Origin: Eledone cirrhosa
Taxonomy: Eukaryota
Assembly: GCA_964016885.1 (NCBI GenBank)
Contig: OZ024747.1
Location: forward strand, 12,834,001 to 12,898,000
Direction: 5' to 3'
DNA length: 64,000 nucleotides
Shown here: positions 1 to 64,000 of the stretch, piece after piece
How positions within the stretch are numbered: position 1 is the stretch's first letter
Layout: each line of letters starts with the position of its first letter
The notes under the pieces: generated by a model
Told to the model about the DNA's origin: nothing
Databases searched by the model: none
The model's input: the letters and a program-made list of their open reading frames with translations, nothing else
Made by a program: the position numbers and the translations under genes

Positions 1-1378
1 TATAACTATATTAATCTACAAGGTGTGTCTGAATTGCATCGTTTTTAAACTGTTTCGTGTGTGTCTTGAAAAGTGATATTCCTACTTGTAAAACCTCAGT
101 ACATTTATATTCTTTAATAGTTCTTGTCACATTGAATCCTCACTGGGACCCTTTTTAATGGCTACGCCATGTTGTTATTAATTCTAAGGTGTAATGTCGC
201 ATGTGGTGTTTGATAGGAAATTTTGTAGGTAGTTTTAGATTAGTTCTTCCATTATCTAGTTTGTCCCCTCACAAAAAACATTTTAATGACACAATTTGAT
301 GAAACGGAACCCCTTTAATTTATTGAATCAAATATTTCAAACATCCAAACAGAAATGTAAATATCATAGGCATTCATGACATTCTCTTTCATCAGTCGTA
401 TAATTAAATATTTATCGAATTTTATATTACGAAAGCTAACACAGAGGAAAGATTGACGCAATTATATCTCTATGCAAATCAATGTTTTCTGCACCCTCAG
501 AGATCGGTTTCATATTGTAACAATGTAATCTGCCCACCTCAGAGACTGGTTTTGTATTGCAACAGTGCAGATGCGATAATGTTACCATTTAAAATCAAAA
601 CAACGTTTCCCCTTGATTATTGGACATTCTTTTTAGAGAGATTCATGGCGTAACATTAGTTCAACAAGAGAGGCAATTGCATTTTTTGTTTGTTTTTGGT
701 GGTGGGGATTCAATGATATCGCTTAATATTTTTTTAGTGTCTAATTATAATTTTAGATCCATTAATGAATACACTTGCTCTTAATGGTGTCTTTACAAAC
801 AAATGCTTTTTTTTCTTTCTAAACATGTAAATGTTTGCAATGTTGAAATTCATTATTTGAATTAATGCATGCTCACTATGGAATAATCAAGATTCAACAT
901 CTTTTATCAACACTGAATCAATTTCTCAAATTGGCGTTGATCTTTTATCATAAAGTGTGTGTGTGTGAAGGAAAATATCTACAAAACCGTCAACTCATAC
1001 CTTATATTTTTTTTATTATTCACAGTTGTATAAATAACATAATAAATAGGTAATACACACATCTAGGACCACATACAACAAAAGGCAGGCGAAAGGGGTG
1101 GACAAACGAACTGCTTCCTGAGCAAAAGATAACAATATCGCGAGGAGCAGTGGAAAACATCTTTAATTATTTAGTATAGATGTAAGAAACATTAACTTAT
1201 GTTCCAATGAGAAGTTTAGTTATATTACTGCATCCATCCAAATTCTTAATTATTTGAAAATCTTAGGCAGTTTCTTTCATTAGAAATATGGTAACGAAAG
1301 TGTCTATATTTATTTAAAAACCTTCCATCGAAATTTTATGCAAGAACCATTGTTATGTTCGAAACACCAGCTTAATAA

Positions 1379-1565
1379 TTGTTTCTACTTTTGACACAAG
1401 GCCAGCAATTACCCCAGTGTATTACTGGTACTTGATTTTATCAACCCCGTAAGGATGAAAGGCAAAGTTAACCTTGGTGGGATTTGAACTCAGAACGGAA
1501 AGGGCCGTAACTCTATGCGTTAAGCATGGTGTCCGACCCTCTACCGATACTGCCAATCCACCGCT
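1379..1565 (-). mobile_element. tRNA-derived SINE family A (Meta-domain-like body)
   Basis: B box GAGTTCAAATCC; body TTTGCCTTTCATCCTTACGGGGTYGATAAAAT..AGTACCAG; TSD GCTTAATAAT. Confidence 0.88.
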
Positions 1566-1685
1566 TAATAATGGTGAAGTTAGTTATATTACTGAATCTC
1601 TCCAAATTCTTGATTATTTGAAAATCTTAGGCTGTGTCTTTCATTAGAAATATGGCAATAAAAGGGTTATCATTATTATTTACAT

Positions 1686-1973
1686 TTCCTAGTCTAGATC
1701 TTGTATGTTCCTAGTCTACATCATGTATGTTCCTAGTCTAGATCTTGTATGTTCCAAGTCTAGATCATGTATGTTCCTAGTCTAGATCATGTATGTTCCT
1801 AGTCTAGATCATGTATGTTCCTAGTCTAGATCATGTATGTTCCTAGTCTAGATCTTGTATGTTCCTAGTCTAGATCTTGTATGTTCCTAGTCTAGATCTT
1901 GTATGTTCCTAGTCTAGATCTTGTATGTTCCTAGTCTAGATCTTGTATGTTCCTAGTCTAGATCTTGTATGTT
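1686..1973. repeat. 22-bp minisatellite, about 13 copies
   Basis: TTCCTAGTCTAGATC(T/A)TGTATG. Confidence 0.97.
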
Positions 1974-2090
1974 TTAAAAATCTGTTTCTAAAATGTTTTA
2001 ACATGTCACACACTTCAGTGATTAATCTAGCCATTTCCCCCTTTCTAAATGTTGTCAGTGTCTACTGACCTGAACTCAACTGATTTCTAA

Positions 2091-3355
2091 AGTGTTGCCC
2101 TCTGCCTGTGTAGTGTTGCCTTCTGCCTGTGTAGTGTTGCCTTCTGCCTGTGTAGTGTTGCCTTCTGCCTGTGTAGTGTTGCCTTCTGCCTGTGTAGTGT
2201 TGCCTTCTGCCTGTGTAGTGTTGCCTTCTGCCTGTGTAGTGTTGCCTTCTGCCTGTGTAGTGTTGCCTTCTGCCTGTGTAGTGTTGCCCTCTGCCTGTGT
2301 AGTGTTGCCAGTGTAGTGTTGCCCTTTGCCTATCTAGTGTTGCCCTTTGCCTATCTAGTGTTGCCCTCTGCCTATCTAGTGTTGCCCTTTGCCTATCTAG
2401 TGTTGCCCTCTGCCTGTGTAGTGTTGGCCTCTGCCTATCTAGTGTTGGCCTCTGCCTATCTAGTGTTGGTCTCTGTCTATCTAGTGTTGCCCTCTGCCTG
2501 TGTAGTGTTGCCCTCTGCCTGTGTAGTGTTGCCCTCTGCCTGTGTACTGTTGCCCTCTGCCTGTGTAGTGTTGTCCTCTGCCTGTGTAGTGTTGTCCTCT
2601 GCCTGTGTAGTGTTGCCCTCTGCCTGTGTAGTGTTGCCCTCTGCCTGTGTAGAGTTGCCCTCTGCCTGTGTAGTGTTGTCCTCTGCCTGTGTAGTGTTGT
2701 CCTCTGCCTGTGTAGTGTTGCCCTCTGCCTGTGTAGAGTTGCACTCTGCCTGTCTAGTGTTGCCCTCTGCCTGTCTAGTGTTGCCCTCTGCCTATCTAGT
2801 GTTGCCCTCTGCCTATCTAGTGTTGCCCTCTGCCTATCTAGTGTTGCCCTCTGCCTATCTAGTGTTGCCCTCTGCCTATCTAGTGTTACCCTCTGCTTGT
2901 CTAGTGTTGCCCTCTGCTTGTTTAGTGTTGCCCTCTGCTTGTCTAGTGTTGCCCTCTGCCTGTCTAGTGTTGCCCTCTGCCTATCTAGTGTTGCCCTCTG
3001 CCTATCTAGTGTTGCCCTCTGCCTATCTAGTGTTGCCCTCTGCCTATCTAGTGTTGCCCTCTGCCTATCTAGTGTTGCCCTCTGCCTATCTAGTGTTGCC
3101 CTCTGCTTGTCTAGTGTTGCCCTCTGCTTGTTTAGTGTTGCCCTCTGCTTGTCTAGTGTTGCCCTCTGCTTGTCTAGTGTTGCCCTCTGCTTGTTTAGTG
3201 TTGCCCTCTGCCTATCTAGTGTTGGCCTCTGCCTATCTAGTGTTGGCCTCTGCCTATCTAGTGTTGCCCGTGTAGTGTTGCCCTCTGCCAATCTAGTGTC
3301 ACCGCCTGTCTGTTGTCGCCCTCTGCTTATCTGTTGTCGCCCTCTGCCTATGTGA
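2091..3355. repeat. 21-bp minisatellite, about 57 copies plus degenerate end
   Basis: AGTGTTGCCCTCTGCCT(GTGT/ATCT/GTCT); explains the long repetitive ORFs. Confidence 0.97.
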
Positions 3356-4021
3356 TGTTGCTATGTACATAGAAATGGTTGCTATCCACCTACTGTCATG
3401 TTGTATATTTTAAAATAGAAAAATATGTAGTTATGAAAACTTCTCCACCCACCAAAAATATTTAGAATTTAGCTGTTTGTTACCTGCAATACAATCTGGA
3501 CTGTTTATCTTATATTAACTGAAAAAAAAAGCTTCATGAAATTTTTGACATTTCATTTTACATATGACATCTTGTAGGTGGGCCAACTGCTGTATAAGAA
3601 CTGCGCAGTTTTCTTAGTTCTTGAGCTTTTGTGAGTAGTTATAGCAGAGCATGGAAAATGGACGTTAAATGAAGATGATGATGATGATGATGAGTATTAC
3701 ACAGCATTTTCTGGCCCAGACACTTTAATCTTAATGAAGAAGTCTAATCTAACTCTGAAATAGATGCCAAGGTGACGACTCTGCTCAGCACTGCAAGAGA
3801 AATAAGAATCATATTTGTCCAACATTTTGGCAACATGCAGTGCTGAGTTGAAATCCTCTTGAAGTGAAGTTAGTGATTGTTATAATAGAGGTTGATAAAC
3901 ACAACAAATTCAATAATTTTGGTTAGAGGTATAACTTGAATTCACTTCATTAAAAAGGAAAAATAATGTGTTTATTATGTGTTCAATTACAAGGTGACAA
4001 GTTGTCTCAGGATGTACATAC

Positions 4022-4272
4022 CAGCATAGCTAATAGTAAGCACGCAGTGCAAGAAAGCTGTGTTGTCTTTACTAATGGCAGATGATTCTGTGTGTGTGGT
4101 TGAAGTGCTGATGGAAGAATTGCTGTTGGTCCTTGTCAACAGGGTCAAAGGTTTTTTGTTAAGTGCTACATCTTGCTTGAGCAGGTCGAAGTGATGCTTC
4201 TCTCCCGAGGAACCAGTGTCGAATGAGACAAAGAAAAGCTTATCTCGCTTCACCTCAAGCCACCCTTTTCTA
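4022..4272 (-). CDS. Candidate internal coding exon, PH-domain-like (beta2-beta6 with a Ser/Thr-rich insertion)
   Basis: Minus-strand acceptor ATTCATTTTCAG (NAGNAG CAG/TAG) and donor G|GTATGT at 4021. Open frame RKGWLEVKRDKLFFVSFDTGSSGEKHHFDLLKQDVAL...AFLHCVLTISYA. Unique and GC-richer than its flanks. The pattern resembles PH strands (KKRWFVL..LYY; IDL...V). Confidence 0.6.
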
Positions 4273-5659
4273 CTGAAAATGAATTTTATACTCTGCTCAT
4301 ATGTATTGAGTATTCATTCAATGTTTGCTTGTTTTATGTACATTGGTATATAAAGCATCTCAGTGTATATGTATGTGTGTCTGTATATATATATATATAT
4401 ATATGTATATGTGTGTGTGTGTGAGAGAGAGAGACCCAATAAACTGATGTATCAATCAAAAATACCTTGTGGTATTTATTTTGCCTTATTTATATATGCA
4501 CTGTCTTGTCTCTTAAATGCACAATAAACCAGCTATTGAAAGCCGATAACCAACCAACCACACTATTGTTCATGAAGTGCATTGTCATAATGATCAATAT
4601 ATATATATATACATACACACACACATACATACACACACAATGTTGTTGTTGTTGTTGTTGTATGCAAATGTCTGAATTTCTCGAGGCTCACTTTGTGTTC
4701 TTTTCAATCTATATATTTTTCTTCTTTTCGATCTATATATTTTTCTTCAGAAGTGTATTTAATTTACAAAAAAAAAAAATCTTCCATGTGTCAGTACAAT
4801 AAGTTCTAGTTGTTAGGTGGTGAATTTGCAGAGTTGTTAGACTGTCTGATAGAATACTTTATAACATTTGTTCTGGCTTTCTGCTCCCTGACTTCAAACA
4901 TGGTCTATTAGTGGAGTTGTTTCTTCTTCTAAGAAACTTCCTCTCTATCACTTTCTCTTTTCTTCTGTGTCAGATCTGAAGAGAGATGGGCTCTGCAAGG
5001 TTTGAAATGCCCCTATGATTCCATATTCTTTCATTTCAATTCATTAGTTAGTTTAATCTAATTACTCGTATCTTGATTGAAACAAAATGTTATAAAGGAA
5101 TTGAGATTTTTTTTTCTATATACTTTTGCTTTGGTTTCAGTTTTTATTATTCAATTAAATTGGTAATCCCATTTGATTATGGTACGTGTAAAGGGAATGT
5201 GTGGTAAATATGGCTTAATGTAAGAATGGTTGAAATTTTAAATTAAAACTAGACAGGTTGCTTGGTTTTACCCTGGCAGCAAAATAGAATTGTAATTCAA
5301 AACTGAAGAACTTTCTCATCACTTAAAATACAAAACAAACTGCCACAAACTACAATAGTCATGCTGAAACCAAATATATGAATGGGTAGAGCAAGTTAAC
5401 TACTTTGTAGCTTCTATAATGGAGTTTCAATGATTTGGCATTGAAGTTCCACTCAAGTCATTGGGTTGATAATATAATTACTTAGAGACATATAGCAGTT
5501 GATTCAATAAGACCTTTTCTTGTTACAAAAAATAGTTGTTTAAAACCTAGACAAAAAAATATCATCCAGATGGGGGCATAAATGCTCTTCCATTTCATGT
5601 ACTGATCTAACTCAGTAACATGAAATAATTCACAGTATAAGATCATTATTATTATTATT

Positions 5660-6010
5660 ATCATCATCTTTTAACATTTTTTTTTAATGCTTGCATGGGT
5701 TAGACAGGTCGTCATGAATTGAAGAAAGACTGGTCAGGTGACTGTCCTGCTTGTACATTCCATTTTTAGCTTGGTTTCTATGGCTGAATACCATTCCTAA
5801 TACCAACCATTTGATTGTATGCACAGTGAGCCTATTCTCATGATTCTAGTGCTACCACCTTATAGGGTGTGACAGTGTTTTTTCTATTGCAACTCTGGCA
5901 CTACCACCTTATAGGGTGAACTGGGAGAATGTTCTTGTGACTCCAGGACTACCACTTTATGGGGTAGACTGGGAGAATTTTCTTGTGACTCTGGCACTAC
6001 CAACTTATAA
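5660..6010 (-). mobile_element. Old RTE 3' UTR fragment
   Basis: CAT tail, ATGCTTGCATGGGTTAGAC and degenerate subrepeats. Confidence 0.6.
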
Positions 6011-6491
6011 AAGATTAAAAATCAAAATGACTCCCAGATAAATATTGTTTAATGTTGAAAGCTAAACTGGATGTGTAATCTTCCAGTTTCTAATAGGAAT
6101 TGTTCCACACATATCCCTACTGCCCTTTGAAAAAAATATTTTAAACTCACTCTGAAAATATTTGCCAAATGAGTGATAAGATTGAACTTTGGTGATAATA
6201 CAAAAGAAGTTTCAGATAAATAAATAAACTGTCTATTCTGTTGATATTGAGGACTGTATTACCATAAAATTACATCAAATCAATAAAACCTGTTGTAGGT
6301 TAGTCTGAAGGTAATCTAATACAGTCCCTCACCAAACTGTTATCTGAATTCATTTCAGTTTGTTTAATGATTTTTCTTCTTCAAAAATAATATTTAAGTT
6401 GCAATTAGTTAATTTTATCTGTAATTTATATACATTTATAGACCAAATATTCTCTTGTGAAATACCTTTCTCTTTGTCAGTTGATTGTGTC

Positions 6492-6701
6492 TTAACCTTT
6501 TAGCATTTAAACCAGCCATATCCGGCCAGAATACTCTCACCTCTTTCTGTTCAAACCAGCTGTAATTGGCTGCTCATACCAATGTTAAGGTATTGTTCTC
6601 AAAATAAATAACATCAAAATCTCGTAGCTTTGATATAATGTGAGATAAAGCCTTTACTGTGAAAATACAATAATAAATATAAAGTAATGTTAAAGGGTTA
6701 A
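6492..6701 (-). mobile_element. piggyBac-type MITE family A
   Basis: TTAA at both ends; TIR related to CCCTTTAGCATTTA. Confidence 0.82.
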
Positions 6702-6714
6702 TAATTATTTTTAT

Positions 6715-6880
6715 TTTAGGCACAAGGCTAGCAATTTGAAGGGGAAGGGGAAATCGACCCAGTACATTACTGGTACTTTATTTTTCGACCCTGTAAGGAT
6801 GAAAAGCAATGCCAACCTCGGCGGAATTTGAACTCTATGCTGTGAAGCATCATGTCCGATGCTCTGCCAATCCACCACCC
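6715..6880 (-). mobile_element. SINE family A
   Basis: Homology to the other copies. Confidence 0.8.
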
Positions 6881-7027
6881 TTATTATGTCTTAATAATAG
6901 AAACATGTTTATGCTAATGTTTGCTTAATTGTAATTCTTTCTAAGTATATTTTCTCAATTTTCTTTTTTAAAAGCATCCCAACATTGACTACATAAGCTT
7001 TTTTATATATATATCCAGGACTACATT

Positions 7028-7112
7028 AAAGACAGTAGGATGTGATAAAAGGGATTTGGCTGCTATTTCTAGCAGGTTGAATGACTTCTATAGAGGGTTC
7101 CTTGTTTGCTCA
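7028..7112 (+). repeat. Short interspersed repeat, unclassified
   Basis: AAAGACAGTA..GTGTGAT..GGATTTGGCTGCTATTTCTAGCAGG; other copies at 16304-16390 and about 63845-63880. Confidence 0.7.
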
Positions 7113-7924
7113 ACTTGAGCATATCTATGGCATAAAGGTAGCTAATTAAACATATTTGGTCTAGTTTTATTTCTGTATTATAAACTCTTATAAACCATAG
7201 TTTGATTGTATATTTGTAATTCAGGTCATATTAGTCTCTTTCTCCATCGAGTTCTCAAAAACAGAGAAGAGCAAGATGGATTCAATTGGTGGTTAAAAAT
7301 ATAATCAAGCAGGTGATATGCTGAGTACTGTCTCTGTGTACTGTCTCTTGTGCGTGACACAAGATTTGAACTTCTGACTGTTGTATCACCAATTTAATGA
7401 TAAAAATATTTCACTGACTCTAAGGTTATATGATAATTATCATAACCATGTGTATTGGCATTGTTTAATAATTCAATTAGCTTTGGCCAACAGTCAAATG
7501 GTTATTGATTTTTGCCAAAGTTCTTTGCAATACTTTGGAATGACTTTAAATCCAACTAACTGAACAATACCAAAAACATTGTCATGGTGCCAGTGTTTCT
7601 ATTAGTATATCTATGCAATGCTAAAATAAAATATATATATATCACATATTACTATATCTATGCAATGATAAAATAAAATATATCACACATTAGGGAAGCT
7701 ATACAATGTTAACACACATACACACACACACACATACAAATACATATAATTTCACACATTTATAATTTGAGATTTATATTTTGAAATAGTAGTAAAAAGT
7801 TTTCTTTGTAATGGTTTCTAATTGAGGCCTAAATGTAAGCAATTTGGTGGTGAGAGGCAGTTGATTTTATCAACCCTAGTTCTGGACTGCTATTTTATTT
7901 TATTCACCCTTGCATACAAACTTA

Positions 7925-8260
7925 AACCTACAGTCAGTAGGCACCTCTTAACCCAATATACACCCCACACACCCTATTCCATCCTCCCACTTCCGTCCAC
8001 TGTAAAATGGTTGTGTAGGTGACATGACAAAAAGCACCCAGTCCACACTGTAAAGTGGTCACATAGGAGATGCAGTAAAAAGGCTCCCAGTCCAATCTGT
8101 AAATGTGGTTGGTGTTAGGAAGAGCATCCAGCCATAGAAAACCTGCCAGAGACAGTTCTGTACGAGTGAGACATGGGCATCTGACCAATCTTGCCTCAAG
8201 TGGGACAAACTCGTCCAACCCATGCTAGCGTGGAAGATGGAGGTTAAATGATGATGATGA
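7925..8260 (+). mobile_element. RTE 3' UTR fragment
   Basis: Homologous to 44390-44758 (CTACAGTCAGTAGGCACCTCT, GGTTGGTGTTAGGAAGAGCATCCAGCC, GAT tail). Confidence 0.8.
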
Positions 8261-8611
8261 CCTCCAGAAGGATGAAAGGGGAAGTTGACCTTTGCCTTTC
8301 ATCCTTTCAGTGTCGATATAATGATAGAAACATGTTTATGTTCATGTTTGCTTAATTGTAATTCTTTTTAAGTAAATTTTTTCAATTAAAAAAACTCAAA
8401 ACATTTTTCAGGACCTAATGTTATCTGCTATTCATTTAATTTTGTCATTGATAATTCTTTAAAGATATTTTATCATGACCTTAGTATAACATGTCAAATA
8501 TTTAGAGTAAAGTTCTAGTTTTAGAATTTAATGAAACCTTCTGATATCCTGAGAATATCAACTTCAATATGGTTGACCAAATTATATTCATTAATTTTAT
8601 ATACTACACCA

Positions 8612-8859
8612 TTAACCCTTTTATTACCATAGTTTTAGTGAATGACATTGCCTATGTGTTTCAAATAACTTTGAAAATAATCAAGAATTTGGCAAGATTT
8701 AGTAATATATCTAACTTTCTCTTTATTAAGTTAATATTTGGGCCATAACTTAATAACGTTCTTACATAAGATTATGTGAAATGTCTTCAGATAAATATTA
8801 ACACTTTAGTATCAGAGAACCAGGTGTGGTTTCAGGCAGTTTGGTATCAAAATGGTTAA
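8612..8859 (-). mobile_element. piggyBac-type MITE family B
   Basis: TTAA-CCCTTTTATTACCA ... TGGTATCAAAATGG-TTAA; related copies listed separately, plus fragments near 1190-1670, 13810-13975, 28020-28253, 58330-58709 and 59618-59856. Confidence 0.75.
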
Positions 8860-10396
8860 ATGTAAAATGTATGTGCATGAGAATATATATAAGTTGTAGA
8901 TAAGGATAAATGTTGAATGTTTTTACTAAATTGCTTCTTGGCTTTATTCTGCTAAAAACATTGATTTTCTCATCTCATCTTTTTATTGAATTAACACTTC
9001 CTGTTTTAAAAATATATCTGAAGCCAATACATTATCTAGGGAAAATTTTTTTCTTTCTCAGATCAATTTAAATTATATTTTTAATATTTATTTTTTATTA
9101 TGTTTTACCAACTTTACATTTGCAGATATTATCACTGTTTCAATGCAATAACAGTCTCATTACATGACATGCCATTAATGAAACCACCATTTATAATAAC
9201 TTCAGCTTCATTAGGTATTGTATCTGTCATATGAATAGGGTTCCTCTCATATACATTTATGTTTAACTTACGTGCATGACCAGATTAGCATTTGATCACT
9301 TTATATTATCCAATTTCTATGAAAATGTCTTTTTTCTTCTTAGTATAACATAAAACGAAAGTATCTTTAAGTAAATTTCTTTTCCTTCTTCCTATATTTC
9401 TCTGTCAGATTAACTGCTGTCTTCTCTATCAGATTAACTTCTATATCACTAATGGATTGGGGGGGGGGGGGGGGACTCCATATATTTTCTATTTGTAATA
9501 TCATCATCATCGGCAAATCATTCTTAGAAATAACTTTCAGATCTACATTATTTCTCTGAGCATCAACATGTTTGGTGTCTGTATAATTATATTTTGGATC
9601 AGAATAACTCACATTACAGTAATGCCTGTTTGAGAGCTTCAACTGAACATTTTATTAACAAGTATGGTTTGAGAATAATTAAAAAAAAAATATTGATAAT
9701 CATTTGTAAGAGAAGTATTTATACTTAACACTGTTAAGCAGATAATGCATAATTCTTCCTCTGAGTAAATAAGTTACCTTTAGCAAGCTATTTGATTGAA
9801 ATTTATTCCATCAAGACAGTACAAATAATTAAGTGACTTCCCTAGAAACACTGTGTAATTCAATTCTAGCAAGAAACTAGAACTTCATTATATAGGAGGC
9901 TGAGCAACTATGTTCTTACATCTAAGCATTTGGGGCTCTTGTATCTGAATCCTAGGCCTGTACTAGATTAGAAATAGATTAAAAAATTATTAGAAAATTG
10001 TAAAATAAAAGGTGTTGATTGGGAAGTTTTATTTTGATGATTTTGTTTAAAAGTGAAGTGTTTTTCAAACTTAATCAAGCTATTTATTAATCTTCTGTTT
10101 AACATGTTCCTCAGCTGCTAATGGAATGGTTTAACATAGATAAAACTGAATGAAGGCAATATATATAAAATCTCTATTGGAAACTAAAATTAGCTACAAG
10201 CATTATTAAGTTTCTCTTATATTCTTGTTTAGGATAAATTACGTGATGTTTAGAATAAATTATGTAATTTTTTTTATTGTTTAATATGAAACTAAAGAAT
10301 TATATGAGTGAAGATTAGGTTTTTATTATACAACTGATGTTTTATGGAATTAAAAAATAAATTTCTTATCATTAATATATATATATATATATATAT

Positions 10397-10738
10397 GGAG
10401 GCATATGGCTTAGTGGTTAGAGCATTGGCCTTGCAATCGAAAGGTTGTGAGTTCAAATCTCGGACCGGGTGATGTGTTGTTTCCTTGAGCAAGACACTTT
10501 ATTTCACATTGTTCCAGTTTATTCAGCTGTAGAAATGAAAATGATAGGAACAGGGGTCCCTATCATTCCACTGCAAAGTGGTCGTGGAGGTGCCGCGACA
10601 AAAAAGCACCCAGCACTCACTGTAAATGAGGTTGGTGTTAGGAAGGGCATCCAGCTGTAAAAATGAAGCCAATATCAGTTCCCGTCCCACCCTTGCAAGC
10701 AGGGAAAAGCAGACGTAAAATGATGATGATGATGATGA

Positions 10739-10742
<4 letters not shown>
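10397..10742 (+). mobile_element. tRNA-derived CORE-type SINE (family B) with RTE-derived tail
   Basis: A box TGGCTTAGTGG, B box GAGTTCAAATC, CORE-like TCCTTGAGCAAGACACTT, tail CCCTTGCAAGCAGGGAAAAG..(GAT)n; inserted in (TA)n. Confidence 0.9.
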
Positions 10743-10771
<29 letters not shown>

Positions 10772-10988
10772 AGTGGAAGCTTAATAAAATCGAAGCTTTG
10801 GCTGTGACCAAGCTAACAACCTACGATTAGGAATGAGCAGCAAAGCACTCAATAAGGTTGGCCCTTAGAGTAATAACATAGGTTTAGACAGCTTGACAAA
10901 TTGAAAATTTGAGGCAGACCTAGCCACACAATACCAAAAACAACGAAAAAACTAATCAGGTTAGACAACTGAATAAATATATATATAT

Positions 10989-11177
10989 AATTGTTTCTAC
11001 TTTTGGCACAAGGCCATAAATTACCCAGTGCATTACTGGTACTTTATTTTATCGACCCCGTAAGGATGAAAGGTAAAGTTAACCTCGGCGGGATTTGAAC
11101 TCAGATCATAAAGGGAGGTAACTCTATGCTACAAAGCATGGTGTCCGACCCTCTACCAATACTGCCAATCCACCGCC
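10989..11177 (-). mobile_element. SINE family A
   Basis: Full-length copy between TA tracts. Confidence 0.9.
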
Positions 11178-11201
11178 TATATATATATATATATATATAT
11201 A

Positions 11202-11420
11202 TAATGTATAATAAACAATACAATATAATTACCTTATTACCAGAGGTTTCCCGAATAAGACGAATACGAAAAACGTCCTCATTCGTCTTATTCGGGAAAC
11301 CTCTGGTAATGAGGTAATTATATTGTATTGTTTATTATACATTAAATTTTGCTCTGGCACTTACATAGAGCACTCTTCACTCCTATGACTTTTTCAATTT
11401 TCAACGGAAAATTCAATACT
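11202..11420. mobile_element. Fold-back Penelope-like insert in (TA)n with hammerhead 3' half
   Basis: 64-bp inverted arms 11202-11265 and 11281-11344 (1 mismatch); the arm contains GAAA-CC-TCT-GG-TA; extension to 11420; TA tracts on both sides. Confidence 0.6.
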
Positions 11421-11544
11421 TATATATATATATAAAATATACATACTGTTGTTTTTTGTTAGGGGTGGGGTGAAACAAGATGTTATGATTTGTTTTTTAA
11501 AGTCAGTAGTAGAAACCTTATTTCATATATAGCTGATATCTATG

Positions 11545-11588
11545 TGTACAACCACACACATACTCCCACAGACACACATGCACACACA

Positions 11589-11623
<35 letters not shown>

Positions 11624-12096
11624 TCACACACATTCACACACACACACATTCACACATACACACACATTCACACATACACACACACACACACATTCACACA
11701 TACACACACATTCACACATACACACACAGACACACACTCTCTCTCTCTCTCTCTCACACATATATGCACATACACACACTTATCTAATTTGTTATTTTAT
11801 TGTTATTAAATATTTACTGCAGCAGCCATTACTGGAAATCCTCTGAGAACTAATTTATAAGGAAACAATATGGAACTGATATCTGTTACTTTTATTATTG
11901 TTCTTTACTTACATTGTGTGTGTGGCAGTGTGTGTATGTGGCAGTGTGTGTGTCAGTGTGTGTGTGTGTGTGTGGCAGTGCGTGCATGTGGCTGTGTGTA
12001 TGGCTGTGTGTGTGTGTGTGTGTGGAAGTGTGTGTATGTGGCAGTGTGTATGTGGCTGTGTGTGTATGGCTGTGTGTGTAACTGTGTATGTATGTG

Positions 12097-12131
<35 letters not shown>

Positions 12132-12220
12132 CAGTGTGTGTATGTGGTAGTGTGTGTGTGTGTGTATGTGGTAGTGTGTGTGTGTGTAGCATGTGTATAT
12201 GTGGTTGTGTGTGTGTGGCA
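11545..12220. repeat. (CA)n tract followed by a (TG)n tract
   Basis: CA-rich 11545-11780 and TG-rich 11915-12220. Other CA/TG tracts at 20035-20170, 35125-35250, 56435-56925, 61658-61998 and 62217-62277. Confidence 0.95.
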
Positions 12221-12517
12221 GTTATTAAACATTGATGAAAATGGTATGAAAGGACTAATAACAGGTTGAAATTATTTGACACGAAGAATCAAACCCACTT
12301 GAAAGAAAATGATATTTCAAACTAGACCTTTGCTAATTGCTGGGACAGAGAATTAGAACCCAATCTTGTTAATATCTGCACTAAAAACCTTTTGCTTGTT
12401 TGAATATTTGCCAAGGGAAATTCTGACTTATAATTTAACCATTTCATTACCTTTTTTTCTGCTTTGATACATTGCTTATGTGTTTCAATATATATATAAC
12501 CACGAATTTAGAGTACT

Positions 12518-12938
12518 TTAACCCTTTATCATTTATATTACTCTATATATACTAATATTTTTTCACGGTAAAGGCATTACCTCACATAATATCGAATCTG
12601 AGATTTTGATATTTATTTTGTGAACAATACCTTAACATCAGTATGAGCAACTAGTTACAGCCGGTTTGAACAGAAAGAGGTGAGAAAATTCTGGCTGGAT
12701 ACAGTCAGTTTAACCCTTTAGCATTTACATTACTCTATATATACTAGTATATTTTTGTGTTAATGTCTTTATCTTACATAATTATCTCACATAATATCGA
12801 ATCTACAAGATTTTGATGTTATTTATTTTGAGAACAATACCTTAATATGAGTATGAGAGGCAAGTTACAGCCAGTTTGAACAGAAAGAGGTGAGAGAATT
12901 CTGGTTGGATAGAGCTGGTTTAAATGCTAAAGGGTTAA
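12518..12938 (+). mobile_element. piggyBac-type MITE A, tandem dimer
   Basis: Two copies joined at TTAA 12710; right end TAAATGCTAAAGGG-TTAA. Confidence 0.85.
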
Positions 12939-12969
12939 TAAAATAACTGATGTTTAGAACTTAACAACA

Positions 12970-13072
12970 TTTTCTTCAATATAATGGAAGGTTCTAATAT
13001 AAAATTTTCTTCAATACAATGGAAGGTTCTAATATAAAATTTTCTTCAATACAATGGAAGGTTCTAATATAA
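12970..13072. repeat. 35-bp tandem repeat x3
   Basis: TTTTCTTCAATACAATGGAAGGTTCTAATATAAAA. Confidence 0.95.
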
Positions 13073-14300
13073 ATATGAACATTTTAAAATGGACAGCTTT
13101 GTATTATGTAACCAGGGATTGGTGTCAAAATTGTTAATGAAAATGTCAGTTCCTGCTGATTCTTGCTTTGTTAGACTATCTTTTATCATTGTTTTTCTTT
13201 TTTTTCTTCTCTCTAACACTGTTTCCTTTTTAGATTTTAATCAATGGTTAATAAAAAGATGGTTTAGTATTGTTTAAGTTCACTGAAGCTTTTTCTTGTA
13301 GTTTCAATTATAAAAGAAGTTGATAATAAACTCACTCTTGTGTTTAGTGAAAGAAATATAGGTTTATCAACCCAGTGAGTTATTTATAAAGGTGAAAAAA
13401 TAAGCCATTCTTACAATTATTGTAATTCAAATGTTGGTTTTTGACTCATTACACTAAAATGAATAGATGGCATTTATAAGAGATAAAGAAAAATATTTTG
13501 CAGAATATTAAAATAAAATGACAGAAGTTTTTTTTAATTGATTTTTCCCTTCTGAGTAAGATCTGAAAATATCTGCTTGCTTTATCTTGAGTTGAACAAC
13601 TACATCTAGAATTTGAACTTTTTCTCTTCCTTTTTAATTCTAAATGTTAGTGTTGGATTTTTGGATTAGCCGTTACAGCTTTGAGCTTTATTATATTTTT
13701 AAACATATATGTAACAATAATTTCTCTATTTCTACTCATATTTATACTTTTTTATAATACCAAACTGTTTAAAACTGCTTATGTTTCTATGATACAAAGC
13801 AATATATTTTTAAGTGTTTATATTTATCTAAAACCTTTCCATCATAATTTTATGCAAGGACCTTTAAGTTGTGTTTCAGCTACCAACTTAATGAGAAGAT
13901 TATATTACTAAATTCTGGATTACTTGAAATTCATAGACAGTATGTTTCATTAGTAATATGGTAACGGAAGAGTTATAATAATAATTTGTGTATAAACTTT
14001 GTTGAGTAGTTAGAGGAACTAAAAGAAGCTTACATGTTAGAGATATAATGATAAAGTATAAGAAACTAAACCAATAGTAGCGGTACTAAAAACAAAGCTA
14101 GTGTTGTGTTGTTAATACTTCAAGGATTACCAATCATGGTCAGTTTTTAAAAATAATTAAAAAAACGTAATGGTGTTTATTTTATTAACTCTTAACAGCA
14201 TGTTATGGTTAGCAGCTAAAACTGGGTTTGTTAATTCCTATGTCCGTATGCTACAAACATGGGTGAACATTTTTAATAGACTAAAGACTTTAATATTTAA

Positions 14301-14486
14301 TTGTTTCTACTTTTGGCACAAGGCCAGCAATTACCCAGTGTATTACTGGTACTTTATTTTATCGACCCCGTAAGGATGAAAAGCAAAGTTAACCTCGGCG
14401 GGATTTGAACTCAGAATGGCAAGGGCCGTAACACTACGCATCAAAGCATGGCATCCGACCCCTACCGATGCTGCCAATCCATCGCC
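14301..14486 (-). mobile_element. SINE family A with 20-bp TSD
   Basis: TSD CTAAAGACTTTAATATTTAA at 14281-14300 and 14487-14506. Confidence 0.92.
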
Positions 14487-14852
14487 CTAAAGACTTTAAT
14501 ATTTAATGTGATGCAGTCATAGTTCTGTAGTTCTGTTTTATACTTTTTCAAGAATGCCTCTCCTAATGCAGCTGCATACAGGACATTCAGAGTTAAAGAA
14601 AGTCACTCTTGAGGAAGTCATAAGGGCAACGTATGGCATATTGGGCATTTTGAACTTGGAGGAGCTCATCCCTTCTCCAGGTCTGAATACAGTTGATTTC
14701 TTCTAGAGAGGTAGTGAGAAAGAAATGTAGAGAAATAATTAAACCCAGTATATTATCAATCTTGAAAGGCAAAGTTGACCACAGCATTATTTAAACTCCG
14801 AGCTTAGAGAGCCAGAAGCATTCTATCCAACATTTTAACACTTTGTCAATTT

Positions 14853-15350
14853 CATCATCACCGTTTTACGTCCGTTCTTCCACGCTAGCATGGGTTAGAC
14901 GGGTTGTCCTGTTGTGGGTAGTGTCTGGTCGGCTGACCATGCCTTGCTCATACAGGAACTGATTTGGCTTGATTTCTACAGCTGGATGCCCTTCCTAACA
15001 CCAACCTCATTTACAGCGAGTGCTGGGTGCTTTTTCGTGGCGCCTACACGTCCACTTTACAGTGTGGGCTGGGTGCTTTTTTTTGCCGTGGCACCTCCAC
15101 GACCACCTTGCGGTGGGGGGTGTGGGGGCATATTGTCTATATGCTTCAGCTTGTACCCATGGGAGGTCGGGTACTCTGTATTACTGCGTGATGCCAGAGG
15201 TCACGGTCGTGTGTCATTGCCTTTGAGAGGTGTAATTGGGTAAGGTCAGCTTTTATCACCTCATCCCAGGTCATCTTGGGTCTTCCCACTCCGCGGTTTC
15301 CATCGACTTCTAGTGCTCTGCACCTTTTTATGCAGCTGTCATCCTTCATA
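14853..15350 (-). mobile_element. RTE LINE 3' end
   Basis: MKDDSCIKRCRALEVDGNRGVGRPKMTWDEVIKADL on the minus strand, followed by the family 3' UTR and a CAT tail. Confidence 0.88.
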
Positions 15351-16439
15351 CAATCAATTTACCACATACAATCTATTTTAGGTTTAACATCATTTTTAAG
15401 GCAGAGATTTGTAACTGAAATAAATAGGACCAGTGTTTAACAATTTAGGCTTGGAGAGTTTAATACAATGAATGCTAATATTTTATTTATTTTGTTACTC
15501 AGCAGGGAATAGTTATAGCTGGAATATTTTGGACTATCTGTAATGGGTTTTAAAAAGATAAAGGTCTGTTTATGCATTTGTACATACATGCTTGTTTACA
15601 CACACTATCTCCTCTCCACTTCTTTTCTCTCTGCTCATCTCCACTCCCTTTCTCTCTTCTCATCTCCACTCCCTTTCTCTCTTCTCATCTCCACATTGTC
15701 ACTCTCGTAGCCACCCCACATACCACCACCCTTCTCCCCACCACCCCATCTTTTTTCCGCTCCAATGGGTCAGCTTACACATTCTTATACACCCCCCCCC
15801 CCTTCCCCTGTCTTTTCCACACCCCCATCTCTTCTCTACCTACTCCACCCCCATACTTCCTCTCTCATCTCCACTCTTTCCACCCCCATCTCTCTATCCC
15901 CCCCCCCTCCACCCCATCTCTCCCTTCTCATTATAGTACATTCCTTCAGTCTTCTACAGTTATTGTTTTAATGGTGAAATATTGATATCTTTACTGACCT
16001 ACAAGCTATCATCCATTCAGATTTTATCATATGATGCTATGAAAGATCAAATAGTAATATATATACTGTCATTCCTTTTTGCTTTTCTATTTATTAAATA
16101 TAGTTCTCTAGTTTCTTTTTGCAGAGTCGATAATTATGACACATGCAGCACTTATTTAACATGTATGTTTTAGTAAACTTCATACATAAAGTATTCAAAT
16201 TATATTGATAAAATTTATAAATAGATTCATGAGGATTGTGAATATGTGAAATAACAGATCTATAACATGTGTTTGAAAAATATTAATACAGTTTTATTTT
16301 TTTAAAGACAGTAAAGTGTGATTTGAGAAGGATTTGGCTGCTATTCCTAGCAGGTCAAGTGACCACATAGAGGGTCCTTCATTGGCTCTTGGTTTTATGA
16401 CAAAACAGGGATATATCTAAAGTCTTATGGTGAATATGT

Positions 16440-16785
16440 TTAATCTGTTAGTATTTACTTTGCTCTATATTTACTATTGTATTTTCATGGTAAACACTTT
16501 ATGTCACATAATTATCTCATAATATCGAAGCTATGAGATTTTATTATTATTTATTATTATTCCCGCCGAGGTTAAATTTGCCTTTCCTCCTTACGGGGTC
16601 GATAAAATAAAGTACCAGTAATGCACTGGGTAATTGTGGCCTTGTGCCAAAAGTAGAAACAATTATTATTTATTTTGAGAACAATACCTTAACATCAGTA
16701 TGAGTGGCTGGTTACAGCCAGTTTGAAGAAAAAAAGGTGATAGAATTCTGGCCGGATATGGCCAGTTTAAAAGCTAAACGGTTAA
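16440..16785 (+). mobile_element. piggyBac-type MITE A, interrupted by a SINE
   Basis: Family homology on both sides of the SINE. Confidence 0.8.
16561..16663 (+). mobile_element. 5'-truncated SINE family A nested in a MITE
   Basis: TCCCGCCGAGGTTAA...AAAAGTAGAAACAATT inside MITE 16440-16785. Confidence 0.85.
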
Positions 16786-17341
16786 AGATCATTAACATCA
16801 TTGTTTGTCAGTATATCTATTCCAGGTTAAGTGATATACAGTGCGTGCATAGATATATAACTGATATTTCGGGGCTATAAACCTCTTATCAAATGTGGAG
16901 CTGAAACAATTCAAAACAAATGATTGATGTGTTCTTCCTTAACTGTCCTACAGTGTCTGTAATATATATTTCTGTAATATATATTTCTTCTCTTGGTGGA
17001 AAGTGAAATATTTTCAATGATTGAAATGTTTTAATTGGAGTAATGAAACATAATTGAGTCAGTGATTTGTTGTTTTTTGTAACAGTGATTTTAATAATTC
17101 ATTTCTTCTGAGATGTATATTTATTTTAATTCAATAATAATATTTTTATTTCCCATCAATCTATATTAGTGAAGATGATCTGAGAATATTGAATTCCTAG
17201 TGATCCTGCTAGTTTCAGAATCATTTTACGATCCAGAATAGCCTCATGGTGCTGACTTTAACCCTAAAATAGGATTAAACCAACATCACAAGCTAATGAA
17301 CCATTAATTAGTGATTGTTCTAACAACTCAGTTCTTGACAT

Positions 17342-17527
17342 AGGATTAGCAGTATCGGTAGAGGGTCAGATGCCATGCTTAGCAGCATAGAGTTATGAGC
17401 TTTTAGGGTCTAAGTTCAAATTCCACCGAGGTTAACTTTGCTTTTCATCCTTTCGGGGTCGATAAAATAAAGTACCAGTAATGCACTGGTATAATTGCTG
17501 GCCTTGTACCAAAAGTAGAAACAATTA
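17342..17527 (+). mobile_element. SINE family A
   Basis: Homology to the other copies. Confidence 0.88.
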
Positions 17528-17817
17528 TATTAACATTATAAGATTGTTCAGTTCTGTGAATATTTGGGTGTTTCTTTGTCATGGAACCATCTTGTTCTGT
17601 CCTTTGAGGAATGAGATAAGCCTCTGATATATTTCCCTGTGAACTTGGATTAATATTGTTGATTTTTATTGCAATATAAGTAACAATTTGTAGATATTTA
17701 TGTTTGACTAGTCAAAACTTTTATATTTTATATTTTCCTGAAATTCCTTAATTTTCTTAACCCTTTGTCATTCTTAGCTAGGTATGGTATTTGTTGATAA
17801 TAATGGAGATATAAGTA

Positions 17818-17953
17818 AACAGTGGTGAGAGCTGATCTCAGATTGCTGAAGCTCATGGAGGAGATGACAAAGGAATACAAGTGGAGAGATGCTGTACTGA
17901 GAAGGACCTGTCCAACCCATACAGGCATATAACAATGGACATAAATGATGATG
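17818..17953 (+). mobile_element. RTE LINE 3' end fragment, short-UTR type
   Basis: Diverged homolog of 42882-43030 (GCTGATCTCAG...GAGATGACAAAGGA...TGGAGAGATGCTGT...ATGATGATG). Confidence 0.75.
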
Positions 17954-18694
17954 TTAATGTTGCTCCTAATGTAGGCAACCAGAAATAGGGGTTTAATTAA
18001 TTTAGAATTACACAATCTTGGAGGGAGCTCACCTTTTAGATATATCAATGTAATATAATTAACAATTTGTAGGTATTCTATAATGGTTGACTTGTCATAA
18101 AATTTTATATTTTATAGGTGTCCTGAAAAACCTTAATTGTTTTAACCCTTTGTTATTCTGAGTTAGGTATGATATTTGTTGATAAGGATATAAGTAGATA
18201 AATAGATTAGACATATACCTCTCAGTTCAAGTAGAAAATCTCTCCTCAGTCACAAAGAATTAATAAGAAAGACAGAGTGTAATTTATTATGTGAATGTGA
18301 AGTAGTTTTGACAGCTATCTCGGTTGATATTCAGTTTCTTTTCTCCCTACTTAATTGTCATGACTGAAATGTGACAAGATATAAAATATTTATTACTGAA
18401 GATATCTTCTAGAGAAGATGTAGATGATTGATATTATTGAATTAATCTCTTCCTATAGGGTGGATATTGTTTTATTTTATTTCTTGTTTTATTTTATATA
18501 TGTTTAAATATTCCTATATCGAAGAATCGATTAATGATAAATTTCTAACTGTTCACTTTAAACTTGTTAATAAGAACTGAGGAGTTTTGTCATTTAATAA
18601 TAGGTCATTCATAGAAACTAAAATTAATCTGAATCAGAACAACTTTAATATCATCTTTAATTCAAGATTGATTAAAAGAATTCCATCTAAATGT

Positions 18695-18893
18695 CAGGAA
18701 TGTCAAATATGCGGCTAGTGGGCTGCATACGGCCCTTTACAAGTACAACTGTGGCCCACACAAAGGTTTTTACAGTGCAAGCATGTTTTATCTTCGTAGT
18801 ATAAAATAAAAAAAATTGTTGTAATGTGCGCAATTAGTTGTTGTGTGACCTTCAGACAACACGTGACCCATGTGGCTCAGTTTGACATGCCTG
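18695..18893. mobile_element. hAT MITE, same family in opposite orientation
   Basis: TIRs CAGGAATGTCAAA / TTTGACATGCCTG; ATCTAAAT on both flanks (offset by 2 nt on the left). Confidence 0.85.
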
Positions 18894-20047
18894 ATCTAAA
18901 TTGTTCAGGTGAGCTTATTACAAAGATTTGATCTTACAAATGGCATCTGTTACTTCAGTTTAACTTCCTTATAACTTTGTTTCTCTCTCGCCTTCTTACA
19001 ACATATGTTCAATACCTATATATGTCGGTCAGTGTATGTTAAGTTTATTAGTCAGTGCGTGAGTTTGTACAGGCTGTTTTACTTTGATTGATATCAGCTG
19101 TGTACATTTGATCAGGGTCATTTAAAAGCTTAACACCTTGACAGTGTCTGTTTTTTTTTTTTTTAATTCTTTTCCACCAGGTTTCAACTTTGTAAGTTCC
19201 CTTCCAAGTCATATACATGTTGATTAATATTTAGTTAAAACAAAAAATACTCAAAATTTAATTTAATAAATCTGGGAAGGAAAAATGTTCATTAGGAGTT
19301 TGGTAGTTACAGAAAAGATAGAGCAATGGACTAAATATCAAAGTACATTCAGTTTTACTCCTTTATGTTTTGTATTCAAATTCTATTGAAGGGTGGCTTT
19401 ATTTTTCCAGAGGTTTCAACTTTCCCTGTCCAATGGGGGAGAACTGCCACCCACTTTGGGGTGGATGAGAGATGTCTTCTCTTGTGAAAATTGGTATAGA
19501 TTTCATTATGTAAAATCTCCCCATTTTGCCTCATTTCTCCCCGTTTTGGGTCACTTTTTTTCGTGGTACTCCCTGTTTGGATTTTTAGAGGTTAGCAGGT
19601 CTGCCTTTCATTCCTTTTGGAGTTGATTAAATAACAACCGGTCATGTATTTATTATCCATTAAATTTGTGATGCCGTGCCTTCTTATCAAGAGAACAACA
19701 ACATAATATTTTTTCTTATTTCGTCATTTATGTAATCCTTTAATCTCTTAAGACTAGTTATTTTTTTCCTACTATAAGTCTCTGTCTAGTTCAACAAACA
19801 CCTACACTCACAAATTTGAACAGGCGTAATGCCATAAACATGCTTTAGGAGTGAGTCATTATATATAGAAAAAGGTTTGTAAAAGAAAGGTAAATAAATT
19901 CTGTTTTGCTTCAGAGATTTCTTGGTATGTTGAAAATATTTTATTTCTATTCTATTTGAAGCTTAGCCTGACATACTTCAAGTCTCTAGTGTTGACTTGA
20001 CTTTTACTTTTCCCATAAATACTTTGATACAACACGCACACACACTG

Positions 20048-20167
<120 letters not shown>

Positions 20168-20816
20168 TCACTCTCTTTTTCTCTCAACTCTCTCTACCTA
20201 TTTCTTTCTTTCCCTGTCTCTTTTTCTGTCAACATGTCTCTCTCTCTCTACGTGTCTCTTTTTCTGTCAACATGTCTCTCTCTCTACCTGTCTCTCAACA
20301 TATATCTCTACCTATCAGTCCATCTCTCATTCAACCTGTTTTTCTTTTGCTCTCTCTATCAACCTATTTCTCTCTCTCTCAACCTATCTCTCTCTCAACC
20401 TATCTCTCTCTCTCTCTCAACCTACCCTTCTCTCTTTACCTCCTCTCTCTACCCCCTTCTCTCCCCCACTTCTTTATTTTATATTTACTAGTCAGACTTG
20501 ATATGATATTTATAAATCTGTTTCTATATCCTTATAAGCCACAATGAGCTCTGGTCATCTTACTGGTTGTTTATCTCTTTCTCTTGATTCACCTATATTT
20601 AGCAGAAAGTTAAATATAGGTGAAACAGTTTTTTAACCCTTTTTGAGACAGCATGGTCACAGATGTACATAACCAACATAGTTATTTTTTAATTGTTTCC
20701 TAAATGTCTTACAATTTATATTGTAATAAAGTATTTTTTTTTAAATTTAAATTCTTTGGAAATTTCGAGGAAGGTAGAATTACTGATATTTAAGTAACAT
20801 TATTATTTTATTTTAT

Positions 20817-20998
20817 GGATTGGCAGTATTGGTAGAGGGTCGGACGCCATGCTTTCCAGCATAGTTACGTCCCTTTACGATCTGAGTTCAAATCCCGCCG
20901 AGGTTGACTTTGCCTTTCATCCTTACAGGGGTCGATAAAATAAAGTACCAGTAATGCACTGGGTAATTGCTGGCCTTGTGCCTAAAGTAGAAACGATT
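20817..20998 (+). mobile_element. SINE family A
   Basis: Homology to the other copies. Confidence 0.9.
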
Positions 20999-21190
20999 AT
21001 TTTATTTTATTTTTTTTTTATATTTTGTAATGAAATTTTCCATGAAGCATATGTGGTATGATTTTTATAAATTGGTATATTTGCAAATATTTCTGGAGTC
21101 GTTTTTAATCATTTAGCTTTACATAATAGTTCTAATACTTTTCAATCATGTTTTCAGTTTTGTAGATAAGTGCTTTATAGTTTCACCTCC

Positions 21191-21429
21191 TTAACCCTTC
21201 CATTGCCATATTTCTAATAAGATTGCCAATGATTTTCAAATAATTTAGAAATTTATCAAGAATTGTGTATGTGTGTGTGTGTGTGTGTGAGTTTGAGAGT
21301 AATATAATTATCTTTCTCATTATGTTTCAAACTTTATCTTAAAGGTTCTTATATAAAAATTATGATGCAAGGTTTTTAGATAAATATAAACACTTTCAGC
21401 TTCAGGTGGTTTGGTATCAAAAAGGTTAA
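21191..21429 (-). mobile_element. piggyBac-type MITE B
   Basis: TTAA-CCCTTCCATTGCCA ... TGGTATCAAAAAGG-TTAA. Confidence 0.75.
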
Positions 21430-21542
21430 ATTATTTGTGATTAGATTAAAGCCTAGCATTTGTGAGTTTATTTTAGTTCTTTTGTTATTCTAGATGATGT
21501 TTACTGGAAGTGGTTACATGAGTTGTCAAACATTTGGTACAT

Positions 21543-21982
21543 TTAACCCTTTAGCATTTACATTCCTCTATATTTACTATTGTATTTTCATGGTAAAGGC
21601 TTTACCTCACATAATATTGAATCTATGAGATTTTGATGTTATTTATTTTGAGAACAATACCTTAACAGCAGTATGAGTGACCAGTTATAGCTGGTTTGAA
21701 CAGAAAGAGGTGAGAGAATTCTGGCCGGATACAATCGGTTTAAATGCGAAAGCATTAACCCTTTCGCATTTACATTACACTATATATACTATTGTATTTT
21801 TGTAATAAATACTTTATCTTACATACTATCTTACATAACATTGAATTTACGAGATTTTGATATTATTTATGTTGAGAACAATACCTTAACATCAGTATGA
21901 GTGGCCAGTTATAGCTGGTTTGAACAGAGAGAGGTGAGAGAATTCTGGCCGGCTATGACCGGTTTAAATGCTAAAGGTTTAA
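21543..21982 (+). mobile_element. piggyBac-type MITE A, tandem dimer
   Basis: Two copies sharing TTAA at 21755. Confidence 0.88.
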
Positions 21983-21984
21983 AC

Positions 21985-23100
21985 ATAGTTAATCCTGTAA
22001 TAATATCAATCAAAACATAAAGTAGGTCTTTTCTGATGGATCATCCGAGTCAATCATCTGCACTAAGTTGACATCAAGTGTTGTGTTGTCATGCACTCTT
22101 CTTTCAATTAAAATATCAATACCTGTATGAGAGTTTGATTTCCATCTCAAAATTTGATGTCACCTCTTTGGCTTCAATTGAGATGCTTTTCCAGGTGTTT
22201 TATAACTTTATCAAATCTTCAAGGAGATATTTTTATATCCAACATGGCATCTCTAGATTGAATGACTTTATTGCAAATATCTATTGGAGCCAAGCCAACA
22301 TTAACATACACAAAAAAATTAGATATGCTCACACTGTATTTACTTAATTCCCTTCTTCACTGTTAAACTCTCAAAGATCTTGCCATACTAATTAAACACT
22401 GTGATATGAAAAATGTTTGACACTTTAAGGCTGTCAGAACTCCTAGTTTCTGACATGCTGTGTAGAGAACAACCTATGTATTTAAGTAATTCCCACCCTT
22501 TTTGGCCTATATCTGAACAAGTTATAAATCATTTGAACTATTGTAAAATATGTTATTGCTTCCAATATACACAGAGCTGTGTAGTTTTTGAACAAATTGA
22601 AAGTATTGAGTGCAGGATAGGCACACAGGGAAAAGATGGCAATAGATCAATGTTCTAGTATTTTGATTGAGCATCATTGTACTTTCCAACCATGTTTGCA
22701 CCAGTGTTATAAGGCCCTGAATTCACTCTAGAAATGACATGCTTTTCCAAGACATCAGTGAAGGGCATCCAGCTGTAAAATACCCAGCCAAATTTACAGT
22801 CCTTGCTGGAGCAAGATGTCACATATATATATATTCATCCATCCACCCTTCTGACCCACCAATGGGTGGTGCTGAGAATTTTTGTTCACACATATTTCCA
22901 ATTTCCATCATTTATTACTGAATGCATTTTCTTGCAATTATCTTGCTGAAAGGTGTTAATGCTAAATCAATTTAAACTTTCTAACATCAGGAAAATTAAA
23001 TTAGAATGCAAGCAAGTGAATGCCTTTTGGCAGCCTGAAGCTAAACAGTGGCAGATACATTTTATAAATGTGTAATATTTGTCTTTATATTTCTGAATCT
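21985..23100 (-). pseudogene. Decayed hAT (ZMYM1-like) transposase
   Basis: Minus-strand peptides in shifting frames: YNTGANMVGKYNDAQSK (cf. YDNGANMSGKYNGVQA), EAITYFTIVQMIYNLF..WELLK, LHSMSETR, NKVIQSRDAMLDI, WKSISIEAKEV. Upstream boundary uncertain. Confidence 0.75.
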
Positions 23101-24323
23101 CTAAAACGTTGAATTAATGTTGGCTATTAACAGTATCTACTTCATCTGTTCAAAGTCCGATTTATTCTGTCTGTCCAATACAGTACAATTATTTATATCG
23201 ATGTTGTTGATCGTTACAAAAAATTCAATTGCATTATAAATACATTCACCAATTGTTGACACAATGGGAAATCTTCTTAGAAAGGTTATTATGACATGAT
23301 AAATTACTAGTACAATAAAAGATTTACATAATACATTCAATCAGTTTAAAATATATTTGAATGTCTTGCAGTAGTAATCTGTCTGTTCCAATTCACTTAA
23401 AATACTGCTTTTTTAAAGAGGTTTCAACAAGATCTCATTCAATGTCAACAGTTTAATGATCTATTTAGTTAGTTACTTTGACATAAATACACTAATGGAC
23501 ATAATAGAATTTAAAGTTTATTGACTTATGAGATAGGTTTCTTAATGGTCGCTGGTTGCCAATTTCATCTACTACCAATTTATTTTCATAGTGATAATCC
23601 TAAAGAAACTGTCATGAAAAGATATTCTTTGATTGGTTGAAGTATAATTTTCTTTAATTATTTATCACCAATAGACTTTTCTGTGTATTATCAAGCTTGT
23701 TTAGCAAGTTCTACTGTTCTTACTGAGGTGGTTTCCTAGATACATCTATATTAGTTATAGAAAGATTTCTGGATATTTTTCTATCATTCACAAAGCAACT
23801 ACAACAAAAGAAATAAAACAACTCTTTTGTCAACCAAAATGAAAAGGTCTGTATGATATTTTAAGAATTGATAACCTAGTTTTATACTGAATATATTTTA
23901 GTTAACTTTAATTTTCTGCTGTATAGATTTAATTATAAAATTAAAGTTTATCTAACCATGCATATCTATAAAATTAAAATAATCACAGTACTGTTATATC
24001 TTGTAAGATTTAGTCTTAAAGTTAATCACATACATTATATTATATTATATTAGAATATATAATATTATGCTACATATTATGTATGTATATATATATATAT
24101 ATATAATGTGTGTGCGTGTATATGTGTATGCAAGCAGGTATGCATACATGCAAGCATGTATGCAAGCATGTATGCAAGCATGTATGTATGCATGTATGTA
24201 TGCAAGCACATATTTATTTATCTATGTATATATGTAAGCATGTATTTATTTATCTATGTATATATGTATATATGTATGCAAGCATGTATTCATGTATGTA
24301 TGTACGTGCATGTGTGTATATGT

Positions 24324-24530
24324 GAATTGAAAGAAGACGAGCGCAGGACAACAGAACACTTGATGTCAATATGGTGGAGATGATTGATACAGATGATCTA
24401 TCAGAGAAGCTCTACTTCAGAAAAATCTTTGTTTTATGTTTTGATTGATAACATTATTGCAGGATTAACTGTACATTTTAATGCAGCTAAGAGGCTGGCT
24501 GAAAACTTTGATATCTTGTGGGAGTACATA
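24324..24530 (+). pseudogene. Second hAT transposase fragment of the same family
   Basis: LFYVLIDNIIAGLTVHFNAAKRLAENFDILW; DNA aligns with the reverse complement of 21985-22112. Confidence 0.72.
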
Positions 24531-27143
24531 AATCAAATTTTTTTTTCACTGATGTTTTTACTACCTGTACATTTAGTACATAGAAAGCCTAACCTTCCTG
24601 TTAGTCTGTCTGTTATTCTACAACATTGCTTGTCTACCCCAGATTTACATTGTGTGCATGATAAAGAGTTTCTACCTCCTGTTTTCTACATAAGCCACTA
24701 TGATGAAATATGGGTTGTTTTCTTTCCCTACTTACTAAAACTTTGGAAAAAAAACAAAGTTTATACTAAGCTATTCTGGCATACTCAATTTTCTAATCTA
24801 AATTTTGAATAAATCAAGGAAAAATATTTCTTTTTATGGAAATATACATGTTCAAAGTAAACAATACATATTAGCAAAAATAATTCAACATGACTGTAGT
24901 ATCTCAGATGATAGAGACTATTATTAAATTAATTGAATTTGACTAAAAGGAAAAAAGCTTTATGTATATTCCACAAAGTCTAATTTTGGACTGTGAGGAG
25001 TGAAAAGATATCTCTTTTGTGTAGTTTGAAAGCTCAAGCATCATAAAAAGATATAATTTTCTTGTATTTATTTGAATTTACAAGAATTGTAAATTTTATG
25101 TAATATACACAGATAGCCTTCTGGCTTAAGACAAACTTTAGATTTGATAGATTATATATGCAGATAGCCATAATGGTAGGGTTAACTTGATGACTTTGTA
25201 AAATATAGATTAATTATGCAATTAAAGAGAAGTTCATCAACAACAAAAGGTTTCTGGAGTGAAAATAGGTTGCTATGTTTTGCTTTAATTTAGTATTTTG
25301 TGTGTTGCATATGTTGATGGTAGTTGTCATTGTATTTTAGATGATGCTTTAACATAAAACCATAGGGCAGAGGTTTGTGTATTTATATTTATTTTTTTTT
25401 ATTTTTTTTATAGCAGAACTATAAAAACAATCTTTAACAGATTGATTGGTTTTAAGTTCTGGATACAATATATGTGGCTCATTATTAGTTTGCAAGATTA
25501 GAAGAAACTATTTAACAATTTATCATTAGAAAGTGTATTGTTTCAACCTAATTTACTCTAAAGTGTCACTATCTTGATACTGTAGGATGCAACTTGGGGA
25601 TTCATTTGTTATCTGTGGATCACTAGAGAATGAAATATGAGGTTGTTATAGTGTTCTAGTTGTATAGCATGGAGATGTTGTATAGCTTGGAGATGTTTTA
25701 TAGCATGGATATAGGAAAACCTTTTGATATAAAAAACAGATCAGTAATACCATTGATCATTTACATTGTCCATTTCAATGTCATTCTCAAACCATTTTAT
25801 TCCCATTGCAACTTGAAAAATTACATTTGCTATAATCCTGATCCATTAGCCTTTAGCTATGTATTACACTGATTAGTTTAGAATAAAATTTTGGTTCTTT
25901 TTATTGCTTTTATCAACAACATACCTTTCTGCTAATCTTGCTCAAATATCTTTCTTCCTTAGTTGGAGAAATATAATGTCAGGAGGGATTTCTCTTAGTT
26001 CTAGAATTAATATTTTATCTTGTGGAATTTCTGGGAGGAATATAATCTCTATTGTATAATTGTAATCTTAGAATTAGAAATGTTTGACAAAAATTTCAAG
26101 GACAAAATACAAGGGGTGGCCCAGGAATTGAACTCGTTATTGTGAATCCAACTTTTTAATTACTAAGCCATGCATAAATAGTTATAAGTAGAGATTAATA
26201 GGAATGTATTGGAGGTGAGGTTTTGTTTAATGTGCTCTGCCTTATACATGTTTTGTGTGCATATGTCCTATTTGTATGCTAGTGTATGTGTGTACATGTA
26301 TCAGTTGGAGAATTGTCTCATGTAGATTTGTGTGTGTTTCATGAGTGCTGGCTTATGTGTTTTGTATTATGTGTGCAAAGGACCAAATAGGCAACAACCT
26401 AAGGTGCATACTCCAAGGAGGCACATTACTGAATCTTAAATTATCAGTTTTTTACACATTTGTATAATAAACTTGAATATATGAATGTATGTATAGTATA
26501 TTTGATAATATACTTAAATATATAATAATTTCTTGTAATGAATAAATAAATCTCTTAGCATCTTTGCTGCAGAGCAATATTGTGAAAATATCCAAAGTGA
26601 TAGAGAGGGTCAAATTGTCTTATGACCTGTCGTGTGATTTGGTATGGGTGAGTGCAGACTGTGTAGGCTTAATTATTTTCTTTTAGTGTGGTCCAACCTA
26701 GAAGTGTCAAAAATTAGGTTTGTCAGCTTCTGAAACTGTTGAAATTATTTTACTAGGGAGAATGGGGCCAATAACTGGGAGAAGGTGTGCACATTGTAGA
26801 GTTAATCTAGGGCTCCAAATACCCAGGTGCTTGCTTGCAATGTGTTTGTTTACATAAATGTATCCCTTAATATATAAGGTAAGAGTCAGCTATATTTGTG
26901 CAGTTTGTTGTGTTAGATGTAGTTTTATGATAGTATTGATCTAAAAAACAACAGAAATGAGGAGAAAGGATTTTATGATTGTATGCATAATGTTTGTATA
27001 TATAAGGTAGGTAAAAATAATTGTATCATTGAAAACAAAAGGAGCTATGGGAAACTGGTCACCCTATAGGGTTAATAGCATCTTAGATATTCTATTTAAA
27101 GTTATATAGGTATAATGTTTTGTTTAAAATAAGCTGCTGAATT

Positions 27144-27352
27144 TTAACCCTTTCACAACCATATTTCTAATGAAATACATGCTGTTTCAATTAATTGATG
27201 AAGAATTTTGAAGGATTTAATAAAATTATTATTTCAGTAATATCACATATCATTATCAAAGAAAATTATGTTGGAAGATATTAATTTAAAATAAGTGGTT
27301 TTGTTCTGTAGAACCAGAGGTACTTCTTGGCTGGTTGGTAACAAATGGGTTG
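27144..27352 (-). mobile_element. piggyBac-type MITE B
   Basis: TTAA-CCCTTTCACAACCATATTTCTAATGAAA ... TGGTAACAAATGGG. Confidence 0.7.
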
Positions 27353-27443
27353 AGTATAATTAGGTGTAAAGTTAGTGCAAATAGTTGAAAATAAATACAA
27401 TTTAATATTATCAAATTGTTCCAAGTTTAAATACTGCCTAGCT

Positions 27444-27477
<34 letters not shown>

Positions 27478-28679
27478 CCTTTTTTCCTTTTTTTTCCTTT
27501 TATTTCTCTAGGTGTCAAAATATTTAATACCAGTAATATATTGGGTCCGGTGGGGGTGTTTTCTCAATAAATGCTTTTCTTCTCCAAATAAATTGGTTTT
27601 ATGCTCTAAGATAGAAGCTAATAACTAGACTAAGAATCACTTTCAGTGAATAGTGGCATCTTCCATTCTATTTAATTTTAGTTTTGTTGTCAATAAAAGT
27701 AGCAGCAGTTACTATTTCCTCGAAGAGTCTCAAGCATTTGTTCGAGATTCTTATCACAGAATTCCATACTGAAATCATCTGTTTCAATTACGTTTCTATT
27801 ACATCCTAGTAAATCTTTGTTAGGACTAATAAATTACATATTTATAAACTGCAATGTGTTCAGAATGGTTTAGAATCCAATAAACACAAACCTGGAAAGA
27901 TTATTATGTAAATTATCTCTGTTTCAGTTTTGAGCAGGGAATATTATTAAATCTTTAATAATGGTTTACTAATGTGTTTGTGTCATTGGCCTTGCTGCTC
28001 TCTGTAACATTCTGTATATTAAACCACCCGAAACTGCCCTTAACTATATAATACAACCCATTTTAAAGCGTTCATATATCAAATTGAAACTTTCCATTAT
28101 AATTTCATCTAAGAACCTTTCTTTTATCTATGAAAGAAAAATTCTTACAAAATGAAAACATTTATTTTATTAAATTCATTCATGTTTATTTTAAAAATCA
28201 ACTAAAATGTATAAGCCATGTAATTCCTTAGAAATGTGGTCATGAAGGGGTTTAAAAACTTGTTTTTAGTGTCCTTTGACTGATATTATTTTCTGGCACT
28301 AGATATAGAAGCAGGAATTTCTCTTACTCCAATTAATACTGAAATACTCTTTGGTTTATCTCCAAAAGGTTCTGTCACTCCACATCAAACATTTGTTGTT
28401 TAATGAGTTTAACTTTCAGATCTAGAGAATCTTACCAGACACTGTTCTTTGATACATATTAAATAGCTATATTATCCTTTTGCTTCATAATGATGCTCTT
28501 TCACTGACCCTAACTTCAGGTGCTTATTGCATTTCCCATTATTAGTCTTTCTGTATATTAAGATATCTCTGTATGAACATCCTAAAACTTAGCTTTAAGG
28601 AGATGACTAGACTTAGGGTAGGTATATTACAGTAACTTCTCGTTTGTCATTCTATTAATCTTAAACTTAAATTACAATT

Positions 28680-28923
28680 TTAACACTTTTGACACTAAAA
28701 CTGCCTGAAAAACTTTCTGATTTTATTATACAAAACATGTTAATATTTAGCTAAAATCTTTCCATCATAATTTTATGCAAAAACATTTGTTATGTTCCAA
28801 ATACCAGCTAAATAATGAAGTTAATTATATTAATAAATCTCTCTAAATTCTTGATTATTTTCAAAATAATTTGAAAATCATAATTGGTGTCTTTCATTAG
28901 AAATATGGTATGGAAAGGGTTAA
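28680..28923 (+). mobile_element. piggyBac-type MITE B
   Basis: Ends TTTCATTAGAAATATGGTATGGAAAGGG-TTAA. Confidence 0.75.
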
Positions 28924-29182
28924 CAAAAATTGTGATTCTACAAATCTGAAATGTAGATTACGATTTTAACAAAGCTTCTATCATGAAGAGACTTTTCCAA
29001 TGTAGTTTTGTGTTATTACTTTTGATTATGTAGCTGTACTTTGGAATTATGGGTCAACTGGTGGTTGGAGTAAAAGACACTAGCCCTATATACCAGAAAG
29101 TTGGATCAAAACCATTACCACATGATTTTGGAGCAAATTCCTTAACAATTTGTCCATGCTGTGTCTATGTATGAAACCTTCA

Positions 29183-30763
<1,581 letters not shown>

Positions 30764-30765
<2 letters not shown>

Positions 30766-31137
30766 AGGCACATAGCTTAGTGGTTAGAGCATTGGCCTTG
30801 CAATCGAAAGGTTGTGAGTTCAATTCTCAGACCGGGTGATGTGTTGTTCCTTGGGCAAGACACTTTATTTCACATTGCTCCAGTTTACTCAGCTGTAGAA
30901 ATGAGATGATAGGGACTGGGGTCCATATCATTCCACTGCAAAGTGGTCGTGGAGGTGCCACGGCAAAAAAGCACCCAGCTCACACTGTAAAGTGGACGTG
31001 TAGGTACCACGGAAAAAAAGCAGCCACCACTCACTGTAAATGAGGAAGGGCATCCATCCAGCTGTAGAAATCAAGCCAGAATCAGTTCCCGTCCCACCCT
31101 TGCAAGCAGGGAAAAGCGAATGTAAAATGATGATGAT
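30764..31137 (+). mobile_element. SINE family B
   Basis: Full-length homolog of 10397-10742. Confidence 0.9.
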
Positions 31138-31181
31138 ATATGTCTTCACATTTATTATTTTATATATATATATAGAGAGAG

Positions 31182-31475
31182 AGAGATTACAATAATCAAA
31201 GTTCAGTTTAAATCATTTATTTGCTTACAATTGTTTCCTCCAAACCGAGGTTTGGATTCTTCGGAGCAACTATTTAGTGATCTCTCACATACTTGACCTC
31301 CTTTTCAACACAAGAGACATGTTTCCTCCAAATGATTTAAACTGAACTTTGATTATTGTAATCTCTATATAACCGCTCTGTAAAACGACCGATGTTATTA
31401 CATTGAGCTATTTATCTTACTGGTAATAAGATAGTAATTAATGACTATCTTTCACTATTTAGGGTTTGTATAAAA
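31182..31475. mobile_element. Fold-back Penelope-like insert
   Basis: 37-bp inverted arms 31182-31218 and 31330-31366 enclosing a hammerhead; (TA)(GA) tract on the left; right boundary approximate. Confidence 0.6.
31221..31269 (-). ncRNA. Minimal type I hammerhead ribozyme, U4C core variant
   Basis: Minus strand reads TTGCT-CCGAAGA-A-TCCAAAC(CTCG)GTTTGGA-G-GAAA-CAATTG-TA|AGCAA: 5-bp stem I, 7-bp stem II, palindromic CAATTG stem III, GUA triplet. Confidence 0.75.
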
Positions 31476-31522
31476 AATATATAACCATAAAAGGTTTTAT
31501 TACATACATAACCATAAATAGT

Positions 31523-31871
31523 ATCATCATTTCATCATCATTTCATTTTACGTCCACTTTTCCCTGCTTGCAAGGGTGGGACTGGAACTGATTCTGGCTT
31601 GATTTCTACAGCTGGATGCCCTTCCTAACACCAACCTCATTTACAGTGAGTACTGGGTGCGTTTTTTTTGCCGTGGCACCTACACGTCCACTTTACAGTG
31701 GAATGATATGGACCCCAGTCCCTATCATCTCATTTCTACAGCTGAGTAAACTGGAGCAATGTGAAATAAAGTGTCTTGCTCAAGGAAACAACACATCGCC
31801 CGGTCTGAGAATTGAACTCACAACCTTTCGATTGCAAGGCCAATGCTCTAACCACTGAGCCATGTGCCTCC
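31523..31871 (-). mobile_element. SINE family B
   Basis: Reverse-complement full-length copy. Confidence 0.9.
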
Positions 31872-31880
31872 ATATATATA

Positions 31881-32050
31881 ACAAAGAAGGTGTGGTAAGA
31901 TTCCAAGTGGACCATAACGCACCAGATTACTCGATACTTAGGGTAGTAGAGTGGGTAATAGAAAAAGAGTCAGGACCCCGACGGCTGAGCTCCGAATGTT
32001 TTGACCGAAATGGCTGGAGCTCAGCCGTCGGGGTCCTGACTCTTTTCCTA
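31881..32050. mobile_element. Fold-back Penelope-like insert in (TA)n with hammerhead 3' half
   Basis: 35-bp GC-rich inverted arms 31959-31993 and 32016-32050 (1 mismatch); + strand GACC-GAAA-TGGCTG-GAGCT-CAGCCG-TC|GGGG; TA tracts on both sides. Confidence 0.6.
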
Positions 32051-32107
32051 TATATATATATATCATTGAGCATCAACAAATGCTCCTTGTTTTTGTAACA
32101 ACCAATA

Positions 32108-32675
32108 CATCATCATCATCATCTTCGTTTAACGTCCATATTCCACGCTTGCATGGGTTTGGACGGGAGTTTTCCCACTTCAGGCAAGAGTGGTTGTCTT
32201 GCTCGCATAGGACTGTCTGGCGGGTTTTCTACGGCTGGATGCCCTTCCTAACACCAGCCACATTTACAGTGTGGAACTGGGAGGTTTTTACCGTGTTACC
32301 TACACGGTCACATTAAAGCGTGGACTGTGTGTTTTTTTGTTGTGACACCTACACGACCTCATTTGTTTCGGGCTGGATGTTGTGGTACCAACATAACTTT
32401 ACATTGAAAGGGGTGGTGTGGATGGGGTGGAGATAGTGGGGTGGGGGTGTATTTTGTTAGAGGTGCCTACTGACTGTAGTAGGTTTCACTTTGCACTTAG
32501 GTAAGGCGGGTCTTCTCTATTACTGTGTAGCGCCAAAGATCTTGGTCCAGTGACATTGTCTTGGAGAGGTGTAAGTGTGTGAGGTCGGAATTTATCAAGT
32601 CGTCCCAGGTTTTTCAGGGTCTGCCTACTCCGTGGCTACCGTTTATTTTTATTGCCCTGCACTTTTTTATACAGC

Positions 32676-32680
<5 letters not shown>
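32108..32680 (-). mobile_element. RTE LINE 3' end, same subfamily as 43609-44759
   Basis: Near-identical reverse complement of about 44195-44758, including the (CAT)n tail. Confidence 0.9.
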
Positions 32681-32712
<32 letters not shown>

Positions 32713-33819
32713 TTGTGAGATATTGTTCATTACAGTTAATTTTAACTCATAAGATTCTGGATAGGATATTTGAAATCTAGTTCACTGCATAAGTGCCAGA
32801 AATATCAGTCTCAATTCTACTTAATATAGTGTGCTAGTCTGATTTGGATTTAGAATGAATGTCGGTGACATTTTTAATAGCTAAGCCTATTCTTTCTTTT
32901 ATATACATTCTCATATATCAAGATACTTTAAGTTTTGGACTTGTTTTCATGTTTCTCTTCTTGTGTGACATTTGTGTTCTGCTTGTTGACATTAATAGAA
33001 AGTTATATTGAGATGAAATTTTATTCAACTTCATAATAATTAATGTTGCATGTGTGATTGAAATTTTCTTGTTTAAACTGGAATAGTAAAGGCATTGATC
33101 AAGCAACAAGAATATCAAATAAGAAAGAATTCAAAAATGTGGAGAAAAAAAATATTAATAGTGTTGTATCAATGTGTGTTGATTAACGAGGTTATAAACT
33201 AGAGTATAGAGAGATATTTACAACAGAATTTGGTAGAACATTTTGAACATATTGTATGTATGTTGGTGGACCATAGTTATATATCGTATGACTTAGACAT
33301 TTTAAACTTAACAGATCCCATCCCCTCCCCATGTCTGAACACAGCTAATTTCTTTATAAAAGGAGAGAGAGAGAGTGGAAAAATCGACCTTAGTATTGAA
33401 TAGGTATTAATCCATCTCTAAAGGATGAAAGGCAAAGTTCAACAGAGAACTGGAACAAACAGCAAAGAATTTTATTTGATTAACATCTTGAATGAAACGA
33501 AATATATTCTATTGTTTTGAATTAACTTGTGATAGTTTGTTCAAAGGCTATTAGTAGCAACCATGCCAAAACGGAATGTATGAGCAAGACGTGATCATCT
33601 AACATACAAACCTCAGAACATGACAGCCCGCCTCACCCATACCAACATGAAAAATAGACATAAAACAGTGATGATTGTTTTCCCAGGTGAAATATAAGGA
33701 GTTAAGATAGTTTACTAGGTTCAAACAATATCTGCAGCATTGGTCCTTGGAATGGTGGCAGTGTAGTCTTAGCAGAATTCTGAATTTGTCTTCTATAATG
33801 GAATTCATTTTTTAATTGA

Positions 33820-34150
33820 TGATGGATTTAATTTAGGTTTTCACTGGGAGCATTCAGTTGTTCAAACAACTGAACTACCTTCACATTAAATTAATATGTA
33901 AGTGTGTGAGTATTCCACAGACATGTATAGACTTCATATAATTCTCAGGCTGAGTCAGTATGACACAGTATGTGACAAAAGTGGAGCTTTAAATCACATG
34001 TGTCCAGCTGACAGACTTCCACACAGTTTCTGTCTAGTCAGTTTCACTCACAAGACTTGAGTCACCACAAAGCTGGGATAAAAGACAGATTTTCAAGATG
34101 AACTTGAACCCTCATGATTGTGAAGCAAACTTCTTAACCACATAGTCAAG
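33820..34150 (-). mobile_element. Old SINE sharing its body with 60333-60650
   Basis: Reverse-complement homology (GAGTATTCCACAGACATGT); degenerate tRNA head near 34100-34148. Confidence 0.6.
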
Positions 34151-35124
34151 TCTACCTCCAGACAATTTGCTTAATATAAATAGTAACAGGAAAATACAGA
34201 ATTTTCATCTTATTCCCTGAGGGGATAGTGTTAAACCTAAGGAGTTTTGTATTTCCTAATATTAGCTTCCTCCTCTTAACAGTTTACACAATGGTGTAAT
34301 TAGCTGATAAGTTCAGAGATTGTTATTTATTTAATTGCGTATGAATGTATACATGTACCCATATGTTTGATAGAGAGAAAATAGATGTCACTTGAAAATG
34401 TGGCTAATATGAGAAATATAATTCTTTACATGTGCAAAAATTCAATGTGTTCAAATAACCTTTTGATAGAATCCATATCAGTGTCAGAAAAATTCAGGTT
34501 GACATGAATAGAAAACGTGTGTATGTTTATATTACATACTCAGTAAAGTAGTCAGTGGTAGAAAGGGCATCCAGCTATAAAAACGTGTCAAATAAAAGGT
34601 TGGTAGTGCTCTTCAGCTGTGTCGAAGATATGACAATGTCCACGATAAAATGTACTTGGTAGAGTGTGATAATATATATGAGATGCAAGTCCTTTGGTCA
34701 TCTGAGCACTCAGTAGAGTGCAGTAATGTATGTAAGCAAGATACAGGCCCCTGGTATGTCTAAAAGGTCAGTAGCTCCACTTGATTGCTGACTCAATCTT
34801 TGATGACCTGTCCAACCCTTGCTAGAAAGGAAAAGTGATGTTAAAAGATGTTAAAAGTGATGTTGTTTGTTTTATCCAAAAAAATATAAAGGTGTTCAAT
34901 ACACAATATACAATGTGTGCCAAGGTTGGCCCCTGTTAAATTATAAGTCCACTCCATCATAATGGGTTTTTGTGCAGTTACCCCTTTATTCAATTCCACT
35001 CACAGGATTTGGTTTAATCTGATGGTATGATGGAACATACTTGCCCAAGATGCCACTCAGTGGGGCCAAACCTAGGACCTCATAATTGTGGAACAAACTT
35101 CTTAACCATTTGGTTGCGCGCGCG

Positions 35125-35209
<85 letters not shown>

Positions 35210-35756
35210 CTCTTTCTCTCTTTCTTTCTCTCTCTCTTTCTCTCTCTCTCTGCTTGTTATCATTTTGGGATGGAGCCATCTAGATAAATAAACGATAAAA
35301 TTAGGCAGAGGATATAATGGTATCTGTTTGGCAGCCATTACTTTTTGATAACAATAACCTTGATTATATGTAATTTCCACAGTGTGTGAGAGGGAGAAAG
35401 AAAGACAGAGCGAGTGAGAAAGAGAGAGAGAATGAGACAGTGAGAGAGAACGAGGGAGAAACACACACAACAATAACATAGATAGCAACTTAACTTTTTT
35501 ATGGTGAGTGAGAGAAAATTTTTGTTTAATATATATTTTTTCATATTAAAAGTGTATCTCTTCATTTTTAAATTTTGAGGACTAATCAAGCTTAAAACTA
35601 ATAAATTAGTTCCATGGTAGTTAAAAAACATGAGTTTTGGAAATTTCATGTTGAAAAAAACTGAATAAAAGAGGTGACAAGTAATGGGCTGGTGTCAAGA
35701 AGTGTATCAAGCTGTAGAATATTGCCTAAAAAAAAAAAAGTTTTGCCCAACCCATG

Positions 35757-35944
35757 TTAACCCTTTAGCATTTAAGGCTTTATCTCACATAATATTGAAT
35801 TTGAGATTTTGATATTATTTATTTTGAGAACAATACCTCAGCATTAGTATGACTGACTGGTTGTGGCCGGTTACAACCAGTTTGAACAGAAATAGGTGAG
35901 AGAATTCTGGCTGGATATGGGCGGTTTAAATACTAAAGGGTTAA
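35757..35944 (+). mobile_element. piggyBac-type MITE A, internally deleted
   Basis: TTAA-CCCTTTAGCATTTA ... TAAATACTAAAGGG-TTAA. Confidence 0.88.
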
Positions 35945-37772
35945 TAGATGTAAAAATGATGATAGGGGTTCTCATCCCAATAGCAAACATTCTTACCAGG
36001 TTTCCTGTTTGGGGATAGCTTGACATTTTGATGTGCTGCTTTCTTTCTATAGTAGCAGCCCATATCTTTTGGTGTCCCCCCCCCCCAACCCCTGTTCCAC
36101 CTTCACTAGTCCTAGAGGCCCTGTTAAAGGTTATCAGAAACAAACAATAAAAGTATGACTAACCCATAATAAATAAAACTGTAAAAATAGTGTTTTTTTT
36201 CTTCTTTTTTCGGAGAGCTACAGTAATGAAAATAAGACATTAAATATTAAAAATAAAGATAATAAAGTTGTTGGAATGTTACCTTGCAGGTGTTAATTAG
36301 TCCTTAATATTGTGGGATAAAATCTCTTTGTCAAAAGAAAGGTTAAAGAAACTAACAGTAAGCAGTATACCTTATGTTGTTCTTATGCTGCCATTTTTTA
36401 ATCTGAAAGTGGTAATATATTTTTTTCAACTCTGAAACTCTCTCTTATAAAAGAAACACATTAGGTAGTGGATTGGCAGGATTGTTAAAATGTCAAAATA
36501 TCTTGAGGTTTAATTTAAGTTCAGAATATAAAAAACCTAAACAAATCAACTATCAGCTTTCTTGCTTCTTTTATCTCATTGAAAAGAATAATTAAATGTA
36601 GAAATTTATAACTTATGGCAAGATTTCAGCATGTATTTATTTATTTGTTTCAATTTATATCTCAATTAGTGAGCAATAGCATTGTTGGAAACAGGTTTTC
36701 AATAAGCCACTCACTACATTTCTAATGATGAGGAGTGACAAAGGAGTATTTGTAACTTGATGCAGAACAAATATCACATAGGACTTTGAAAATCATCACT
36801 TATTTGGTTACCTTGGTTTACTTGCGTGATCATGCCAGAAGAAAAACACTTCAACATAAAATATGAATAATTTAATCATTTATGTTGACTTTTCTATGCT
36901 GGCATGGGCTGGACGGGACTTTCTGAGGCAGTTTTACATCCGGATGGCCTTCTTGATACTAAATCCCTTTAGTAATTTCTAACGACACACAAGGATATGA
37001 TGTACTTATTTTAAACTAGATACATGTGTATGTTGAAACTAAAACCAGAAACAGATTAGTTTGTGGCATTGTTTTTGTTTGTGGCATACACTTTTGTTAA
37101 AACATTCTATTTTATAGAATTAAAACAGGTGTAATTTAAAATTTTTTGCAATATATCACTTTGTTTCAGTTTGAAAATAAATGTTTTATTTATTAATCTC
37201 TTTAGAAATTATTTTATTTTTATCAATATCCTTTGTTATAATGAAACTTTAGGTTACACATTTTATAAAATGCCCTTTGTTTTAAACATCAGTTTTGCCA
37301 CAAAAGATGAAACAATATATATATGATATTAAAATTATATATGAAATATACTAGTTTATTTTATGAAATTCATGTTAGAAAATTATTAATATAAGCAATA
37401 TTGAGTAGTTTTATTAAAATCACTCTCTTAAAATTATGTAGTGATGGTAAACAAGATACATAAAAAATGAGCTAAAATAAAATAACTCAAGTAGTCCTAA
37501 AGTATGAATTTAGATAAGTTAATGTCAATGTACTAGATGATGTACTAGAAAATATTTCAATTAATTCCTTTTTAATTTTGAGAAGGAAAAATAAAATTTA
37601 GTGGTAATTAACAACTACCAACGACAAGGGGAGATAATTTTAGGTAAACACAATTCAAGTTCTTTAGTTTGAATAAAACAAACTATATTCCTGTAGCAAT
37701 GAATTTTGTTTTGTAATTGTAGGTTTCCTCAATGTTACTTCTTTTTGTTTTCACTTTTAGAACAGTTTAACC

Positions 37773-37958
37773 CAGGCATGTCAAACTGAGGGTCCCCCCG
37801 AGGACCACATGGGTCACATGTGTTGTCTGAGGGTCACACACGACAACTAATTGCACACATTACAACAAAATTTATGAAGATAAATCATGCTTGTGCTGTA
37901 AAAACCTCTGTGCGGGCCGCAGGTGTGCTTGTAAAGGGCTGCATGTTTGACATACCTG
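37773..37958. mobile_element. hAT (Charlie-type) MITE
   Basis: TIRs CAGGCATGTCAAAC / GTTTGACATACCTG; perfect 8-bp TSD GTTTAACC. Confidence 0.92.
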
Positions 37959-37960
37959 GT

Positions 37961-38178
37961 TTAACCCTTTAGCATTTACATTACTCTGTATAAACTATTG
38001 TAATTTTGTGGTAAAGGCTTACCTCACATAATATCAAATCTATGAGGTTTTGATATTATTTATTTTGAGAATTATACCTTAACATCATCAGTATGTGTGG
38101 CCGGTTATGGCTGGTTTGAACAGAAAAAGGTGAGAGAATTCTGGCCAGATACAGCCGGTTTAAAGTCTAAAGGGTTAA
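37961..38178 (+). mobile_element. piggyBac-type MITE A
   Basis: TTAA-CCCTTTAGCATTTA ... CTAAAGGG-TTAA. Confidence 0.88.
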
Positions 38179-38688
38179 ATAGCTAAACATTCAGTTGTTA
38201 TATTTCAAATTTGCTAATCTAGTTTTATCACTGATTCTAGTGAATATCTAAAAACAAGTTAAAATGTCTTCAATCTTTATTTCATTTTAAACTAGTTTTA
38301 CCTTTCATGAAATGTTCAGTGTTTTAGTACTAAAAAGATAATTAAGCTAGTGTAGTCACTTCAACCATTAAAGTCTCTTTTATCTTTGTAAAAAATGTAA
38401 TTATTTATAAATACATTGCAAAACAACATGGCTGGGTTAACCATGAAGTAAAATAAGCACATGTTTAGTACATCAAGGTAAGAGAGGCACCGTTTTATTG
38501 AAATCAAATATATTTGCTATTCTACCCATCTGTTAAAAGGGTGGATGAACTCTTTAATCAATGGCTATCCACACCAACAATGGGTTAAATAGCATTACTG
38601 ACCTGCAATTGGTCAAGTGTGGTGAGTACAGCTACATCCCTTATATGACCAAAACTAAATAGAAAGCAGTGGAGGTGAACCAGGGAGG

Positions 38689-38800
38689 GGTTTGTCTAAC
38701 CAGGGAGGGGTTCCTCCAGCCAAGGAGGGATTCCTCCAGTCAGGAAGGGGTTCCTCCAGCCAGGGAAGGGTTCCTTTAACCAAGGAGGGGTTCCTCTAAC
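38689..38800. repeat. About 20-bp tandem repeat x5-6
   Basis: CCAGGGAGGGGTTCCTCCAG variants. Confidence 0.9.
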
Positions 38801-39808
38801 AGGAGTGAGAAGATTCTGGATTGGATTCCACCCAAACATTTTTTCCAGATTACATATATGGGAAGCACCATAATGTTTTAAGTGTTTAGGGCTTCAAAAG
38901 AACTTAATTTAGTTCTGTGGAATAGTGACTAATTCAATGTGACTATTAACTTATTTCAGTATAATTCAAGGCATGAAACCTATTTCCAGGACATTACAGA
39001 CATGTAACACTTTTTACTTTGTACTGCTTTTTGACTGAGACTTCATGCTTTCTATACTGTGATTGTGTAAAATTTGTATTTGATAGTTATCTATAAATTA
39101 ACTATCTTTAATTGTAGTAATTACTTAGTAAAGGTTTAGTATGTTAATTTAGAGATTCAATTTCTGAAAAGGAAGAATTGACTTTTGAAGTATTTTCTCA
39201 ACAGTCATAAATAATGTATTTTATTTGAATAGAAAATCTGTTATTAGAAACAATATAATTTGAATACTTTTTGTCTATAATAATAGTTGTTGTTGTAGAA
39301 AGATCACATTTGCAATTAATTTGTTTAGTATAAGGTATAGATGGGAAAAAAATATTTTTTTTCCTTTTAAATGTGTCATTTTATCAATATATTTATATTT
39401 TTGATTTACAATATTTCCAAACTAATTGCAGTGTCTCCCGTATGGTTAAAATTATAGTCGTTAAAACCACGTAAAAACACAACTCTGAAATGGAAAATGT
39501 TTTGGATATTTGTATTTTTCAATTGCATTTTTTTTCCATATTTCAAAATATGGAAATACCAAGAACTTCTAACATCCATCAAAGATAATTTTTATTTTAA
39601 ATTATGTTCATTTTGTTATTTAAAAAAAAAGTTGTTGCTAGGATCTTTGTAAACAGGAAATCTTTCACAGATAATCTATTTTTGATTGTGCTCAGATATA
39701 CTCAAATATTCTGCATTAGAAAGTCAATTAGATATACCAAACTCTCTCTCTTTTATATATCGTCTAACCCATGCTAGCAAGGAAAAATGACGTTAAATGG
39801 TGGTGATG

Positions 39809-39869
<61 letters not shown>

Positions 39870-40194
39870 CACACCATGTTCTGAAACAAAAATTGTTATA
39901 CTTTAGGTAATTATACTGCCTATTAAAAAAAAAAAAATGCGCCAGTTGAGTTTTATTTCAATTTTATTATTGGTCAAGTAAATAATCCATTCTTTGGCTA
40001 ATTTCATAACCAAATGGTTATTTGTAACACCACAGAAACACAAGGAGTAAATAAAACAAAATCACAACAAAAAGGAGACACAGAAAAGCAGGTATAGTTA
40101 TTGAGACGGCCACAGATAGTGTGATGAATTTTGACAATTAAATAAGCATCCAGTTACTCAACTATCTGAGGAATGGATTAATTACCTAACTAAT

Positions 40195-40400
40195 AATTCT
40201 TTTTAACAATGGTACAAGTCTAACAAATTGGGTGAAGGGAAAAGTCGATTATAAGGCCCAGTACATAACTGGTACAATATTTTATCAAACCTAGAAGGAT
40301 GAAAAGCAAAGTTTATCTTGGCAGGCAGGATTTGAACTCAGAAAGTTGCAACTAAATACCACAAAACATTTTGTTTGACACTCTACCACCACTCCACCTC
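40195..40400 (-). mobile_element. SINE family A, older copy
   Basis: AAGGATGAAAAGCAAAGT, GGATTTGAACTCAG. Confidence 0.7.
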
Positions 40401-42881
40401 CTTGGTTACCTGACTAAAAATAAAACAAGAACTAAGAACAAACATATATTTTTAAAAAGCAAACAAAAAAATTTGACCAAAGAAGCTAGTTAAAAAATTC
40501 CCCTGGAATTAGTATTTACCAAGAATGTTCCACCCTTGGGAATTAGTGACTTCCCAAACCATCCCTTCCACCACCCTCAAGCACCAAAGCCTGGTGACAG
40601 GCTTGATATCAATAGAAATACCATAAGGTATTCTATCCAACACTCCAATGACTCTGTTAATTGGCTGCCTTATATAAGACATCATAATTAGATAATTATT
40701 AAACTTCAGCTAAGCCTATTTGAAAGGCTGTCAGGTTGGTTTATAGTTGATGCTTTGATGGTAAATTTACAAATGACTGAATCTGTTTTATGTCCATAAT
40801 GAAGACACTTAATACCCACTGAGATAATCCATTTAACTATATACAAGTACAATGTGTAAATATAACCCAACACTATTTGCTGTAAGACCCTGTATAATCA
40901 ACTGTTTTATTATCTTGCAATGACAAATCCAAGTTGACTTAGCAGTTTTGGCGTAGCTAATGAGAAACCTCTCTGATCTATTTTTACAGAGACAATTGAT
41001 AATTTGTTTAATCACAAGGAGTTGTTCAGTCTCTCCAAATACATAGCTGGTTGTATTTTGAGACCCAAATTGCTAAACTGTGAGCAAAAGTTTAGAAACG
41101 TTGAAATTAGCTACAATCTGGAAATACATGATCAAGACATTCTTGGTAATTGTATTAATAGGATGTAATTATATTCTGTAATAGTCATATAATTATATTA
41201 GCATTTTATGTACAAAAGCAGGGTGTAAATTATGTACAAGAGCACAAGTATTAATTACAATACATGCAGCAAACATTGATTGTTGAATGGTTTTAAGAGA
41301 AAAAATAAGTTCTCAAAATCAAATAGTACTTATTGTAAACCCATTAGGTTTTTTTTATATAAGCAAAAAATATTAATACTCAGTGAGCAGGGTACCCATA
41401 ATAACATTGTTTCAGATATTTAGCATAACACTTTCAGTAAAGACTTACAGACTATATTAGGCTATGAGCTTTGTTTTCCTTTTCCCTGTAACGAATCTCA
41501 TTCAAATGAGGAAACAGTAATTTTGCTTTAAGTATAGTAATATTTTTTTTGATTAAAGATAATTAATCATATAAATTTTCCTGATTATAAAACTTAACCT
41601 ATTTTTTCTACTACAGAGTTCAGTATTTTATTGCTAATCTAATGTCACTATTGTCACAAACAAGTAATTTCATCTTTATGAATATTCTCAGCTGAAATAG
41701 TGACAACTTAATTTGAAATGAGGTTTTATTATTTGATAAATAACCTACGAATATAATAACCAAAATTAAAAAAGAAAAATATGTACACAACGTAACTTGG
41801 TATAACTTTGTAATAGGAATCAATGTGTAAAATCTACAAAAGATTGTGAAAATGCTTATTTTCATTCATATTTTCTTTAACCGTCTGCCAAAGAAAAAGA
41901 TATTAGATTTTCAGTTATTTGTATTTTCAATTTTTTCTGCATTCTTTGCAGGTGTTTTTGTACTGCTCTTGTTGGCAACAACAGACATAAATATATGTTG
42001 TTTAGTTAAAATATTTGTTTCTAACAAAGATTATATATTGATTATTGCACTTTTAATCTGTTGACTCAAAAGAACACACATTTAAATTCTGCACTAAAGC
42101 CCCTTAGCGCCGGAAGGCTTGAATGTAGAAACTTGTTGAATGATCTTAACATTTTGTTAGTTAAAAAAATAATTGTCAGGGAGGATTTAAATTAATTTGT
42201 TACAATATACCCTGACTATATACAGGCAGGAGAGACTATATACAGGCAGGAGAGACTTGTGAACTTGGTTATCTTTACACAGAGATCCTACTATTCAGCG
42301 GAATTAGCAAGAACCAAGAAGCTTTTATTACTGATACTATCACACTAACACACTGTCACATTCCCAATTAAAAGAAAAGGGCTTTAATTAAATGAAAAAG
42401 AAAAAAATCACTCAGTAGTATAAAGCTCATGTTGAACATAATTTATGTTCAAAATATTTTGTGAGAAAGCTCTTGAAACTATAAACCATTTGAAAACAGC
42501 TATCAATTTATCAATTGAACTATCAATTGCTTCCCATGATGCTTAATTCCAAATTCTTAATAAGATGGAGATGAATCATGCTTATAATATGTAAATGTTA
42601 TGGCTTCTAATGAATAGTACATAATAATGATACACATTATGATAATGAATTGGGTGATGAAACATTTAAAATCACTCTAAACATTTCCTGGATATTAGTA
42701 GCGATGTAATTAAAATAAAAGCAGCAGCTCGAATTTATTTCGCTAATGAACCCAAATTCCCTCTACCTTCCCCTACAAACAAAACAAAACAAAACAATAA
42801 AAAAAAAACTAACACAAAAAACAACAAAAAAAAAAAACTAAAGCCAAATACTTTTTTTACTTTAAAAAATAATCACAGATG

Positions 42882-43072
42882 TCATCATCATCATTTTACG
42901 TCCGCTTTTCCCTGCTTGCAAGGGTTGGACAGGTCCTATTCAGCACAGCATCTCTCCACTTGTCACGATCCTTCGTCATCTCCTCGGTGAGTTTCATTGA
43001 TCTGAGGTCTGCTTTCATCACTTCCGCCCATGTTTTTTGTGGTCTACTTCTACTGCATCTTCCTTCTAAAAT
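42882..43072 (-). mobile_element. RTE LINE 3' end, short-UTR type
   Basis: EGRCSRSRPQKTWAEVMKADL...DRDKWRDAV...PTLASREKRT* running directly into the (GAT)n tail. Confidence 0.88.
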
Positions 43073-43608
43073 AAATGAGTATAGATTTGCTTGCATTTCA
43101 TTCAAGTATAAAAGTCACACAACTAAATACTAATCATTTATTTTATTGTGAATGAATGAATGTTCATTTTTATATCTATTTTAACTTGCCTCTAAGTAAG
43201 TATAAATAACATCTAGTAGTAGTCGTTTAAAGTAAATCATTGTTTAATCTCTCGAGTTTAATTAAGTCCTTTGGTATAGCATTAAATACCTTGTGCCCGT
43301 TGATTTGGTTTAAAATAAAGTTTAATTTCTCCATTAAAATTGAGTATTTTTGATATCAATAAAAGTATCTGGTTCTAAAACAATGTGAACATCAAACAAT
43401 TATAAACACATACATATGTATGCATACGTATGTACGCATACATATGTACGCAGCATACATATGTACATATACATATGTACACATACATATGTACACATAC
43501 ATATGTACACATACATATGTACGCATACGTATGTACGCATACGTATGTACGCATACAACACATACATATTTACACATACAACACATACATATTTACACAT
43601 ATATAAAC

Positions 43609-44759
43609 AGAAAGGAGTAGGCAGAAACTCCATTTTATGTCCCAAATGCAAAGTATGGGTGCATAAAAGATGTAGTGGGATCACAGGTAAGCTAACTAAG
43701 AATATAGATTTTATATGTGGCCGGTGCTCAGGTGCAATAAGTAGCAGCAAGTGCCCACAGAATACTAGCTCATTCCATTGCACAGATGGTTCTATAGAAA
43801 TAGTGGACACCTTCTGTTACCTGGGTGACAAAATCAGCAGTGGTGGAGGGTGCTCCGAAAGTACAGTAGCTAGTCAGAACGGGATGGAAAAAGTTCAGAG
43901 AGCTTATACCACTATTGGCCGCTAATGGGTTCTCTCTAAAAATGAAAGGCAGGCTGTATGATGCCTGCATACGAACAGCAATGTTGCATGGCAGTGAGAC
44001 TTGGGCATTGTGTGCAGAGGATATACACAGACTGGAGAGGAACGAAGCTTGCATGCTCTGCTGGATGTGTAATAGTAATATACGTGAACGGCAAATCATA
44101 AACGAACTAAGGGAGAAATTAGGAATAAGAGGGATCAGATGTTGTCTACTCGAGAGAAGACTATGTTGGTACGGTCACATGATGCGCATGAAAGACGACA
44201 GCTGTATAAAAAAGTGCAGGGCAATATAGACGGTAGCCACGGAGTAGGCAGACCCTGAAAAACCTGGGATGACTTGATAAATTCCGACCTCACACACTTA
44301 CACCTCTCCAAGACAATGTCACTGGACCAAGATCTTTGGCGCTACACAGTAACACAGAAGACTCGCCTTGCCTAAGTACAAAGCGAAACCTACAGTCAGT
44401 AGGCACCTCTAACAAAAATACACCCCACCCCACTATTTCCACCCCATCTACACCACCCCTTTCAATGTAAAGTTATGTTGGTACCACAACATCCAGGCCG
44501 AAACAAATGAGGTCGTGTAGGTGTCACGACAAAAAAACACACAGTTCACGCTGTAATGTGGCCGTGTAGGTAACACGGTAAAAACCTCCCAGTCCACACT
44601 GTAAACATGGTTGGTGTTACGAAGGGCATCCAGCCGTAGAAAACCCGCCAGACAGTCTTATGCGAGCAAGACAACCAAGCTTGCCTCAAGTGGGAAAATT
44701 CCCGTCCAAACCCATGCAAGCATGGAAGATAGACGTTAAACGATGATGATGATGATGAT
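43609..44759 (+). mobile_element. 5'-truncated RTE-clade LINE (RT C-terminal part with a Cys/His zinc finger, long 3' UTR, (GAT)n tail)
   Basis: GVGRNSILCPKCKVWVHKRCSG...FICGRC...VDTFCYLGDKISSGGGC, then a frameshift, then KGRLYDACIRTAMLHGSETW...RRLCWYGHMMR; ends AGACGTTAAAC(GAT)n. Confidence 0.92.
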
Positions 44760-44929
44760 AAACACATACAACACATGTAGAGAATAATAAATCTTAAAAA
44801 TTCTAAGAGAAAATGTTTAAATACTGATCCTCTAATTTTGTTTAATTGGTCTCTAACGCAGCACCAAGTGATATGTTGCTAAGCAACCAAAATATACTTG
44901 CATGTTATCTGTGATAACTTAAACTAATT

Positions 44930-45497
44930 CATCACCGTCACCATCATAATCGCCATCATAATTGCCATCTTCATCATCACCATTATCATCACCACCATTA
45001 TCACCACCACCATCATCACCATCATCACCACCACCATCATCACCACCACCATCATCACCACCACCATTATCACCACCACCACCATTATCACCACCACCAC
45101 CATTATCACCACCACCACCATTATCACCATCACCACCATCACCACCATCACCACCATCACCACCATCACCATCACCACCATCACCACTACCAACCCTACC
45201 ACCATCACCACTACCAACACTACCATTACCACCATCACCACCATCGTCACCACCACCACCGTCACCACCACCACCGTCACCACCACCACCGTCACCACCA
45301 CCACCGTCATCACCACCACCGTCATCACCATCACTACCACCACCGCCACCACTGTCATCACCACCACCGCCATCACCATCACCATCACCACCGTCACCAT
45401 CACCACCATCACCACCACCACCGTCACCATCACCACCATCACCACCACCACCGTCACCACCGTCACCATCACCACCACCATCACCCTCACCATCACT
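44930..45497. repeat. (CAC/CAT/CGT)n trinucleotide tract
   Basis: Source of the Gly-Asp and Pro-Ser pseudo-ORFs. Confidence 0.95.
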
Positions 45498-45856
45498 ATT
45501 TAGTGCATTTTTCCCTACTTCCAAACGTGATTTGAATTAAATCAAATTATATGTATAGTTTTACTTCCTACTTGTTTTTTTTTTTATTTTTCTCATCTTC
45601 ATATTTAACCTATATTAGAAGTTAACACCATTTTATAATATATTACTTAAAAGTACTTAATTGAACTAGTTGCAACATTTTTTTAGTATTGCTTTTACAC
45701 AGTGTACTGTAAATATTTTTTCAATTAACTCACTAGTTGCTAAGCTCCAATTTTAAAGAGTATTTTAAGAGAAAATCTAGTTATTCCTGTTAAGTTTTGT
45801 GTTATGACATTCCTCAAGTTGGTATTTTTTCTATCCTGCTACAATTACTGCATGTA

Positions 45857-46203
45857 GCTTGTGGCTTAGTGGTTAGAGCATCGGCCTTGCTGGGTGATGT
45901 GTTGTTTCCTTGAGCAAGACAATTTATTTCACATTGCTCCAGTTTACTCAGCTGTAGAAATGAGATGATAGGGACCCCAGTCCCCCACTGCAAAGTGGTC
46001 GTGGAGGTGCCACGGAAAAAAAAGCACCCAGCCTACTCTGTAAAGTGGACGTGTAGGCGCCACGGAGAAAAAAGGCACCCAGCACTCACTGTAAATGTGA
46101 AGTTGGTGTTAGGAAGGGCATCCAGCTGTAGAAATGAAGCCAGAATCAGTTCCCGTCCCACCCTTGCAAGCAGGGAAAAGTGGATGTAAAATGATGATGA
46201 TGA
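45857..46203 (+). mobile_element. SINE family B, B-box region deleted
   Basis: Homolog of 10397-10742 lacking about 35 bp of the tRNA head. Confidence 0.88.
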
Positions 46204-46243
46204 AGGTTACATGGCAGATTACATGAATAATTATTGGTTCTAT

Positions 46244-46472
46244 TTAACCCTTTAGCATTCACATTATTCTAAATTTACTATTATGTTTTCCTGGAAAAGG
46301 CTTTATCTTAGATAATTATCTCACATAATATCGAAGCTATGAGATTTTGATATTATTTATTTTGAAAACAATACCTTAACATCAGTATGAGCAGTCGGTT
46401 ATAGCTGGTTTGAACAGAAAGAGGTGAGAGAATTCTGGCCGGATATGGCCAGTTTAAATGCTAAAGGGTTAA
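46244..46472 (+). mobile_element. piggyBac-type MITE A
   Basis: TTAA-CCCTTTAGCATT ... AATGCTAAAGGG-TTAA. Confidence 0.9.
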
Positions 46473-47772
46473 TGTAACGAATGGTATGCTTATGTACAGA
46501 GATGCTATAAAATAGGGTGAAGACCCTTAAAGATGGAAAAAGGAGTTGCCATTGGCAAGGAGATATGTAATTCGAAGGGCCAAACTTGTTATACACTACT
46601 ATACTGAATTTTCCTAAGAATTACATTATGAGTACACATGTCTGTGGAATGCTCAGCCACTTGCATGTTAATTTCATGAACAGATTATACCAGTGATTGA
46701 ACAACTGAAACACCCATCGTTAAAACTGATGCAGGAAGATGGTTGCTTATGATAGGCCCCTCAGGAAAGTGTGTCTCCAACGACCATCTTAGGAATAAGT
46801 GGACGAAGAAGATAATTTAACTCTATGATATAGCACTGTTTGTAAACTATAGACTTTGGTGTCACAGTTATGATGGAGAAGTAGTAGGTCATTGTTATAC
46901 TTGTAATCTAATTCCTTGGTGTTCTTTTACAACTTTACAACAGATTTTTATGATGAATGAACATTTGACATTTTGTTTTGGTTTGTAAAATGTCATCTTT
47001 GTTTTCATTTCTTTTTTAAACTAGTACACACATATGTTTGAAATGAGTTTATCATAGTCCCATACTATAATACAAGAAGTCACAGCTGGATTACTTGATA
47101 GAATATATATGGTACAGTCCACTTGGTTAAAGATCTGTAAGAAGAGTAAAGTTCATTGTTAACAATGTATAATTCTTTTTCTAAAATTTGTTATTTTTAG
47201 CTCTTGAAAGACAAACTAAGAATATTGTATAAACCCATTGACTATTTTAGAATTAATATTGTATTGTGGCAGCTTTTCACAATAAAAGCAAGTAAATTAA
47301 AAATTTTGAAACTTGCTCAATTTCTTCGTAAAGTTATTGATTTATTTACATTTTTCGTAAACTTATTGATTTATTTACATTCAGTATCTTTTTAGAGTAA
47401 TTAACTTAAAATATAGTGAATTCATGTAATTTTATTTATTTTAGGCATTAATAAACCAGGGCAAAACTTGTTATAGCTATTATTGTTCTTAAGTTGAGAT
47501 CATTGCAAATTACAGTCGGGAGCTTTCAATTAATTTCCTTGAAAATGATGTATTAAGAAGTTTTTAATTTGATTTGTCGTCATGAATAATTATAACTGTT
47601 CAAGATTGTGTGAAGTACTATATTGAGTCTATTAAGGTGTTAGAACAAATTTTCAACAATATTACAATTGCATGCAACTTGATAAATGTTAATTCCACAT
47701 TCTAAGCCTTGTCTCATTTTAATGACCATATGTTTTAATTATCTGCTGTCAGATATAAAGTGTATTTATTCT

Positions 47773-47943
47773 CCGTGAACCGACAATTCCGCACAGGACA
47801 ACTCGGCGCAACAACAATTTAGCGCAACGACAATTCAGCGCAACAACAATTTAACGCAACGACAATTCAGCGCAACAACAATTTAGCGCATGACAATGTA
47901 GCGCATGACAATTTAGCGCAAGGACAATTCAGCGCAAGGACAA
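47773..47943 (+). repeat. Subterminal tandem array of 18-19 bp units (ACAATTYAGCGCA), probable left end of the MULE element
   Basis: About 9 CpG-retaining units, 740 bp upstream of the FLYWCH ORF. Confidence 0.7.
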
Positions 47944-48124
47944 AGCAAAACGATATATAATGTGTGTGTATATATATATATATATTTAAAAAAAGGAAAT
48001 AGAATGACTTCACTTGTGGTTCCAAATAATTTATTTTCTTCAAAAATCCAAAGGTTTACAATTTGAAATTTTTAAAGAGAACTTGAGATGAAATTCTTAA
48101 GCAAAGTTTTTTCTTAAGAGAAAT

Positions 48125-48510
48125 ATGTGTGGGAATGGGGGAGTGTTGAAAGCGGTTGGTGGTAGTAGTGAGTTGAGATAGCGAGTGGGGTGGGGGGGAA
48201 AAGAAAAAAATATATTCACAGCAGGTGTCATGTATTTTGGTCAATTTTAGAATTCTTTTGTTCAAGAAGAATGTTTTTAGAAGGTGTGTTTGTGAGCAGC
48301 GCATTAGGGGGTACAATCTGTTTGGGTCACTTAAGCTTGGATTCTTTTGTTCAAAAGAATGTGTCCCTAGCAATTTTTAGTACCAAAAACGAATTTGTGT
48401 GTGTGTGTGTGGTTAGTTTCTCAGTAGGAAAGCAGAATAAAGGATTTTCCACTCACTATCTCAACTCACTACTATCCAACCGCTTTCAACACTCCCCCAT
48501 TCCTACACAT
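48125..48510. repeat. Inverted repeat of about 63 bp (48125-48188 / 48449-48510)
   Basis: ATGTGTGGGAATGGGGGAGTGTTGAAAGCGGTTGG...GAGTGG versus CCACTC...CCAACCGCTTTCAACACTCCCCCATTCCTACACAT. Confidence 0.85.
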
Positions 48511-48680
48511 ATTAAAACCCCACCCACCCACAAATACACCAAATCCATTTATATAGAACCACTCAGCACATACAAATCAGCAAGAAAGTTCTTCACACAC
48601 ACATTATTTGTGGTACTTCCTTTTTAAGAATCCAGTTGGTTATAAACATTTACCAAGTTAAGACTAAAAAAACGAGCCCT

Positions 48681-48870
48681 ATGGAGCGGATATATCAGAG
48701 AAAGGACGGGAGCACATTTTATTAAATGGATTCTGCTATCGTTTAGATAGAAAACTTAGAAATGGAAAAGAGTCTTGGCGTTGTACTGAAGACAAATGCA
48801 AAGGTCGTATCCATGTTAATGAAAGTTTATGGGAAGATATTACAACGCATTCCCATGTGGCGCAGCCAGC
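48681..48870 (+). pseudogene. FLYWCH zinc-finger N-terminus of a Mutator-like (MULE) transposase
   Basis: ISEKGREHILLNGFCYRLDRKLRNGKESWRCTEDKCKGRIHV...TTHSH from 48692; ATG at 48681 is one base out of frame. Not in the ORF track. Confidence 0.8.
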
Positions 48871-49084
48871 AGTATCAAGGATGAAGCAGATGGTTTATTC
48901 TCATGTGTCTATTAATATTATAGTATTCATTTATTCAGTCATGAAATCTTATAAACTTGTTGTTTTAGTATTAGATAAGTCCTGATATTGACATAAGTAA
49001 TTTCAGATTATCAAATATATTGTGTGTTGTACTTGAAATAATTAATACACTTGTAACTTGGATACTACACTACAACATTGCAAC

Positions 49085-49480
49085 TTAGGACTTTGCAAAA
49101 CTATATTAAGAGATATACTTTAGATATGCTAAGAGATCTACTTCCACAATTATTACAATCAGCTTTGTCACCTTCTTGAACAGTATTGCAATGTTGGCAT
49201 CCTGCATATATTGTGGAACTATCCCAACATTGACTGAGAAAATTTTTGGAGGAACCCAAGCAAGGTTGACTTTATGATTTTTTTCAAACCTCAGCTGATA
49301 CAAACTTTCCCAAAGATTTTGCCTGTTGGCAATGTATCTATTGCTTTGATGTGTTCCTCTATGATAGGGAATTTACCTAGTTTGTAGATCCCACATATTC
49401 TTGAATATAAGCCAATCCTACTATTTTATGTCTGAGAAATGGGCAAAAATCTGAACCTTATTTATGTAGAATTTTAAAGT
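49085..49480 (-). pseudogene. Decayed RTE-type LINE ORF fragment (region upstream of RT)
   Basis: EEHIKAIDTLPTGK and GIVPQYMQDANIAILFKK motifs, matching the KAI..L..GKAPG.D and VPQ..RDA.I..LFKKG pattern. Confidence 0.7.
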
Positions 49481-49911
49481 TGGTCACATGCTCTTCGGTT
49501 TATATTTGAGTATATATGGTAACTATGAATTGTTTAATAGCATTCAGAGTTGACTGGTGGACATAATTCTCTCTTGAATGAAGTTTTGAATTGTGTTCTG
49601 TTTATTTATGTAATAAGGGCATTGTTATGTCTTGGGAATTTTATACCTGGCAGTGCCCATTTTCTTTCCAGGTCTGAATAGCTGATTGCTTCCAGAGAGA
49701 GAGAAAGGGAAAGTGTTACAGAAATTGTGTGTATATTTGTTTTGAGGTTGGCTTAATATTGCGTTGCATTTGATGTTCTACAGTTTGTGTGTGTGTATAT
49801 ATATATATGTATGTTTGTATGTGTGTAGATACATGAGTGTTTATGTATGTGTCGGCCATTTGTGTATATTTGTGCATGTGCATAGATGTATATAAATGTG
49901 TGTGTGGGGTG

Positions 49912-49953
<42 letters not shown>

Positions 49954-49958
<5 letters not shown>

Positions 49959-50630
49959 AATTAAGTTAAAAATGTACATCCACATATGTATACTGAAATA
50001 CTAGTATGCATATGAATACACACACGTATACATATGTAGATGTACCGAGTTTTTCACTGGTCACTTTACTGTGAGTGTCCAGCTATTCTGTATGTAAACA
50101 CACAGACAAACCGGTTTTTAGAGTCATACTGGTTTTTGAGGAAACACCTTTCCTCTATTCTCCAGAAAGCCAGACAAGGAATATTGAACTAGTTTCGATG
50201 TTGTTACATCTCATCAGCAATATTTACCTATCTTCCGGCCTTTCTAGAGAATCGTAAAAGCACATATCGTTATATGCTTTTTCTATGAAAATTAGTAGTG
50301 GGCAGACTAATTTGCATAGAGCGTGAGTACTAGTTCAATATTCCTTGTCTGGCTTTCTGGAGAATAGAGGAAAGGTGTTTCCTCAAAAACCAGTATGACT
50401 CTAAAAACCGGTTTGTCTGTGTGTTTACATACAGAATAGCTGGACACTCACAGTAAAGTGACCAGTGAAAAACTCGGTACATCTACATATGTATACGTGT
50501 GTGTATTCATATGCATACTAGTATTTCAGTATACATATGTGGATGTACATTTTTAACTTAATTGTTTAAGCGTCAGTCATACAAAAGTGAGTTACAAACG
50601 AAACGAAATTTAATTTCGTTTCGTTATTTG

Positions 50631-50635
<5 letters not shown>
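49954..50635. mobile_element. Fold-back Penelope-like/retrozyme insert in (TA)n
   Basis: 240-bp inverted arms 49954-50193 and 50329-50568 that read as identical; hammerhead straddles the inner end of the left arm; (TA)n on both sides. Confidence 0.75.
50180..50224 (-). ncRNA. Minimal type I hammerhead ribozyme
   Basis: Minus strand reads AATATTG-CTGATGA-GATGT(AACA)ACATC-GAAA-CTAG-TT|CAATATT: 7-bp stem I, intact core, 5-bp stem II, palindromic ACTAGT stem III, GUU cleavage between 50187 and 50186. Confidence 0.9.
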
Positions 50636-50666
<31 letters not shown>

Positions 50667-51544
50667 TGTGTGTGTCTATATCTTCCTTGTGCTTCACTAT
50701 CCATTAAAAACAAAAGATCACAATTTTTTTTATCGTTTCCGTTTGAAAAGCCATTATTTTATTAAATATCAAAATTATATTGTCTAGTGAATTTTTTTTT
50801 TGCAAAAGAATTATTTGGATTTGATTTGCCAGAAAAGATTTAAACCTGACCTTTTATTTGATGTGTTAGTATGGAGATGCTTAGATTTAACAATCTCCTT
50901 GTAACTTCACTATTTGCCTTTATTTAGGCTGCTTAACTGATCATATTAAATCAAATTAAACAAATTTATACAAATTTAACATTTTAACAAGATAAATTTT
51001 TGAACAGCTAATTTACAAAAAAAAAAAAATTCACAAAAGAAAAAAATATCTTGTATGAGTAAAATTGTTTTTACATGTTTCTGATTTTTTTGTATCGCTG
51101 TCGAACATTTCAGTATTGTTCTTGTATTGCACCTTTCATTAGAATTGGTTTCCCAATAGTCAGTTTAGTAAACGATTTTCTTTTTTTATTATGTTTAAAT
51201 CTCATCTGTTGTTTTGGCTTCTCTTCACTATTGTCTTCAGTGAGCTTAAAGGAGGAAAACTCAATAAAATATCAACTTTTCACTTCACTAACTAGACAGA
51301 GAAGGAAACCTGAAAATATCAAATTACATTACTGCTCCCACCATTACCATTGCTATCATCATCATCATCATTACTACCATCATCACTATCATCACTATCA
51401 TCACTATCACTATTATCACCATCATCACTACCATCATCACTACGCCATCACCACTACACCACCACCACCACTCCACCACCACTACACCACCACCTCCACT
51501 ATTTAAAGCTGCAATAATAATACCCATAGATGTTTGAATTTAAA

Positions 51545-52172
51545 ACTATAGCATTTGTTCTGCGTAGTTCTTTACATTCTGAGTTTAAATCCTGCCGAGG
51601 TCAAACTTGCTTTTCATCCTTCCGAAGTTGATAAAATAAAGTACCAGTCAAATACTAGGGTTTGATGTAATCAACTTTTTTTTCCTTCTCCTCAAATTAC
51701 TGGCTTAGTTCTGAGGTTAGCTTTGCCTTTCATCCTTACGGGGTTGATAAAATAAAGTACCAGTAATGCCCTGGGGTTGATAAAATAAAGTACCAGTAAT
51801 GCCCTGGGATCGATGTAATAATGTACCAGTAATGCCCTGGGGTCGATAAACTAAAGTACCAGTAATGCCCTGGGGTCGATGTAATAATGTACCAGTAATG
51901 CCCTGGGATCGATAAAATAAAGTACCAGTAATGCTCTGGGATCGATGTAATAATGTACCAGTAATGCCCTTGGATCGATGTAATAATGTACCAGTAATGC
52001 CCTGGGATCGATGTAATAATGTACCAGTAATGCCCTGGGATCAATAAAATAAAGTACCAGTAATGCCCTGGGATCGATGTAATAATGTACCAGTAATGCC
52101 CTGGGATCGATGTAATCCAATTTTTTTCCTTCTCCCCAAATTGCTGTCCTTGTTCTTAAACTAGAAACCATT
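51545..52172 (+). mobile_element. SINE family A copies with an internal 36-bp tandem expansion
   Basis: SINE head and body at 51545-51720, then the body restarts and runs into about 10 repeats before the normal 3' end TAGAAACCATTAT. Confidence 0.85.
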
Positions 52173-52392
52173 ATCTGACATTGTTTTAATCTTTTGTTAA
52201 ATATTGAGCATTGTCAGTCAGACTTGATGTTTGGTGAACAGTGTAGTTTCTTCATTTCTGCTAGAGTGAATTACAGAGACAATGTCACATTTAACTTCAA
52301 GCTTGACATTTATCTCTAATGTCATCACATTTTATGACTGATGAATATTGGTACAATTCAGCTAATTTTCATTCAAATGGTTTTACCAATCC

Positions 52393-53040
52393 CTCTCTCT
52401 CTTTCTTTCTCTTCATCTCTCTCCCTGTCTCTATCTCTCTCCATCTCTCTCCCTGTCTCTCTCTCTCTCTTTCTCCATCTCTCTCCCTGTCTCTCTCTCT
52501 CCATCTCTCCCCCTGTCTCTCTCCCCTCATCTCCCTCTCCCTGTCTCTCTCTCCTCATCTTTCTCTCCCTGTCTCTCTCTGCTCATCTCCCTGTCTCTGT
52601 CTCCCTCTCCCTGCCTCTCTCTCCCTGTCACTCTCTCCTCATCTCTCTCCCTGTCTCTCTCTCCTCATCTCTCTCCCTGTCTCTCTCTCCTCATCTCTCT
52701 CCCTGTCTCTCTCTCCTCATCTCTCTCCCTGTCTCTCTCTCTTCATCTCTCTCCCTGTCTCTCTCTCTTCATCTCGCTCCCTGTCTCTCTCTCTTCATCT
52801 CGCTCCCTGTCTCTCTCTCTTCATCTCGCTCCCTGTCTCTCTCTCTTCATCTCGCTCCCTGTCTCTCTCTCTTCATCTCGCTCCCTGTCTCTCTCTCCTC
52901 ATCTCCCTCTCCCTGCCTCTCTCTCCTCATCTCCCTCTCCCTGCCTCTCTCTCCTCATCTCCCTCTCCCTGCCTCTCATTCCTTGTCTCTCTCTCCCCAT
53001 CTCTCTTTTTCTCCATCCCTCTCCATCTCTCTCTCTCTCT
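52393..53040. repeat. CT-rich minisatellite, about 28-bp unit
   Basis: CTCTCTCTCTTCATCTCGCTCCCTGT variants. Confidence 0.95.
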
Positions 53041-53504
53041 GCATGCCCTGTACACTTCTCTTAATTCTTCTCTTTCCCTGAATGTATTAAATGTATTATT
53101 ATTATTAATATTGTTGTTGTTATTATTGTATGAGATTTCCTGTGTCTAAATGTAACTGAAATTTACTGCCCTGATTTTCATTTGGGAAATATCTAAATCA
53201 TTGGCTGAAAACTCATGTAATGCTGGGTTCAAAGATTGATATTAGCTTCTGTTTTTTTTTTTAATACATTCACACCCATAAGATAGCTGCAGCAAATTCT
53301 GCTGTAAACATCAACAGGATGCACTTCCTATTGATTACAGAGGCAATTACTAATGAAAAGCTGAAATGCTGAGAAAATTATAAGTTTTGTTGTACATTGC
53401 CATTTCAACAAGAAGGAAGAGATAGTTTATTGTATGTGTTAGTTTATATTTACTTTAATGCAGACAATGCTTTAAAATAGATGTAATCTGGTAGCTGAAG
53501 TGTT

Positions 53505-54290
53505 AAACCATACTCCCAGTACATATGTGGTTGATGTTGAGAAGGGCATCCAGTCATAGAAACCATACTCCCAGTACATATGTGGTTGATGTTGAGAAGG
53601 GCATCCAGTCATAGAAACCATACTCCCAGTACATATGTGGTTGATGTTGAGAAGGGCATCCAGTCATAGAAACCATACTCCCAGTACATATGTGGTTGAT
53701 GTTGAGAAGGGCATCCAGTCATAGAAACCATACTCCCAGTACATATGTGGTTGGTGTTAAGAAGGGCATCCAGTCATAGAAACCATACTCCCAGTACATA
53801 TGTGGTTGATGTTAAGGGCATCCAGTCATAGAAACCATGCTCCCAGTACATGATATGTGGTTGGTGTTAAGAAGGGCATCCAGTCATAGAAACCATACTC
53901 CCAGTACACGCTGTAATAGGGTTGGTGTTAAGAATGGTATCCAACCATGGAAATTACTCTCAGAACATGCTGTAATGTGGTTGATGTTAAGAAGGGCTAC
54001 CAGCCATAGAAAATTACACTCCCAGTACACAGGAATCATGTTCCCTGTGCACACTGCAAAGTGGTTGGCCTAAGGAAGGGCAGCCAGACACAGGAACCAT
54101 ATTCCCAGTACACACTGTAAAGTGATTGGCAGTTAGCATTAGGAAAGGCATTCAGTCATAGAAACCAAGTGTAAAAATGGAGCTTACAAGCAGGACTTAG
54201 TCACCTCAACCGTCTAGCCTTAGTATGTGACAACTTATCTAACCCATCATGGAAAATAGATGTTAAACAGTGATGGTAATGATAATGGCC
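53505..54290 (+). repeat. 55-bp tandem array amplified inside an RTE/SINE 3' UTR
   Basis: AAACCATACTCCCAGTACATATGTGGTTGATGTTGAGAAGGGCATCCAGTCATAG about 7 times, degenerate copies to about 54165, then the RTE tail. Confidence 0.92.
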
Positions 54291-54892
54291 ACCACAGGAA
54301 GAACATTTAATGGTTTCTTGCTTCTAACTGAAATCTGAAATTATTGACAATTTATACTTTTCCCATGTGTTTTAGTGATATAAATAATGTAACAATAACC
54401 TGGGAATTCTACTGAGATGTTACTACAACATAGTAATATCCTGGGAATTACATCACTAGATTAGTATTACTACATACTAAAATATTACTATTTCATCTAC
54501 AAATAAATTGAATATCAGAAGTTCATTAAAACCTAAAATAAAAATATTGTGTGTAATGTATAATATACAAAACAGACTGAAATGGAACTAATTGTAAACA
54601 GTCAAACAAATAAAACACACACACAGACACACACACAAATACAGACCCACACATATATATACACACACACACACAGACATAGTGCCATGTAGTGATTAAG
54701 ATAGACTATTTATGAAGCCAAAAAATATTTTAAGATAAAATTTTGAAATGACATTAACTCTTAGCATACTGTAATGATTTAACGAAAGTACCTTTACTTG
54801 TGGACAGACTATTAAATGTGATTAGTAATAGACAGTACCATACTTACTTACATCACAAACATCATCAAAAGTAAAATATTCTTATCTCTTCT

Positions 54893-55133
54893 TTAACACT
54901 TTAGCATTTACATTACTCTATATTTACTATTGTATTTACTTTATATTTTCATGGTAAAGGCTTTACCTCACATACTTATTCCACATAATATTGAATCTAT
55001 GAGATTTTGATAGTATTTATTTTGAGAACAATACATTAACATCAGTATGAGTGACTGATTACAGCTGGTTAGAACAGAAAGAGGTGAGAGAATTCTGGCT
55101 GGATACGGCCGATTTAAAATGCTAAAGGGTTAA
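54893..55133 (+). mobile_element. piggyBac-type MITE A
   Basis: TTAA at both ends with the family TIRs. Confidence 0.88.
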
Positions 55134-55227
55134 TTAAATCATTGATATATGTCTTGCTACTGTGTTTTGATGTGGTACAGGACGTTATGAGTTAATGAAT
55201 GAATATTGAACATTTTTAAAGGACACC

Positions 55228-55261
<34 letters not shown>

Positions 55262-55295
55262 TTTAATGTCCATTAAATGATTCCATTAAATGATG

Positions 55296-55693
55296 TCTGA
55301 AACCTGGACACTTTCGGCAGAAACAGAAAGAAGGATCCAGACAAATGCATGAGAAAACTGCTTCATATTTCCTATTGGCAACGTAAAACCAGTGAATACG
55401 TGAAAGTTTTGTGGGTCACCAGGAACCTCTACTCGCCACTGTCAAGAGGAGGAAACTGGCATGGTTTGGCTACGTTACATGACATGACAGCCTGTGCAAG
55501 ACCATTATGTAAGGCAGCCAGCATTGAAGGTGGACGCAGGAGGGGATGCCAATGCAAAAACTGGTTGGACAATGTCAAAGAATGGATGCACATGACTACA
55601 CCAGATTTTCTGGCGGCCATTGCTGATAGACTATTTTGAATGTATGCTGTTTCTGCATTCGGTTCCCCCTGACGACTACAGAAGTCAAGGGGC

Positions 55694-55726
<33 letters not shown>
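55296..55726 (+). mobile_element. RTE LINE 3' fragment, different family
   Basis: ETWTL...CMRKLLHISYWQRKTSEYV...WFG...EGGRRRGCQCKNWLDNVKEW in shifting frames; (GAT)n tail. Confidence 0.82.
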
Positions 55727-56001
55727 GGCTGATGATCTATGAAATAGGGGCTCTGATGTGGTAATAAATTCATCTGGCAATGGGTTGTGTTATTGCTTTG
55801 TGTGTCATTACATGGTAGGAATAATATATAGATATGTGACGGTGGGTGGCAACAAGTGGAGGGAGGCTGTGCTGGAAAAAAACCTGTCTAACCCATGCAA
55901 TCATGGAAAAGTGGACATGATGATGATATCAATTAATGCAATAAGAAAAAAAAGAGCAATTTTGACATTTTTCCATCCTTCCTACTTTTTTTTCACCCTT
56001 C

Positions 56002-56047
<46 letters not shown>

Positions 56048-56124
56048 CCAAGTAAAAAGTGTGCATAACAGGATGATGTAATAAAAAGAGGATGTATATG
56101 TGATACTGTCTTTCTTTTTTTTAT

Positions 56125-56176
<52 letters not shown>

Positions 56177-57323
56177 TAGGTTAAATGACGACTGTACAAC
56201 ATACTTATATAGCCATAAGTTCAACAAGACAAAGTAAAAAAAAAAAAAAAAAAAATCTATAAAAGCGCTCAGCAATAGCTGACTTTTAAACATTTGCTGT
56301 GACCAACCATAGTGGTGTGACACAAACACATTGACACCTTATAAAATATATGAAAAGTGAATATCACAGATTTTATTGTTTTTTGACTAAAATGGCTCTT
56401 CCTTGTTGATTCAGTTTCAACACAACACGTAGACACAGAGACATACAGACAAACACACACACATTCACACACTTACACACACACACATATATATATATAC
56501 CATATACACATACATACATTCACACATACATACATTCACACATACATACATACATACACACACATATACCACATACACCCATTCACACACACACATATAC
56601 CACATACACACATTCACACACACACACACATATATATATATATACCATATACACATACATACACACATATTCACACATACATACACATACACGCACACAC
56701 ATATACCACATATACCATACACACACACACACACACATAGACTCACACATTCACACATACATACACATATACATTCACACACACATATACCATACACACA
56801 CACAGATACACACATACATACACATATACGTACACATATACATACATATACACGTACAAACACAGACACACAGATAGACACACATATACATATGCACACA
56901 CACACATACCACATATACCATATACAGACAGTCTCGGATCAAGTCTCTTGTCGAAGAAGTACAACTTGGAATTACTTTGAACCACACATTTAATGCTTGT
57001 CGGGTGATTGTTCTACTAATTAATATTAATCTTTATTAATTAGATTGTGTGTAGTAGTAATAGTAGCAGTAGTTATTACATTCCGCTTGACTGAAGATTG
57101 AATTTATAACTGTTTATTTTAAATAATATTACACACACATTATAAATTATTATAATTTATGTTAGGAATATTTTGTTTTTATCTTTGCACAAATTGAAAT
57201 ACCCTGGTTGATTCTAACTTATATTATTTCCTCCTACTGTTTTCTTATTCAAAACTTTTGAACTTTGTCAATATTATTTATATGTTGGTTTAATAATTTC
57301 ATTTTTTGTTGTTGCTTTTTCAG

Positions 57324-57764
57324 CCTCCTTTTAACCTCATAAAACTGTATTACATTTGGATATGAATCAGTGGTTTCTTGCCTTAGCCACCAACTTGCCT
57401 CAAGATCTTTGTGTATTCTTTACTTGGACATAAACAATTGCGAGATCACTTTATATTTGGAGATAATTTACACACACCACTGCTTCCAGAACTACAGTTG
57501 ATGAATTCTAATGGATACTCTTCACTTGCTTTGAATTTTTATACATATAAACATTGTTATACTACAATATAAACATTGTTATACATATATTACAATATAA
57601 ATAGTGTTATACTGCAATATAAACATTGTTATACATATACTGGAATATAAACTAATTCTTCCTTGAGGATACCTGATACAAGAAGAATTATTTTAAAAGA
57701 AGAAAGGAAAAAAAGGAAAACTCATGTAAATTCATTGCTCATTATCATTTGCAAATGTTAAATA
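57324..57764 (+). other. Possible 5' UTR part of the SHD exon
   Basis: Strong acceptor TTTTTTGTTGTTGCTTTTTCAG ending at 57323; mostly unique sequence up to the ATG at 57765. Confidence 0.35.
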
Positions 57765-57874
57765 ATGGAATTAAGCTTTAGTGTGGATAACCTTTCTACA
57801 GCAGAACAACACAAAATCTGGCTGGTTTTGCAAAGAGATGAAGCACTTAAAAACAAACAGTACGGCAAAATCAA
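57765..57874 (+). CDS. First coding exon of a Rab27/Rab3-effector (synaptotagmin-like protein / MyRIP / melanophilin family), SHD1 Rab-binding helix
   Basis: ATG at 57765 with an in-frame TAA two codons upstream. Translates MELSFSVDNLSTAEQHKIWLVLQRDEALKNKQYGKI, then a phase-2 donor AA|GTAAGT at 57875. Matches the SHD1 pattern L10-x3-E14-x6-V21-x-Q23R24D25-x2-L28 in exact register with melanophilin/MyRIP N-termini as I recall them. Not in the ORF track. Confidence 0.8.
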
Positions 57875-58397
57875 GTAAGTTGTCTTTTTTATTGAGGAAA
57901 AAAAATAAGAATCTTTTGATCAAATCTTATCTATTTCAAACCTATAATTTACAAAGAGGAATTAATGTGTGCCAGGCCAGGTAGGTACTAGACACAGTCA
58001 TGTGAATCATTTATTCAAATATCTTAGAGGTAGGAGTATTCTAATAAAATCAAGCATTGACTACCAACTAGTATTGGATCTACTTAGTTGTTTTCAAGTC
58101 TTACACCTTGCTATATATCATCATCATCATTGTCACAATCATCACTGTTAAACATCTATTTTCCATTCTTGCATGGGTAAGGTGAGTTGTAACATATTGA
58201 GACTAAACTAATTAGGTGACCATATTATGCTTGTAAACTTCATTTTTGGCTTGGTTTCTCTGACTTGATACCCTTCCTACTACCAACCACTTTACAATAT
58301 GTATTTACCCTATAAAGAAAATGTTTCTTAAAAACCTTCCATCATAACTCTATTCCAGAATCTTTTCTAAAGTTATATTCTAAACATCAACTTAATA

Positions 58398-58598
58398 ATG
58401 GTTTCTGATTTAGGCACAAGGCCAACAATTTTCGTGGATGGGAAAGTTGATTAAATCGCCCCCAGTGAATTACTGGTACTTTGTTTTATTGACCCCCGTA
58501 AGGATGAAGGCAAAGCTAACCTTGGCAGGATTTGAACTCAGATGTAAAGAAGCGTAACCCTATGCCATAAAGCATATTGTCCGACGCTTTACCGATAC
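58398..58598 (-). mobile_element. SINE family A nested in MITE B
   Basis: Homology to the other copies; TSD ACTTAATAATG. Confidence 0.85.
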
Positions 58599-59079
58599 TT
58601 AATAATGAAAGTTAGTTTACTAAGCTTCTCAAAGTCTTGGTTATATTTGAAACAACTAAAATTCATAGGCAGTGTCATTCATTAGATTATATGGAAATGA
58701 AAGGTTTAATTCTATTAACACTAACTTAGCCATTGTTTTTCAAGTCAATGGCATCTCTGAATAATTTCAATTTTAATACTCTAGTGGGTTTTCTTACTTA
58801 ATTTTATTCAAAGAGAAAATTACATCCAGCTAATGAAATTAAAAAATGTAGAGTCGATCTAATTTCTGAAATAAGTTCTCTGGGTTACTATAAAGTGTTG
58901 TTTCTTTATTTCCTAATAGAGAGGATAGGCTGTGCCAATGATTTTTGGAGAAACTCCAACATTGCTGAGATTTATTTGGTTAATATTCAGCTTGAATATT
59001 TGGAAGTTGGTATTTACAGGAAAAAATGTGCATGGAAAGGGAATTCCTTAGGGTTTGCATTCTGGATACTGTGAAAATT

Positions 59080-59469
59080 TTAACCCTTTCAATACTTATC
59101 TGCCTGAAACCATTCCTGGCTCTACATTGTTGTATATGTTAAAATGTTTATCATCACTTTTCCATGTTGGCATTGTTGAAGACAATGTTGTACAGCCAGT
59201 TGCTCTTCTTTATACTAACCCTTCTGGGTGCCTCTTACACAGATGCAGTGTACTTATTATAAAAGCAAGGATAAACATACATTCATGCAAAAGCTTTCTA
59301 TCATAATTTTATGTAAACACCTTTGTTAAGTTATGTTCCAAACACAAACTTAACAATGAGAAAGTGATATTACTAAATTCTTCCCCACACAAATTCTTGT
59401 TTATTTTCAAAATTCTTTGAAAATCATTGGAGGTGTCTTTCATTAGAAATATTGTTATGAAAGAGTTAA
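59080..59469 (+). mobile_element. piggyBac-type MITE B with a small insertion
   Basis: TTAA-CCCTTTCAATAC ... GTTATGAAAGAG-TTAA. Confidence 0.7.
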
Positions 59470-59857
59470 AGGCTGGTGCTTATTTCTTATTTCAAGATAT
59501 TAAGTAGATAAGAGATTAATGCCCCCCTCCCCCCCATCTCTCTCATGCTAGTCTCTCACAAATCACATTCCCAAATAATCTACTTATATTCCTAAGAGCT
59601 AGCTGAATTGAGGCCTGAGAACCCATTTGACACCAAACTGCCTGAAACCATCACTGGTTTTATGATACAAAGCTGTTTGTTTTGAAGTGTTTATATTTAT
59701 GTAAAACTCTTGTCATAATTTGTGTCAGAGCAGTTGTGCAGTCAGGCTCAAAATGTCAGCTTAATAATGAGAAAATTATATTTTACTAAAGCTATCCAAA
59801 TATTTGATTATTTTCAAAAATTATTTGAAAAATAATAAGGAATGCTTTTTTAGAAAT

Positions 59858-60235
59858 CATCATCATCATCGCTATTTAATGTCCATTTTCCATGCTAGTA
59901 GGGTTAGACAAGTCGTCCCATTGAGACAAGTCGTCTCATTATGAGACGAGTCAGACCAGGTGACTGTGTCTTGTTCATATAGAACTGTTTATGGCTTAGT
60001 TTTTATGGCTGGATGTCCTCCCTAACAACAACCACATTTACAGCCTGGACTGGGTACTTCTTATTGTGTAACCAAAATGACCGACTGACAGGTTGGGCTG
60101 GGTCATTTTTGTCGTGTCACCAACATGACTATTTTACAAGGTGAGCCGGATGCTTTTTGAAGTGTCAGCAACATGATCACTTTACAGGGTGGGCTGGGTG
60201 CTTTTTGTTGTGTCGCCAACATGACCACTTTACAG
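59858..60235 (-). mobile_element. RTE 3' UTR fragment
   Basis: CAT tail, TTTTCCATGCTAG, GGCTGGATG..CCCTAAC..CAACC and about 45-bp subrepeats. Confidence 0.75.
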
Positions 60236-60332
60236 TAATGAAAAGGTTATGTGTATTATCCAAATGTATCAAAGTATTGGCTGTAAATTCTTTAACTTTC
60301 AAGGTCTATGATTTGATATTGTATTTAGTACA

Positions 60333-60650
60333 AGGCTTAGTGTTTAGGGTGCTGGGCTCACAATTGTAAGGCCATGAGTTTGATTCCTGTTCCAAGCTGC
60401 ATATTGTCCTTGAGCAAGGCACTTTACCTCATGTTGCTTCAGTTCACTCAACTAGCAAATGAGTTCTACATGTAATTCAAAGGGCCCACCTTGTTACATA
60501 CTGACTGTAATGCTGAATCTCCCTGAGTACTAAATTAAGGGTACATGTCTGTGGAATACTCAGCCACTTACATGTTATTTTTATGAATAGGCTGTGCCAT
60601 TATACAAACAACTGGAACATTTATCATCAGAACCGAAGGAGTTCCAACAC
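60333..60650 (+). mobile_element. SINE with family-B-like tRNA/CORE head and a different body, (AAC)n tail
   Basis: GGCTTAGTG..GAGTTTGATTCC..GTCCTTGAGCAAGGCACTTTA; the body CATGTCTGTGGAATACTCAGCCACTT is also seen at about 46630-46730 (+) and 33820-34000 (-). Confidence 0.75.
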
Positions 60651-60724
60651 ATAATACAATAACAACAATAACAACAATAACAACAACAGAGCAACTATAA
60701 ACTCATTGTTACTTGTATGCAGTA

Positions 60725-60993
60725 GATTGGCAGTATTGGTAGAGGGTCAGACGCCATGCTTTTCAGCCTCTTTAGGTCTGAGTTCAAATCCCGCTGAGGT
60801 TAACTTTGCCTTTCATCCTTACAGGTATCGGTAGAGCATCGGACTTTATGGCATAGGGCTCCGCCTCTTCATGACATGAGTTCAAATCGTGCCTTGATTT
60901 ACTTTGCCTTTCATCTTTACAGGGTCAATAAAATAAAGTACCAGTAATGTACTGGAATAATTGCTGGCCTTGTGCCAAAAGTAGAAACAATTA
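60725..60993 (+). mobile_element. SINE family A with duplicated/chimeric head
   Basis: Two B-box-plus-body starts; TSD TTACTTGTATGCAGTA. Confidence 0.82.
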
Positions 60994-61803
60994 TTACTTG
61001 TATGCAGTATAAAGTTTAAAAAAGACCTAGAATAAACGATGATGATGATGAATAAGTTCCAAATCACTGATAATATATAATTTCTTCTTAAAAAAACCCC
61101 AAACCAAACAAAACAGTCAAAATCCTGTGTTGCAGTAGTAAGAACTAGTTCTACTAAGATTTACCAATCTTTCTGTCTCAACTATTCCTTTCTTACATAT
61201 CTCTTATTTCATCTCTTCCACCCCATTAGTCTTTCTCTCTCTCTGCATCTCTCTCCTCTCTCTCTTGTTCTCACTCCTTAAAAACTCACACTTCTCCCGT
61301 CTATCTCTCCTTTCTCTCTCTATATTCTTATCCTTGTCCTTTGTTGAGTTGCCGCCTCTATTTTATTTCTCTCTCTCATCCTTTCCTTCCTCTCCTTTCT
61401 CTCTCTCTCATCCTCTCCTTCTCTCCTTTCTCTCTCTCTCATCCTCTCCTTCTCTCCTTTCTCTCTCTCTCATCCTCTCCTTCTCTCCTTTCTCTCTCTC
61501 TCATCCTCTCCTTCTCTGCTTTCTCTCTCTCTCACCCTCTCCTTATTCTCTATTCATACACTTCTTTCTCCTTACTCTCACCCCCCCCCCCCTCTCTGTC
61601 ACATATTTTCATTTTATTTTGATACTGTTATCTTGAACTGCAGCATTTTAAGATTGTATACACACGCACATGCACACTCACACACACATGCACTCACACA
61701 CGCACACACACACGCACGCACACACACACACACACACACACATACACACACACATGCACATACATACATACACACACTCGTATATCTAATCACATGCATA
61801 CAT

Positions 61804-61860
<57 letters not shown>

Positions 61861-61962
61861 CACACTCACACATACTCATGCAATCACATGCACACTCACA
61901 CATACTCATGCAATCACATGCACACACACTCACTCACACTCTCACTCACACACACTCTCACT

Positions 61963-61999
<37 letters not shown>

Positions 62000-62213
62000 C
62001 ATTACAGTTTTATCTATGAAATTCTATGTCATCATCCCCTCCCAGTCACCCCTGTAGATCATCTTTGAGAAAATGTTACATTTCTACAGCATTACAGGAA
62101 GAGGACCAAGTTCTTTGTCATGTTTGATAAACAACTTTTCTGTCTTCACTTTGGTAAAATGTCACTGAAGAAAGTATTTAGTATTTTTATAACTAGCTAG
62201 CAAATATATTTCT

Positions 62214-62279
<66 letters not shown>

Positions 62280-62464
62280 CTCTGTGAGTAATGTAATCCA
62301 TCCATGGGCCTGTAACTCCTGATGGAGTCATTGAGGAATCATAGTAACATATAGTGTGTCTTGAGTACTTTAAACCTGGCAGAGCCCATCCCTGTTCTAG
62401 GTCTGAACAGAGCTGATTTCTTCTGGAGAAAGAAAGGGAGTGAAAGTTAGAGATATAGAGGAAG

Positions 62465-62625
62465 AATGAACCCCAGTACCAAACTGGTACTTTTTTTTTT
62501 ATTGAGCTTGAAAGGATGAAAGGCAAAGTTGACTTCTGCGGGATTTGAACTCGGAGTGCAGAGATCTGGAAGAAATACTGCAAAATATTCTATCCCTTAT
62601 TATGATAACTCTGTTAATTCGCTGT
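62465..62625 (-). mobile_element. SINE family A fragment
   Basis: AAGGATGAAAGGCAAAGTTGAC, GGATTTGAACTC. Confidence 0.75.
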
Positions 62626-63038
62626 TTATAAGGATTGTAAAATTTATGTAAATTTGTGATATTGATCTGAAATGACTGTATACAAAAAAAGCAGAAAAGG
62701 TGTGTGTGTGTATATATGTGTGTGTGCTAATTTCTTCAGTAATTGTAGGATGGTGAAGGGTGATGAAGAATGTTTTTAACCCTGCTTAATTCATCTTTGA
62801 TGTAAAAATTATTTGACTTTCAAAAGTATTTTAAAAAAAACCTTAGCTTTTAATCATATTTTCAAATGAAGCATTAACAGTAAAGAATTTACAGAAAGAT
62901 TTGCTTTGACATAAGTTGTAGACAACATCATACAGTGTATTCAATAGTTATGAATATATTTAGTCACATTTAATCTTTGTGGTGTTTAATCCCAGGTCAG
63001 GTCTGATGGAGCAGACTTATGATCAAAGAAGTTCTTAC

Positions 63039-63168
63039 TGCTGCCATCTTTTTTATTTTGTTTTCAGAAACTGCCTCCTTGTTTTTTGTTTTTGTTTCTA
63101 TGGTTTTATCTGTGTCCATGGCCTTTATCAGCCCCTCTGAGATGGATGAAATGAATGAGGTTGAATAT
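63039..63168 (-). CDS. Candidate internal coding exon, product unknown
   Basis: Minus-strand acceptor TCATTAACTTGCAG and donor GCA|GTAAGA; 130 nt open frame YSTSFISSISEGLIKAMDTDKTIETKTKNKEAVSENKIKKMAA; unique sequence. Confidence 0.4.
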
Positions 63169-63299
63169 CTGCAAGTTAATGACAGATAGTTACATTGAAG
63201 ATAGGAGAAAGGATTTTCCCATGCAGTCACTCCCAGCTGCAAACATAGGTACTTTGGAATGATATGATACATAGCAGCACATTTTGCTGATAAATGTTA

Positions 63300-63770
63300 A
63301 TGGTTGCAGTGGGAGTACTGTGACCCAGGACAATTGTATTGGGTTGTACTGTCACCCAGGGATGTTTGTAGTGGGAGTACTGTGACTTAGGGAGGCTGTA
63401 GAGTGGGCATTGTCACCCAGGGATGTTTGTAGTGGGAGTACTGTGACCTAGGGAGGCTGTAGAGTGGACATTGTGACCCAGGGATGTTTGTAGTGGGAGT
63501 ACTGTGACTTAGGGAGGCTGTAGAGTGGGCATTGTGACCCAGGGATGTTTGTAGTGGGAGTACTGTGACCTAGGGAGGCTGTAGAGTGGACATTGTGACC
63601 CAAGGATGTTTGTAGTGGGAGTACTGTGACCAAAGATGGCTGTAGAAGGGGCATTGTGACCCAGGATGGCTGCAGAGGGGACATTGTGACCCAGGGATGT
63701 TTGCAGTGTGAGTAGTGTGACCAAGGATGGTTGTATTGGGAAGTATTGTTACTAAGGATGGTTGCAGATT
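63300..63770. repeat. Minisatellite with a 61-bp (31+30) dimeric unit
   Basis: GGGATGTTTGTAGTGGGAGTACTGTGAC.. alternating with GGGAGGCTGTAGAGTGG.CATTGTGACCCA; unit starts at 63359, 63420, 63481 and 63542. Confidence 0.93.
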
Positions 63771-64000
63771 TATATCTAGGACTGTATCATTAGGACAACA
63801 TTATCCACTGTGCCCTTCATCTTTTAGGATGATAATGAGTAAATTAAGGGAGACTTGACTACTATTTCTAGCAGGCTGCTCACTGGCTTGGTGGTATTAG
63901 GTGTATTTTGTGATTTAGTTAATTATATTAATTATATGGAAGTTAGTTTGAATTGTAACAGGAATATAGAGTCCTGATCCTTTAGCTGGTTGTGTGTAAT

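What the first reader, a model, noticed from the sequence alone, without database searches (positions are those of the whole stretch)
49954..50568. Apparently perfect 240-bp inverted repeat hinged on an intact hammerhead
Arms 49954-50193 and 50329-50568 read as exact reverse complements, so the event is very young or homogenised. A canonical CUGAUGA/GAAA hammerhead (minus strand, 50180-50224) overlaps the inner end, and the second arm starts exactly at its ACTAGT palindrome. Any transcript through here forms 240 bp of dsRNA, a potential ADAR or Dicer substrate. On the minus strand, the hairpin would compete with ribozyme folding.
Basis: partly seen in the sequence, partly recalled or inferred. 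Interest (0 to 1): 0.75.

Follow-up and report, generated by a model that had tools for sequence, protein, structure and literature searches.

The report
Two-armed retrozyme with Penelope insertion scars
This mirror-image stretch is one ordinary copy of an abundant 466-base repeat with a predicted self-cutting RNA motif, and its back-to-back arms, one short-ended and one long-ended, were likely written by a Penelope-type retrotransposon enzyme from both sides of one DNA break.

Summary
The 240/240 inverted repeat and the hammerhead fold are real, but they are part of a 684-bp insertion (49954-50637) in (TA)n. It belongs to a 466-nt hammerhead tandem-repeat family (non-LTR retrozyme) with about 2,000 long-end junctions in this genome. 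The arms lie head to head and stop at two fixed sites, a short end and a long end 69 nt further: the Penelope 'tail'. In a 134-Mb census, 39 of 40 pairs had one of each, none two long ends. Penelope-like elements here show the same footprint, and at least one insertion is half retrozyme, half Penelope-like element. Each arm holds sequence the other lacks, so this is no fold-back. The hinge at ACTAGT looks like chance (0 of 172 arm ends within 2 nt of the cut; 2-nt microhomology). Perfect arms are common (18 of 48). This copy has one whole ribozyme, predicted blocked in read-through RNA; cleavage, transcription and editing are untested. A circular template is likely, not shown. This scan already noted the same footprint on other repeat families in this genome. 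New member of a known kind.

The parts
49916..49955 (.). (TA)20 target microsatellite, left side
   Evidence: last 2 nt shared with the short end
49954..50330 (-). Short-end arm, 377 nt: unit positions 323-466 then 1-233 (position 1 = first base after the predicted cut); 3' end at 49954
   Evidence: one substitution against the family majority, shared with 68 insertions
50164..50235 (-). Type I hammerhead fold: 7-bp stem I with internal-loop extension, CUGAUGA, 5-bp stem II, GAAA, 1-2-bp stem III with palindromic loop, GUU; predicted cut 50187/50186
   Evidence: covariation; activity untested
50194..50328 (-). 135-nt spacer = unit 325-459, present only in the short-end arm
50329..50330 (.). 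Head-to-head junction, 2-nt microhomology (AC), unit 323 joined to unit 460
   Evidence: 24-mer across it occurs once in G000
50329..50637 (+). Long-end arm, 309 nt: unit 460-466 then 1-302; holds only the 3' half of the ribozyme
50477..50548 (+). Long internal hairpin (unit 142-213) ending 15-20 nt before the short end; mirror copy at 49974-50045
   Evidence: circular fold; self-match
50569..50637 (+). 69-nt 'tail' (unit 234-302) between the two fixed ends, present only in the long-end arm
50597..50625 (+). 13-bp tail hairpin, about 10 nt before the long end
   Evidence: 72-nt stretch, z -3.9, 0 of 200 shuffles as good
50635..50664 (.). (TA)15 target microsatellite, right side

Best explanation
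This is one insertion of a 466-nt protein-free hammerhead repeat (a non-LTR retrozyme) whose two head-to-head arms were likely written at once by a Penelope-like reverse transcriptase/endonuclease priming both strands of a cut in (TA)n. Shown: the family, the TA target, two fixed 3' ends 69-74 nt apart, the one-short-one-long pairing, scattered 5' junctions with little or no microhomology, and the same footprint in autonomous Penelope-like elements of this genome. Inferred: a dimer nicks both strands; one subunit starts cDNA at the short site and the other at the long site of the same template; both copy through the ribozyme cut site, often for more than one unit; the two cDNAs are joined wherever they stop. 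The inverted repeat is simply the part copied twice. The template is probably an RNA circle made by ribozyme cleavage of tandem transcripts (about 0.55); an uncut multimer is the alternative. A Neptune/Nematis-type family (N2; L208, L216) is a candidate helper (about 0.5). This copy is likely a dead end: one whole ribozyme, sense arm 377 of 466 nt.
For: 990 exact copies of a 21-mer of the ribozyme, in 466-nt arrays and dispersed. Exact end+TATA junctions: 2044 long, 370 + 1090 short; reversed-pattern controls 0. Census of listed ends on C1:1-134.5 Mb: 40 head-to-head pairs within 16 kb, 39 short+long, 1 short+short, 0 long+long, 20 expected mixed, p 4e-11; 100 of 180 ends unpaired by exact pattern. 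Fetched loci: 81 short+long, 3 short+short, 0 long+long, 44 other, of 128 records after dropping 2 duplicates. Three RT+GIY-YIG families end the same way in TA (L202, L203, L208/L216). L217: retrozyme long-end arm joined to 2.4 kb of N2 ending at its short end; L154: retrozyme short end with N2 long end. 158 of 208 arms cross the cut site, 115 exceed one unit. Arms differ 0.6% from each other against 3.8% to the typical other insertion (n 67). Arrays of 11 and 6 identical units lie 3-4 changes from any outside unit; 11 insertion-unique variants occur in both arms. Ribozyme: 6 of 14 pairs with double changes over 7 rows from two families, 1 of 500 shuffles as high. Fits two adjacent start sites, both-strand extension and a predicted dimer in PMC11167929, and the inverted copy with one-sided tail in PMC8557442 and PMC3846280.
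Against: No terminal repeat homologous to the unit was found beside the 50 GIY-YIG places fetched (150 scored of 10,596 candidates); N2 shows no similarity to the unit (best E 0.03, opposite strand) and no hammerhead by my pattern. Chimeras are few: 1 clear, 1 complex, 1 ambiguous (L190, long+long) among about 210 insertions viewed, none in the last 80 loci; deletion between neighbouring insertions could mimic them. Arms are no closer to each other than to the nearest other insertion (33 closer, 2 equal, 32 farther of 67), so 'same molecule' is not proven. 14 unique variants sit in several units of one arm only, and large arrays are mixed (19 distinct of 30 units, periods of 2-3), which a single monomer circle explains only with later duplication. 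3 short+short insertions break the rule. In PMC11167929 ribozyme cleavage was not needed for insertion and uncut RNA was the main substrate.
Confidence: 0.82

Rival explanations
1. Same enzyme and footprint, but the template is an uncut linear multimer transcribed from donor arrays (one or two molecules), not a circle; long arrays grow further by unequal exchange.
For: No arm ends at the cut site (0 of 172 within 2 nt), equally expected if the RNA is never cut. Mixed and periodic arrays; variants confined to one arm. GUU triplet in 79 of 92 region-level counts and a weak stem III. Uncut RNA was the main substrate in PMC11167929; 8 of 9 Xenopus dimers did not cleave in 10.64898/2026.07.22.740005.
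Against: Insertion-private haplotypes repeated unchanged over 6-11 units and across both arms; conserved, covarying ribozyme; the monomer folds far better as a circle than shuffles (-158 vs -93 +/- 6 kcal/mol, 60 shuffles), though that does not show circularity.
Confidence: 0.35
2. A local fold-back or self-priming event at the ACTAGT palindrome made the second arm from the first (first reader's hinge; self-priming was proposed for Penelope inversions in PMC3846280).
For: Arm 2 starts at the palindrome; 8 of 86 family junctions overlap by 7 nt or more, mostly at the tail hairpin.
Against: The long arm holds unit 234-302 that the short arm lacks, and the short arm holds 323-459 that the long arm lacks, so neither can be a copy of the other. 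Overlap here is 2 nt, like 40 of 86 junctions with 1-4 nt. Arm ends at 459-466: 5 of 172, 3.0 expected; inside the ribozyme 14, 18.5 expected.
Confidence: 0.04
3. Assembly or library artefact (fold-back read).
For: Perfect identity of the arms; complex Penelope structures trouble assemblers (PMC8557442).
Against: Both termini are exact family ends in TA, each arm has its own in-register sequence, and 30 of 48 comparable insertions have arms differing by 1-6 substitutions.
Confidence: 0.04
4. A host-used double-stranded RNA or ribozyme switch at this locus (ADAR or Dicer substrate).
For: Read-through RNA would form a 240-bp duplex that is predicted to block stem I.
Against: The copy equals the family majority and has many equivalents with longer arms (median 447 and 499 nt). 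The only clear Pfam hit near it is a FLYWCH piece with 20 matches in the genome, likely a decayed DNA transposon.
Confidence: 0.04

Closest known systems
Metazoan non-LTR retrozymes (Cervera and de la Pena 2020, PMC7229834, passages read; Li, Clavereau and Pollet 2026, 10.64898/2026.07.22.740005, parts 1-3 of 5 read)
   Same: Tandem and dispersed non-coding units with one type I hammerhead each, low GC (unit 36%), strongly self-paired monomer, no LTR, coexisting Penelope-like elements proposed as helpers.
   Different: Unit 466 nt (150-450 bp in PMC7229834; families up to 972 bp in the preprint). No homologous pLTR found here, unlike 21 Xenopus matches. The passages read do not describe two-armed insertions with paired fixed ends ('inverted' occurs 0 times in PMC7229834). 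RNA, circles and cleavage untested here.
Penelope-like element insertions, Neptune/Nematis and Naiad type (PMC8557442, PMC3846280, passages read)
   Same: Inverted 5'-truncated copy at the head, tail at one end only, (TA)n target, no readable target duplication, microhomology at the 5' joint.
   Different: No ORF; tail 69-74 nt rather than 30-40; both arms can be multi-unit arrays; Naiads lack hammerheads.
Anolis Poseidon PAc in vitro (Frangieh 2024, PMC11167929, parts 1-2 of 4 read)
   Same: Two adjacent internal start sites bounding the tail, AT-rich target, both strands cut and extended, predicted dimer.
   Different: That work is on an autonomous element and, in the parts read, does not show the two sites used in pairs on opposite strands; here pairing is read from genomic copies.
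LINE-1 twin priming (recalled; no paper read)
   Same: 5' inversion from priming on both target strands.
   Different: Twin priming inverts different parts of one RNA without duplicating them and starts at a poly(A) end; here both arms duplicate the same part and start at two fixed internal sites.

Membership tests
Non-LTR retrozyme | Type I hammerhead in each unit | tested here: met
   267 gap-free copies in 91 of 127 regions, 34 variants, each core base changed in at most 1; Rfam HH9 E 1.8e-7 but below gathering
Non-LTR retrozyme | [quoted passage not shown] | tested here: met
   466-nt period, arrays of 31 units and more
Non-LTR retrozyme | No coding capacity, no LTR, low GC | tested here: met
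   GC 167 of 466; no ORF of 70 aa within the element; ends are fixed internal sites, not direct terminal repeats
Non-LTR retrozyme | Two consecutive ribozymes in one copy ('active' definition of Li et al.) | tested here: not met
   The window copy has one whole ribozyme; met by many other copies of the family
Non-LTR retrozyme | Self-cleavage in vitro | not testable with these tools
   Only fold and covariation
Non-LTR retrozyme | Expressed as linear and circular monomer RNA | not testable with these tools
Penelope-mobilised insertion | Inverted 5'-truncated copy at the head | tested here: met
   86 head-to-head junctions mapped
Penelope-mobilised insertion | Tail between two fixed 3' ends, at one end only | tested here: met
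   39 of 40 and 81 of 84
Penelope-mobilised insertion | (TA)n target | tested here: met
   Both flanks here; seen also in loci picked by the ribozyme motif alone
Penelope-mobilised insertion | Autonomous RT + GIY-YIG partner in the genome | tested here: inconclusive
   Several families present with long ORFs; which one acts rests on 1-3 chimeras
pLTR derivative of a Penelope-like element | Sequence homology to an autonomous element's terminal repeat | tested here: inconclusive
   None beside 50 GIY-YIG places fetched of 10,596 candidates
Autonomous Penelope-like element | RT and GIY-YIG ORF | tested here: not met
   tblastn of 12 such ORFs against the window gave no hit
MITE / DNA transposon | Fixed terminal inverted repeats around a fixed core, fixed length | tested here: not met
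   Arm lengths and junctions differ in every copy; many copies are one-armed

The most novel reading that the evidence does not exclude
One Penelope-type enzyme dimer, borrowed from a family unrelated in sequence, primes both strands of a (TA)n break at two fixed sites on a single ribozyme-made RNA circle and rolls round it in both arms, so that each insertion records one RNA molecule, including its A-to-I edits, in the germline genome.
Probability: 0.25. Interest if true: 0.72.

Novelty: new member of a known kind. Interest (0 to 1): 0.42.

Why it matters
The locus itself is ordinary. The family is useful: the near-strict short+long pairing turns the known one-sided Penelope tail into a countable rule that predicts how the two start sites seen in vitro are used, and the chimeric insertions name a helper to test for the long-proposed retrozyme-Penelope link. 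It also implies that the genome holds on the order of a thousand long, near-perfect inverted repeats made as a by-product (inference from end counts).

Tried and rejected
DNA-similarity searches of G000 returned nothing, as the tool skips very common words; patterns were used instead. No RNA holder was listed among 24 runs; no evidence either way. No listed contig bridged the junction in X1-X4 (2 samples, 1 study; 28 of 260 pieces shown), and none covered the right flank in X1, X4, X5, X6; a hole proves nothing, so presence in reads stays open. miRNA-family Rfam matches are generic hairpin hits far below gathering. Pile-up of 5' ends at the cut site, first suggested by alignment breaks at the unit boundary, vanished on exact mapping. 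Excess of junctions at unit 201-275 (56 of 172, 27.7 expected) is post hoc and confounded by short arms. In-register sharing or gene conversion between arm tips: not supported. A>G excess among variants carried by all units of an insertion (possible ADAR marks): 13:2 against T>C in the first 125 insertions, but 2:3 in the next 80, and 2:1 in the pre-specified set of 39 labels (two insertions, L293 and L294, were pooled by mistake); pooled 14:5, p 0.04; not replicated, low power. L218 (retrozyme next to another Penelope-like fragment) has no TA end and was not counted as a chimera. Stem II probabilities came from a wrong index and are not used. Pfam on 140 of 152 window frames found no convincing host gene (one weak Gpi1 hit), which does not exclude an intronic position. 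bioRxiv supplements were not available; those of the Li preprint could hold insertion structures.

Full report
Observation. The arms 49954-50193 and 50329-50568 are exact reverse complements. A type I hammerhead fold lies on the minus strand, core 50180-50224, extended to 50164-50235, with the predicted cut after GUU at 50187/50186. The Rfam score (36.5 bits, E 1.8e-7) is below gathering and the bare motif is near chance, so the case for a ribozyme rests on the family: 267 gap-free copies keep the core and swap an A-U pair of stem II for U-A, and seven rows from four subfamilies, the window and a second family show double changes at 6 of 14 pairs (rows are related, so this is no probability). 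Stem III is 1-2 bp with a palindromic loop, the type said to need dimers (PMC4209133, PMC7229834, passages). Cleavage was not tested.

What it belongs to. A 21-mer of the ribozyme occurs 990 times in the 3.0-Gb genome, in arrays of period 466 and dispersed. Numbering the unit from the cut, the window holds 323-466 + 1-233 on the minus strand and 460-466 + 1-302 on the plus strand, head to head between two TA tracts. The insertion is 49954-50637; the inverted repeat is just the part present twice. Each arm carries unit sequence that the other lacks, so both were copied from a template with the whole unit, not from each other. Five clusters at 4% were seen among 123 distinct units. Runs of two other coded organisms hold the unit too, one with 3 differences in 236 nt.

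The two ends. Copies stop at unit 228-233 (short) or 299-302 (long), followed by TA: 370 + 1090 and 2044 exact matches. Using all listed ends on C1:1-134.5 Mb, 40 head-to-head pairs formed, 39 short+long, 1 short+short, none long+long (p 4e-11); 100 of 180 ends had no exact-pattern partner. In 128 fetched records 81 were short+long, 3 short+short, 0 long+long and 44 one-armed, interrupted or cut by the fetch. In 80 further loci, 12 of them chosen from those pairs, I saw no long+long pair and one complex copy with two short ends, L252. This is the inverted head and one-sided tail described for Penelope-like elements (PMC8557442, PMC3846280, passages), and the tail was shown in vitro to lie between two reverse-transcription start sites of an enzyme that cuts and extends both strands (PMC11167929, parts 1-2 of 4).

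The helper. [quoted passage not shown] Three families end short+long in TA. In L217 a long-end retrozyme arm joins 2.4 kb of family N2 that stops at its short end; L154 pairs a retrozyme short end with an N2 long end; L190 is ambiguous. All three involve N2, which shows no similarity to the unit. They are 1-3 cases in about 210, with none in the last 80 loci, and deletion between neighbours could mimic them. No homologous terminal repeat was found.

The hinge and the perfection. Of 86 junctions 40 overlap by 1-4 nt, 14 are blunt, 24 have extra bases and 8 overlap by 7 or more; of 172 arm 5' ends none lies within 2 nt of the cut and 7 within 8 nt (6.3 expected). The window junction is unique. 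Of 48 terminal arm pairs, the window included, 18 have no substitution, and arm tips are no closer than other units: youth and a shared template explain the match.

The template. 158 of 208 arms cross the cut site and 115 exceed one unit, which excludes a linear cut-to-cut monomer. Arrays of identical, insertion-private units and variants shared by both arms favour a circle; mixed and periodic arrays, one-arm variants, and arms no closer than the nearest other insertion leave a multimer open. An A>G excess in template-borne variants did not replicate.

This copy. It has one whole ribozyme and cannot release a monomer between two cuts. In minus-strand read-through RNA the antisense arm is made first and is predicted to abolish stem I (0.84 to 0.00). 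Whether the locus is transcribed is unknown; its nearest coding-like neighbour is a repeated FLYWCH fragment.

Novelty. Retrozymes, their proposed Penelope helpers (PMC7229834, passages; 10.64898/2026.07.22.740005, parts 1-3 of 5) and the Penelope footprint are in print. Four searches listed no paper on two-armed retrozyme insertions with paired ends; the library is incomplete and preprint supplements were closed. Earlier notes of this scan describe the same footprint for families of 308-615 nt in this genome, some calling it an octopus (unchecked), while a look-up by this sequence found none. My reading was fixed before those look-ups. Verdict: new member of a known kind, interest 0.42.

Noticed in passing
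window 48668-48982 +: FLYWCH zinc-finger fragment (Pfam E 2e-8) with 20 matches in the genome at 50-100% identity; likely a decayed Mutator-type DNA transposon (label recalled).
   Followed up: partly
window 30773-30830 + and 31805-31862 -: Two tRNA-like matches just over gathering, likely SINE heads.
   Followed up: no
window 32109-32649 and 44223-44759: Dispersed inverted pair, 89-95% complementary, about 11.6 kb apart.
   Followed up: no
L210:8949-9508, L211:5570-6650: Second hammerhead repeat family, unit about 511 nt, 65-78% like this one in patches, with the same two hairpins before a short and a long end in TA.
   Followed up: partly
L215:31-492, L171, L227, L317: Short two-armed N2 end pieces (short+long in L215), several meeting near a small palindrome: non-coding derivatives of N2.
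   Followed up: partly
L044 (G000:C1:81.87 Mb) and L223: Higher-order periodicity inside arrays: every third unit has a 2-nt deletion in L044; two variants alternate in L223.
   Followed up: partly
L197:4009-6822 -, L210:4544-5974 +: A 938-aa stop-free RT+GIY-YIG frame of a young family (97% between copies), and a distant family about 25% identical to the others.
   Followed up: no
runs X5-X20: Sixteen further coded organisms hold 0.19-0.55 of the element's sampled words; only X5 and X6 were laid. Descent or transfer not examined.
   Followed up: partly
L074, L156, L279: Retrozyme insertions sit in TA tracts directly at the ends or in the 3' parts of Penelope-like elements: nested use of the same targets.
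   Followed up: no
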